Of a DNA stretch of 64,000 nt, positions 1 to 64,000 are shown in pieces; position 1 is the stretch's first letter, and the number at the start of each line of letters is the position of its first letter. Both the position numbers and the translations under genes were made by a program. Source of the DNA: Mytilus californianus (taxonomy: Eukaryota); the NCBI RefSeq assembly GCF_021869535.1, contig NW_026262637.1, positions 26,412,001 to 26,476,000 of the forward strand. The letters are read 5' to 3'. The notes beneath the pieces are model-generated. The model made no database searches, was not told where the DNA came from, and saw only the letters and a program-made list of their open reading frames with translations.

Positions 1-651
1 AACAATATTAATTAACAAAGTAACAAAAGGTTATTACGATTGCTTTAATAAAATGTTATATTAGAAATAAATGTAATCTCCTGTTTGCTCTACTTTGAAT
101 TTGATTCAATAGTTATGTCATTACATCAGGTTAAAAATCAATTATGTTTTCAAAAAACATTTCCATATAAAAATGTAATGTCTGATAAATAAAGGATAAT
201 ATCCACTGTTCCTTATTTCACAACATAGCTTAAGATAGTTATTTTCTTATTTTCATAATCTAAAATCTCATAGGTTTTTTGCAAGTTACAATTTCTTTCT
301 TTCTTAAAGTCTATTAAATAAATCCTCATATATATATACCAAACTAGATTCAGTTAATTAGAATATGCCTGGTAAATCCCAGCCGAAAAAAATTGGCACA
401 AAATGAATCAAGAATGCCTTTAAAAAGTCATACAATGATGTTTTATACTGTTATAAATGACAGAATTGATGATAAATAACAAATTGATGATAATTGGACT
501 TTCAAAACATACAAGTTAATCATTGATTTTGTAATGTCTTGTATATCCTGCCGTATTAAGACAGACTTAATATATGCCACCTGCACTTTACAATACTATA
601 ACAATATGTATTACAAATTTATCAGTTAAAACACCTAAGCATTAACCAAGG

Positions 652-3600
652 TCATCCTCTAGCATCAGCTACACCAGAGGGCACCTCTATTTCCCAACCG
701 TCCATTTCCTTAGTTACTATCACCTGGCAACCTAACCTTGACCTGAAAATACAATAAGTCATCAGTTGAATGTCTTTTATTTCAATTGCATTCTTTGTTA
801 AATACTTTAATTTGCATTTGTAGACTGATATCTGAAATAACTGATCCTTTTTATTCATATCAACTCTGTCAGACCAGACCATATTTTAGAGTATGTTGCC
901 CTATGATGTTTTTTTTTTTACTATAAATTATACATTGTATAAGCTATAGATATATTTTAAATTTCTTAATGTCGTGGAGGTTGCTCTGTGGTATGATTTC
1001 TATCTTTGTTAAAGACAGTATATTGACTTCTAATTGCTATGTATCAAAATCAAACATGTCAAATTGGCTGTTTTGGATGTGCTGTTCTTTCTTTAACAAA
1101 TTATTCATTTGTTTTTGCATAGAGTAGATTTTTAAAAAAGACAAAATGTGCCATGTGTAAGGTTACTTTGCCTGAAGTAGTTGGAAACTTTGTCATGATT
1201 TTGATTATATTCTTTTCCTTGTATATTATATTATAAACTTAACATGAAGATTCTCCACATTTTCTTTCTCTGTAATCAATTTTTAAACTGGAAGTGATAT
1301 CTTACATGACATTATGGAATTAGTCATCAATAACATTCCATAAACAACATAACAATAACATTCGATGAACACCATACAACATTTTAGTACTGACCATGTT
1401 TGTTATTAATATCTACACTTACGTATCACTTAAACCAAAAGCTAGATCCAACATGTCAAGTTCTTCGTCTGTAGGTTTTTCATGGATTTGATCGTATTGA
1501 TCTGGCTTGAAGATTAAATGACAAGTAGAGCACGCCAGGGTTCCCTCACAAGCACCTGTTCATAAATTGATTTTTGCAAATAAATAGTGACAAATAAGTC
1601 TGACAACTGATAATTGTTATTGTAAATGGTGTGATTTTGATATGAAGGCTTATTGTTACTGATGTAGTAAGATCATGTCATGATTTGTTTTCCATTCTAT
1701 AGAGCATTAATTTGTCAATAAAGTGATGTTTTTTTATCCATGTATAAAATATTCTCAGTATCCCAGTGTCCATTTCATTGTATCATTTCTATTCCATTAT
1801 CATTTGGTTACAAGGAATAAAAAATCTGATTAGACTTTGACAAATTGCCCCTCTGAATGTCAGAAGTTGTCATAACTCTTTAAAAGTCTAATTGACCAAT
1901 GGGTCTTTAAATAAAAGTGACTTATTGTATGAACCTTTGTCCTAGCAATAAATTTTCCATTAAATGGTAGAAATTTCAAATAATTGATTAACTGATGGTG
2001 TTTAACGCCACTTTCAGCACACATGACAATAATATCATGGCTACAAGTTTTTAAGGAAGTCAGAATAAATGGAAAGAATATGGACCTTCAACATTAAATA
2101 AATGACTGAACATAATTCCTGAAAAGATTATACAATTTAAAATTCTCAAAGTGGTTAAATTTCATATTTAATCTATAGTAATATATAAATTTTTAGCTTT
2201 CATCATACATGTTTATGGTTTCCAATTTTTTAAAATAAGTTATTTCATGTATTTGAATGTACAACATGTATAATTAAATTATGTACAAACCAAATCCATC
2301 CACATCAATATCATTATCTATAATGATATCTAGTAGATTATCACCAACTTTGGCTATAGCTGTATGTTCTGAACCATCAGTTAACTTGAAGCAAAGTGAC
2401 ACTCTGAAAATATAAAATTTAACCACTTATTCATACTAAATATTTAAATACCTTCTAATTCTATATCATTATCTATAGCCACATCCAGAAAGTTGCTGCC
2501 CACGCCAGCATTTACTGTTATACGGTCCCCATCTCTATCCACAAAGTATAAACAAATTCTGTAAAAAAACAAGGATATATGGGTTCATGGTTCCACACAA
2601 TCTCTCATTAATAATCAAAAGGATTGGAACAGTAAAAAATTTTGCCAAAATTAAGTTTTCAGACTTTTTCCCTGATCAGGCAACACTGAGCATTTACCTT
2701 GAACTTGTTACAATTTTGAAAGAAAATCAATAATCACCTGATTGCATTTTATAGCTATGGGCAACAATTGACTAGTTAATAAAGGTGTTGATTGTTTTGT
2801 TTAATGAAATTGTGTGGTTAAATGGCATCACATGTCACCTAAAGGATTTATTTACAACTTTGATAGAAATAAATGTTTTGAAGTGGGTACTTCACAATTG
2901 TTGTTTATAGACGCATGTGTTTGAAGCATAGTTTTTTTCTTTTAACGATGGTCCGAAAACGAAAACTGTTATTATGACGAAAACTGTTCAAAAGTAAGAC
3001 AGATATCCGACTTTAAACTTTATCCTTTTACTTTGATAGCAATAACTGTTCTGAAGAGGGTACTGTACAATCGTTTTAGCGACGCACGTGTTTGAAGCAT
3101 AGTTTTATGTCTCGACTTTTTCTATTGACGATGGTCAGGAAAAGAAAACTGTTGTCATGAAGAAATGTATTCAAAAGTTTGAAAAATCTCTTGACTTTAG
3201 TCTTTATTCTTCATTTAGACGGGAAGCAAGGGTCCTGAAATGGTCATATTTGCCAGTCATGACCGAAACAGAAAGCTATTTGTCCTAAACGACAGATTGG
3301 GATTTAGGACAAATTTTATTTTTTTACAGAAATAATTTCTGCCATTTCGTTGAGATCGGGTTTCTTAATCACCATTTTGCACTTGTTTTTGTTTTGATAT
3401 CCCTTTCCTGAAAAAAAAACTGCCACTCCAGTATAGTATGATAATCCTGAGGGCCCTCCTAATAACTATGTTAATGCCTCTGGGAAATATTGGCTAATGA
3501 TCGCTAATCACTTTTTACCTGTGTTTTTAATTCACACCTGACATTGATCACCATCTCAGAACTAATATCATAATGAAATTAAAATTCCATGGCAACTGTC

Positions 3601-6325
3601 TTCATTATTTAATTACTTTTCAGCAAAGACAATCTTCAATTCTGATTTAAAAATCAAAACTTTAATAATTTAATTTACGTAGAAAATAGTAATTTTTCAC
3701 AAGTTACACATGTGCTTTATTTGCTATGTAATATGCATGCGTGAAATTGTCTTCAGCAGATTAGACACTTAATCGTAAAATGCAAAAAAATTTCATGCTT
3801 AAAAAAACAAGTGGAACTATTATCTGTGAAATTTAAACACTTGTAAAGGTAATAAAATTAAAAAGCTGGTGATTTCCTGTCAATTTAATAAACAAAACGA
3901 ATCCACTCGTACTTGAGTATCGTCCAAAAACATACGGTTTTAATTTCGTCTTCAAAATCGAAAGAAACGTTAGCGATGTCTGAGAAATTTACCATTTCCA
4001 GTCATTAATATCATTTTAATTTTAAACTGTTCTTTTATGTTTTAAGAAAAATGGTAGGAAAATTCATGAAGTAAATGTGATAAAACAGTCAATACAAGTT
4101 CGTTGATGCTATGAATCTAGTATGATTTCAACAATTTTTTTGAAAAAAGGGCACCAACTTTAAGTTATCTCAAAATGACTGAAATTGTGTGTAAAAATTT
4201 CTGGATCCTTGACGAGAAGTATCGGATACTTATTGAAGATGAATTCCTTGTTCGTAGAAGTCAAAAATTGTGATTTCATGATCTATATTGCAATTTTACA
4301 GTATCTTTTAATAAAATGCTCCACTGGGGCGCAGCTTGATACGACCAGAGGTCGAACCCTGAACAGTTGGAGCAAGTATAGACACAACATTCAAGCTTGA
4401 TACAGCACTGAATTTGGATTGTAATTAAATATTTGACACAGCATAGGTTTCTGACACATAATGAATGTGGTCTAAGAACTTAAAAAATTTTAATTTACCT
4501 ATTCAAACCATATCATTATTATTTGCTTTTATATATAATTCAGAAATAACCAATTTAAAATGGAAAATTTTACAGAAAAAAATGAAAAAAAAAATCCACC
4601 CCCCAAATTTTTTGAACCCCCTTATGATTCATCACCCCCAAACTCAATCCCAGCCTTCCCTTTGTGGTATGGTACCTTGCAGTACAATTTCAGAGAGATC
4701 CATACACTTGAACACAAGTTATTGTCTGGAAACTAGAAAAATGCTTATTTTTTGTCCCTTTTTGGCCCCTCATTCCTACAATTTTGAGGCAATTACCCCC
4801 AAAATCAATCCCAGCATTCCCTTTGTGATATGGAACCTTGTGGTACAATGTCAGAGAGATCCATACACTTACACACAAGTTATTGTCATGAAACTAGAAA
4901 AATGCTTGTTTTTTTGCCCCTTTTTTGGCCCATAATTCCTTAAATTTGGAGGCAATTACCCCCAAAATCAATCCCAGCATTCCCTTTGTGATATGGAACC
5001 TTGTGGTACAATGTCAGAGAGATCCATACACTAACACACAAGTTATGTCTGGAAGTTACAAAAATGCTTATTTTTGGCCCCTTCTTGGCCCCTAATTCCT
5101 TAAATGTTGGTACCATAACCCCCAAAATCAATCCCCACCTTCCTTTTGTGGTATTGAACCTTATGGTAAAATTTCATAGAGATCCATTCACTTAAACTAA
5201 AGTTAGAGTGCGAAAACCAATGTGTCTTCGGACGACGACGTCATACCAATATACGACGTATAAAAAGTAAATGTTTGTTATTATTGAGTGTCTGTTTATA
5301 ACAAGGTACATGTAGATTAAAGAAAAAAATAAGAATTATAATAGACAACAATGTGGCAAACTGATGTTTTTTTTGTTGGAAAGAATTATAAACGTAAAAT
5401 ATGTTTATTTCACATGTTGGCGAAAAAAAAATTGAAAGTGCCGAAAGCTATGTTATGGCGAAAGAGGTGGCGAAACAAAAAATTGAGCCAGGGGAAACCC
5501 TGGTAGTATATCTATGCATTTTAATAAAATTGAGAATGGAAATGGGGAATGTGTCAAAGAGACAACAACCCGACCACAGAACAGACAACAGCAGAAGGCC
5601 ACCAACAGGTCTTCAATAAGTCTATTATAATTCTGTATAGAATGGCTCTCATTTCATGTAGAATTGTTTTTACAATTTATACTTGTTAAGAGATGAGACT
5701 ATAATAAAACATTTAATTGAATTGAATTGTAATCAGGGCGAACAGACCTGATACCTCTTAATACAGAGGGATTAAATCATTATTATTTGAATGGCGAGTT
5801 GGCAGGCCTAAAGTTTCTGGGGGAATCAATTTCTTTTCATTAGTGGGGTGAGTTGGCAGAAAATGGGGCAAGTTTGAAGAAAGTTAGGGCAAGTTGGTCT
5901 GGGGCGATTTGGCAATGGAGCAAGTTCTCATGGATTCTCAATAAAATAATACATTATAAATAATATTTTATTGTTATTAACACAAATAAACCAATTTTAG
6001 CCCATCAGACTCATCCAGACTTTTACAGACTCTTCAGTATGACACCTTTAGCCTAACCATACACATTTTGAACCAATGTTTTGGAATTCTAAAATCGTCA
6101 AAGGTTCAGATAGGGATTACGCAATGTCAGCGAATGAACCCTGGTCGGCAAGTGAACTTACGTTTCTTTCTTTGGTTTAGGAACCGATGCTGAAAATTTT
6201 TGAACAGACATTACTTTCGGAACATTTCTTCTTTTCGCACATATCGGAACTGTTAATGATCGACCAATACATAAGGCAAATTTAGGAATTAAGCACACTG
6301 GTCTTCTCAACCCTGACAGAGACAT
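652..6325 (-). CDS. FDX1: Mitochondrial adrenodoxin-type [2Fe-2S] ferredoxin, spliced; two isoforms of about 164 and 166 aa
   Basis: Exons (minus): 6325-6162 (basic presequence [16 protein letters not shown]...PKPKKE, donor AC|GTAAGT, phase 2); alternative exon 2558-2452 or 2403-2291 (phase 2 to 1); 1555-1423 ([16 protein letters not shown]...[17 protein letters not shown] acceptor, GTAAGT donor, phase 2); 742-652 ([30 protein letters not shown]). The C-x5-C-x2-C...C cluster motif and the [12 protein letters not shown] segment match adrenodoxin/FDX1. Confidence 0.95.
2291..2403 (-). CDS. Ferredoxin alternative exon B, FDX1-like ([38 protein letters not shown])
   Basis: Acceptor atattttcag|A, donor G|gtttgt; 113 nt = 1+111+1; open frame; KVGDNLLD...DVDGFG resembles FDX1 KVGDSLLD...DIDGFG. 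Confidence 0.9.
2452..2558 (-). CDS. Ferredoxin alternative exon A, FDX2/Yah1/MFDX-like ([36 protein letters not shown])
   Basis: Acceptor tttttttacag|A, donor G|gtattt; 107 nt = 1+105+1; open frame; homologous to exon B. Confidence 0.88.
2857..3240. repeat. Diverged local tandem duplication (about 175-190 bp, slightly over 2 copies) in ferredoxin intron 1
   Basis: actttgatag...gaag(t/a)gggtac...gacgca(t/c)gtgtttgaagcatagtttt...acgatggtc...gaaaactgtt occurs at 2857 and again at 3030. Confidence 0.75.
4320..5268. mobile_element. Non-autonomous element with an internal ~161-bp tandem array (pearl/MgE/HINE-like architecture)
   Basis: Units start at 4640, 4801, 4964 and 5124 (caaaatcaatcccagcattccctttgtg...); terminal GAC microrepeat and palindrome TATACGACGTATA followed by an A run near 5250-5268; left boundary approximate. 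Confidence 0.65.
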
Positions 6326-6786
6326 CGTCGAAGTGAAATTATCTGGTTCCAATATCATTACCATGAATAGGCTAAGATAGGGACAACAGTAGAACAAACC
6401 AGTCGTTATGTTGATACAAATGACAGAATCCCGTACAAAACGAATAATTATCTAAATATATCAGTTTATCTTCTGAATCACTCAAAAATTTCATATTATA
6501 ACCATAAAAGAAAAAATATTTAACTTGCATAGAATTTTTAAAAAAATGATTGTGTAACAATGTTTCTTGAATAATTTCACATTACTGTTATTGTGGATTG
6601 TAAATCATTCAATACCTTGGTTGCATAATACTGATAAGTAATCAGGTGTTAGTCCATTTTCAATTTTATACATTAGAATTGATTGTAGGCATTTTACTCT
6701 TTCTGTAAAGGAAAGCCATTTTAAAGGAGAAAACATAAAATTTGACGTTGGTATGTATATAAATGAATTGATGAATCAACACTTAC

Positions 6787-6830
6787 CTGACGTGTAGTGA
6801 ATTGCCATAAAAAGTATTCTGTACTCTGAA
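6787..6830 (-). other. Candidate non-coding 5' exon of the ferredoxin gene (5' limit uncertain)
   Basis: Strong donor CAG|GTAAGT at 6787/6786 and a ttag| acceptor at 6372/6371 upstream of the presequence exon. Confidence 0.4.
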
Positions 6831-7873
6831 TATTTAAAAAAGATTTTGTTAGCCATAGTTAATGTACATAAAGGGAACGATACCAATTGGTTATTCGAAA
6901 ACTGTAAGTCTCAGAAAAAAACAAACTATTAAAACTGTGGCAAAATGAAAAGACAAACAACAGTTACAAAACATTACATAGAAAATTTAAAGAGTACGGT
7001 AGTTCTGGGAACAGTATATCTATATATATGTTCCTGGGTAGTTATAATAGTATTACTCTGCTATATTTCATCCTATTTGCGAGTCGGCTAATAATCCTGT
7101 CTTGGTAATGCATACCGGGGTAGTAAATCACATAACTGCCTACTGTGAACCTTGTCGGAACATAGTATGGCGAAGAGATGGAGGGAAGGAGTTTCACTCC
7201 ATTTTCTTAAAAATCCATATCAAGGATAGTGATGGATGTTACCCAGAGAATATTATGTTCAGTGCATGCTACGTTTAATGTCAAGTGTCGAAAGAATATA
7301 GGCATTACGACTGATGACGAATTAAGGCTTTAGTTTTTCGCCCCTTATATCCATCTCTGAATATTTTTCCAGTCAATTTTTTGCGAGAGTTCCCCAATTT
7401 ATCTTACATTTTTGAGAAGATTAGTACAATTTTGAACTGAGATGTTAGCTTTGTAAGTTATTGGATGAAATATTTGCAGCTGCAAACGTACTGAGTTTGA
7501 TTTATATAGTCAGTATGGGGTTTATTGAATCCTGACAATTATTCAACTATTTAATAGGAATAATTCTTATTCTTTATATATGTTTTAACTCGATAGTAAT
7601 CCACATTGGAACTGTAAGCGTATCACAATTTTGTTTTAAGTTTTGCTTACTAAGAGTAATGTTACTCTCCGATAAATAACACCTTACGATTTTCTAAATT
7701 TGAGACTATAGCATAATAATTTAATTTTGGATGTAACACGTCTTCTGATTGGCTGAAAGTGTTTTGTCTATCAGCTCATAAACATAATTTTGTCATGTGA
7801 CCGTGACGTCACCAACGTTTTTTTTTTTAAATTTACTCCTTAAAAATGGAATTTAGAATTAAATTATAACTTG

Positions 7874-7984
7874 AGGAATGACTGTAATATTTTTTCTGTC
7901 TATTCGAAATAACCTAAAAAAATGTGGTGCACACTTTTAAATAACCATTTCTTCATAGACAGAAAAAATATTACAGTCATTCCT
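7874..7984. mobile_element. Foldback end of a common non-autonomous element
   Basis: Perfect 30-bp inverted repeat: aggaatgactgtaatattttttctgtctat (7874-7903) with 7955-7984. Confidence 0.8.
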
Positions 7985-8450
7985 TAAATGTGTTTTCTCT
8001 TGCATTGTATCCTGCTGATAACGAAAACAATGCTTTAAATAAAAACATATATTTTCCTTATACCTAACACATTATATATATTTTCCCTTTGTAGCAATAT
8101 AATGCGTTTATTCCTTATCGGTTGTTGCTAAACAGAAAAGAAAAATGACGATTACGGTCTGTAAATTTTTTCTCTAGTGAGAGGATAGCTTCAACAACAG
8201 TTAATTAAACTTTTCATATGAATTTTCACTAGTGAGCATCAATGTTTCAAAATAAATTTGTACAATCCATTACCCAAAAGATTGAATTCTACTGCTATTT
8301 CCCCACTTTTGAACAGTAATGTATGGGCTGTGTATTCGATCAAGTGACCTTCGTGGATTTTAACGATCAGAGATACATTTTCTTTATGAATTCACCATTA
8401 CAGTTTAGAGTTGAGAGTTATGATTTGGAGGAAAGGTCACTTGCATGAAT

Positions 8451-9195
8451 TAATCAAAGTATTGAAGTACTAAACATCGGATGACCGCAAGTTCTGGTGG
8501 ATGGTCACAAACACTTGTCTCAGAAAAAAAATCACATATCTATCCCTGAAAGTTAAGGTACATAGATATATTTTTTCTGAGACAAGTTCCTGTGTGGATG
8601 ATGAATAAAGACAGGGAATTCAACCTCACCGTAATAATTATTATATTGTAGTGATATAATCATTTGTTACAAGTATACTCGGGTTTGTTGTTATAGTAAT
8701 ATTTGTATACCAGTTATATATATAGCAGATCATCTTAATGACTCTACAGGCAAATTTTCATCCATTTATATATCATTCTATTCTAATATGCTAATGATAG
8801 TGCAGTGCAAGTGCATGGTGGACACTCTTCTGTAATAATTCGTTTTTCTTATAGATTGGATTTGAGTAGGCATTCATATTTTCCCGTTTTTGTTGCAAAA
8901 CGTTCTCGAGATATTCTTCCGCATGCGTTAACACAATTTTTCGGTATCCATGATTTGTTATTGATATATATATTTCTCACGACAAAACATTTTCATACAT
9001 TTATCTATGTCAAAGTCTTAAAAATTATGAATATTGATTGATGAAATTAAAATATAACAAGCGATAAGGACTGCTATTTTGCACTCGATAATAAAATTAT
9101 CCGCGAAATTATACAAAATACGTTCGGTTATCAGTCAAACGGCAAGGAAATTTCTCTGGCAACATAACACCGGTATGACCTCTCAAGGTTCAATG
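8451..9195 (+). mobile_element. Interspersed ~750-bp repeat, copy 1 (copy 2 inverted at about 35600-36376)
   Basis: Colinear similarity along the length to the reverse complement of 35600-36376; 17-bp perfect hairpin stem 8513-8529/8571-8587. Confidence 0.8.
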
Positions 9196-10299
9196 ATATT
9201 AGATCTGAGACCTTGATACGCTGGACGTTTTAAAATGAAATGTAGCTCATCCTCAATGTCATCCTTTCAAAAACTACAGTTAATTTCTTTTGAAAATTTC
9301 AAAGTAACGTCCACATTCTATAGCTAGATTATGACTACTAAAGTCTTATTTTTGGTAATGCATGTCTTATAAATTACTGCTATTGGTTTACATAAGTAAT
9401 ATTGTAAACAAAAATTGTGAACCATATATCTAAAACTTGAACATTTAACTAAAGTACTCATTTGGCTATCAATATATTGCTTCAGATAATCAAGCAGTTT
9501 AAAAGTAAAAAGCACAGGAGAGCTTATTGTGCATAAAATAACCTCGATTATACAATATATCACCTAAACCTATAATAAGCAGCTCATTAAAAAAAACAAT
9601 TTGTCTTATTAGTTGGCCGTTTTTGTAAATCATCATATAAAACACAATACCAGTTCTTCAAAATGCAGTTTGCGGTACATACCAGCTTAAACCAGTATTT
9701 AAAAATAAAATATACATTCTATGGTGTGCAATAATGGCAACTGCCTAGCTCATAATACATCTTGACATTACAAGTAGAGATTTTTACTTTCACAATATTT
9801 TTACTATAGCTCAGATGTATCTTCTCTAAACAATTTATTGTAATGAATATCTTGATATGTATTCTATGTAATAAATATGAGAAGAGCAATTCTAAATTAT
9901 ATAGTGTGTGTCCAATGCATTTGTCTTGCAGTTATGATAATAAATAGGTTTAAACTAACTGAACTGTAAACCTACGAAATGACTAACGATCCTTATAAGA
10001 TGTAATAAAATGACTAATTTCAACAGAAAAGGTAAATAATGGTTGAAGAAAAACGCGACAGAATTTGAGAAATCGGTGACACATTAACGACAGGAGTTCG
10101 AAACAGTCAAAACTGTTTTTTTCTTTTGATGTTTCTATTGCTTTCAATCGAATGAAACAAATCCATTCTCAATGACCATTGAACATTCTTGTTTTATTCA
10201 GTTTGTTGTATTGGTCTATTGTTATACCATTGTCCATGTTTCAATTGTCGTAACTACAATCTCGTTCTCTTTTGCTGGATAGTGACATCACCGAATTGA

Positions 10300-10555
10300 T
10301 ACTAACCGTGAGCAACATGACGGTCTGTCTACCCTTCCGGAGCACTTGAAATCGACCCCGGTTTTTACTGAGGTTTGTGATACATAGGTTTTAGTTTTCT
10401 ATGTAGTGTTTAGTAAACTTGTATGTCTTTTATTTGTTTTATTTTTTGTAACGGCGTTGTCAGTTTCCCTTCTACTTCTGAGTTTTTGTAACGGCGTTGT
10501 CAGTTTATCTTCTACTTCTGAGTTTTGAATGTCACCTTGGTATTTTACGTCTGTT
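10300..10555 (+). repeat. Abundant bivalve interspersed repeat (gagcaaca..acccttccggagcac family)
   Basis: Similar to copies at 48299-48640, about 60880-61085 and about 61300-61460; contains a small internal duplication (tgtaacggcgttgtcagttt x2). Confidence 0.7.
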
Positions 10556-13469
10556 TTGTTGTTGTCAGGTTATGATAAGTTTATTATACTCTCGCTATGA
10601 AAGGAAATCTTTAATGTTTGGCGCTTTCTTCGTAAATTCACAAGAAAATGTTCTCAATAAATAGTTATAATGCTAAATAAAAATACCATATATAATGCTA
10701 TCATTTTCTTCTTAAAATAAAAATCGTTGAGAACAAACAATAGGCAATAATTTATGTAAAACCATAAAAAAAATCGATTGAAATGCAGCAAAGATTATTT
10801 GAATTTAAGTCACTAAGCAATCGGACCACATTCCAATTAATAAACATCGAGACTTTCGCCATCTTATGTACAAAATATACGACTCTTGTTTCAAAATAAC
10901 TTTTAAATCAGTATGTTTACCTACATAAATTTAGGCAACAGTAGTTTACCGATTTTCAAATCTACTTAATCGATTAAGAAGATACAAATCAAGATATCAC
11001 TCAAAACTAGGCCGGGAACTTTGCCTGAACTCCTAAAGGAGCGAGACCTAATGCGTCGACAGGATGAGCGTCTCCTGTTATGTATGCATCATCTGTCATG
11101 CGAAATCACACTCAGTCAAAATATCACAATCGGGAGAAGAACATACTCTGTAAAAATAACAGATCGGTTTTTTGGTATCTTGAGATCCAATATCGCGAAA
11201 ACATGTCGGTAGTGAATTGAGACACATACACAACTTTTTGGTCGACTAATTCGTGCGGTTGACCGTAAAACTTATTTATAGTGTCAATTTCAATCGTTCT
11301 TCATCATAACTGTTGGAGCAGCTTTTATGTAAGGAGCACAACTCTGTTCACGAAGTCTATATAGTGTGGACATGCACGTAACGTATTAATTGAGTGAGTT
11401 ATATGTTATACGATTAGACATCTCTAGGGTATGCTACTGCTGATAAGTGGGAAAACGACAATTGAAATCAACACGTTTGTCATTGATTCTAGTTAGAAGT
11501 CGCCCGTTTGTGTCAACATTGAGGAAAAATCAAGATATGAAGGCGACCTTCTTTCGGTAGTATAATTAAACTCAGGTTCACTAGGAGTTATGAGATGCAA
11601 TCACTCACTGAAATGTGGGTTATTGAGTGACAGGACATCATCAATATATTTTAAAGTGAAATGGAAAAAAATTACAAGATTCTTTGTCTTTTTGTTTTCG
11701 AGAATGTTCTGTACGAATTCTGGTCCTTTTGAATACAAAACAAGTCGACCAACATGGGTGCACAAAAAGTACCCTTTGGCAATATACTACTGACTTTCTC
11801 ATTTTTATCATAGGAATAGAGTTACTTTTCTTTTGTTCATGCGTCACACTGCATAACTTATGTGTATGTCCCAAGCCAAGAACTTAAAGTCCAAGGATGT
11901 CTTTATGTTCCTAGTATTGTTAATTTTATTCTTTGTTTTATATATTAAGCTACATAAAAATTGTTAACATCTCATTAATAGATTTAGAAGATACAAATCA
12001 TGGTAACAAACAAAAAATTATGGAATCATGCGAACTCCAAAAGGAGAGGTTTGAGTGAATCGGGATTACCCCCACTAATTTCGACCAACCCCGACACATT
12101 TTTTTATGTTACTGTACTATGCTAAGATCACTGCATTTTATTTCATTTCAAAACACAGATTGGTTCCTTTGAATGCCTCAATAACAGCCTTCGGGTAAAA
12201 TTAGTTTGATTTTGATTTTCTTTTTCTTGGTTTCAACATGTCATTTTGATCTTTGATATCAGACATGTAAACATTTTGTCAGTTGAATCCTTGCACACTG
12301 CATGATTTTTTCAGCTTTTAAATTTTTTTTTTGCTTGTTTTCTTATTACATCTATGCCTGAGATTTTAAATATATACTGACATTTAATATTCACACATGA
12401 ATTACTTCATATGATATATGCTATTGTTTGTTTGATTAATGCATCTACTCTATTCATCATTCATTATATATTTACATGCATTTTCCTGCCCACGTAAAGT
12501 CATGTAATACAATACTTTATTATATTTTATCAAATATCTTAAACGGCTTTAAGAATAAAATATTCTACTATATTTTTCTTAAACTTATTCAGTACAATAA
12601 AACCACAATTTCATATTATAAACCAATATACAACGGATACAATCTTTGAAAAAAGCAACGTAATCGATGATCTGAAATCCTAGTAACCTTTAAACAGCGA
12701 ATGTGTCCATTTTTTAAAATTTGGACAGACGCAAATTCATTGTTACTCAATCAATGTTTAATAAACATAAACAATCCGTATATGCATTTAAAACATTTTT
12801 TTTTCATCTAAAGTTTTGCCCAATCGCAGAATATTTACACTTCATTTCTCTCGATTTGAAGCAAAATGTGATTATTCTATCATCAACTTGTCACTCAGTT
12901 GCCTTTATTGTAAGGTGACTACTCTTTGCGGCATCTTAGTTACTAATTACTTTAAACAAGCGACTTGATGTATTTAGAAGAATTACAAGGTTAACCAAGA
13001 GCAAACTTGAGGAGAAAGCAGTTTAATTACTTTATTGGTAACCCGTAACATTTTAAATGAAACATTCAAATTTAATGAACCTAAACATCATGCATGATAC
13101 TAACAAAAATGAGCTGTTCATATACATCAATTACCACAAATTCATTTTAATCTATCATTGTTACAAATTGTCTAATCCATCTCTGTTTCTCGTTTCAATG
13201 TACCTCTGACGTTTCAAAAGTTACTTAATTACATTTTCACCTTTGTTGCGTTACTGTAAAACAACTATTAAATACAAAGCCAATAAAATATATGAATGTG
13301 AAATTTTGTCTAAAACTTTTAAGCAACAACGTTTTCAAAGAGTACGCTTAAGGTGGAGGAGTTTTCCCTCCGACACAAATGTGATCTTTATTAAGATACC
13401 GAGTGATTAAATACAGATTCTTATTCAGAATTCAAGTTACTTTACTGAATAGTTGGTGTTTACTTATAG

Positions 13470-13516
13470 ACAGGGACGCGTTTCAGTAAGAGTTCTCTTT
13501 GCTACCTTCAGACTGT
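13470..13516 (-). ncRNA. Degenerate minimal type I hammerhead ribozyme-like motif (Penelope/retrozyme type)
   Basis: Minus strand reads ACAGT-CTGAAGG-TAGCAAAGAGAACTCTTACT-GAAA-CGC-GTC-CCTGT: core boxes, palindromic mini stem III ACGCGT and stem I ACAG/CTGT; mismatches at A9 and at the stem bases. Confidence 0.4.
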
Positions 13517-13760
13517 GGAACAGATTTACGAATATCACTGTGCTCTTCATTAATCTATCAGGCCATTGAACAGAAAATACATATTCCTCTCACTTGATCA
13601 GCCTTAATTCAAATAGTAGGAGTTAACTTTACGACAAGTTCAAAGATTGCAATGATTTGGATAAATGTCATCATGATTGGTGCAATCTGTATCGTTGTTT
13701 TAACTTTGAGTTACATGTATTTTGTTTTAATTTCATATAGATTTCATACACAATGTAGAC

Positions 13761-16328
13761 TTAATGTTGAATAGGGTACGGTTCAGAAATACACATTTCA
13801 GGTACAGGTGCATTATCATAAACAGTATTATTGAACACTGCTAAAGCTGGCACATCGAATGTCGCTGTCCTGTCAAAGAAATTAAAGGGTTTAAGCGTGA
13901 ATCCTGATTCTACTTTAATTGTCATGGGAACATCTTCAGATGTAGGAATATGTAGAAATCCAACTGATAACCAAGTCACTATATCTTCATTTGCGATAGA
14001 CTCGTCATCTAACATATCTTGTAAATATAATTGTGTAGGAGATGTATCATTAAAAAGTTTATTATCCACTGGAAAATACAGAGGTTTTAAGTATTGTTCA
14101 TTATCTTTCTGTTTAGTTATTGCACAGTGATATTTTGTAAACGAAAGTTCCTGCATTCTTGGATAATCGTCAGGAAGATTTTGTGAACTTGTTGTCATAG
14201 GAATAATTCTATAGCCGCGGTTAACACCATGTTTATTTTTCTTGTTTCTATTGATCATGGTCCAATATTTTTGGTTTTCCGTGTCAACTTTAAGTCCAGT
14301 TTCCTTCTCTACATAATCCCATTCTATATATCTAGTATGATTGTAAAAGAAATAATTCGAAGAGTCGGTTTTACTTTTGTTTTTCATTGCACGGTTGTTA
14401 TCGCCGTATTTCCAATGAATTAACTGGAAGTCATTTTCTTTGCCAGCTACATCCATATCTACCTTAAATCCAAATGTATGATCATGTATTGGACCAATGA
14501 GAGAATTTGTAACTTTGTACCCGAACGGAGTTTGAACATCTGAAGACGGATTCCAAAAAGACCCCTGAATAAAACCAGTGGCAGAAGCAGTTGTCTTAAC
14601 TCTTCCATCGAGATAAAACTGAAAATCAATAATGTAGTCATAGTTACCAACCTGTGTAGGATACCTAGCCACCAAAAAGTTGTTGTTAAGTCCGCCTTCA
14701 ACATGCGGCCCTTTGTGCCGCCATAAAGGATCTTGAGCATTAACCTCGAAAATACAAAATGTCGGTAAAATTGAAGGTTTTAGTCCTCTGGGATTCCAAC
14801 TCGAACTGTTCAAGTAGGACGCGTAAACTGGACAGTCAACTCGCGGAATGGCCCGTTTTGCCTCTCCTAACCCATACACAGAATCCAGGTATACCATGTT
14901 ATCTTGTCCTGAGCCATCAGCAGAATAAACCAGTGCTATCTCGTTCAAAGAATTTTCGTAAATTATTCTTTCTCCCTGAAATCTTACATCAAATATTGAC
15001 GGTCCTCTGTGTTGACCCGTAGAAACAGTGAACGACCAACCCATCCAATTGACAGCATGACCAGAAATTGTATATCTAGGACCATGAGGTTCGTATGTAC
15101 TAGTTCCCGGATACTGGGATTCCGGTCTTACAGGAGAGTAAACATTTCTAATCGGAAGAGTCGATTGAATTATATGCTCTTTGTACCCTTCCGGATATTT
15201 TATATACTTCAGTTTTCCACTGTTATATACATTTATCAGCTCTGTTATATTTGAAAACGGACCTTGATTTAAGTAAAAGAAGTCAAATGTATACCAATCT
15301 GACGTGTTTTGTCCGCTATGGGACAATCTTCCAGTAAATGGTAGGATGTTTAAGAAGTCGAACTCTTTATCACCTAAACCTCTTAATCCTATTGTAAACC
15401 GACTAACTCTCCCAGATCCGTCATTATATGGCCCATTCGGCATGATAGAAACGTCTTCGTACACGTTGTTTATGTCAAAACTGTCTTTCAGTAGCACCGC
15501 TAGTTTATCTAAATCCGCTAGAATGAAAAAAATTATCTCCCCTATTTCAACATTATCATAAGGTCTACTTTCATACGGCACCTCTCCATTTTCCAATAGC
15601 TTGGTCACTTTGACAGCGGGTGATTGTCCCTCCAATGGGCCAATCTTATATTGCATATAATCCTTTTGGTCAATATTACCTCTGATGACGACTGCAGTTG
15701 CGTATCTACCCGGGAACTTGCCTTCATCGTCTAAATACTGCAAAGCTGCACTTTTGTTAGGTGGATGTAAGAACATTGTTCCTATGAAATTAGATTTGAA
15801 CGAAATCTCTTGACCATGATCAACGTCTACAATTTTAAAGTCCACCAGAGTTCTATGAACGAGGATCATTTCTTCAGCACTCAGAGGAGCAAATAAATTA
15901 GGTCGTTCTGATGGCAGGATCGGATTTCTCCAGACACACCTTTTACATGTATGTAAATCAGAATCATCTGATGTCGTTGTGTGCTCCCCGTCTTTGTTCA
16001 TGACATTTCCGGTTTCGTCTAATGTCTCCTTACCACGATTTACTAATGACGGAATATCATTTGTAGCTGTTGTAATAACTGGTTGTACGGCGTGTTTGGT
16101 TTCCAACCTTCCTGTATCTCTTTGGTTTTGACAGTTTTCCGTCTGTGCTAATTTTGATTCGTTACCATTGTACACAAATATTCCAATGCAAAGCCCTGCA
16201 GCAAAGCCGATGATAAAAACTATTATACCTAATAATTGTCCACAAACAAGAATTTTTAAAGATGAAGTCTTCTTTTCGTTCGTTTCGTTGGTGAACTCGT
16301 ATGCACGGTTTGAATAGTTGTTTGACAT
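13761..16328 (-). CDS. Copper-containing (TPQ) amine oxidase, AOC1/AOC3-like, type II membrane anchor, 855 aa, single coding exon
   Basis: TQVGNYDY topaquinone motif (Tyr codon 14640-14642), HDH copper ligands (14478-14486), third His in GFLHIP, catalytic base in YLDSVYGLG, N-terminal hydrophobic helix. The ORF-track 5' extension runs into an intron (acceptor tttttag| at 16351/16350), so the start is placed at MSNNYS. Confidence 0.93.
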   Translation of the reverse strand: MSNNYSNRAYEFTNETNEKKTSSLKILVCGQLLGIIVFIIGFAAGLCIGIFVYNGNESKLAQTENCQNQRDTGRLETKHAVQPVITTATNDIPSLVNRGKETLDETGNVMNKDGEHTTTSDDSDLHTCKRCVWRNPILPSERPNLFAPLSAEEMILVHRTLVDFKIVDVDHGQEISFKSNFIGTMFLHPPNKSAALQYLDDEGKFPGRYATAVVIRGNIDQKDYMQYKIGPLEGQSPAVKVTKLLENGEVPYESRPYDNVEIGEIIFFILADLDKLAVLLKDSFDINNVYEDVSIMPNGPYNDGSGRVSRFTIGLRGLGDKEFDFLNILPFTGRLSHSGQNTSDWYTFDFFYLNQGPFSNITELINVYNSGKLKYIKYPEGYKEHIIQSTLPIRNVYSPVRPESQYPGTSTYEPHGPRYTISGHAVNWMGWSFTVSTGQHRGPSIFDVRFQGERIIYENSLNEIALVYSADGSGQDNMVYLDSVYGLGEAKRAIPRVDCPVYASYLNSSSWNPRGLKPSILPTFCIFEVNAQDPLWRHKGPHVEGGLNNNFLVARYPTQVGNYDYIIDFQFYLDGRVKTTASATGFIQGSFWNPSSDVQTPFGYKVTNSLIGPIHDHTFGFKVDMDVAGKENDFQLIHWKYGDNNRAMKNKSKTDSSNYFFYNHTRYIEWDYVEKETGLKVDTENQKYWTMINRNKKNKHGVNRGYRIIPMTTSSQNLPDDYPRMQELSFTKYHCAITKQKDNEQYLKPLYFPVDNKLFNDTSPTQLYLQDMLDDESIANEDIVTWLSVGFLHIPTSEDVPMTIKVESGFTLKPFNFFDRTATFDVPALAVFNNTVYDNAPVPEMCISEPYPIQH

Positions 16329-16900
16329 GGCATTACTCTTCAAATGTGCTCTAAAAATAAACAAAAAATATACTAAGTAACTAAAACCCATAGTATTAAG
16401 CAAGTAATTATTTACTGCAGATTTTTTAAAAAGAAATCACAGAAAAACAAGACAAAATGATATAAAAAATAAATAGAACAAGTTGTTTAAAGAAAGTATA
16501 CCGAATTACATGCCTTTGTCACTCAATAGCACAACATTAAGTAGGTGCTTGCATCTCATATATCTGAATAAACGTGAGATTAAGGATAATACCGAAACCA
16601 GAAAATCTGCTTCACCTGTTGATCGTTTCCACAATATTGATACATATGGAGAACTTCAAACCATCTATGAACACTTTCAACTTTCCAATTGTCAACTTCC
16701 CATTTCTAAGCAGTAACGTACCCTCTGTTCCATCATTTGGCGTATACACACCTTAATTAATACGTTACTTACGCTCGTGCATGTTCACACTTTACCGAAT
16801 TCATTAACAGGAGTGTGTTCCTGACAAAAACTGTCCTAACAAAGTTATGAGGAAAATCGACGGAAATCGGCACTTTTTTTTTACGGTTGCCATCACAAAT

Positions 16901-17047
16901 TGGTATACCGAAATAACGTGTCTGTGTCCCAATTCACTAGCGACATGTTTGGTATACCGAAATGACGTGTCTGTGTCCCAACTCACTCGCTACATGTTTG
17001 GTATACCGAAATGACGTGTCTGTGTCCCAACTCACTCGCTACATGTT
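16901..17047. repeat. Minisatellite, 3 x 49 bp
   Basis: tggtataccgaaatgacgtgtctgtgtcccaactcactcgctacatgtt at 16901, 16950 and 16999; units 2 and 3 are identical. Confidence 0.95.
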
Positions 17048-17467
17048 TTCGCGGCCTTAGATCTTTATAGATAACATAATAGTCGTCTAATCTGTGTGTC
17101 CTATTCCTGGTTCAACATCGGTAAACTACTGTTATCTCTTGCTTACAGTTTTTATGTCTCATAACGGTCCAGGTATGGAAGAGACAAAAATGGGAATGAA
17201 AATAATCGGATTCGCATGAACTCAATTCGGATTGAGATCAGGAGCGTCCATAACAACTTATGACACGAATGAATTATCACATAAGGCTTTATCTTAAAAA
17301 AAAAACCAAACAAACAAAATTAAAAAAATTATAATTAATAAAGGAAAAGAATAAAAAAAACACACATACATAACAGGGAAAAAACACAAAAATTCAAAGA
17401 GCAGACATCAGCAGAGGCAATAAAAAATATATTTCATGAATTTCCCTTTTAGTAATTGCTGACTTAC

Positions 17468-17520
17468 CTTATAATTTAGACAGAATTCGAAGTCCAATTT
17501 TATTTGCAGTTACATGTTTA
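17468..17520 (-). other. Candidate non-coding first exon of the amine oxidase (5' limit uncertain)
   Basis: Consensus donor AAG|GTAAGT at 17468/17467 that could pair with the acceptor at 16351. Confidence 0.35.
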
Positions 17521-18302
17521 AGAATACATTTAAGTATATGCATCATGTGTCACCCATCCTTCCCGGAATTATAATGATAGCAAAATTTGCCTTGAAAGCA
17601 AGAAAAGGGTGAAACTCCTGAAAAAATGTTTAACTTGTCTTTAAGCTTACTTTATCACCAAATCAAATTATAAAGAATAGCAAAGATGTATCACTTTAAT
17701 ACTACACATATCAGTATTTGTCAAATGTCATTCAGTATGTTGACAAATTATTTGATCTTTGCTTGTTCCAGTAATCGTTCATTCCTGTACAATGAAGTAT
17801 GAAGGTTGAATGATCAACACATATATTTACATGAGCACGTACCGAATCACAATAAATCTGTAAACAGATTAACTTATATGTTTAAAATGATTTGTATGTA
17901 AAATTGTCTGTTCAACTTTGATATAGCTGATCAAACTATCAGTATGCATTTGAAGAAAGCTTGTTCCATACGAATCTTCTAATTTTGTTTGTGGATACCA
18001 TCGCAATTTACTTACCCCCACATTTTGTGTAAAATATGGGAGTGTAGCGTAAAATTCAATAAACGTTATATATAAGAAGTTATATTTGTCATTTATATAG
18101 TATTTTATCAAGTCTAACAAAATTTCCCAGTCAATGAATTTTGCTGTGCCTTTAATTGTGAAATATCCAGTATTCTCTTGATATATTAGATGCTGTCGGC
18201 TTGAATCAGATTCAATTTGATTAATTTGATAACATTATACAGTATTTTGAAATAAACAACAAAAACATGATTATCTTTATTCTAATAACAAATCCATTTT
18301 GT

Positions 18303-18488
18303 CATTGTGTCGTCTCATTTATGTACGTGTTGTAACTGCCCCTTGAGGGTCACTGATAGACAAACATTGTGTCGTCTCATTAATGTATGTGTTGTAATTG
18401 CCCCTTGTGGGTCTCTAATAGGCAGACATCGTATCGTCTCATTAATGTATGTGTTGTAAATGCCCCTTGTGGGTCACTGATAGACATA
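18303..18488. repeat. Minisatellite, 3 x 62 bp
   Basis: cattgtgtcgtctcattaatgtatgtgttgtaattgccccttgtgggtc... at 18303, 18365 and 18427. Confidence 0.92.
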
Positions 18489-19399
18489 GACAGATAAACG
18501 TGTAGGCTATTATTGTATAAAAATGAGTTCGCCAAAGCTGCCAAATTCACGGCCGTGTATATATTTTAAACCAGATATGACCATTACCACACAAATATTG
18601 CAATAACGATAGTATAAGGGTTAGCCTTTGTTCACCTTTTTGCAGTGTATGTTCATGTAAAACATTATTTTTTAAAAAGTTGGTCATTTTATTGCATATA
18701 AGGTCATGTACCCCCTAAAATTGTAGTGTGCAAGAAGTGCACCCTTGAAATGTTTTTTATATTTAATAACGTTTACATTTACACTATTTTGAATGAAAAG
18801 GATTTCTCTTCGTTTGTTCATGAAATATTCAAGTTAATAATAAGAAACAATTAATTTCTTGAAGGTGTTCTAGCTAAAAGGTTAGTGCTGCAATGATTGG
18901 TATTGGGCCAAACACTTATAAGTTGCGATACATTCCTTAATATTTGACTTGAAAGATAAAGGTGCCTTGTATAGCACTTACATCTATATGCGTCTATATC
19001 AACATGAAAGCTGAATTTCTACTCATTTTTTTAATTGAACCAGATTTAATGTTAACATAGAGGGTGAGAATAGATGAAAGTTCATCAATGGCATACTTTT
19101 TGTGTTGTGGATCTTATTGGTAAGAGGACACATGTGCATTGGTGCAGCACTCTTGTAATTCATTGCTTGGTTGATTGTGTACAAAAAAAATATCAGAGAG
19201 CAGGATTTACAGTACCATTCGTTTGTTATATAACATTTGCAATATAGACAATCAAACAATATTTTATTAGCACAAACGCAACTTAGTTATAACAATTGGT
19301 AAAGGCTCAATTTAGTACATTGTATAGAAATATGTTGAAAAAAACAAATTCAAAAACAACAACTAAATAATCAATACTTTCTAAATCGGATATTGATAT

Positions 19400-21500
19400 T
19401 TAATATTATTAATGGTTTTGTAAAACATTATTTCTAACTTTCAACAATCCAGAAATGTTATTTGAACATATCTTTGATATTTTACTGACCCTCTGTTTAA
19501 CAATAGTTTTGACTTTCTGCTATCATTATGTATATTTCTAAAATTTGGGTAAAAATTTAGACAATTTTGTCGCTAGGATTTCTCTTTCATTTTTATATTT
19601 AAGGCAATGCCAAATAAAGTGATTTTCATCCTCAATTTTGTTGTGTGTACACACTTTACAAAATCTTTCATTTCTTACCGTTCTGTTATACCTTCCTCTT
19701 TCTATTTCAAGGGAATGAGCACTTAATATCATTCTAGCTATAACAGAACGACCGGACTTGAAAGTAATTGATCAACATGTGTGTGGTGTACGTTCTCCTA
19801 CCTTTGAAATATTACGGGAAAATTATAATTTCAGAATAAAAAGATTTGGAGCGTTAATCTTGATTTTTTTTTATCTAAAATGCGCTGATTTAATTGTTTA
19901 AAAAATGGTTTAATATTTTTATTTAACTCTTGGGCCTAAAACGGGAACCAAAGTTTTCGGAGACATAATTATATATCACAATTATATTAATTGCTCAAGG
20001 ATTCGTTTTCCAAATGGCTTTAAATAAGTCATGAGCTAATGTGTGATCGGATTTAACTAAATAGTCTAAATATTAAATAGAGTACATGATGAATTTAGTT
20101 CCTAAGGAAAATCTAGCTAATTCAGCTCTACTTGCATCCTTAGAAGTTTTACAATTAACTCCTAGGATGTCTTTAATAAATTAATGTGAAATGTTTCATA
20201 AGGGTCAGAGTCACGAATTTTTAAAGCAATCTCTATACCACATTTCACAACAATATAAGTTTCTCAAGCTGGCGAATCAGTATAGATGTGCCGTTTATTA
20301 TTATTTCTTTAGATATCTTGTCACATGCAGCACTCTTACCATTCTTTAATAATTTAATAGCTTTTATTATTTCCTGTCGTAAGATTTTTCATTATAAGCA
20401 TTTGCTTTATCATGTTTATCGTCACACTTAGTGCCAATTTCGACTTTCAAATTTTTTAAACATTGTATTATCTTTTTTTGAAACTGATTTAAGTCAAAGT
20501 TGCAGTATTAAGTTTATTGAAATGATTTAAAAATTCCTCTTGTGGTAAGGGGTCACTTACCCCACTAGCTGATGAATTACTAATGTTATTGATGAATGCC
20601 CCAAATGTTTTATGGTCCTTTTCTATACTATTATATAAATAAGGAGATGAGATATGATTGCCAATGAGACAACTATCCACCAAAGTTCAAATGAATTAGA
20701 GGCAACCGTACGGCCTTCATCAGCAGTGAGAAAAACCCATACCGCATAGTCGGCTATAAAAGGCCCCGACATGAAAAATATGAAACAATTCAATTGAGAA
20801 AACTAACGGCCTAATTTATAACAAAACAATTAACGAAAAACAAATATGACAGACATGAACCAACGACAACCACTGAACTACAGGCTCCTGACTTGGGACA
20901 GGCACATAAAGAATTGCTTATTTCAGTGTATATATCAAGTTTGCCTATATTTTTTTCTTCATGTTTACTAGGCCGTCTGTAACGGCCACGGCCAGTATCT
21001 CATAGTTTATAACAGACCTACGCAAATCTGCACATGATTCAGTAAACCAAGGTTTCTTTTTCGACCTAGTTTTGTCTTTTATATCAGGCCTTTTTTCTCA
21101 AATTTAGCTGAGCTATTTGCACTTTCATGTAGTATTGAATTAAAAGGTTTTACCATACTATCAGTATCACTAAGTTCTTCTTTCATAGAAATTTCAATTT
21201 TGTAAATAGAGACTCTTTACTTTGAATGTTTTTCTTGTAAAGTTCAATGGCTTCATCCGACCAAATGTATTTACCCGGTAACAGTTTTGATTTTGACTGG
21301 TGATTAAAATCTTGTGCACATTGAGTTATAATACTACAAATATAGTTGGACAATGATTAGACAATGAAGTGAAATCTAGAACTTGAAATAAACCTACAAA
21401 TTCTAACAGAATATACCATGGTATAGTCAACAAGACTACAACCATTATACGTTATACAAGTAGGTTTACAAATCACCAGTGGTCCATGACTTTATTTGTA
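19400..21500 (-). mobile_element. Degenerate non-LTR retrotransposon ORF2 remnant (RTE-X/CR1-like), RT core deleted
   Basis: Endonuclease end (CITYNGCSLVDY; FTSLSNHCP), KKPWFTESC linker, EIIKAIKLLKNGKSAACDKIS pre-RT segment, LYCCEMW, ILGVNCKTSKDASRAEL and the C-terminal AHSLEIERGRY...C-x2-C...EDENHFIWHC; many stops and frameshifts. Confidence 0.8.
20632..20912 (+). repeat. Very abundant Mytilus-type interspersed repeat inserted into the LINE remnant
   Basis: gatatgattgccaatgagacaact...cgtacggcctt...gctataaaaggccccgac; related pieces near 29150-29290, 34390-34460, 44140-44240, 47740-47995, 49510-49610 and 59290-59480. Confidence 0.8.
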
Positions 21501-22721
21501 TCTTTGTTGATACTGCCTCACGTACATTTGAAAACCCCGCTTTTTACTTTCTTTTTGATAAATACATTATAAAAGTGTAAGTTAAACATTAAACATAAAA
21601 TCCTCTGTATTTAATTATATTACTTTTAATCCCTCCCGATTTAAAGATGCTAGTCATGATTCATTAGATGAAAGTAAATTTCACTTCATGTAAGTGTTCC
21701 CGTGTAATAAGCGAATTCCATAAAGCCTTTCCTTTGTTACAGATGTCATGAAAGATGAAAATACTACATCTAGATATATTAGCGAAAGTTGTTTCCATCG
21801 ATGATGACGAAAACTTCAAATCTTAACCTAAACTTTGAGTAAATCTAACTGGTTCAAGTTGAATATACCGTACGAACAAAACGTTAATTACCATTCTAAC
21901 CAAACCATGTTATTTTTAATTCTTGTTGCTTTCACTAATAATTTGACGCCTTTCGTCAGAAACTTTGATCTTTTAGTGTATAAGCTAACTGGATATCAAA
22001 AGAAATTTAAACTTGAAGGTAGCATGCAATAATAGTGCTAAATCGTTATGTCCTTCATTAATACGAATAATTCTGTTATTCAAACCTGTAATTTGGATGG
22101 TACCTTCTTAATTAGAAGAAAAAAATCAGTATGTAAATATATATATATATATTCCAAATTATCTGTTAGGTTCCAACGACAAAAAAAATTGCAAATCGTC
22201 AAAACAGTTTAAAGATAAGTGTTATAATTTCCTCTTGATGAGACCTCTAGGGTTAGCAATAGAGTATTACATTTGATACTATTATACTTCATGTCAAAAT
22301 GCCAGATTTTGATTGGTTAATACGAGGGAAACAATTTACTTTATTCCACTGCATGTTGATTTTGATAGCGAACTAAACATTTGATTGGTTGAAACTACTC
22401 CACGTGATGTCGAACAAAACTTCATATTCCCTTCTGAGTATCATATTCCCCTCTGAACGTCGGGATTGCCTTGGTCGACGTTACCCGCGGTTAGTGTTTT
22501 AAAACGTTTTGATCGTTTTTTAAAGATAGTATATTAATTTCTATATAAATCCTTGTTTCTAACAACAAACAGAAACGAATAAATAATTAACTTTTAATCG
22601 GTACTGATTATCATTGTGTATGTTGTGTTTAGTTATGAAAAAACTACCGGATAAGAAAACAATTATGTAAATTAATATCTTATGTTCATCAGTAAAAAAA
22701 AAGTATAGGCAGTGGAATAAA

Positions 22722-22866
22722 ACATTCATTTCCCTTTGCTTAGGGAGATATGAAGATTTGTTCACCCTCGAAAAGTCATATTTCCCTCGGGCGATGCCCT
22801 TGTGAAATATGATTTTTCTTGGGGGAACAAATCTTCATATCTCCCTCAGGCACGGGAAATAAATGT
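22722..22866. mobile_element. Foldback MITE
   Basis: acattcatttccc / gggaaataaatgt termini; long internal arms agggagatatgaagatttgttc / gaacaaatcttcatatctccct. Confidence 0.8.
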
Positions 22867-23027
22867 ATACTATCCCATGGCAAATACCCTATTACCCTTC
22901 AAGGAGACGCTTGCTCAAGTGTGCACTAAAGTTGATAAATACGGATGATTGTACAAGACGACATAGTTTATTACTTTGAATTTGAAATTGAATAGACAGT
23001 TATAACAGAACATTCAGTATAATAAAT

Positions 23028-23168
23028 TAAATAACACATATCTGAGAGGGTGATAGAGCAGATTGTTACCCCTCGAAAAGACATTGTCAAACTTGGCTTC
23101 GCCTCAGTTGACAATATTTTCTCGGGGTAACAATCTGCTCTATCACACTCTCAGCTATGTGTTATTTA
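23028..23168. mobile_element. Foldback MITE, probable TA target
   Basis: Arms of about 60 bp: taaataacacata..tgagag.gtgatagagcagattgttacccc and its reverse complement; central ggcttcgcc hairpin. Confidence 0.85.
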
Positions 23169-23846
23169 TATAATATCATCATGTTGGAGATAATGTTTGC
23201 ATATGTTTAACTTCCTACTGCAAGTGCCGAAACTTGTCAGGATTTGCTTTCATTTGACTGAACCGATCAATTAAAAGTGTGTTATCATCTGCATAGTTTT
23301 AAAAGGCGGCTGTTTTAACTTGATAAGATAGAAGATGTCGTTTAGATAGATATGTGAATTGTAAGGGACCTAGAATTGCTCTTTTGGGAACCTCTTTTCA
23401 ATTTTTTCCCCATGTACTCAGATATGAACCCACTTTAGTTTAATAGATAATTTTAAAGTATTTTCAAAGATTTTTAGAGACAGTTCATTCATAAGGTAGT
23501 CAAACGATCGGCAGTGATGCTATATGTTTGACTTTATTTTAATGCTGTTTTCAGTTCTCGGTAAAGATTTTTTAAAGCGCCGTTTTACATTCGTAACACG
23601 ATCAGAATGAGAAATGAGCTGATCATAAATAGCTCTCCAAAACGTAGGAATTTTACATCTTTTCAAATTCCATTTTTGATTGATCTTGACTTTATTTATC
23701 TGTTTATTTACAGTATCCTCATTAACTTCATTGAATTTAAGTTCTTCTATTTGCCCGTGAAATGCTGGGGTTGTTATTTTAAAAAAAATATATATATACA
23801 CAGGCAGTCAGCAGGGTTTAAGAACATTTGTTGTTCGACCTGTTAG

Positions 23847-24102
23847 CATACCTGCCAACTTTTCAAAATCTCCATGGGGGATTTTAAGCGCAAGACGATA
23901 TAATGCTCCTCTTTTATTGTGATAAGTGTTTTTAATCTACTACTATATTGTTTGAATGAGCATGTATGTGCTTAAATACCCTTCCTACTCATTTGAATGC
24001 CTGTTTTGAGGTGTTCAGTTTATATAATAAAGAATTTCAAAATTCAGGTCAACACCTCTCATGGGGGATATCCCCCATAAATCGGGATAGTTGGCAGGTC
24101 TG
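23847..24102. mobile_element. MITE with a 6-bp TSD
   Basis: TIRs CATACCTGCCAACT / AGTTGGCAGGTCTG; TGTTAG on both sides (23841-23846 and 24103-24108). Confidence 0.85.
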
Positions 24103-25009
24103 TGTTAGTCAAATGCGTTTTGTTAAAATATACTTTTTCACTTTTTTGGTCTTTTGGAAAATGTTGTTTGTGTTGTATTTAGACCCCTCTAACAAGAAAT
24201 TTGTTTTGCATGCACACGTATAAAAATTGCGGTCAAGTTTTATCCAACGCAATCATAGGTTTGAATGTTGTTTTCAATTTAGACTTGTTTGTAAATATAT
24301 ATATATATACTTATTTTCATTTAATCAAATGTCCTTTGACCATTGATATGTTTTTTTAAATAAAGTGTTTGATCATTAAAGTTATTTTATCAATTTCTTC
24401 TTATACAATATGTTTCCTTTATTCGATAGACAAACGAATTTAATGTTGGTGAAAAGTCATCAGATTTAGGACCGCAAATAACCATTCAACTATCGTCCTA
24501 TTTTTTCATTTGCTTCGATTTTTATAAACACATGGTATAGTAATCTCAGCCTATAAACCATTTCGTACAACAGAGACGAAGTACATGTTTAGTATTTCGT
24601 ATCATATATTTGTAAGGTCGCTGAAACTGTGTGCCAACATCAAATAAGTTTTATTTTAGGTCGGCAAGTTTAATAACAATACAACATCGATATTGATAAT
24701 TTTGAAAAGTTTTAAAATGCCTCATATAACTTGGTAAAATGTTTTCTATTTAATGTATTGACTGATCCATTCAACAAGGTAGAACATGTTATCAAATGTT
24801 CGTTTCGCATGTTTATGTTTGAAATATCAATATCCTCACTTAATCGGAGTAAATAATTTTTTTTAATTTTCTTTAATATTAGAATAATATACTAAAAATT
24901 TACAAAGAAAGCTAACAGCAATTAAATGATTGTTAAAAACATTTCAATTTATTTTTTAAGTGAAGATTAAAATGAAAATATGTGTGTAGCGATTTGGTGC
25001 GGTGCTATT

Positions 25010-25022
25010 GTATCATGGCAAC
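25010..25022 (+). promoter_or_regulatory. RFX X-box-like site upstream of the RSPH3 non-coding first exon
   Basis: GTATCATGGCAAC (perfect GGCAAC half site), 25 nt before the donor GAG|GTAAGA at 25047/25048; ciliary genes are typical RFX targets. Confidence 0.6.
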
Positions 25023-25373
25023 GTCACTCTAAATATTTTGAAGGGAGGTAAGAAACCGATAGAAAAGGCTTGGTGAACGAATGCAGTGGTAAATACTTTG
25101 TTCTTAATGCAATCTGTTAGTTCAATTCTTCCAAACAAAAACTGTACTTGCTTATAGGTTTTTGTCTTTGATAAATATATATAGAATCAATGTGAAAACA
25201 GAATATAATTTCATCTTGTTGGTATTGCACTAATCGCGACTATGACTGAGTATGACAGCGGGCTGTTTTAATTCCTTTGGGATTCTCAGCGATTTGTGTA
25301 GAATATGTTTTGCATTGGCTGTTCAGTCAATTTAATGAATCGGACAAAGCTTTTGAATAGATTTAGAAGCAAA

Positions 25374-25423
25374 CAGGTCAGGTATAATCCACCAATGGCA
25401 ATGCCAATGGTATTCCTGACCTG
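25374..25423. mobile_element. 50-bp mini-MITE with a 5-bp TSD
   Basis: TIRs CAGGTCAGGTATA / TATTCCTGACCTG (12 of 13 match); GCAAA at 25369-25373 and 25424-25428. Confidence 0.65.
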
Positions 25424-27116
25424 GCAAACAGTTCATGCATGCTGCAGACTTTACCCATACTAACAACTAGGTTGTCACCCCATCTTTTACTTTTGGAGTT
25501 CATGTACTGACATTTATTGTCAGGGTTTGGGTTAGATTTTAGAGTTAGCTCTTATGTTTATTTTTCATCGACCGATTATCCCAAAGAAAACATTTATTTT
25601 GATATATGACTTTCAAATACACCTTATCGCTATTTGTCCGCCATTACCGGACATCACAAAGGTTCCCGTAAAATTTTGACGTCATAATACAAAATGTCTG
25701 ACTCCACAATGGAAAAGTTATTATTGTCAATAGTTCAAGCGGGGCAGATTCTTGGATCAACCGGGACAGATTTCCAAATAGCGATAAGGTGTATTCACTT
25801 TCCTGTGAATTTCCTATGTCACAATACTGATGTTATTATGTCACAGTAAGAACCGATTGTTCAATGACGCAGATTGACCTTAGCTCAAGACTGAACAACT
25901 GAAGATTGATGTATTCAGATCAGATCATGGCATTCTTCGTGATAAACTTTTAAATATACAGGCCCAGAGCTCAATTTTTGAAAATTTTAGTTAGAATCTG
26001 TTAGCCAGTAGAGATGATTTTTAGTTAAATTTTACAGGCCCAAAATCAATTTTACAAGCCTGGGCTGCTGGGCCTGTGGTTAAGTGTGAATACTGTCATG
26101 GTACAGTTTTCAGTCTCATTGGCATTATCATTTAATTTGATAATGGACTTCACGACATATCATTTCCTTGTGTTAAAGAAACAGGTCAGTATTGAGACAG
26201 TTACAAGAGGACTGTGCTACAAACTTTACCACAAATGTCTATCATTAATACAGAGTAAATTAATCATTAAGTAGATTTAAAGCATTACGATATGCATTTG
26301 GTACATTTATTAACACTGGATTTGAACAGTGGAATTTTTTCTATCATATGTTATAGGTAGATAGTGTTTAAACTGTAAAATCGTACCTAAAATTATGAAG
26401 AGAAATCAAGTGATTTTAGATTTTAAGTATAAGGATATATGCGTTTAACACATATATTAATGCTTGACTGTATGACAGTAGAAATCTCTTAGATTTTTTA
26501 ACAAAGATGGATAGTGTTTGATTGTAAACATGTACATGTATATATGTGCAGGAGTTCTATGTGTTCTTACAGTGTATGTTACGAAATGGATATATACAAT
26601 GTACATGTAGTTCTGTGCAAGACGTTTTATTTATATATTTAAACGAATAACCTGCTTAAACATATCTATTTTGGTATGTGGTGATTGAATATTTAGCTTG
26701 CTATAAATAATTTATTGTATGAGTGGTGAACCTTTTTTTTTTACCTTGATGCTCCTGCTAGAGCCTAGAGGAGGAAGAGTTTTCCATATATGATAAATAC
26801 CAATATGACATACTTTTTTCGATAATCAATTGAATTAAGTTGAAGTCTCCTTGTACCCTTTAGACTAGTATTTAATCAATATTTACTTGGTCAACTATAA
26901 ACCAAGGTTTTAAAACACATGTTTAGGTGATACAGTGTAAAATTCTAAGTCATTTTAAATGGGTCTTTACAGGTTATTGAAGTGTCCTACATGAACTATG
27001 ATATTGAAATCTTGTTTTTTTTTTTTATTTAGGTGTAATTATAGATGTTTTGTTGTTTATTAGCAGGTCCAAGTAAAAGATCAGAAGAATATTATATGTA
27101 AAATAAACAAACAAAA

Positions 27117-30100
27117 ATGGCAGCAGTATTACCTCAAAAGCCCCAAGGGACTTACACATTTGCAAGTCAGCCGAGGGCTGTTCAACAAAGAAAGAAATAC
27201 AGAGATGGCATGACAGCTCCTGCGGAACAGCAGTAAGTGATTGTTCTTTTTTGTGTCATATATTCATTGTTAGAACTCTTCCTTTTTAATGGTTAAGTTG
27301 CAAAAATATTTTAAATGTCAGATAGATTTGGCAAATTCTGTAACTACATTGAATAAATAAGTAAACTATAAAAGGAAAATTTATATTTTATTTGTACTTA
27401 TCTTAAAGGCCTTATAAGTATTTGGCTTTGGCATTAACAATACATGTGGAAATTTGTGACTTGGTTGCACATTTTTCTTCATACAGTTGCGTGGATCAAT
27501 AATCTGAATAATCCTTTTCTAATTGTACATTTACTCATTTCTGAATTAGTTCTCAGTCTATCTTTTGATGTTGTAGAACTAGAAGACATAGGAACACTAT
27601 ATTTTCTTGTATATTTTTAGAAAATGTTCAGTTTTATGTAATTTTATCATAAGAAAAGAAAATATTATTTTTTATCTTTTTATTTTTATATTTGCTTTCT
27701 TTAGAAGTGCTGAGGGTGTACCATTGTATGGTAACATAATGTATGACAGACGTATTGTCCGTGGAAACACGTATGCCCAACACACATTACCTGCAGTAAG
27801 TATTGTCATTATACACAAAAGTACATCTATTTACAAGACGGAAAAATGAATCTATTTAAAAGAAAGAGAAAATACATCTATTTACAAGAAGTAGAAAATG
27901 AATCTATTTACAAGAACGAGAAATGAATCTATTTAAAAGAAAGAGAAAATGAAGCTATTTGCAAGAAAGAGAAAATGAATATACAATGTATAACAATGCA
28001 CTTCATAAAAAAAATTGTTTGAATTGAAAAATACCACCAGATTTCTACAGATCTTTGTATAACAAGATAAGCTTTAAATGGAAAAAAAATAAACCAGAAA
28101 ATTGTTTTGGAAATCTGTCATGAAATTGACATCTAATATTTTTTATTCTGCAGCATGCACAGCCAGATCCAATTGAAATTCAGAGACAACAAGAAAATAG
28201 AAGACGTGCTATAGCTAGAAAAAGGGCAAAAGAACAACTCCGTCCACGATCTCCTGAGGCTGTAGAGGGAAGAAAACACATTGATGTTCAAACAGAACTT
28301 TATTTAGAAGAATTAAGTGATCGTGTGGAGGAAGCTGATGTTGAAGTGCAAACAGATGCCTTCTTAGACAGACCTCCATCACCAATGTTTGTCCCCGCCA
28401 AAACTGGTGTAGACATAATGACACAGATATTAGATGGAGATGTAAGTGTGTAAACTAGAAAAAAATGGAAAGTTGTTGCTGTGTTGTCAATTCAACAAAA
28501 CATTTTAATGTACAGCTAACAGACAAGAATGAAAAACATTGAACTTGAAGTAAATTTGACCAGTACAGAAAGCAATTTACATCAATGTAAACTTACCCAT
28601 TTTTGTGGTAATAGATTATCTCCCTTATACATTTTAATTTATAAGCTCTATGGTATAAAAAGTTTGTTTTAGTGGTCTTTTTGTATAATTTCTAAGAGCA
28701 GCAAAGGAGAAAGGTCATTTTATGGAGATTGTTTGAGGTACTTTGGAATTAAATCATTTATTTGAAAAGAATTCATTTAAGAATTTTATTTTCTTCATTT
28801 CAGTTGTTTGATTTTGACATTGAAGTTAAACCAATATTAGAAGTGCTAGTCGGTAAAACAGTAGAACAAGCTTTATTAGAGGTTATGGAAGAGGAAGAGT
28901 TATCTAACCTGCGGTCGCAACAAAGAGCCTTCGAGGAACTGAGAAATGCTGAATTAGTAGAACAACAAAGATTAGAGGAGCAAGAAAGAAGACACAGAGA
29001 AGAAAAGGTTTGTTTTATAAATGTTTTTTTTTGTTTACAAACTTTTTGATGTTAATAACATAGAAGATTGTTTAAAAAAGGAATATCTGAAATAGTTTGC
29101 ATACATAATGCTTAAGATATTTGTAACATGAAAAACTTCCAAACCATTAAGATCTACCTAATGATAAGGATATTGTTGAAGGTTGTACGGTGATCTAAAT
29201 TTGCTAAATCCTTTGTCATTTGTACTCTGGTGGATGATTGTCTCATTGGCAATCATACCACATCATTTTATTATATAAATAAAGTTTTTATCTTTTATAG
29301 GAAAGACGGATGCGACAGCAAAGAGAAATTGCAAAGAAAGAAAAAGAAACATCAGATAAAATTGCCGCCCGTGCATTTGCTCAAAGCTACCTCGCAGATC
29401 TGGTCCCTACAGTGTTTGGTACACTATCAGACAATGGCTATTTCTATGACCCAGTGGAAAGAGGTAAACATCATTTTAAGAGAATAATCAACAAAAATGA
29501 TATTTCAATGTTAAACTGTCATGTTTTGACTTCATTGTTATCAAAGTAATAATGATGTCCTTTTCCTGATTAACAGTGATATCATGTGGGTCAGATAAAC
29601 TGATATAATTTAGAATTGGAGCACAAAGTGACATTATTAATTTGCCCATATCTATAAAGTAGATTTAACCAACATTAGGTATTTTGAAGAGCAGCAATAA
29701 AAGCAATCTTCCTTTGATCATTGGCAATAAATTAGAGCTTACAGATATATTCATCCAAACTCCTGCCGTTTGCCTGTCTTGCTTAAGTACAAATTGAAAC
29801 TTGGAGAAACTTAATAAGTAACATTTACATTTCTATTTTTCAGATTTGGAACAAGGTTTCATGCCATGGTTAATGGATCAAGTAACAGAACAATTGAAAA
29901 AATCAGAACTCGGCAGAATGGTGCTTGATGGCATTTTACGTGAGGTTGTCAGTAAACGAATGGACTTGTATGCCAAAATAGGTCAGAAACCAGCAGTATC
30001 TGAACAACAGGAACAACAACAGACAGAAGAAAAACCCCAAGATACAACACAAAACGCTGTGCCTCCATCAGCATCAGCCACATCAGAGGTAAGATCCTCA

Positions 30101-32956
30101 TTGATATTCAACCAGATGTAATAATTTGGCATCAAAGCTTGGAACAGAAATGAAATCAGCAGTTACGACCAGATATATTTTGCCATAGACTTTTGAAATA
30201 GTTTACAGTGTATCCAATGGACCATACCAGATTAACCAGAAAATATATTTTTTTCAACCATTTTCTATTATTTCAGAAAATAATATTTAAGTGTTTACAA
30301 ATTAAATGAGAAAAAGCTTACATGTAATTGACAAAAATAATTTTAGGGTGTGTCATGCCTATGAAAAGGATTTTATTTAAAAGAAATATTCTTTCTTGTC
30401 ATGGTCTATGCTCATTTTAACATTGGTAGGCAATATATTTGTAAATATCTTTACACTAACTCGTCACTAATCATTACCAAGGTGAAGAAAGTACAACACA
30501 CATTCAGAAGACTCATGGCAAAATAAACTTGTTGGACAGTGCTGGGTTTCTGTAATAAAATCCTTGAGTTTGATATAAATCTTGATTATTTAAACAATTT
30601 TTTGTGGATCGAATCAGTCAACCAAATGATTCATCCTTGTTTCATTTTCAGTGTTGACATTCTTTTCATTCTAATAGCTGAATACATGCATAAGCCATCT
30701 CCAGCTAAGAGGTTAAATTAAAGGTCACATGAATACAGATTCAATGAGGTTAAATTATTCACTTGCAAGTGAATATTTCATCAGCGATGTTTCTTATCTT
30801 ATTTTGACTGCTAAAAGCGAATTAATATTTCACTATATCATGTTCATTAATGATTGAAAAAAAAAAATCATATTTTGATTTTGTTTATATCTCGTAGCTA
30901 CCGGTAATGCCCCTTTAAAGGAATAAAACAAGAGATTGTGTCCGTCATGGTTGGTAGTTAATAGCTCATAGTGCATTTATTTTTTGACAACACACAAATT
31001 TGAATCTGATGCTCCTTGTCCTAAAGTGATTTTTTTAATTTTTTTTGCATAAGTGGACCTTATAAAGGATATGTCTGGCATTTCATATGCAGTTTATCAT
31101 GTATTAGTATACTTATGGCTTCATAGTTAATTGATAAATGTCTATTTAAATAAAGGGAAAGTTTTCTGATGTATCTCTAAACAACATCAAACATTCATTG
31201 TCTAAGATTTGTGCTTTCACTTATATTAAATAAAATTTGAGTTTTTAATGAACTACCCAGTAAAAATTTAACCTTTTATTTTATGAATAATTGTATGTTT
31301 AATTGATAAATAAAATCCCTATTTCTATTTTAAATTTAAATATAAAATGTTTTGAATATGTACATGTTGACTCTGAATTTTTCCCCACATGAGAATATTT
31401 ATAATAATGAAGCACAATAAATTGTTGTTACGAGAATCCCACCTTGATTTCTGATAAGTTGGGTATAATGAACTGATTGTTATGACCAGGGTTTCTCACC
31501 TGGAACAGGTACACTCACACTTGTAATATTTAAATTAATTGAAGTTTACAGCATTTTACCACCTTTCACATAATATTTATGTATTAAAAACTGTAGTAAA
31601 TAATCTTTTTTTGCTACACTAATTTAGAATTTCAAAATTCTGAAAAAATTTAGGACAGTGAAAAATTGAAATTACTTTGCCATTATAATTTTATTAGACA
31701 ATTACAAATGTATTAAAAATTACAGTGGTGTAATTTGATAAAGTACAAGTGATTTGAATTGTGTCCAAGTCAACAATGAATTTGTTTGGCAGGCTCAGTG
31801 GGCCGGAAAGTGATTTCAAATTGACTCTTATCATAATAAAAGAAACTGTCTCATTTTCTTGATTTAAATTCACTATAATAATAATAATTTCTAGGGATAA
31901 AGAAAGTTTTCCGTTGAAAAGAGAGACAATTTACCAAATAATTAATTCAGTTATATAACGGCAGGGTTATTTTATTATTAATTAACAAGCAAGGAGGAAT
32001 TATGAATAGACTTGTGACTTTTATTTGTGTCTGAGACAGATCTGAATTTTCTCTCATTAAGATTAGGCACACTGTCGATACAGGAAGAAACGAGAGGTTT
32101 CTCGCTCCACCACATGACAAATTCCCATGATATATATGGTGTTTTAGATGCCATATAACTCCTTGCACACTTCGTACACTGTTGGAAAAATAATTCTCTT
32201 TCTATGAAAGCAGGTGACAATTTTTCCACATGGCTGATTACAGCGGCTGATTCTATCGTGATGATCACTTCTTTTCTTACAAATTATAACAATATGGATT
32301 GTCAGCTTGGCGATCAGTCTCTTTTGATTGGGAAAAAATAAATATTGAATGATCACTCCGATGATTTGTTATGGAAGTTATTAAAGATAACCTGGAGAGC
32401 AATGATCATTTGATGAGTACAATAGTCATATGCAAAACTTAATAGGGATTTAACTGTTATAAGGTGGGTTTGACACCATGTTAATGGCACACTTAAACAG
32501 GGAACAAGTGATTGTTCTTTATATTGACTCATCTTTTCTGGCAGCTATCTGATTGAGGAATTAAAGTGACACTGTAAACAAGGCTTAAATAATTGAATTC
32601 TAATAAAACAATGGAAAAAAATTAAGTATTTTAACATTTGTTTAAATCAATTAAAAAAATGTGTAAATCATTATTAATAAGTTTTCTCAAAAATTGAAAA
32701 GATAGAAAGAGCTTGTCATAAAATTGTATAGATACCATCATATATGTAAAACTAATGTTGATGAATTTCATTATATGAAATGAAGTGAAAAATATCAATG
32801 AACAAAATATTTTATATTTTATAATTATATCATAATTTGTTATTTTTTCAGGGTGAAAAACCAGTGGAACAAGCTGAATCGGAGCAAAAGGCAGATGAGG
32901 GAGGGGAACCAGAACAAGAACAACAAGCAGATGATGATGCAGGTGGAGACGATTAG
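27117..32956 (+). CDS. RSPH3: Radial spoke head protein 3 homolog, 403 aa, 7 coding exons
   Basis: Exons 27117-27232, 27705-27795, 28154-28441, 28804-29007, 29301-29463, 29844-30088 and 32852-32956; all GT-AG, phases consistent (1212 nt). Motifs YGNIMYDRRIVRGNTYA, VQTELYLEEL, QTDAFLDRPPSP, LFDFDIEVKPILEVLVGKTVEQALLEV and FMPWLM. Confidence 0.96.
27821..27985. repeat. Degenerate ~25-bp tandem repeat in an RSPH3 intron
   Basis: About six copies of atgaatctatttacaagaaagagaaa. Confidence 0.75.
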
Positions 32957-34010
32957 AATGCAACAAAAATCATTCATGCATGACAATTATAACAAATTTT
33001 TATGGAATATTTATTTCTTATCAAAACTTATTTTTTGTGGAAAAAAAACAACTCATTTTAGTGCTCAGAGCATACCAATATTAAAAGCAGGGCAGAACTT
33101 TGTGGAAACAAATTTTGGCAGAGAAATTGATTCTCCTTTTACATTTAACTTTCATGAAAGGAGAAATTATGAACTCTGAAAAAAAATGGTTTGTGAAAGA
33201 AATGTCCGTTTGAGCATGAACAGGAAAAGTAAAGATAAATAAATTGTTAGCAATGTTATTTAGCCTTTCGAAGATAGTTAATATTTGTAGTGAAGTACTG
33301 CCAGAAAATGTGTGATATAAAGTTTATATTTCGTCATATTTTTACATTTCTAATTATTTATCATATCAGTTTATTCTTGTCTAATATACATTATAAAAGT
33401 ATGAACCACAGTAAGTTAATAAAAATTAGTTATCTGGGTATCTTTTTATCAAAAATTGCTTTCTATAATTTTTTTTGATTTTTTTCGTGTTTAAATTTCA
33501 AGAAATCATGTTCTATGTCCTTTGATCCTTTCTATATCAGCAATCACTATTATTTGTCTGAATTGTAAAAATGATGAGCATATTATGAACAATGTTCTTT
33601 TGGGCGACTTGTAGAAAGTCTCAAGTAATTTTTATAACGATTGTAATAAAGAAATAAAAAATTGCAAATACCAAAAGAGTACAGAACTAACATGTTTTAT
33701 AAATGCCTTGTCTTGGTCTACAACCCAGTACCTGTGATCCAGTTTGTGTATATATTGTTAAAAAATATGTTGTCTCTGTGTTTATATACGTTAAATTTAT
33801 TAGACCGTCCAATTATTTATATTTAGAATCTATAATATTTATCTTTAAATTTGCTTCATTTTGTTATCTATGAGTTGAGAGACAACACTGGTTTTTATTT
33901 TGTCACAAACTATGAAAAACAACGTTTAGAAGAAGCATGTGTTATAATTTAACATTTTTATATTTATATTTTAAATGTTGGTATACAATATGCTCAAACT
34001 GAAATTACCA

Positions 34011-34016
34011 AATAAA
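34011..34016 (+). terminator. Candidate RSPH3 polyadenylation signal
   Basis: AATAAA followed by a T/GT-rich tract; other AATAAA sites exist near 33645-33660. Confidence 0.45.
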
Positions 34017-35599
34017 GTATAAAGTTTGAACTTTTCTTTTCTTTTGTGCATATGTTTTATTTATATGTTTGTTGTACAACCATGCATTTCGTGGACTGAT
34101 ATCGGTATCCTACATTTAAGGCACTCCTAGCCCTACGGACCATGTCAGCTATAACAATTATTTGGGGTCTGTAATTGTTGTCTGTCTTTGATGTCCATCA
34201 GCTGTCATTTTAAACTTTTTAAAAATCTTCTTTCAAAATACTGGTTTAAAGTTTGTGTTTTTGTTCCTGTCAAAAGACCAATGTGGTGGTTATGGCTTAA
34301 AATAGAACATGAGGATAAAATGCATTCATTGTCTCATATCATGGAAACCATAATGGAAAAAATAAAATCTAACATTGCAAAAGAAAACACTCAGAATGTT
34401 TAGGTCTTCAACAATGAGAAAAACCATACTGTATAGTCCGCTATTTGCCTATTATCTCAAAACCTATAATAGATAAGAAGAAACAGTAAACAGCAAAAAT
34501 AATAACCAATGCAATATCTACAAAAATACCAATATGACCCAAACTCTCAAACTTCGTATGCAGTTATATAAGCATCCCATTTGCATGGAGATTAGTGGGG
34601 CCTACCCCCTCAGTCATAGTCATTTTAGAAAATTGACTTTAAAACTTTTGCATAATTAACATGTTAAAGTTTGTGATGAGATCAGTTTAAGGGGAACCAC
34701 TTATGATGAGTCAATGATATTTGGTATGCAGTTTGGTATGATATTGTTCATTAAATAAAAATTTGATTAAAAAACTGAACATCAAATTCATTTTCAGTGA
34801 TTTCAAGTCAAGATACACATTACCAATTTTAAAAAATCTGACAATTGTTTTTGGGTTGAAAATGTGTTTTTTGAGAGGTCAAAAATGAAAATTTAGAAAA
34901 TCTTTATTTTCACATAATTTGATGTTTAAGACTCCACAATTTTGACTCTTTTTTTAATAAATTAATGCAGGCGTTGCTTTTCTTTTTGTTGTTGAGTGTA
35001 TTATAGATAGCCAGTACCCTTTAACTATATTAAGCTCACTGGGCCTTCAGCTCGCATCACTTGGCAGCCATCGTTGTCTTCATCATCCATCTAGTGTCTG
35101 TCATAATGTTTTGTTTTGCCTATTTCTAGTATTTCGAAAACTATAATGGAGAACAAATACTCTGTCGAGTAAAAATGATCTTAGCCCACACAGTTTCTGT
35201 TCAATACAAAAACCTGTTGCATTTGATTAATTCTATGCATAAATGAAAGGCGTAATACAGGCTCCTCGGATCCCCTAGTTGGGTTTTAAACTTTTAGATA
35301 GACAATTACTAAAAAAAACAAATCAAGGCATGGTATAAAAAAATTAGTCACATGACTGAAACTGTCAATTGATTGTTTATTGGAGTTATTGTCCGTTAAT
35401 GACGATTTTTTTTTCATAATATTTTTTCGAAAATATTTTTAGAAGTTTATAAATAGTTTTGGTGGTATTTAGTATTGTGGGTACTTTTAAGTGTAGGCCA
35501 ATTTGATTTGGAGGGTGAAGCGAGGGCTTAATTGGAAGATTTTGAATAATTTGTATCCTAGTTTTTGCCTCTTTTATGTGATTCTAACACTTGTATTTT

Positions 35600-36376
35600 T
35601 ACATCGCGATGACCTTGAGGTCATTCCGATGTATTGCTATCGCCTAGATTTCCATTATGTAAATTAGTTTTGGGTTTGTAACCGATCTATAAACATGATA
35701 AATATGCGCACATAAACGAGTGCAAAATAACATTCCTTGTCAAATGATATCAATACATCTCTTCAATGAATACTGATAAAAATATTTTTGTTTACAACAT
35801 AAAATAATAATGTGAAAATGTTTTGTAGTTAGATATATATATATAAGTAAAAAATCATTGATAATATCAATGCACACGTACCGAAAAATTGTGTTAAAGC
35901 ATGCGGAAGAATATCTCAAAGAACGTTTTGCGACAGGACCGGTAGCTCTGTAATTGTTTTTGCGGGAAAATATGAATGCCTACTCGTATCCAATCTTAGA
36001 AAAATCGAATTTTTACAGAAAAGTGTCCACCATGCACTTGCATTGCACTATTGTTAGAATAGTAGAATAGAATGATATACAAACGGATGCAAATCATATA
36101 TATATGTAACTGTTATTTTGATATAATATATAACAACAAATCAGTGTATACTGATTTGTATCACTACAATATAATAGTTATTACGGTGAAGTTGAATTTC
36201 CTGTCATTTATTCATCATCCTCGCACGAACTTGTCTAGAAAAAAAAAAATATATCTCTGTACATTAACCTCAGTTTCGGGTAAAGAGATATGTTGTTTTT
36301 TTTCTGAGACAAGTGCTTTTGACCATCCTCAAGAACTTGTGGTCATCCGATGTTCAGTACTTCAGTACTTTGATTT
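35600..36376 (-). mobile_element. Interspersed ~750-bp repeat, copy 2 (inverted)
   Basis: Shares gtgtccaccatgcacttgcattgcact, gcatgcggaagaatatctc and ttttctgagacaagt in reverse orientation with 8451-9195. Confidence 0.8.
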
Positions 36377-37295
36377 AAGCTTACTGATACATAAAACAGA
36401 TTACAGGAATCATCAAATATACTGGACAGAACAACAGACCACGTCAACCACTAACATCGTCTCTTAGTTCCGAAAAAAAAAAACCAGACATAAAAACAAA
36501 GACGAACAACATGTACTAGATTTCAGTCATTATTTGTGAAAAAAAAAAACAAAATAGAAATCAAAATGACATATTTTTGCCAGGCGAGCGTCTAGTTATT
36601 ACCCAAACTTCTTTGTATCTTGTATTGTTGTAAAACATAGCGCAAGGGATGATGATACTATTAGATGACATATTTTTTTTCCATCATAATAATACACCTA
36701 TCGAGCTATGGACCTAGAATAGCTATGTGTTAGTATACATCACAATACATTGGAATACTTTGTTGATGTGGTGGTGCTTGATGATCCTGTAGTTCATAAC
36801 ACCGTTGGACTCTATGTTGCTACGTTACGTTTAATTTTGGTGTTCCTGTTGGTCATAACATCTTCTGAATTCAATAAAACTTAATATGTATAATACTGCC
36901 ATTAGTTTGATTTCCCAATAGATCGAAAACAATGCTGCTGTCAGTGATGCATAATTGCTTTTTGGCTTTCAAATTTTTCACAAACCCTGGTAAGAACTTT
37001 AAACAACCACCAATCAACCAAACATTATTGCACCTATTCAAATCAGTTGTTTTGTGGTTATTTGTCTTTTTAATTAGAAATTTTCAATCTTCATTATAAA
37101 TACATAATATCCATCAGCTCTATATGATAATAAGTTTGTAAGTAAGAATATATATAGAGAGACTACAATAATATTCTAATGAACATTGAAATAGATTTAT
37201 GCCAATGTGACTCTTTAAGGTTCAAATGGTTTGGTTAAATTAAAGATTGTTCTGTATTCTATTTATGAACACCATGACTGATCATTTTTATCTTA

Positions 37296-37573
37296 GGGAG
37301 CTACCATTTGATTTTTATGGGGGGGCTAGGATGAAAAATTTTGTCCTGCATTTTTTTTTAGTTGTAATCTCTGTCCTGCCTATTTATTTAACACTCTATT
37401 CGGTCCTGCCTTTTTTTATTAGTTTATCCTGACTTTTATTACATAAATTGTCATCCTGCCTTTTTTTTTTGCAAAGTTGCTCATCCTGCCTTTTTTTTTA
37501 CTCAAAACTCCTGTCCTGCCTTTTTTTTTAAATTTCATCCTAGCCCCCCATAAAAAATCAAATGGTAGCTCCC
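37296..37573. mobile_element. PIF/Harbinger (Tourist-like) MITE
   Basis: TIRs of about 40 bp starting GGGAGCTACCATTTGATTTTTATGGGGG; TTA on both sides (37293-37295 and 37574-37576); internal gtcctgcc(t)n repeats. Confidence 0.85.
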
Positions 37574-40399
37574 TTAAAGAGTACACCACTGGTTTACAGA
37601 AACGCAAAGCAATTGCATCGTTCAATAGGTTATTGTTGTTTTTATTGTTTAGGCCTGAGGTTGGTTGGTGGTAGAGATATACAACATAGAAATTCTCCCA
37701 GACCAGCTATAAGACTATGTAGACTGTGGTCACATAGGAAATCACTACGACCATCCGCTTTATCTGTTACACATCATGCAGGTTATAAAGATTTGTGGCT
37801 TACAGTGTTAGCAAAGCTGGTAAACAATATTGCGTTTAAACAAGGCACCTATTTATACAGATGGTGTCCGTAATCCTGTTCGATAAGTTGGACAATGCAT
37901 AGGATGACCAACAGCTGTAACATTTATTTACTGGTACATTGTATGAAATTATCAATTTAAAATTTCAAAGGGTTCCGTTTTATTCTATTTAATTATTTTT
38001 GTATACACCAAGTTCAGAATCGTTAAGAGATGTGGATAATATTGGATGATGAGTATTGAAAACGGTTATTCTGATACTGTTGTTTACATTTTACAGTGCA
38101 GTACTTAAAATTTTACGCATTTAGATCTATTTAAAAAATGCAAATGAAATGTTTCAAATTATTGCATAGATTTACCGGGGTGCTTGAATAGGTAGGGTCA
38201 ATTTCCTAGGTATTTATCTATTAGCAGGGCCATTTTGATAAGGTCTTTCAATCTTTTCTCAGTGGTGTAGTATCCAACTCCATGTATGTAAAAAAAACTT
38301 AAGGTTTTTACAAATATAGAATAGCATTGGCTTTTTCTAATCAGATCACACATTGTTCACGCCTAACGACAGCCCTAAACCACAATTTTGACCCCAAAAA
38401 TGTAACAGAAGGACACCTCTACAAAAACCATAATTATGTTGGAAGTAAAGCGTCTTTTGGATGCATAATAATTCATTTGTGGTAATCGACGTCCTTCAAT
38501 GCAAAATTTTACAAAAACATGTAAATTTTGCAATTTTTAAATCAAAATGCCTTCAAAAGCAACATGTAATGATGAATAACACTTTTTAAATTATGATATA
38601 GAAATATGTAAAATGGTGGAAAAAAGTAATAGGATGTAGATTCTTCATTTTTATAACATTCAATTTCTAGTAGGATTTGAAAACTTTAATATTTTTTTAC
38701 CCTTCGATTGAAACAAGTACAGTGGAAATGGGTCCTACCTATTTGCAATTATAAATTAAAATAGTCACTCCTCAGCAAAAGTTGCTTTATGATTTTGGAC
38801 GTAAATACAGGAGATTTGTTTCTCGTGTTATTATGTTGCTGTCTCATTTACTTATAACATACATATCCTTCTGTTCTTATTGTATACACGTCAACAAATA
38901 TTAGTATCTTGTCTGTAGTCAGACCATGTGTGACGGTGTGACACCCCTGCACACCAAAACACCACTTTGTCGAGATAAGTACACAAATGTAGTAGTAATT
39001 ACAATTCTTCATAATAAAGAGCAAATCAGTCATAATCTATTATCCATCAAATCAGTCTCTAGTCACCTTAAAGCCCATGCACGGTCCCAACAAGTAACCC
39101 AATCCAGGCTGTTAGACGTCAGAGCCATTTCGGTCTAATTTGCACACGTACATTTCATTTAACAATTAATTTATACAATTTTATTTACATATGAAACAAA
39201 TGAATTTCTTTATAAAATATTTTACAACTTTTTAATCTTAAAAGTCGTTTTATCCAAAACGTCGAGATACATCTATTAATATTCAAATCTGAAGATATAA
39301 TTATGACATCGTGGCAACTATGGAGGGTTATCTTTAGTCAATTGTCTGTCTACAATATATTAGTATTATCTTCAATAATAGACTAAAAAAATAGATATTT
39401 TAATTTCAGGAGAAATCGTTTGCGTCCAAAAAAGCTCCCTTTTGCATTTTATACATAAGGAAATGCCTGTACCAAATCAGGAATATGACAGTTGTTTTCC
39501 ATTCGTTTGATGTGTTTGAGCTTTTGATTTTGCCATTTGATAAGGGACTTTCCGTTTTGAATTTTCCTTGGAGTTCGGTATTTTTGTTATTTTACTTTTT
39601 GCACCACAGCCTATTTGCACAAATGCTACCTTAACGCCGCTAGTTTTCAAAATGGGGTATTTTGATATTTTGATATTTGGGTACCATTTGAGCCGATATT
39701 AAAGTATAATAGGATTCCGCCAATTAATCTTAATAAAAGTTATGATTTCCCTCCTCCTTTATTCGGGACTGTGACCAAGCAGTTTACACTGGAGCTTTTA
39801 AAAATTCATTCTGAGATTATATTTGTCGCTCTGATATTTGTTGGTTGGTCTCCTGTATAGAATATGTTATATCCACTTAAAAATGTGATGCACTTCAGTA
39901 TCATTTGTATAAGTTTGTACACATTGATATCGATAAATATCAGACGTCGAGCCACAATATGAATCGTTTCGGCGTTTGAGCGCAGTGAACAAGCAAAAAA
40001 GATTTTAAAATTTACTTCCTGCGGAATTGTATATCCACCTTTTCTTTTATTTTTAAGAAAGAGTAGTCCTTTTTGTTCCATAGATAATTCTTTTGAAGGT
40101 TTCATAATTTATTAAGGATTTTTATGTATGATAAATATGTTTACAGATTGAATAGGCGCAAATAAATCTGTATTTTGGCGCAATTGATAACTTTAAAAAA
40201 TAAAATTTGGCGCATACTTGAAACTAGCAGTTTGCGCAAAAAGACTGCAGCTTAAATTTCTGTCTCTCATTTCAGTTTCAGATAAAACCATAGGACATCT
40301 GACAGTTTTTTTATATCGGCAACTCAGATTAAGATATCTGCATAAAAATAATCAAAAGATATATGAATGTATTGTGGACTTCAAGGAGCATATAACAGT

Positions 40400-40870
40400 T
40401 TTTGGCAAGATGGTATTCTCTTAAAACTGGCTAAACAAGTGCTTGGCAAACATATCTACCAAGTTATAAAAATAAATTGAGACAGTTGAATGCAAAAAGT
40501 TATCTTCATGCAAAACATCTGAAACATTTTATAAAGGTAAGAATTTCTAATAAATACAAAAGTCTTAATAAGAACAATATTGAAAACCTATATGAACAAA
40601 GTCAACTCTTTCTAGATACAAGTGTCTTAAACTAAATTCAGAGAGAGAATTTTATTATCACATTCCAACTTTGAAATTCGAAAACTTGTCACAAAATTTA
40701 AAATATGTAATTATGATATGAAATTTGAGTTGGTTAAATATAAAAAAAGTACCTCGTAATCTTAAAATATGTAATTTTTGCTCTAGTTATGATGTACATG
40801 CCGAATATCATTTCTTCTTCCATTGCGCAAGAAATGAAAATTTAAGAAGCAATTACTTGTCTAACCTGGC
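40400..40870 (+). mobile_element. Highly degenerate 3' fragment of a similar non-LTR retrotransposon
   Basis: NFEIRKLVTKFKI...KVPRNLKICNFC...EYHFFFHC resembles the C-terminal zinc-knuckle region seen at 19538-19732. Confidence 0.6.
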
Positions 40871-42748
40871 ATAATGAGTTACACTTTTAAAAAATGTTAC
40901 TGTCTACAAAGTCCATGATCCTTCAATGGAACTTCTGACAAGGAACTCTTGATGAACCGATTGTTTTAAAATTTGTTGTGTATATGTTTTATGTAATTTG
41001 AATTCTGTTTTCATGCTTTTAAGACAATACAGATTATTATTATCGTAATTGTTATTATTGTTATTTAAAAGTGTCCTTTTGAACATTATTTTTTTACAAA
41101 AAAATAGATTCACCGGTTTAGCAAGAAATATAATGTACCTGTCTTATAAGTGACAAAATGGTGAGAAAGTGTCGTCTGCTTAACACATGTTATTTATATG
41201 TAACAAAAATCGCCCTCCACATCCCTGACAATTTTTCCCAATTAAAGTCATATAAATTTGAAAAATTGCAAACAGGTTCTTACGGAAAATTATATGAAAC
41301 CATATTTAACTATTGCTTGTATCCATAGGACGCATGTCTCCTCGAGCTGAGCACGCGCTGAAGAAACGATTCGTGACCAATCAGCGACAGTCAACACTGA
41401 AAACAAATACTCACACGTGCGCTACACGCAATTTCTTTCTTAACTACAGTTGCTCAGTCGGGTGCTCTAATTTTTATTACAGCGAAAATAAAGGACAATC
41501 TTGATTTTGAAGCTAACTAGTATCGGAAATTTAAAAATCTGAATAAAACCCCGATATATTTGTTTCCTTTTCTTTTCGGAAGTGTAAAAACAGTCAATCT
41601 AATTAAAATATAGTTCTCTGATTTGGTTTTACTCATATGAGTATATAAGAGCACGCGAGTTGATATGAATCAGAATTTTGATCAGATTGAAAAACACTGA
41701 GTTTACATTGAAATCATGTTTGTTTAAAAATCTGACAAAGAAAGAAATGGATAACTTATATATAATTTACTGTAATGTATACAACAAACAAGCATACATG
41801 CTCTTCATTACGAATTTGGATGTCCTTAGAGGTAATATGCTACATGCAAAGTTTCTACGTATTTAAACACCAATTGCTTTCACATGTTCATGTTAACTGT
41901 TCCTGATTAAGGTAAATCCTGAAAAGGCTTCGGAAGTACGACATTTATAAAGTGTTATTTTAATGTCTTGTACAAAGGCCGAAAATAAATGTATATCCAT
42001 CTTTACATTCAAATGCTTCGTCAAATATTGCAACTGATATTTATAATTGATAACATTGATTCCCATATTTTGTCAGTCTAGTATTGCAATTATCAATAAT
42101 CTATATACCTTCAAAATTAGAATGACCGACCGTCATGAAACATAAATATATATTTGATTGACGGTAGATGGCTTTGTTACGTATACTCTTTTACAAATAA
42201 AATGTAAGAAACTGTTTTTCCCCCAAAGTCATATGGAATGTCTAATTGTAATATGCATACATTTTTACAAGATTGGAATGAAAAAAATTGAAGTGTTAAG
42301 ATGTATACAAAATGTTTCATTTAAAGTCTAGTAGCTGATTTCAATAAAACTAATTGGTCTGTTCCGATTCTTTATCTGTCACCAAATTGTTTGATTTGCA
42401 GATGAAAAAGATTAATGCGGCAAAATATTCAATAGCCAGTTTTATCATAATATTTACAATTTTTATAATTCCCTTATTGGGAAAAATCAAAAGAAGTTTT
42501 AACGAAATTTAAATAAAAAATACTTTAAATAAAAGAATTAGCTAAAGGAAATCTGAACATTCATCATAATAAAAAATAAAGTATAAGATTAATTATATTT
42601 GTAATTATTAGCATACATGCTTCTTATCGTCCAGTGATACGTTTCCAATATCAGTACGCACGCGCGTAAAGCTACTTTCTATGGAATGTCGCAGCTTGAA
42701 TTGTGGTAGAAAACTTTCAATTGTCATGGAAACACAAAAACGCTTTCA

Positions 42749-42767
42749 CAGATGTTTTAGTTCCCAC
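42749..42767 (+). promoter_or_regulatory. E-box plus RBPJ/Su(H) TC-box composite (PTF1-J-like)
   Basis: CAGATG-ttttag-TTCCCAC, about 35 bp upstream of the TATA box. Confidence 0.45.
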
Positions 42768-42802
42768 TTTTCAGATACATCAATAAAATAAGAAAATACG
42801 CC

Positions 42803-42810
42803 TATATAAA
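42803..42810 (+). promoter_or_regulatory. TATA box of PRDM13
   Basis: TATATAAA 43 nt upstream of the ATG at 42846. Confidence 0.6.
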
Positions 42811-42845
42811 GCAGACTCCTCGGTTATTTCCAAAATTTGCTCATA

Positions 42846-45800
42846 ATGCTTGGTGGTACTGGTCCGAAACATACGAACGGCAACCCTAGTGATTATAATA
42901 CAGGGGTTATAGCCGCAACTGATATTCCGGAAAACTGTATTGCTGGTCCACATCCCGGGGAGTTCAAATTGGGACAGAATTCTCTTGACGAACCAAATAT
43001 AGATTATATCATAGAGGTATGTTAACTTATGTTAAAATAGAATCAAAAGAAATAAAATGTGATGTTTTTTTATCAACTAGAATTAATAAATGAAATAATA
43101 ATAACACATAGATACATACTATATCAAAAAGAATTCAAAATTACTTTGAAACATTTAGAATAAAATTTCTTTTTTAAACTGAAAAGTTTTATTAAAAGTC
43201 TTTTATGCTGTTACAAATTTGATTAACATATTACTTTACAGCCCTTCCAAAATTCATACGATTTTATACGTTTTAAATGTCTTTTTTCACAATAAATCCT
43301 TACTGAAATATATACAAAAATATTTTTTTTTACGGAAAATGAATACAATATGAAATTAAAAAGTATTATTTTGTTTTGATATATCTTAAAGAATTTTTTG
43401 GAAATTCTATTTAAAAGTAGTTTTTAAAAGACGGATTGGTTGAAAATCGCCACCCGATGAACTGCAAGACGAGAAAAAAAAATCGAATTCATGCAATACG
43501 TTTATACGAAGGAAATGCATTCGTGTCCGAGTTTTTATTCTTCATTCAAAAACATATTACTAATTGCATTCAAATTTACAACCACTGACCGTTTTAAATG
43601 ATGATTTTTAAAAAATATTTTTATATTTAATCAAAGAAGTGATTACTGATATCAAAACCAAGTATTAGGCGGTTCACCGTCGGAAGTTGAATCTAATAGT
43701 TCATGTGGAATACCTCCGTTTTCTGTTTTAGTCTAAACATGATTTTATTCATAAATTTAAGCAGAAGATAGATACTAGAAAATTTTGAATTTATTTTGGA
43801 AACAGATAAAAGTATTATTAACATCTTGATCTAACTTAAACTAAAAAATCTCAGTGTCCTTGTTCTTAACAATAATTTGAATTCAAAAGAAGAAAATTTG
43901 TTGAAAGATATTTCTTTTTTATTCTTTTTTTTTAACCGAAAATGATGCATGAATTATGGTAATCTAATATTTTGTTTTCATATATGAACATATGTTTAAT
44001 ATTTCTTACCAGTAAAATTTATATGGAAAAATTAGAGTATCTCTATTTACTTCCAAAGTCTGCAGTTGACGTATCTCATGCACAAGGTTAGCAGACATAA
44101 CTTTTATTTTTAAAATGTATTCTAATAAATTAACCATACGTACGAGTATTGCTCATTGTTGAAGGTCGTACGGTGCTCTGTAGTTGTCATATCATTGTCC
44201 TTTGGTCCTTTGTGGACAGTTAACTCACTAGCTCCCATACAACATCTCCTTATTTTTATATAACTTGATGAAACATACAAAAACTTCTTTTAGTGACAAA
44301 ACCAAACAGGACCAAAAGTAAAGCCAAACTCAGACACGGAATCAGCTATGCTTGAGGGACATACATTCCTTAATTTTAAATGATATACAACACTTGATAA
44401 CAGCAAATTTCAACAAAATAACACCCGTTTGTTCATGTCAGTCAGTATCGTAGACCCTCACACAGAATGTCTAAATGCAGAACATCAATAAAAGCACTGT
44501 TCCTGCAATACATTGATTATTATCATAGCATTTAGTCTGTTATGGTCTCGTGCACATTCAAACTCACCACTTCTGTGAAAAAATTTAAGTCTCTAATAGA
44601 AATAAAATAACAGTGATGCTCATAGGGCTATATAAGTGCGAAGTTAGATATATCAAGTCTAAAATGTGTTGCACATAGATTTTTGAAGAATTTGATACTG
44701 TTCTACATGACCACAGCGGATATGGGAAGACACGCGAAGAACCAATCTCGCCATTATTTGTCAAATTCTCGTTTTTTTTTGTTGTCTGTTCAACACATGT
44801 CAGAGTAAACCTTTGGTGTCTCTGTGAACTTTCTCAGAACTTGTCTCGCTTTTGCCGTATCCAAGGATGTTCTCTACTATGGTTTTTGACTTTTTGTCAG
44901 ATATTCTGAATCCTTTAGTTTTATCCATGTAGTGCAAATAAAGATTTTGCCCGCTAATCCCTACTTTTCTTTTCATGATTTTATTACATTTAGTTTAAAA
45001 AGCCATTTTCGAAAATCTTATAAAATCCTTGTGCCAAGGTGCTAATGTCAAATGTATGAAAAATCAAGAGAGAATCATTTCCCGCCAAATTTTTAATTGA
45101 TTATATTTCAAAAACAAGGACACGGACCTGTAGCTTTTTCCTACTTTTTAAGTTCCGTTATTTATATAATATCAATTTATAACAGTCTTTTAAAAAGCTT
45201 GTTATTTTTAGACAGAGGAGCGAACATTAAAGTTACTTGTGTACCTGTCTATCATTGAAGACAGTATGGCTATCTGTGGTAAACATACGTTATTGGATTG
45301 TCTTAATAACTTTTACCCCAGCGATATTTTTTTATGGAATAAAACTCTGTAGAAACCAAAGTCATAGAGTCTCCAATCTGTCCCATGCCCCTAAATGCCA
45401 TTGGAATCAACTTGCTGAAAAGCTTAGGAAAAATCAAAATGAAGCTGCAAATTAAAAGTGTGTCTCTAGCCCAAAGTCATCCCCCCACCTAACAACCATA
45501 GGAGTTAGCTTCAACCAATGCACGCATGCCTATTTGACTAATTGTGTGCTATGGTAAAAAAAATCGAATGTAGTTTACTTAATCGAGTACACCTTACGGT
45601 TAAAATGACATCACTGATTAAATCATTCACGAGTTAAGTGGTTGTTATGTTTATACCTGAACGTCTGTTTTATACACCTCTATTATATAGTTATGTTCGC
45701 TGCTTTTAAATTTTGTGGACACACTTTCTCTCAAGTTTTTCTAGTAGCTGTTGCTGGATCAATTTGCAATGTAAATTGTCATTATCATGATCTGCACGAC

Positions 45801-48800
45801 ACTTAAACGCGAAATTTATCCGCCCACTTATTGCAATTATTTACACAAGAAACGTCAAACTATTTGCTGTATTTTCTAATTTGTCATGTTCCGTACTTAA
45901 GGAGATAACAAACTCATCGTTGAAATATGACAAGTATGTTATTAACTTTTGTCCTAAAATTAATCTTTTACCTTTACATGCGGACCTTAATTGAAGGTTA
46001 CCATCAAGAGTTCAAATGTTGTTACAGCGCACGTGCTTCCTTGGAAACGACCAAGGTTAAGAAAGGTCTCGTAAATGTCAAGTTCTTTGTGAACCTTTGA
46101 CGTCTACTTAAATTATAAATTAAAAATTTCCAGAAGATGATTTACTATTTCAGGAATTCCATGAAAAGACATGTTTTCGAATGCAAGTGAAAGCCATGAT
46201 CTTTTAAATAGAAATATATATCGGATAGAATTTAATAAAAAGGAATGAAATGATCAAATAATTAAATAAAAAGTTTACTTTCTTAAATAAATAAAGATAA
46301 TTGTTGGTATCTATCTTAAGTTCAACATTTTTTTTCAAGAGCTATGCATTGATAAATCAGGGGTTGTTTAACTACATTTTTTTCCCAAAAATACATTGCT
46401 TGGACAGATGTCTTGGTTCCAGTGGTAACGAAACGTAGTAACAGTCAATGTATAAATTGAAATAGATTTTATTTGTCGCGCGTAGTGCAGGATAAGATAC
46501 TGTTAAAAATGAAACAAATCGGCTTAGATTTCTCGATACTCTTGAAGATGATCGCTTTAGCAAATATCTGTCTGCCAACACTCAAAATTTGGCAACATCC
46601 TGGCTCCTGTTACGCCTTTTAAAGGAAACTTAAACCCGTGCTTCAACATGTAACTTGTCTTCTGTAAATAATGCTGAAGTATTTGAAAGTATAAATGAAA
46701 GACTTTCATTAAAATAAGCAAATAAATAATTAAGCAGCGGATTTAAAATTGAAATATTTTATTTGTTACCAGATTATCATTTAGTTAAAGAATTTTTATT
46801 AGTCGCGTGCTCATTTAATACTAATTTTAAATATTTATAAGGAAAACATTAAATCACCAGTCAAACAATTATCAAAAGATTTTATTTAACAGGTGAAGCA
46901 CAAAGATGGGCGGATAACTCTTGATTTTGAATCATCCAATCAGTGGATAAAATATGTCCAGCCTGCACGAGACCGACACGAGCAGAATATCGAGTTCTAT
47001 AAAGACCGAACTGGTACCATCTATCTCCGGACTACAAGAAAACTAAAGATGGGAGAACAGCTATACGCATGGTTCAGCGAACCATTAGCCAGGGAAAGTG
47101 GAGTTCCTTTTTTGTCACTGCAAAACATTATCGGTAAGATATAAATAAGATTCTGACTCGGAAATGTCAGAATAAATCATTTATTTTTATATCTTATTTT
47201 CATCATAATCTTTATTTCAATGCTTGAATCCTGAGTTTTTTTTAAATTTTTAATTACAGCAAAAGAATGAAAGTTTTGGAATATATATTTCTTTTTCCAT
47301 ATTTAATATTTCATAATTATGATACATTGAACCAAAAGAAGCAAGTCGATATGTTTTTGTGATTTTTTTAATGAAAATTGTATTTTTTTTTAATTTAAAA
47401 TAGCTGAAATTTGACAAGAAATTATTAACAGTTCAATGAAAAAGCACATTGAACGCCATCATAAATTAATATCACCACCTGGTACCATCATCATCTTCAT
47501 TATTATAATTATTACTTTTTTTCAAAAATTTTATTATTATCATTTGTTTGGTTATTATTCTTATTAGTATTACTATTATTACTATTATTATTATCATAAT
47601 TATAATTTTAAAATACTTTAGGGGAAAATATGACATTAGAATAATCAATTTTTTCACATAATTTACATGATATAAAATTTATTATGAAAGAAAGTTCTCT
47701 GGTTATTACAAGGTAATCTTTATTTACGAGAATGTTGCAAATATAAAAATAAGATGTCACTGGTATGATTACATATGCGACAAATATCTAAAGAGTCCTA
47801 ATGAAATAGAGGTCACTGAACGGCTTTCAACAATAAGCAAAACTAATATCATATGTCAAGCTATAAAAAAATCCCCGACATGACAAAAGGTGAAACAATC
47901 CAGACGAAAAACCAACGGCCTAATTTATAACAAAATAATAAACGAAAAACATATATGTCAGGCAGCAGCCAACGACAACCACTGAACAACAGCATGTGAC
48001 GGGTTGTGCATGTTTCAACGAAGTTACTTATAAATTAGTTCAGTCATTACAATTTCATTAAAGTGCGTATAAACAAGAACATTGAAATTTCTATCATCCT
48101 TTTGTAGTATTTTTGATTGATTGATTGATTGATTGGCGTTTGCTTTACACCGCCTCAGCACAAAAAGGCTATATCGCGACAAAAACTATCTTTGAACTAA
48201 TTTTTCTCTGAAAACTACTATTAAACCAAGATTTCCTAATGGTGAAATTGAAATTATCCTTTCGAAAATTTTACGGACATCAAGAGTTGGTTGAACCTTA
48301 CGGAATATCTGTTTCACAGATGACGACGGATATGTTTCAATCGTCGTAACCACAATCCCGCCCTCCTTTTTCCCGAATATGACCTACCGAATGAGACTTA
48401 TCTCCGGCTTTGCTTCATGAGCAACACGACGGGTGCCACACGTGGAACAGGATCTGATTACCCTTCCGGAACAACTGAAATCACCCCGGGTTCGTGTTGC
48501 TCAGTCTTTGGTTATCTATGTTGTGTTTACTATACTGTTCTTTGCCTTTTGGTCTTTTTCATTTTTTGCCATGGCATTGTCGGTTTAATTTCGACTTATG
48601 AGTTTGATTATCCCTTTGATATCTTTCGCCTCTCTTTGAAAAAACTATTAAGTCTTTTTAGGGTTCAGTAAAAAAAATGTCCTCCCGTTTTTTTTCTATG
48701 TTTATTTCGTTATGGAGTTCATGTTTGGGATAACACTGAGGACTGTCTCATTCTCGTAGATAAGTATTCCTGAAAGCTTAAGAAATATCTTGCTGTAACT

Positions 48801-50876
48801 AATATTTTCTCATTGCGTGAATATACCACACTGGAATATAGCCCAAAAGAATTGTCTTAATCGTCGTATGTCAAATTCATAGTACGTAAGTAAACTGTTT
48901 CATTCTTCTTCCAGTTTTCCAAAATTTTACAATTTATAATTATTGTAAATATTGGTATTTTCATATTAACAACATATCAGTGTTATTGCAATAAATTACT
49001 GGATGATTCAGAAAATAAACCACCTTCTTCGACAGATCACTAACCTTTTATAAGAACAAAAGAGATATCCCATACCACACACACAGAAGTTTTATAACAG
49101 TATATATTATACTTTAGACTCGGCATAATTAAATATATATCATAGTTAGTCGCGACACAGTAAAAAATCCCCGAGTTGTCTTCCTTCTTCCAATTCTTTT
49201 TGGCTGGGTTCGTGTTTCTCAATCTATAAAGTGTGTAGTGCTTTATTGACTGTTGTCTGTTCGTCTTTTTTTCTTTTGGTCATGGAATTTTATGTTTTTC
49301 TTCTATTCTTTTATGATTTTTGATTGTCCACTTGGTATCCCCCCTCTACATTATTGACTTCTCGAAAGCTGTAATCTTTATTTTATCACTGCAAGATTCA
49401 TAAATATATAATAATCTTTATTGGACCTTAGTAAGACAAGAGTAATCACTGACATTACTATAATAAAAAAAATATCCTGGTAGAAAAGCGAATAGCCCGC
49501 AAAGGTTCACATCAGCTCAAGTAAAGGATGACTTATAGTTGCTTACATCAATGTCATTTGAACTCTGATGGACAATTACCTCATTAGCAATCATACCACA
49601 CCTCCCTTTTTTAAAGACAATAAAACAAATAGAAAGAATTCATTGGATAAAGTATTGTTTAAACCAAAATAGAGAAAGCTGGAAAACTTAACAAATATAT
49701 CGAACGTTTAATTGCTTATGTCACATGTTTTTTTTCTTTTCATTACAGCTTGATAACATTTCTGGTACATGTACTAATATATGTTTAACATCAAGTTACG
49801 TTGTTACCATTTTAATATCAACTCCTCTATAAAACCTCACTTATAATCATATCAGCAAATGGTATTCAGTTTCCATCCAATATGTCGACGAATATTTCCA
49901 TCTATAAAGCTACATTTTGTATCTCTTTTCAAAATACATTTCTATCTTTGCAGGTAATCAGCAATACCAATGTGACAAATGCCAATTGTCATATAGATAT
50001 CCAAATCCACTTAAATCTCACATGATGTTCAGATGTAGAACACAGGAAGCAGAAATCCAACCATTAAACCCTTACGGGCATCAGTGGAATCCATTCCTAA
50101 CACTAGGTTGCAGCAGCTCACGATCTTGCATACCAAAAACGGACTACACACAGTACTTTCGAAATCATACAACGGGTTATATCAAAGAAGATAAGTGTTT
50201 TACAAATGCTTGGATGACACACTTGTCATCAAAGTCACCACACTCGCGTTTCGATCAAATGTGCATGTCACCACATAATGACTGTTTTGAACATAACGCA
50301 AGATTGTCTCCTCCCAAAGGTATAACATTCAGTCCAGCACAATCACATTTCTTTCCTTTTCAACATTGTACAAATCTTTATTATAATTTGATACCAACAT
50401 CTCCAGCATCCAATGGAACTGATCATGATCCTGAAGCTGTCTGTAAAAACAAAGACATTAAAAGAAACAGTGTTGTTCCTTTACCGTCGGAAATGGAAGG
50501 AGAACCCTTAGACATTTTACCAAAATCGCTTTTAACAAAATGTAAAAGTGGACATATATGTATTTTCTGTGGCAAATTTTACTCCAGGAAGTATGGACTT
50601 AAGATACACCTTCGGACACATACAGGTTATAAACCATTAAAATGCAAGGTCTGCTTACGTCCTTTTGGTGATCCCAGCAACTTAAACAAACACGTGCGTC
50701 TTCATGCAGAAGGAGAGACCCCGTACAGATGTGAATTTTGCAATAAAGTTCTCGTGCGTAGACGGGATTTGGAAAGACACATTCGTTCCCGCCACCCAAA
50801 AGAAACCAGTGCATCCGTTTTGGACAGTGACTCTATCAAAGATAATAGTGATAATGAAGAAATAATTGTTGCTTAA
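42846..50876 (+). CDS. PRDM13: PR/SET domain zinc finger protein 13, 444 aa, 3 exons
   Basis: Exons 42846-43016, 46893-47133 and 49954-50876 (phases 0 and 1; 1335 nt). PR-domain motifs WIKYVQPARDRHEQN and LYAW; first finger YRYPNPLKSH; C-terminal fingers YSRKYGLKIHLRTHTGYKPLKCKVCLRPFGDPSNLNKH...VLVRRRDLERH are diagnostic for PRDM13. AATAAA at 50914-50919. Confidence 0.95.
47485..47610. repeat. Degenerate (ATT/CAT)n low-complexity tract
   Basis: Direct reading of the sequence. Confidence 0.75.
48299..48640 (+). repeat. Longest copy of the gagcaacacgacgggtgccac... interspersed repeat, in PRDM13 intron 2
   Basis: Matches 10300-10555 and 60880-61460; explains the spurious ORF 48417-48671. Confidence 0.75.
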
Positions 50877-51165
50877 ATATTTATTCCAGTTTTGTCTTTT
50901 ATTGTGATTCTTAAATAAATCAATTCTAGGTGAACTGTTTCTCTTTGATTCACACTGACTAAAACTCGTCGGAAAATTTAATGCGTGGCTCAACTTATAT
51001 ACACTTATTTCTAAATTTCATATGAAAAATCGAGGGGCATCTGTTTCTCCAAAAATTCGAGCTTTTCAAATGCTTTGATTTAAATAAACAAGCGACATAT
51101 CTTCACGTTTCCATGATAAGAAGTATTATTCCTTCTCTTTTAACAATATAACAAAGATCTAATAT

Positions 51166-51360
51166 ATCTATACTACTAAAATATCGAGGTCCAATTTGTT
51201 AGCCGGCATGACGTAACACGACGAATTCAACTTTATATATATTTAATATAGAACAATGGTGTTGTTTAAAATTCACCATTCCAGGCCCTTTTGTTTTCCA
51301 TATAATTAATATTACCAATAATTAACAAGCTCCGGGTCGAATCCGATACTGATACCAATA
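51166..51360 (+). mobile_element. Possible Helitron-like 5' fragment
   Basis: Begins at an A|TCTATACTACTAAAA motif typical of Helitron 5' ends; no 3' hairpin or CTAG identified. Confidence 0.35.
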
Positions 51361-52266
51361 TAAAAATAATTATGAGCGCTCAACCCTCCTATAACATGGG
51401 AGAGTGACGTAACAGCACAACATAAGAAAAATCTATAAAAATCAGTTGAAAAAGGCTTATGAAATATAGATTCGATCCAGGTAAACTTATCAATCCTTTA
51501 AATAAACTTATTCTAAAAGGTTACCTATTCAACACTGTAAATCTACAACAAAAAGGACACTAAGTACAGATCTGAGAGTACTCGCAGTTACTGACAGCTA
51601 GTCCATAGCAAATAACAACTAATACAAAAATCATGTATCTAAGACTAAAATTTCAATCATTACACATCCAACATCCAATGGATTTAGTGTAAAGACGTCA
51701 TTAACAGTCAGAGAAAAACATGACCTTGTGCAATGCCAAAATGCCAAACGATCGACAGATTGTAGTACCGTTAAAGTGCATATGTGTATAACAAAACTAT
51801 TAGTAAGATTATATGTCGTCTGGTACCTTCTGTAAATCCCTCCTCTATCAGGTGAACCTGGAATTCTTCCTGTGGTTGTTTTATATGTTACACTATGTTA
51901 CACTATTTAACAAGTCTGTTTTCTTCCACCTCAATACCACTATTAATTTTGGTTAATTGGTTAAAATATTAAATGTAGTTTATAGTTTATAAGTTTATTG
52001 TAGTAAGAAAACCAGGACGGGTTCAACCAGAAAGATTTTGAAAGCAGAGAAAACTGTGCACCTTACGATCAGTATGATCTTATCAGATGACAATACGAAT
52101 ACTAAAAATCCAGGCTAAAAAAATAGGCATAGGTACTTTAATTCAGTCACTGACCCGCATGTCGCGGGTGTGTTCTAGTATAAACACACACACACATATA
52201 TATATGAACATGTTGTTATTTTGTATATCAGTAGCAAAGAGTCCCCAAAATAACCCCCCATTCCCT

Positions 52267-52280
52267 AAAAAAAACCCCAA

Positions 52281-52311
<31 letters not shown>

Positions 52312-52398
52312 CAAAAACAAAACAAAAAACAAAAAACAAAAAACAAAAAAACAAAAACAAAACAAAAATAACAGCAAAATTAAAAACAAAAAACAGAA
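52267..52398. repeat. (AAAAC)n-like A-rich microsatellite
   Basis: Direct reading of the sequence. Confidence 0.9.
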
Positions 52399-53334
52399 TA
52401 TATATTACCAGGCATGTGACAGCATCAAGACACTAAATAACGTCGATCTGAACTCTTATGCACAGTTAATGTTACCAAATTTTAGATATGATCTGACCAA
52501 GTATAATGTACTTTACTCAACTGTAAAACTTAATTATAGTACTCATTCAAACCTTCGAACTTATATATTCTCTCTGATGTTACAAAGTGGCTTAATATTA
52601 TATATAGAAAAACAATTCTACGTGAAACAATCAAGACAGCGTTGTTCAAAATATAGTATAGCAGTGCACTTATTTCAGTGATTATTTTGGTTTCTATCTT
52701 GAGAATAGTTTAACTTCAGCTTTCACTGAGACACAATATTTGTTAACTTGAGACAACGCATGCCTTGTAAAGCGTTCACGTGTTTGAAATCAAACTGTCG
52801 AGAGAAGAGAACTGTATTGCACTAGATACTCTAGAGGAATATATTCCTCATTTTATGTGTACATGTAAGCAAACTTTTTCCTTTATATTTTTGGTGATTT
52901 TTTTATATGAAGTCATAATTCATTTTGCTTTTCATGACCATTATATAATCATAGCAAAAACAAACTATGGACACCGATTTCCGTACGCACGACGATGATG
53001 TGTTTCTGCAATACTATTCATCAGATATGCTCTTAACAAAAAGTTTTGAAAAAAAGCCAAATAAAATTACATCGAGAACATAAAACAAACAACAAAAGCC
53101 TCAACAACGAAGATCGCCAAAGGAACTTGATAAAATCAGTATAATTTCAACCGATTATAGAACAGACGAAGTTAACTTTCATCAGCCATCGAAAGTTCGT
53201 AAACGGTTAAGGTTATATAATAAAAGTGAATAAAATTAATTTTGAGACATATGAATCAACTAAGAACAAGGTACATCTGTCCCATTGGCATTTAGTCGTG
53301 TCAAAGAATTTTATTTGCAATTAATGAATTACTG

Positions 53335-56300
53335 TCAACCAAATCTTTCATTATTATTGTCTATATCCTGTTGAGTTGGTGCCTTTGGTGCATTCCTACC
53401 GAAAGTAGACTGTAGAAATGAAAACGAAGTGTTTACACCCGAGTGAGCCATTTGTGGAATGACATTTGCAGCGTTCATCAATACCCTGGGATCTTGAGAA
53501 AAACAATTTGGACCAATGTATGGATATGACATTGGAACAATATATCCTAGATTGTCAGAAGTGCTTTGGTGTCTTGGCATTATTTTTGTACCACTTGCAG
53601 CTGCACTTTCGCAGTTTGGATTGTTTTGACTTTTAGCACTGACGGTTTCTGAGTTTATTTTGTCTGATCTTGGAAACACAACTGCTGTGTTGCCTGAGCT
53701 ACCGGACATCCTTCCGACATTTTTGAAGTTCTCACATGTTTTTGAACCTTTGTCATGTAGACGTTTTGAACTTTCCGAAGTTAAATTCACCGGGTTTCTA
53801 ATGTCAATGTCTTTCAAGCGCTTGCCATCATTTTCTGTTGTTTCAGCTTTTCGTTTTTCACCCGACGGTTTTATAAGAGGCTGACTTGGTTCATTCACGG
53901 GTTTAAAGTCCGCAACCACAGACAGTGGATTGCCTCCGGTCAAAGCGTCAGGAGATATTTTGATATTAAGTGTAATTGATGGAAAGGATGGGTTTGGCGT
54001 CGCAATCTTTGATTTTACATCTGCCTTTGTCGCTTCTTCAGTTTCTGAAGCTAAAAATAAAATCATATCATATTGAACGTTAAATACACAAACTTTAGAT
54101 GAATGATTATTATATTTCAAATCCAATGGATAGATTTGATTAAAATCATGAAAAAAAAGCGGAACGTGAAATTAAATGATAGTGCTTCCTTCTTTAATTA
54201 TTATTGAGAAGACCATGTACGCAGATTGCCACAGAAAGGCTATGTAGGCTAAAAGAGAAGCACACAGCTGGCTTTATTGAAACAAGTTTTTTGTAGTTAT
54301 ATGTATAAAAATTCAAAAGCGCCATCGATGAATACATTAGCTTTGTTAAACTTTAAACTATAGAGTAAGCAGTATTAATGTATATACCTTCTAATGTGTT
54401 GATATTTAAGGATCTGATCCATTTTTTGAGTTCTAGTCTGTCATTGTCATCTAATCGCTGCAGTAGTTCTCTAACTTTTGTTTTTGCATCTACCAATGAC
54501 AGCATCCTTGTACCTGCGAACAATTTAGAAAGGTTAAATGTGGAGCTCTTAGGGTAGTACGGGAGTATGATTGAAAAAGGTCGGGAATTACATAAACGGT
54601 ACCAATTTTACTGCACCAGACGAGAGTCGTAAATTTTGATATCATTGAAAGTAATTTATTTGTGTGCCTTCAGAAAACCGAAGGCATTAACATTATTTTG
54701 TGTTGACTTGTGATATTAACCTAAAAAAAAATTATGAAAGCTTTTGATTTATTAAAAAATTGAAAAAAAATGAAAATATCTTTCTATATACTGTACAGAT
54801 ATATTGTATTAAAGATTTAACTATTTTGTTATAAAAAAAGCTGAACGATGTTTTTTCTTTTGAATTTTCTGTAAGTATTCAACTAGAGCTACTATATCTT
54901 GTCGTATTTTATTTTAGGATTCTTGGCATTAAGGTTTTTTCTAGTCACAAAATTAGTGCTTCTCTCCAGTATTATAATAGCAAAAAAAGAGATTGTTCAC
55001 AACCAGTAGCTTGAAAGTAGGTCAGTGATATATACTTTTTATTCTATATTAAGAAGTAGTTTTATAGCAATATTCGCAAATTTCGTGATCTAAGGAACAC
55101 CATAAATATTTACCCTTCACGGACACTTTTAATTGTTTAGAGAGTGTCAGTCTAAACACTTCTTCCTAAAATATTAATTACTATCATCATTGTCAAAGCA
55201 TTAACTACTTTGGCAGATTATACCACAGAGGACTTTTAGTCAACCAATAAGATTATAGGTAAAACAGCTATTGAATTTGATGCTTTAGAAACACTGTTCT
55301 TGATCAATATTTACCCTAAACACTACGAGTCAAAAGTTCGGATAGTCAAAGATGACAAACAATTTTTTTGATAATGTCCTATACATGCGATATCTTAAAG
55401 TGTAATTGTTGAGACAATCTTTCTTTGTATGGGATCTAGTACGAATGATATCTTTCAATGAGAAAATAGGTAACATTCACACGAACAAATTATTTGTATG
55501 ATTATTTCCAGATATTGCTGGTCCGATGTAAATTTATTAATATAAGTCGGAATATCAAATCTGTATATACCTTTAAATATATTGGTAAAGCACAAAGGAA
55601 ATAATAACGACTCACCAGTACATTAGCGAATGATTACATAGAACAGGGTATAAATGAAAAAGGTAGGGAAGACAAAATGCCCGCAAAGATTCTACGTTTA
55701 TTGTATTACATATTGTCAAAGGTAAGTTTATCAAGGATTTCGCTTTTAAAACCGACATAAATATTGTGTTACAAACGATAACAGGATATATACAAATACA
55801 AACAAAGCTTGTAGTACTTACCGTATATTTCTTCAACAGTGTCCGAATCCTCAGTATCGTCGGACATTTGACCATTCATATCTTTAACAGTTCCCTCGCT
55901 ATTAACGTCATTCTGGTAACTATCTTCGGAAACTCTAGAACAAAGTGTCGGCCTATCATTTATGTCCTTGTCTGATAAATCGATTTCTGTTTTAACTCTG
56001 TCCGGTACAAGTGTTGGGGAATCAAATGTCTGACAAAACATTTTGGAATGTTTACTGTCTGTGATCTGCATTGAAGAATTAGATTGAACTTTATCTTGTT
56101 TTGAGCTGGACACCATTCCGTAACTCTCAGACAGAATGAACTCTGTAGGAGCATTCATTGTTGCACGTGGAAGACCGGTAATGTCGCGAATCATTCGGAC
56201 AAGATCGCTCAATTTATTGACTCCCATCGCGCATGTTCGATACCATGACTGCAAAGGAATAGGCTGCATACTAGTTATGCCTAGATAGAATGGAGAATTT

Positions 56301-57250
56301 TCATATTTCATGTTTTGTGGTCTTTTCTCTTCATACAGTTTGTAAATTGCAACTGGGTCTCTTTCAGGAATTTCCGGTTGTTCCCAGATACACAGTCTGT
56401 TCCCATGGTGATCATATTTACTATGTGCAATAGAGTTTTGGACATCTACTGGTTCATAAATCATGTACTTCTTTCCGTTTTGGTTAGTTTTAAGTTTGAT
56501 ATCACCCCACAGAAGATTTTTGTGGTCTATAGCTTTCCTTAACCTAAAATGAACAATAAACAAGAAACACAGTGTATTTATCACTGACATCGGAGTGTAT
56601 GGTCCCATTTCATGTGCAGAAAACAAATGGTTGACCTTTTCCAAAGTTAGCCGACCGAAAGGTTCCGGTTGCTTTTTGCTGCCTTTACCAAGTTCCCTTA
56701 GTTTCTGTTGTTTGTATTTCAAAGCATTTCTTGTCCCTACGAAAACACAATCCCTGGTGACAGATTGTGGATAATTCTTTAGTTTAAGATATCGTTCTAC
56801 ACTGCAGAGCATTCCTCTTAAACTGGCGGGTTCGTACTCGTTACCGTCGTGTTTCTTGACTACTGAGAAGAATGCTGACAGATATCTATCGAGATGGACA
56901 GGTTGAATCAACTCTGGTCCGCGGAATTCGTTGATTGATCTTAGGTATGTTATGAAAATACGAATATCCGTATCAGTCTTCCTTTGGGTATTCTTGTTTT
57001 CCATGTTAATACCAAGATCTTCCTCACAGTCATAAACTTCGCTGTCGTTCGCTGTAGATAATCGTCTTTCTGTCGCTCGCCAAGCCTCAAAATTTTCATC
57101 TTCGTTTTCATTGGAAAAATCATCATCGCTGTCAATCGTAAGACTACTGGCGTTGTCAGGAGATGTGCACGCTAGATGGCTATCACCAGAAACGTTTTCA
57201 GTTTTTACAAGTGCAGCTTTTGGAACATCTGTTTCTTCGTGTTCGTCCAT
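53335..57250 (-). CDS. DUF3504 / Crypton tyrosine-recombinase-derived protein (KIAA1958/ZMYM/QRICH1-type domain), 756 aa, 3 exons
   Basis: Exons 57250-55822, 54513-54388 and 54050-53335 (both introns phase 1; 2271 nt); AATAAA at 53310-53315. Motifs NTQRKT, LDRYLSAFF...KHDGNEYEPASL, FRLRKAIDHKNLLWGDI, RDPVAIYKLYEEKRP, PFYL and WY...MGVNKL. Confidence 0.88.
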
Positions 57251-60202
57251 TTCACAAGTTGTTCCGAGGTAATCTGTACCACGACAGAGTCTGGAAACGA
57301 ATATTCTATTGTAGAGTCTCGGATATCGTTACCACATCAACCTACCTAAATGACTCGAAACAGCCTATTGATATGGTGTTACAAACATTTCTGGAGAACT
57401 GCATACAATATCTCGTGAGGTCAACAATGATAACCATATATAGCAGGATATAGCTGCCTTATCGTTGTACAGTGAAATATGTTCATGTCTCATATCTCCG
57501 TTCAAAAACACATGAAACAGGTGTTATCATCCCACTACACTTTATCTGAAATTATACAAATTATGTATAATAATCAAAAGACAAATTCAAGATTAAATGT
57601 CTTGTTACATGTAATATTAAGTTGAATTTTACACCTTTGCAATATTTAAGAGTTATGAAAAATCAAGAACTGCATTTGGTCCTTCAACAATGAATAGTGT
57701 CATCAAGCTACAAATATGATGGGGAACTAGAGGTGTTTTTAAAAAAGATGAACGTTTGCTCTCATCAAGAAAAAAATTAGAACAATAAAATTGAACTTGA
57801 TATTTAGAATACGTAAATGGAAACCCAGAAAATTGCCATGATAAATGCTACTTTGCGTCCATAATTTTAAAGAAAATTGATGTTCAATCTTACTAATGCA
57901 AAAGAAAGTTTTTTGGTGCATATCAAATATGTTTAAACTGCGAAAACTTAGAACAAATAAAATAAAAATCCACATGATGGAATAACATATCCCTATTTGC
58001 TTTATCATATATCTTATCTATTGGTAGCTAAGTACTTTTTCATTTAGTACCTCAGCTGCTCTCATATCATGATAGATAACAAAGATATACAGTTTGTTAT
58101 GCAATAAGTCCTCTTCACCTACAGTTGTTTGCTCTATATTTCATATAACTAAGTTTTTTTTCAAAAAATATCTTTTTGTTATTTATGGTTGGATTTTAAC
58201 AAAACCATGTGTCGAAAGACACATGTCATATATTTGTCTTCCGTTGTTTTTCTCGTCTTCTGATGTTAACATGTGCAATTTAATTTGATTGAAATATATA
58301 TGGAGCAAATATCCGGACAACAAATAATACTTGTATGGATATCATCAGATTTATTTTAACTTCTCTGTAACCTTTATTCTCGCATGGTTTTATGAGAATA
58401 AACTATCTATATATATCTATCTTGATATTGTGAACGTCTCACAACAAAAATATAACCTAATAAACAAATAAACCTGTTGGTACTAAGTTCATTAGAATCC
58501 CACAGGAAATGACCTATAGAAATACTATAATAAAGCATATAGTTTTATATGAAAGATAAAGCTAAGACTTGTAGGTGTAGAATACTTATTGCATAACACT
58601 GTAGTTCTATAGTGCACTGTATAGGACAAACATTTACTGCTTTGACCTTGAAACCTTTTCAGACAAATCTGTTCTATTCTTATTGCAGTTGACATAAAGA
58701 GAAACCAAAGAGAAAAAGATCATAAAAAATATATGTGTCATTATATAAATGTGGTAATTCGGTCTAAAGATAATTTCGGAGAACTATGAAGGTCGGATTG
58801 ACATGGGCTGTTATAATCACCTATATACATGGCGACCTTGGTTCACTTATATATATTTGAAAGCTTTTACAACAAGTTTTTGTATTATTGGTGCAAAAAG
58901 GGGTCGTGGTACCCAATATAAGAGACCTGTCAAGAGGTTTATCATTTCGAAAAAATGGGAAAATATGAAAACTAGGTACTTTTTAAAAAACTTTACAAAG
59001 TTCTTTAACTACTACACGTATTTGGCTTAGAAGTTTGGCTGCACCTGCAGAAATCTTATCACAAACGGAGTATTACACACATATTTTTAAGATGATGTTG
59101 TTTATAGAGATCGGCACAAATTGTAAAAGCACAAAAATACAAACAAATTACAAAATGATTTGAAACTTTAAGTACCGATCATATAGAGTACTCGCAAAGC
59201 CAAATTCCAACTACAGACTAAAATATCAATCAGTGACCTCCAACCAATTTAGTTTAAATATATCAGAAGCAGTATAAGGAACCCATTTGGTTTTCTCTTC
59301 TAAATTGCTTGACATTTATTATGATTTTGTCATTCAGGTGACTTTTATGCTTACTGTACAATGTGAGTTTTGCTCATTGTTGAGGTCATACGGTGACCTG
59401 TTATTGTTCATATCTTTATGTGTTGGTTTTTATTTGATAGGTGTCTCATTGACAATCCTACCACATCTCCTTATTTTTAGATTTTGATTTCTGCGGAAGA
59501 TAGAAATCGACGAACTAACGTGATTAAATTGTTTATTAACGTACGTCTGTGTTAGATTGTAAAATCTATTATAATTGTAAAAAGTCGAAATAAGGACATT
59601 AATCCAAATATATATTTAATTGAATGATTTGCATTACAAGTCGAGATTCATACGCGGTATTTATTCTTATACAAAAAGCAACCCCAAACAAAGTTTTCCG
59701 TGACATTATCTGTTATTCGTTTTTATTTAAAAGGTCTTGAAATACATGTTGCTTGTATAACATCCAGTGGCAATTATTTCATGCAAATTCAGGACGAGAA
59801 ACTTATACAATGAATACAATTGGTAGGTTCTGCAATGTGGGACGACAGTGATGAAAGACGGATAATTTTGACTACCACTGGTAATAAGGGTATGTTGGAT
59901 AGGGGCAGACAATTTGCCTTGAAACAGGCTACATACTGACACTTCAAAGAGTTGTATCAAGGGTTCTTTACCGTGCAGATAGCGTTGTATTCTCCCTACA
60001 GAGGAATTGGATTTAACGTACAGTTCTGATCGGACGTGACTGCGAATTAATACACCCGCACAGTCAAACGAACGCCCCCTTTGGCAAGGGTTTTCCTGCC
60101 GGTCGTAAGAATACCAAGGTGACCACATATCTATACATCATTCACCATTTGGGTTACATTTAAAAAAAAAGAAATATGATAACTATCTTCCCAAGACCAA
60201 CG

Positions 60203-60792
60203 GATAAGGATATAAACAACACAGTTGTACACAGATAAGGATGTAAACAACACAGTCGTACATAGATAAGGATGTAAACAACACAGTTGTACACAGATGT
60301 AAACAACACAGTTGTACACAGATAAGGATGTAAACAACACAGTTGTACATAGATAAGGATGTAAACAACACAGTTGTACACAGATAAGAATGTAAACAAC
60401 ACAGTTGTACACAGATGTAAACAACACAGTTGTACATATATAAGGATGTAAACAACACAGTTGTACATATATAAGGATGTAAACAACACAGTTGTACACA
60501 GATGTAAACAACACAGTTGTACACAGATAAGGATGTAAACAACACAGTTGTACACAGATGTAAACAACACAGCTGTACACAGATAAGGATGTCAACAACA
60601 CAGTTGTACACAGATGTAAACAACACAGTTGTACACAGATAATGATGTCAACAACACAGTTGTACACAGATAAGGATGTAAACAACACAGTTGTACACAG
60701 ATAAGGATGTAAACAACACAGTTGTACACATATAAGGATGTCAACAACACAGTTGTACACAGATAAGGATGTAAACAACACAGTTGTACACA
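60203..60792. repeat. Minisatellite of 20 units (15 x 31 bp and 5 x 25 bp)
   Basis: GATAAGGATGTAAACAACACAGTTGTACACA and a variant lacking 6 bp; source of the Cys-rich ORFs on the minus strand. Confidence 0.97.
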
Positions 60793-62920
60793 GATTTGTA
60801 TTTATTTTCAGCTGATTGCAAAACTTTCCTTGTCGTCGTCTAACGATGGACACATATATTATCAGTGCGGCCATAGAGTTAATTCCATGAGGAACATGAC
60901 AGATGCCACTAGTGAGGTACAACACCAGTTTTTTTGAAGGGAGATATGTGTTGCTCAATCTTTATTTTTCTGTGTACTGTTTGTTGTTGTTTGTCTTTTT
61001 GTCGCTTTTTGGCAATGTTGTTGTCTGTTTTATTGGACTAATGATTTTCCATTACCTCCTTGCTATCCTCTCTTTTTTTAATTAAAAAAGAAAACACCAA
61101 ACCAGAACACATGGACTAAAATCGTTATTAAAAGGACAATTATGTTCAGCTGATTGCAAAACTTGGTTTTTTGCTGTGCATGTACTGATTTTGTGTCATG
61201 GATGGAACCATATATCCTTTCTTTTCTATTTCCAAGTCGTTGTCTAACGATGGACACATATGTTTTCAGAGCAGCTAAATAGGTAATTTTACGAGAAACA
61301 CGACAAGTGGAGTATGAACTGCTTACTCTTCCAGAGCACATGAGTTCACCCCCGTTTGAGGGAAGGGGGTGTCAATTTTCTTTTGGCTTTTGTTTTGTCT
61401 GTATTTATTGGACACGAATTTTGATTGTCCCCTTGCTATCTTTTCTCTTTTTTTAATTAAACAAATTTTATTAGGACATAGTTACCTAAGAGCAGCACAA
61501 AGCAAAGGCATGGGGTACTTCTGACCTATTCTAGTTTTGCTCTGCTAAATGCCGCTCTGTCCAAACAGTAGATATAGCTAGCCTACAGTATATTTGACAT
61601 AACTACATAAAACTGTGATAGCTAAATATTTATAACTAATCTTCTTCCAAACAGGATAACACAAAACATACCTATTTTTACATTTGAATTTCCGAACGTT
61701 GCTTCCATTTCAAATGACGTCATCAAATTTTTTTTTTTACGGGAAATCTAATGGAATTGCATAGAACCGGACGAAGACACTAAGTCTGACAACCGCTTTC
61801 CCATGAACGAATACGAGAAGTATAGGGTCGTGTTTCTTGCAGAATAAGAGAATAAGAGAGTCTTTATTTCAACGAATCAAGTACAACAGTAAATTGAAAT
61901 CGCAAGTGATTGAATAATAGACATGTCTAATTAGATTCCACAACCAAAAAAGGTTTTGAGTATATTTATATATTCGCGACACTTTATAGTTCATATAACA
62001 GTAGTTATAAAAAAAAATAGTTTTCTTCATCTTGCCAATGTAAATAAAACAAATACAAGGAAAATTAACTCTACCATTTCTGTCGTAGCTACCCCGGCTG
62101 ATAGAAATCACTGTGGTGGTGTATAGTTTTGGAACTGTCACCCAAACTCGTCCTTTTAGAATTAAGACAAACACAAGTTGTACACACGCGCAAACAAAAA
62201 CCTTACTTTTAAAATAATAATAGTTTAGGGTTGATGATAGGGTTTTTTTTTCTTATGTGGGGCAGTTAAGACAAGCTATAGAAAAAGATCGTATTCAATG
62301 CGTTTTCATTAGAGGAATAACGTTTTATGAAAATTCATGGGATATAAACTAGTGTTTGATATACTAAAAAAATGTCGAGGGGTGAGTTGAAGTTAACCGT
62401 GAGTGAAAAAGGGGTGTGAGAGAAGAGTCTCAGTTTTTTGGGTGATTATCAAAGTTGATTTTACAAGGGTAGTTAATACAATTCGTTACATAAAACACAA
62501 CATATAGGTAATTAAAAACACTAGCGACCCAATACAAGGAAACAAAATATTCCAGTAGGAGCAAAAGTCAGTCATTAACTGACTCATTCTTGTGCGCCGA
62601 AAACTCGATATTGTGTCAGTTTATAACAGTAGAAATTTTGTACACTGAATTTGATACACAGACCTTGTATTGTGCGTTAACACGACAGATGTAATATACC
62701 CACGACAGGACTATCTGTTTAGTAGATAAAACTCTGTCCCGTCTAGTGCCAATATCCGAAAGTACTTAATACTAACTGATATAGGTCATTCACTGGGCTG
62801 ATAATTCCTAGTTGGTCTGATAAAATCGCCTGATATTTTTTATAACGTTAAATATATACACAAACCGTTAGCAAGCAGTGTCGTTTGTTTGTATTGAAAT
62901 CAGTTATATTCATATATAAG

Positions 62921-62923
<3 letters not shown>

Positions 62924-62968
<45 letters not shown>
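62924..62968. repeat. (GA)n microsatellite
   Basis: About 22 GA units. Confidence 0.98.
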
Positions 62969-62971
<3 letters not shown>

Positions 62972-64000
62972 CTGTTTGGCATCTCTAAGATACATGTATT
63001 GTCAGAAAATCTTAAATGGTTTAGATCAAAAAATGTTTCTACGTTTACATAATGCACTTTGTGAGAGATTAATTCGTACTTTTCAAACATAAAACTGCAT
63101 GAATGAAATGCATGAATATACCTGAAGTAATTAGAAAGTTGGCAAATTTACGTGTTTAAAAGTTTTAAGTTATTATTTTTTTAACACTGATCTTATTGTG
63201 TAAGAAAATAAACTTACTATTAATTTAGAGAGTGGTCCACAACATTCCCAGTTCGGGATATAGCTCTTAGATATCGTTTTATAAACATGGGCGGATTATA
63301 TAAATGTTATCACATCTTTTATGTGTTATTGCATAGCAACAAAGTGTTATCGTATAGCAATGTTTGGGTTATCATATGTATATCGTGTAAATGTATATAC
63401 CTCGGGGTTTAACTGTAAAATGATGTAGATTTGTTATTCACAAATTAGAAAGATGAAAATTGATCTACAAGTTGGGAAAATGGAAAAATTTCGTTAAGCA
63501 GTAAAGTAATACAATTATATTATGCTTAAATTTGCAGTCTTTTTATAAATGCTTAAGTATAACACGGTCACCTTAACTCTTCCTCCTTTTCATATTTTAA
63601 AAGACTGTTTTCCAAGTAAAAATCATTATCTGCAATACTAAAGGTAAAACGAAACAAACGAAAGGAGAAATCAAAGTCCTGAAAGGACCATGGAAAAAGA
63701 TACCGGGTAATCTACGATTGCAAAGTTCAACCATGGTAAGCCACTCTAGAATAAAGTATTTTTACTTAAGTAAAATTATATTTTTTTAACTTAGCATCGA
63801 TTATAGTTTTTACTAAGCATTAATCTTATTTTAAGCCAGGTAAAACAATTAATGCTAGATAGAATATAATTAATGCTGAGTTAAAATGATCAATGCTAGG
63901 TTACTATATAATTTATGTTAGGTAACAATATATTTCATCATGGATAGGTAGAAATGAGTATTGCTATGTATTAATGCTAGCAGTTTAAGTTTTACTTTGC

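Follow-up and report, generated by a model that had tools for sequence, protein, structure and literature searches.

Two alternative second coding exons in a predicted adrenodoxin-type ferredoxin gene of Mytilus californianus

Organisation of the gene

The minus-strand gene described here, from the mussel Mytilus californianus, is to judge by its sequence that of an FDX1/adrenodoxin-type mitochondrial [2Fe-2S] ferredoxin. In the window, by which we mean the whole 64,000-nucleotide stretch of DNA analysed, its parts are the following.

6162..6364, minus strand: coding part of exon 1, with a putative mitochondrial presequence
2452..2558, minus strand: alternative exon A, 107 nt with 35 full codons, encoding strand 1, strand 2, helix 1 and a short loop
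2404..2451, minus strand: A-B spacer intron, 48 nt
2291..2403, minus strand: alternative exon B, 113 nt with 37 full codons, encoding the same structural elements as exon A, with a long loop
1423..1555, minus strand: shared exon 3, encoding a 12-residue segment with three of the cluster cysteines and, as DEELDMLD, the acidic helix that binds partners
652..742, minus strand: shared exon 4, coding part, encoding SRLGCQ (with the fourth cysteine) and the FDX1-type end ...VADARG, followed by a TGA stop

In the RefSeq model translation starts at the ATG at 6364, and an in-frame second ATG at 6325 corresponds to the start in other Mytilus species; the donor of exon 1 (G/GTAAGT) follows position 6162 and leaves 2 nt of a split codon in the exon. 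The N-terminal ~55 residues are basic, rich in Ser, Leu and Arg, disordered in the structural model and lie outside the alignment to mature adrenodoxin chains. The four cluster cysteines, spaced CX5CX2C...C, lie in a 20-residue segment and in SRLGCQ, within shared exons 3 and 4, and among 120 relatives there is no or almost no variation in the cysteine columns or in those of the acidic helix (DEExDMLD). The alternative segment comprises strand 1, strand 2, helix 1 and the cluster loop; common to both isoforms are the four cysteines, the acidic helix and the C-terminus. Exon A (acceptor ...tttttttacAG/A, donor GAAG/GTATTT) ends ...DNDIELE before G-ACEG, and exon B (acceptor ...attttcAG/A, donor TTTG/GTTTGT) ends ...DNDIDVDGF before G-ACEG, as in adrenodoxin. 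The two exons of the window are ~46% identical in protein.

Upstream of either exon 2 nt of a split codon are already in place, and either exon contributes 1 nt to the codon that is split at its 3' end. Joining exon 1 to A, 3 and 4 gives an open reading frame of 164 residues counted from the second ATG, and the same join through B gives 166. Inclusion of both A and B meets a stop 10 codons into exon B, and skipping of both meets one after 2 codons; as either event shifts the frame and terminates it early, productive mRNAs are those carrying a single one of the two exons. By its anatomy the exon pair is genuinely mutually exclusive, and frame incompatibility is the general safeguard against non-productive A/B combinations. 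A preliminary description of this DNA had reported two homologous, intact exons here, and their coordinates, strand, phases, AG/GT sites and 48-nt spacer are all reproduced from the sequence, as is the broken frame when A is joined to B.

Conservation of the exon pair

Genomic layout was checked at five loci, namely the mussel window and those of scallop, oyster, the snail Biomphalaria and the nemertean Tubulanus. The order is A then B throughout, and exon B is 113 nt in each; exon A is 107 nt in the window and in oyster, the two loci for which its acceptor was read, and about 116 nt in Tubulanus. A metagenome contig (L001) has the same succession, as 107, 55 and 113 nt. Bivalves, gastropods and a nemertean share the exon pair, its order and its 107/113-nt sizes. 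The length classes behind the early stops are alike at all the loci examined. Over 11 species, A exons are 61% identical to one another and B exons 60%, against 34-49% (about 41%) between A and B within one species, and from bivalves to the nemertean the DRDGD motif of exon A is invariant and its ...ND(V/I)ELE end nearly so.

The intron between the two exons is much less constant, at 48 nt in mussel, 46 in scallop, 503 in oyster, 931 in Biomphalaria and 299 in Tubulanus. In mussels and scallops a spacer of 46-48 nt would be too short for removal, so that splicing of A to B would be physically blocked. The steric exclusion proposed in the preliminary description is thus plausible for these animals, but the long introns of oyster, snail and nemertean rule it out as the universal mechanism.

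Comparison with a contig of the M. edulis complex (L002) gives dN/dS values of 0.09 for exon A, 0.09 for exon B and 0.03 for exons 3 and 4 together, and both alternative exons are under purifying selection. Mismatch between the two sequences is 6.5% in A, 5.3% in B and 4.2% in the spacer (2 differences in 48 nt and no indel), compared with 16-18% and many gaps in the flanking introns. These ratios, with the deep conservation, rule out a decaying pseudo-exon. The frame of exon A is broken in an abalone-like contig (L004), which indicates that exon A can be lost. Exon A is missing from Lingula, and a search for a hidden second exon found none in the Lingula, Ptychodera, Actinia or Daphnia loci.

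Record of the two isoforms

RefSeq carries both products of this gene. XP_052088990.1 (P0051), isoform X2, is identical to isoform A at 164/164 residues and has a further 13-residue N-terminal extension, and XP_052088989.1 (P0168), isoform X1, contains exon B exactly. Similar isoform pairs are listed for at least 12 other molluscs and one nemertean; those annotated include four other Mytilus species, Ruditapes, Argopecten, Mizuhopecten, three oysters, Physella, Biomphalaria, Babylonia and the nemertean Tubulanus. The records retrieved for Crassostrea gigas and Pecten maximus hold the short-loop X2 isoform only. The arrangement had been thought undescribed, and among the searchable papers this stands, as we found none that describes the two isoforms, but it does not hold for the databases, where both are listed for this very gene.

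Transcript-sized mollusc contigs encoding the full-length protein all carry exon B in the protein lists, with zero for exon A (one Logan contig of this size, P0099, is the oyster B form), and the exon A forms in the protein cluster listings are genome-derived models only. A region-restricted search of the protein collection for transcripts with exon A returned 14 candidates, none a mussel transcript. Isoform A may therefore be the minor form. A study of cuproptosis in oyster describes a 166-residue 'CgFDX1' (PMC11817986), whose length, mass and pI agree with those of the short-loop A isoform. The qPCR primers used there lie in shared exons and so do not distinguish the two isoforms. That isoform A is expressed is suggested by the annotation models together with the oyster protein.

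The bias of the transcripts towards exon B, with the decayed exon A of the abalone-like contig and its absence from Lingula, would suit an exon that is little used or regulatory, whose rare inclusion tunes the amount of productive B mRNA while the A protein is without separate function. Such an exon need not keep its protein sequence, yet exon A combines its low dN/dS with conserved motifs and 61% identity between species, and it models as a confident ferredoxin N-terminal half. We consider a purely regulatory exon A very improbable.

Family, loop and fold

The preliminary description placed a 2-residue difference directly before the first cluster cysteine, and this is correct: Gly-Phe is present in B and absent from A. 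It took this difference to separate FDX1 from FDX2 and Yah1, and so read exon A as an FDX2/Yah1-type half on a core of FDX1 type. The shared core is confirmed, since exons 3 and 4 supply both isoforms with a 15-residue FDX1-type core segment and the ...VADARG end. Loop length also divides the families in part, being short in Yah1, S. pombe Etp1 and E. coli Fdx and long in adrenodoxin. But cnidarian FDX1-like proteins have the short loop too, so it is not diagnostic of FDX2; the adrenodoxin-like orthologues of cnidarians have only the short form, which makes it a state of the FDX1 family as well.

Sequence scores place exon A with FDX1. Each exon alone matches adrenodoxin in the PDB (E 1.6e-4 for A and 1.1e-5 for B), which with the conservation across species goes beyond chance, and exon A alone scores 24.6 bits against FDX1 compared with 18.7 against FDX2. 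Isoform A scores 124 bits against FDX1, 92 against FDX2 and 101 against Yah1, and isoform B 135, 72 and 96, respectively. AlphaFold2 models of both isoforms have pLDDT values of 76-92 over the alternative segment and identical secondary structure, and Foldseek gives FDX1 as the top match for each. The A exons group in the exon tree with those of cnidarian adrenodoxin-like proteins, outside the clade of B exons. The PDB scores and this tree rule out exon A as an FDX2-derived half, and that part of the preliminary description is not supported.

The functional form of the same idea is that the switch yields an FDX1-type and an FDX2/Yah1-type ferredoxin from one gene, with isoform A doing the Fe-S assembly work of FDX2. 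In its favour, the ...IELE that precedes GACEG in exon A, lacking Gly-Phe, aligns without gaps to FDX2 and has the spacing of Yah1, Etp1 and E. coli Fdx, and exchanging B for A raises the score of the whole protein against human FDX2 by 20 bits and lowers that against FDX1 by 10.6 bits. Exon A alone and isoform A nevertheless match FDX1 best, the cnidarian orthologues carry the short form only, and core and C-terminus are of FDX1 type in both isoforms. The C-terminal tail of FDX2 is described as its main specificity determinant and as defining type II ferredoxins (PMC11618653, PMC12855868); it is absent here, both isoforms ending in the same 10 residues, of FDX1 type. In secondary sources, the elements named as determining FDX1/FDX2 specificity are the C-terminus and Glu133 only. 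An FDX2 role for isoform A thus appears improbable. Schulz et al. 2023 is reportedly a motif-swap study of FDX1 and FDX2.

Both isoforms would retain one reductase-binding helix and differ in their surface and in the loop by the cluster. A difference confined to this cluster-adjacent region suggests that it is probably redox tuning or electron-acceptor preference that distinguishes the isoforms.

A candidate RNA stem around exon B

Two segments that bracket exon B are complementary.

2408..2427, minus strand: upstream arm of the candidate stem, over the branch-point/polypyrimidine region of the exon B acceptor, complementary to 2150-2169
2150..2169, minus strand: its downstream arm, lying 122 nt beyond exon B within a conserved intron island

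The arms are 20 nt long and 95% complementary, with a predicted duplex energy of -24.8 kcal/mol that is reached by 3/500 shuffles. In L002 the upstream arm is identical and the downstream arm is identical at 20/20 positions, despite an insertion of ~108 nt between exon B and the arm; this is conservation without covariation. Pairing of 2408-2427 with 2150-2169 would loop out exon B, and the conserved stem may aid the choice between the exons. When sought at other loci the stem is missing from scallop, snail and L001, and the oyster pairing is borderline (18/200 shuffles). Pairing of the A-B intron with the intron upstream was also considered and rejected, being not above chance (54/500 shuffles).

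Origin of the exon pair

The best explanation of the whole, and one we hold with good confidence, is that the second coding exon of this ferredoxin gene was duplicated in tandem long ago, with A preceding B. In the maximum-likelihood tree a single clade (support 99/97) unites the B exons with those of deuterostomes, and the A/B split predates that of protostomes and deuterostomes. An AU test, with 35 columns only, does not reject a duplication inside Spiralia (p 0.23). The A exons stay with the cnidarian ones. Exon A would be the ancestral form, with the short loop, and exon B the form derived in bilaterian FDX1, with the Gly-Phe loop.

Daphnia has two 5' splice sites 6 nt apart (GAAG/GTTTTG/GTTAGT), and the Gly-Phe is precisely what is missing from the RefSeq D. 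magna isoform X2. A wider proposal, which we advance tentatively and think rather unlikely, is that the presence or absence of Gly-Phe by the cluster functionally selects electron-transfer partners and that animals have brought it under a switch at least twice, by different splicing devices, the exon pair of molluscs and nemerteans, possibly inherited from the bilaterian ancestor, and the paired 5' sites of Daphnia. If true, one FDX1 gene would serve two client sets, for example the housekeeping synthesis of lipoyl and heme a as against mitochondrial P450s.

Comparison with known systems

How FDX1 and FDX2 discriminate between partners is an active question, and human work points to short motifs. 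Work on molluscs that treats 'FDX1' as a single protein is affected by the existence of two isoforms, the oyster cuproptosis study (PMC11817986) having used the short-loop one. The mussel isoforms are a natural matched pair, with presequence, cysteine ligands, reductase-binding helix and C-terminus identical and the differences confined to the first ~36 residues of the mature fold and the 2-residue loop by the cluster. The A/B pair is retained in two phyla, molluscs and nemerteans. Comparison of the isoforms would probe the role of this loop and surface.

Exons 2 and 3 of alpha-tropomyosin are a steric-hindrance pair, too close together for the intervening intron to be spliced. The likeness to the ferredoxin exons is limited to mussel, scallop and L001 (46-55 nt), the other species having long A-B introns. 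Another mollusc parallel is COQ-2, whose mutually exclusive a and e exons occur in animals that make rhodoquinone, molluscs included, and have been shown to switch its function (PMC7434440). There too a homologous exon pair reshapes the core of a mitochondrial protein; the gene is a different one and its switch is demonstrated, whereas the mussel ferredoxin pair is known here from sequence.

Among ferredoxins, FDX2, Yah1, Etp1 and E. coli Fdx resemble exon A in the short loop before the first cysteine, but they score 72-108 bits against the mussel isoforms compared with 124-135 for FDX1, and the C-terminal tail of FDX2 has no counterpart in the mussel protein. Cnidarian adrenodoxin-like genes (Actinia, Nematostella, Acropora and others) have a single A-type exon (FIDRDGD...DNDIDLE-GACEG) on an FDX1-type core, and the Actinia locus differs from that of the mussel in that no B-type exon was found in it. 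Vertebrate FDX1 (adrenodoxin; PDB 3P1M, 1AYF, 1CJE) is the best match of both mussel isoforms in sequence and fold, sharing the cysteine motif, the acidic helix, the ...ADAR end and, with exon B, the Gly-Phe loop. The matched adrenodoxins are all long-loop only, and to this form the mussel gene adds a short-loop exon.

Gene structure and spliced products

Exons A and B, homologous alternative second coding exons, are a real and ancient pair, mutually exclusive by frame, in the gene of an FDX1-type (adrenodoxin-type) ferredoxin. The gene was read on the minus strand across window positions 1-6700, with AG/GT at every splice site read.

Features of the ferredoxin gene in the window
6364 (or 6325) to 6162, minus strand: exon 1, from its ATG
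2558-2452, minus strand: exon A, 107 nt, ending in the short loop (IELE before GACEG)
2451-2404, minus strand: A-B intron, 48 nt
2403-2291, minus strand: exon B, 113 nt, ending in the long, Gly-Phe loop (DVDGF before GACEG)
1555-1423, minus strand: exon 3
742 to the TGA at 654-652, minus strand: exon 4

An exon-joining script gives proteins of 164 residues through exon A (isoform A) and 166 residues through exon B (isoform B). Joining both exons brings a stop codon 10 codons inside exon B, and skipping both brings one after 2 codons. Reading and script together confirm the coordinates, AG/GT sites and frame outcomes of the exon pair in the preliminary description, which was right in all that it observed here. 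A non-RefSeq M. edulis model (P0049, 190 aa) splices from the exon A donor to an internal AG of exon B, 35 nt past its start; the resulting 83-nt intron keeps the frame and partly duplicates the N-terminal half. The window has this AG too (2368-2403, within exon B; junction 2452>2368). This junction is probably a modelling artefact.

Elsewhere in the window, positions 13764-16403 (minus strand) hold an uninterrupted 880-residue ORF that encodes the complete enzyme domain of a copper amine oxidase (Pfam PF01179, E 6e-97) together with the N2 domain. An intronless gene of this length is unusual for the M. californianus genome; a retrogene and an acquired gene are both conceivable. A 493-residue ORF with DUF3504 (55772-57250, minus strand; E 7e-20), a domain linked to Crypton-type tyrosine-recombinase elements, and a 319-residue C2H2/BED zinc-finger ORF (49917-50873, plus strand) are likely derived from mobile elements.

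Conservation and distribution of the exon pair

Both exons are conserved between the window and L002, a contig of the M. edulis complex.

Mismatch between the window and L002
Exon A: 6.5%
Exon B: 5.3%
48-nt spacer: 4.2%, no indel
Exon 3: 3.0%
Exon 4: 4.4%
Flanking introns: 16-18%, many gaps

The same comparison gives a dN/dS (Nei-Gojobori) of 0.09 for each of A and B and of 0.03 for exons 3 and 4 combined, on small counts (7, 6 and 8 changes). Across 11 species with both exons, orthologous identity averages 61% for A and 60% for B, and A and B of one species are 34-49% identical. In A exons F-x-DRDGD is invariant and A-I-x-N-D-(V/I)-E-L-E nearly so; B exons conserve GDNLLD-(I/V)-(I/V)-I-x-ND-x-D-I-DGF. 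An unused exon would lose such conservation.

Pairs of short-loop and long-loop isoforms are annotated in the mussels M. edulis, M. trossulus, M. galloprovincialis and M. coruscus, in Ruditapes, Argopecten and Mizuhopecten, in Crassostrea angulata, C. virginica and Saccostrea, in the gastropods Physella, Biomphalaria and Babylonia, and in the nemertean Tubulanus; for Crassostrea gigas and Pecten maximus the short-loop X2 isoform alone was retrieved. Script mapping places A before B in all fetched loci carrying the pair. Exon B is 113 nt in every fetched locus mapped. Exon A measures 107 nt in the loci whose A acceptor was read (window, L002, metagenome contig L001, oyster); its length in Tubulanus is about 116 nt. 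The A-B intron measures 48 nt in the window and L002, 46 nt in Argopecten and 55 nt in L001, but 503 nt in C. angulata, 931 nt in Biomphalaria and 299 nt in Tubulanus, so an intron this short belongs to particular lineages; what all A/B loci have in common is frame incompatibility.

By tblastn, Lingula and Ptychodera have a B-type exon only, the sea anemone Actinia an A-type exon only and Daphnia one exon. Contig L004 (Logan DRR299178; abalone-like by its B exon) carries, at 369-480, an A-type remnant with a broken frame (...LLTVAIENEVELK) about 43 nt upstream of an intact exon B. The sequence points to loss of exon A in that lineage, though the break may instead be an assembly error of this single run. 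Neogastropods, judging by Babylonia (P0184, P0199/P0110) and Nucella (P0179, P0183), seem to possess two FDX1-like genes. Of the Babylonia genes, one carries the A/B pair, its B exon being divergent (...DLDISGY), and the other, on another contig, is canonical long-loop.

In an exon tree built from 35 shared columns, B exons form one clade (support 99/97) that includes amphioxus, hemichordate and echinoderm exons, and spiralian A exons lie outside it, adjoining cnidarian exons. This grouping lends no support to the FDX2-type exon A of the preliminary description. The pair is firmly older than the mollusc-nemertean split; a duplication inside Spiralia was not rejected on these 35 columns (AU test, p 0.23).

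Exon choice

With an intron of 48 nt, any branch point would sit about 29 nt from the donor of exon A. Such a distance is too little for spliceosome assembly, as in steric-hindrance exon pairs, and A-to-B splicing in the window would hence be blocked. Steric exclusion, as proposed in the preliminary description, thus fits the 46-55 nt introns of mussels, Argopecten and L001 but not the 299-931 nt of oyster, Biomphalaria and Tubulanus.

A candidate stem offers a lead on how one exon may be chosen over the other. Its upstream arm (20 nt, 2408-2427), covering the branch-point and polypyrimidine region of exon B, shows 95% complementarity with the downstream arm at 2150-2169, which lies 122 nt past exon B; the duplex scores -24.8 kcal/mol against -17.9 ± 2.2 for shuffles, 3 of 500 of which reach it. 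Both arms are identical in L002 despite an insertion of about 108 nt between them. Tubulanus has a stem of different sequence at the same position (0/200 shuffles reach its score) and the oyster stem is borderline (18/200); shuffle tests found no comparable stem in scallop, snail or L001, and the candidate stem shows no covariation. The insertion itself (L002:1200-1330 against window 2170-2215) falls within the intron that follows exon B, immediately 5' of the conserved island containing the downstream arm, and may be a short interspersed repeat.

Database records and literature

A library-wide search with the 35-residue exon A peptide matched many short ORFs running from an A-type exon into the next intron, three of which (P0001, P0002, P0041) continue into a B-type exon, as well as full-length proteins with the A-type loop. 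Exon B is present in every transcript-sized contig that encodes a full-length mollusc protein, and the form with exon A may be a minor one.

By profile search and exact look-ups, XP_052088990.1 ('2Fe-2S ferredoxin-like isoform X2') is isoform A (164/164 identical) with 13 extra N-terminal residues, and XP_052088989.1 ('adrenodoxin-like isoform X1') contains the exact exon B, so RefSeq already has both products. That no description was known therefore holds for papers, full-text searches having found none on the arrangement, but not for databases, where automated annotation has captured the pair. Oyster 'CgFDX1', reported as 166 aa, 18.30 kDa and pI 5.38 in a study that mentions no isoforms (PMC11817986), fits the oyster A isoform (P0082: 166 aa, 18.37 kDa, pI 5.47), whereas the B isoform (168 aa, 18.70 kDa, pI 5.93) does not match; the study's qPCR primers map to the shared exons 3 and 4.

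Predicted structure and family placement

AlphaFold2 models of both precursors have the same elements over the alternative segment (strands 68-74 and 80-86, helix 91-97; block pLDDT 76-92), low confidence being confined to the presequence and the cluster loop, modelled without its cluster. Exon choice would thus alter the loop that leads into the cluster and the N-terminal half's surface; cluster ligands and acidic helix stay the same. Foldseek ranks FDX1 first for both, at 50-52% identity for isoform A (FDX2, 44-46%) and 54-57% for isoform B (FDX2, 38-39%).

PDB phmmer scores (bits)
Exon A alone: FDX1 24.6, FDX2 18.7
Exon B alone: FDX1 28.3, Yah1 14.2, FDX2 absent from the matches listed
Isoform A: FDX1 124, FDX2 92, Yah1 101, Etp1 108
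Isoform B: FDX1 135, FDX2 72, Yah1 96, Etp1 95
Cnidarian orthologue P0050: FDX1 130, FDX2 102

In alignments with E. coli Fdx, the stretch leading to the first cysteine is of the short type in Yah1, Etp1, P. putida FdxB and a microsporidian adrenodoxin. Judged from these sequences, the ancestral state of the whole family, and of the cnidarian FDX1-like proteins, is the short loop, and the Gly-Phe loop is the derived state of bilaterian FDX1. The single exon of Daphnia carinata (L009:815-840; considered with proteins P0124 and P0158) ends GAAG/GTTTTG/GTTAGT, with two possible donors 6 nt apart. D. magna RefSeq isoform X2 (P0124) matches the first 35 residues of the segment without a difference and lacks exactly Gly-Phe; Daphnia may therefore make the same difference through alternative 5' splice sites.

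To call exon A an FDX2/Yah1 half, as the preliminary description did, is an overstatement. It has the short loop, and isoform A is 20 bits closer to FDX2 than isoform B, but FDX1 scores best, and core and end are of the FDX1 type in both isoforms, which belong to the FDX1 family. Both lack the FDX2 C-terminal tail, given as a main specificity element (PMC11618653, PMC12855868). Exon A is better read as the ancestral, short-loop form of one and the same FDX1-family module.
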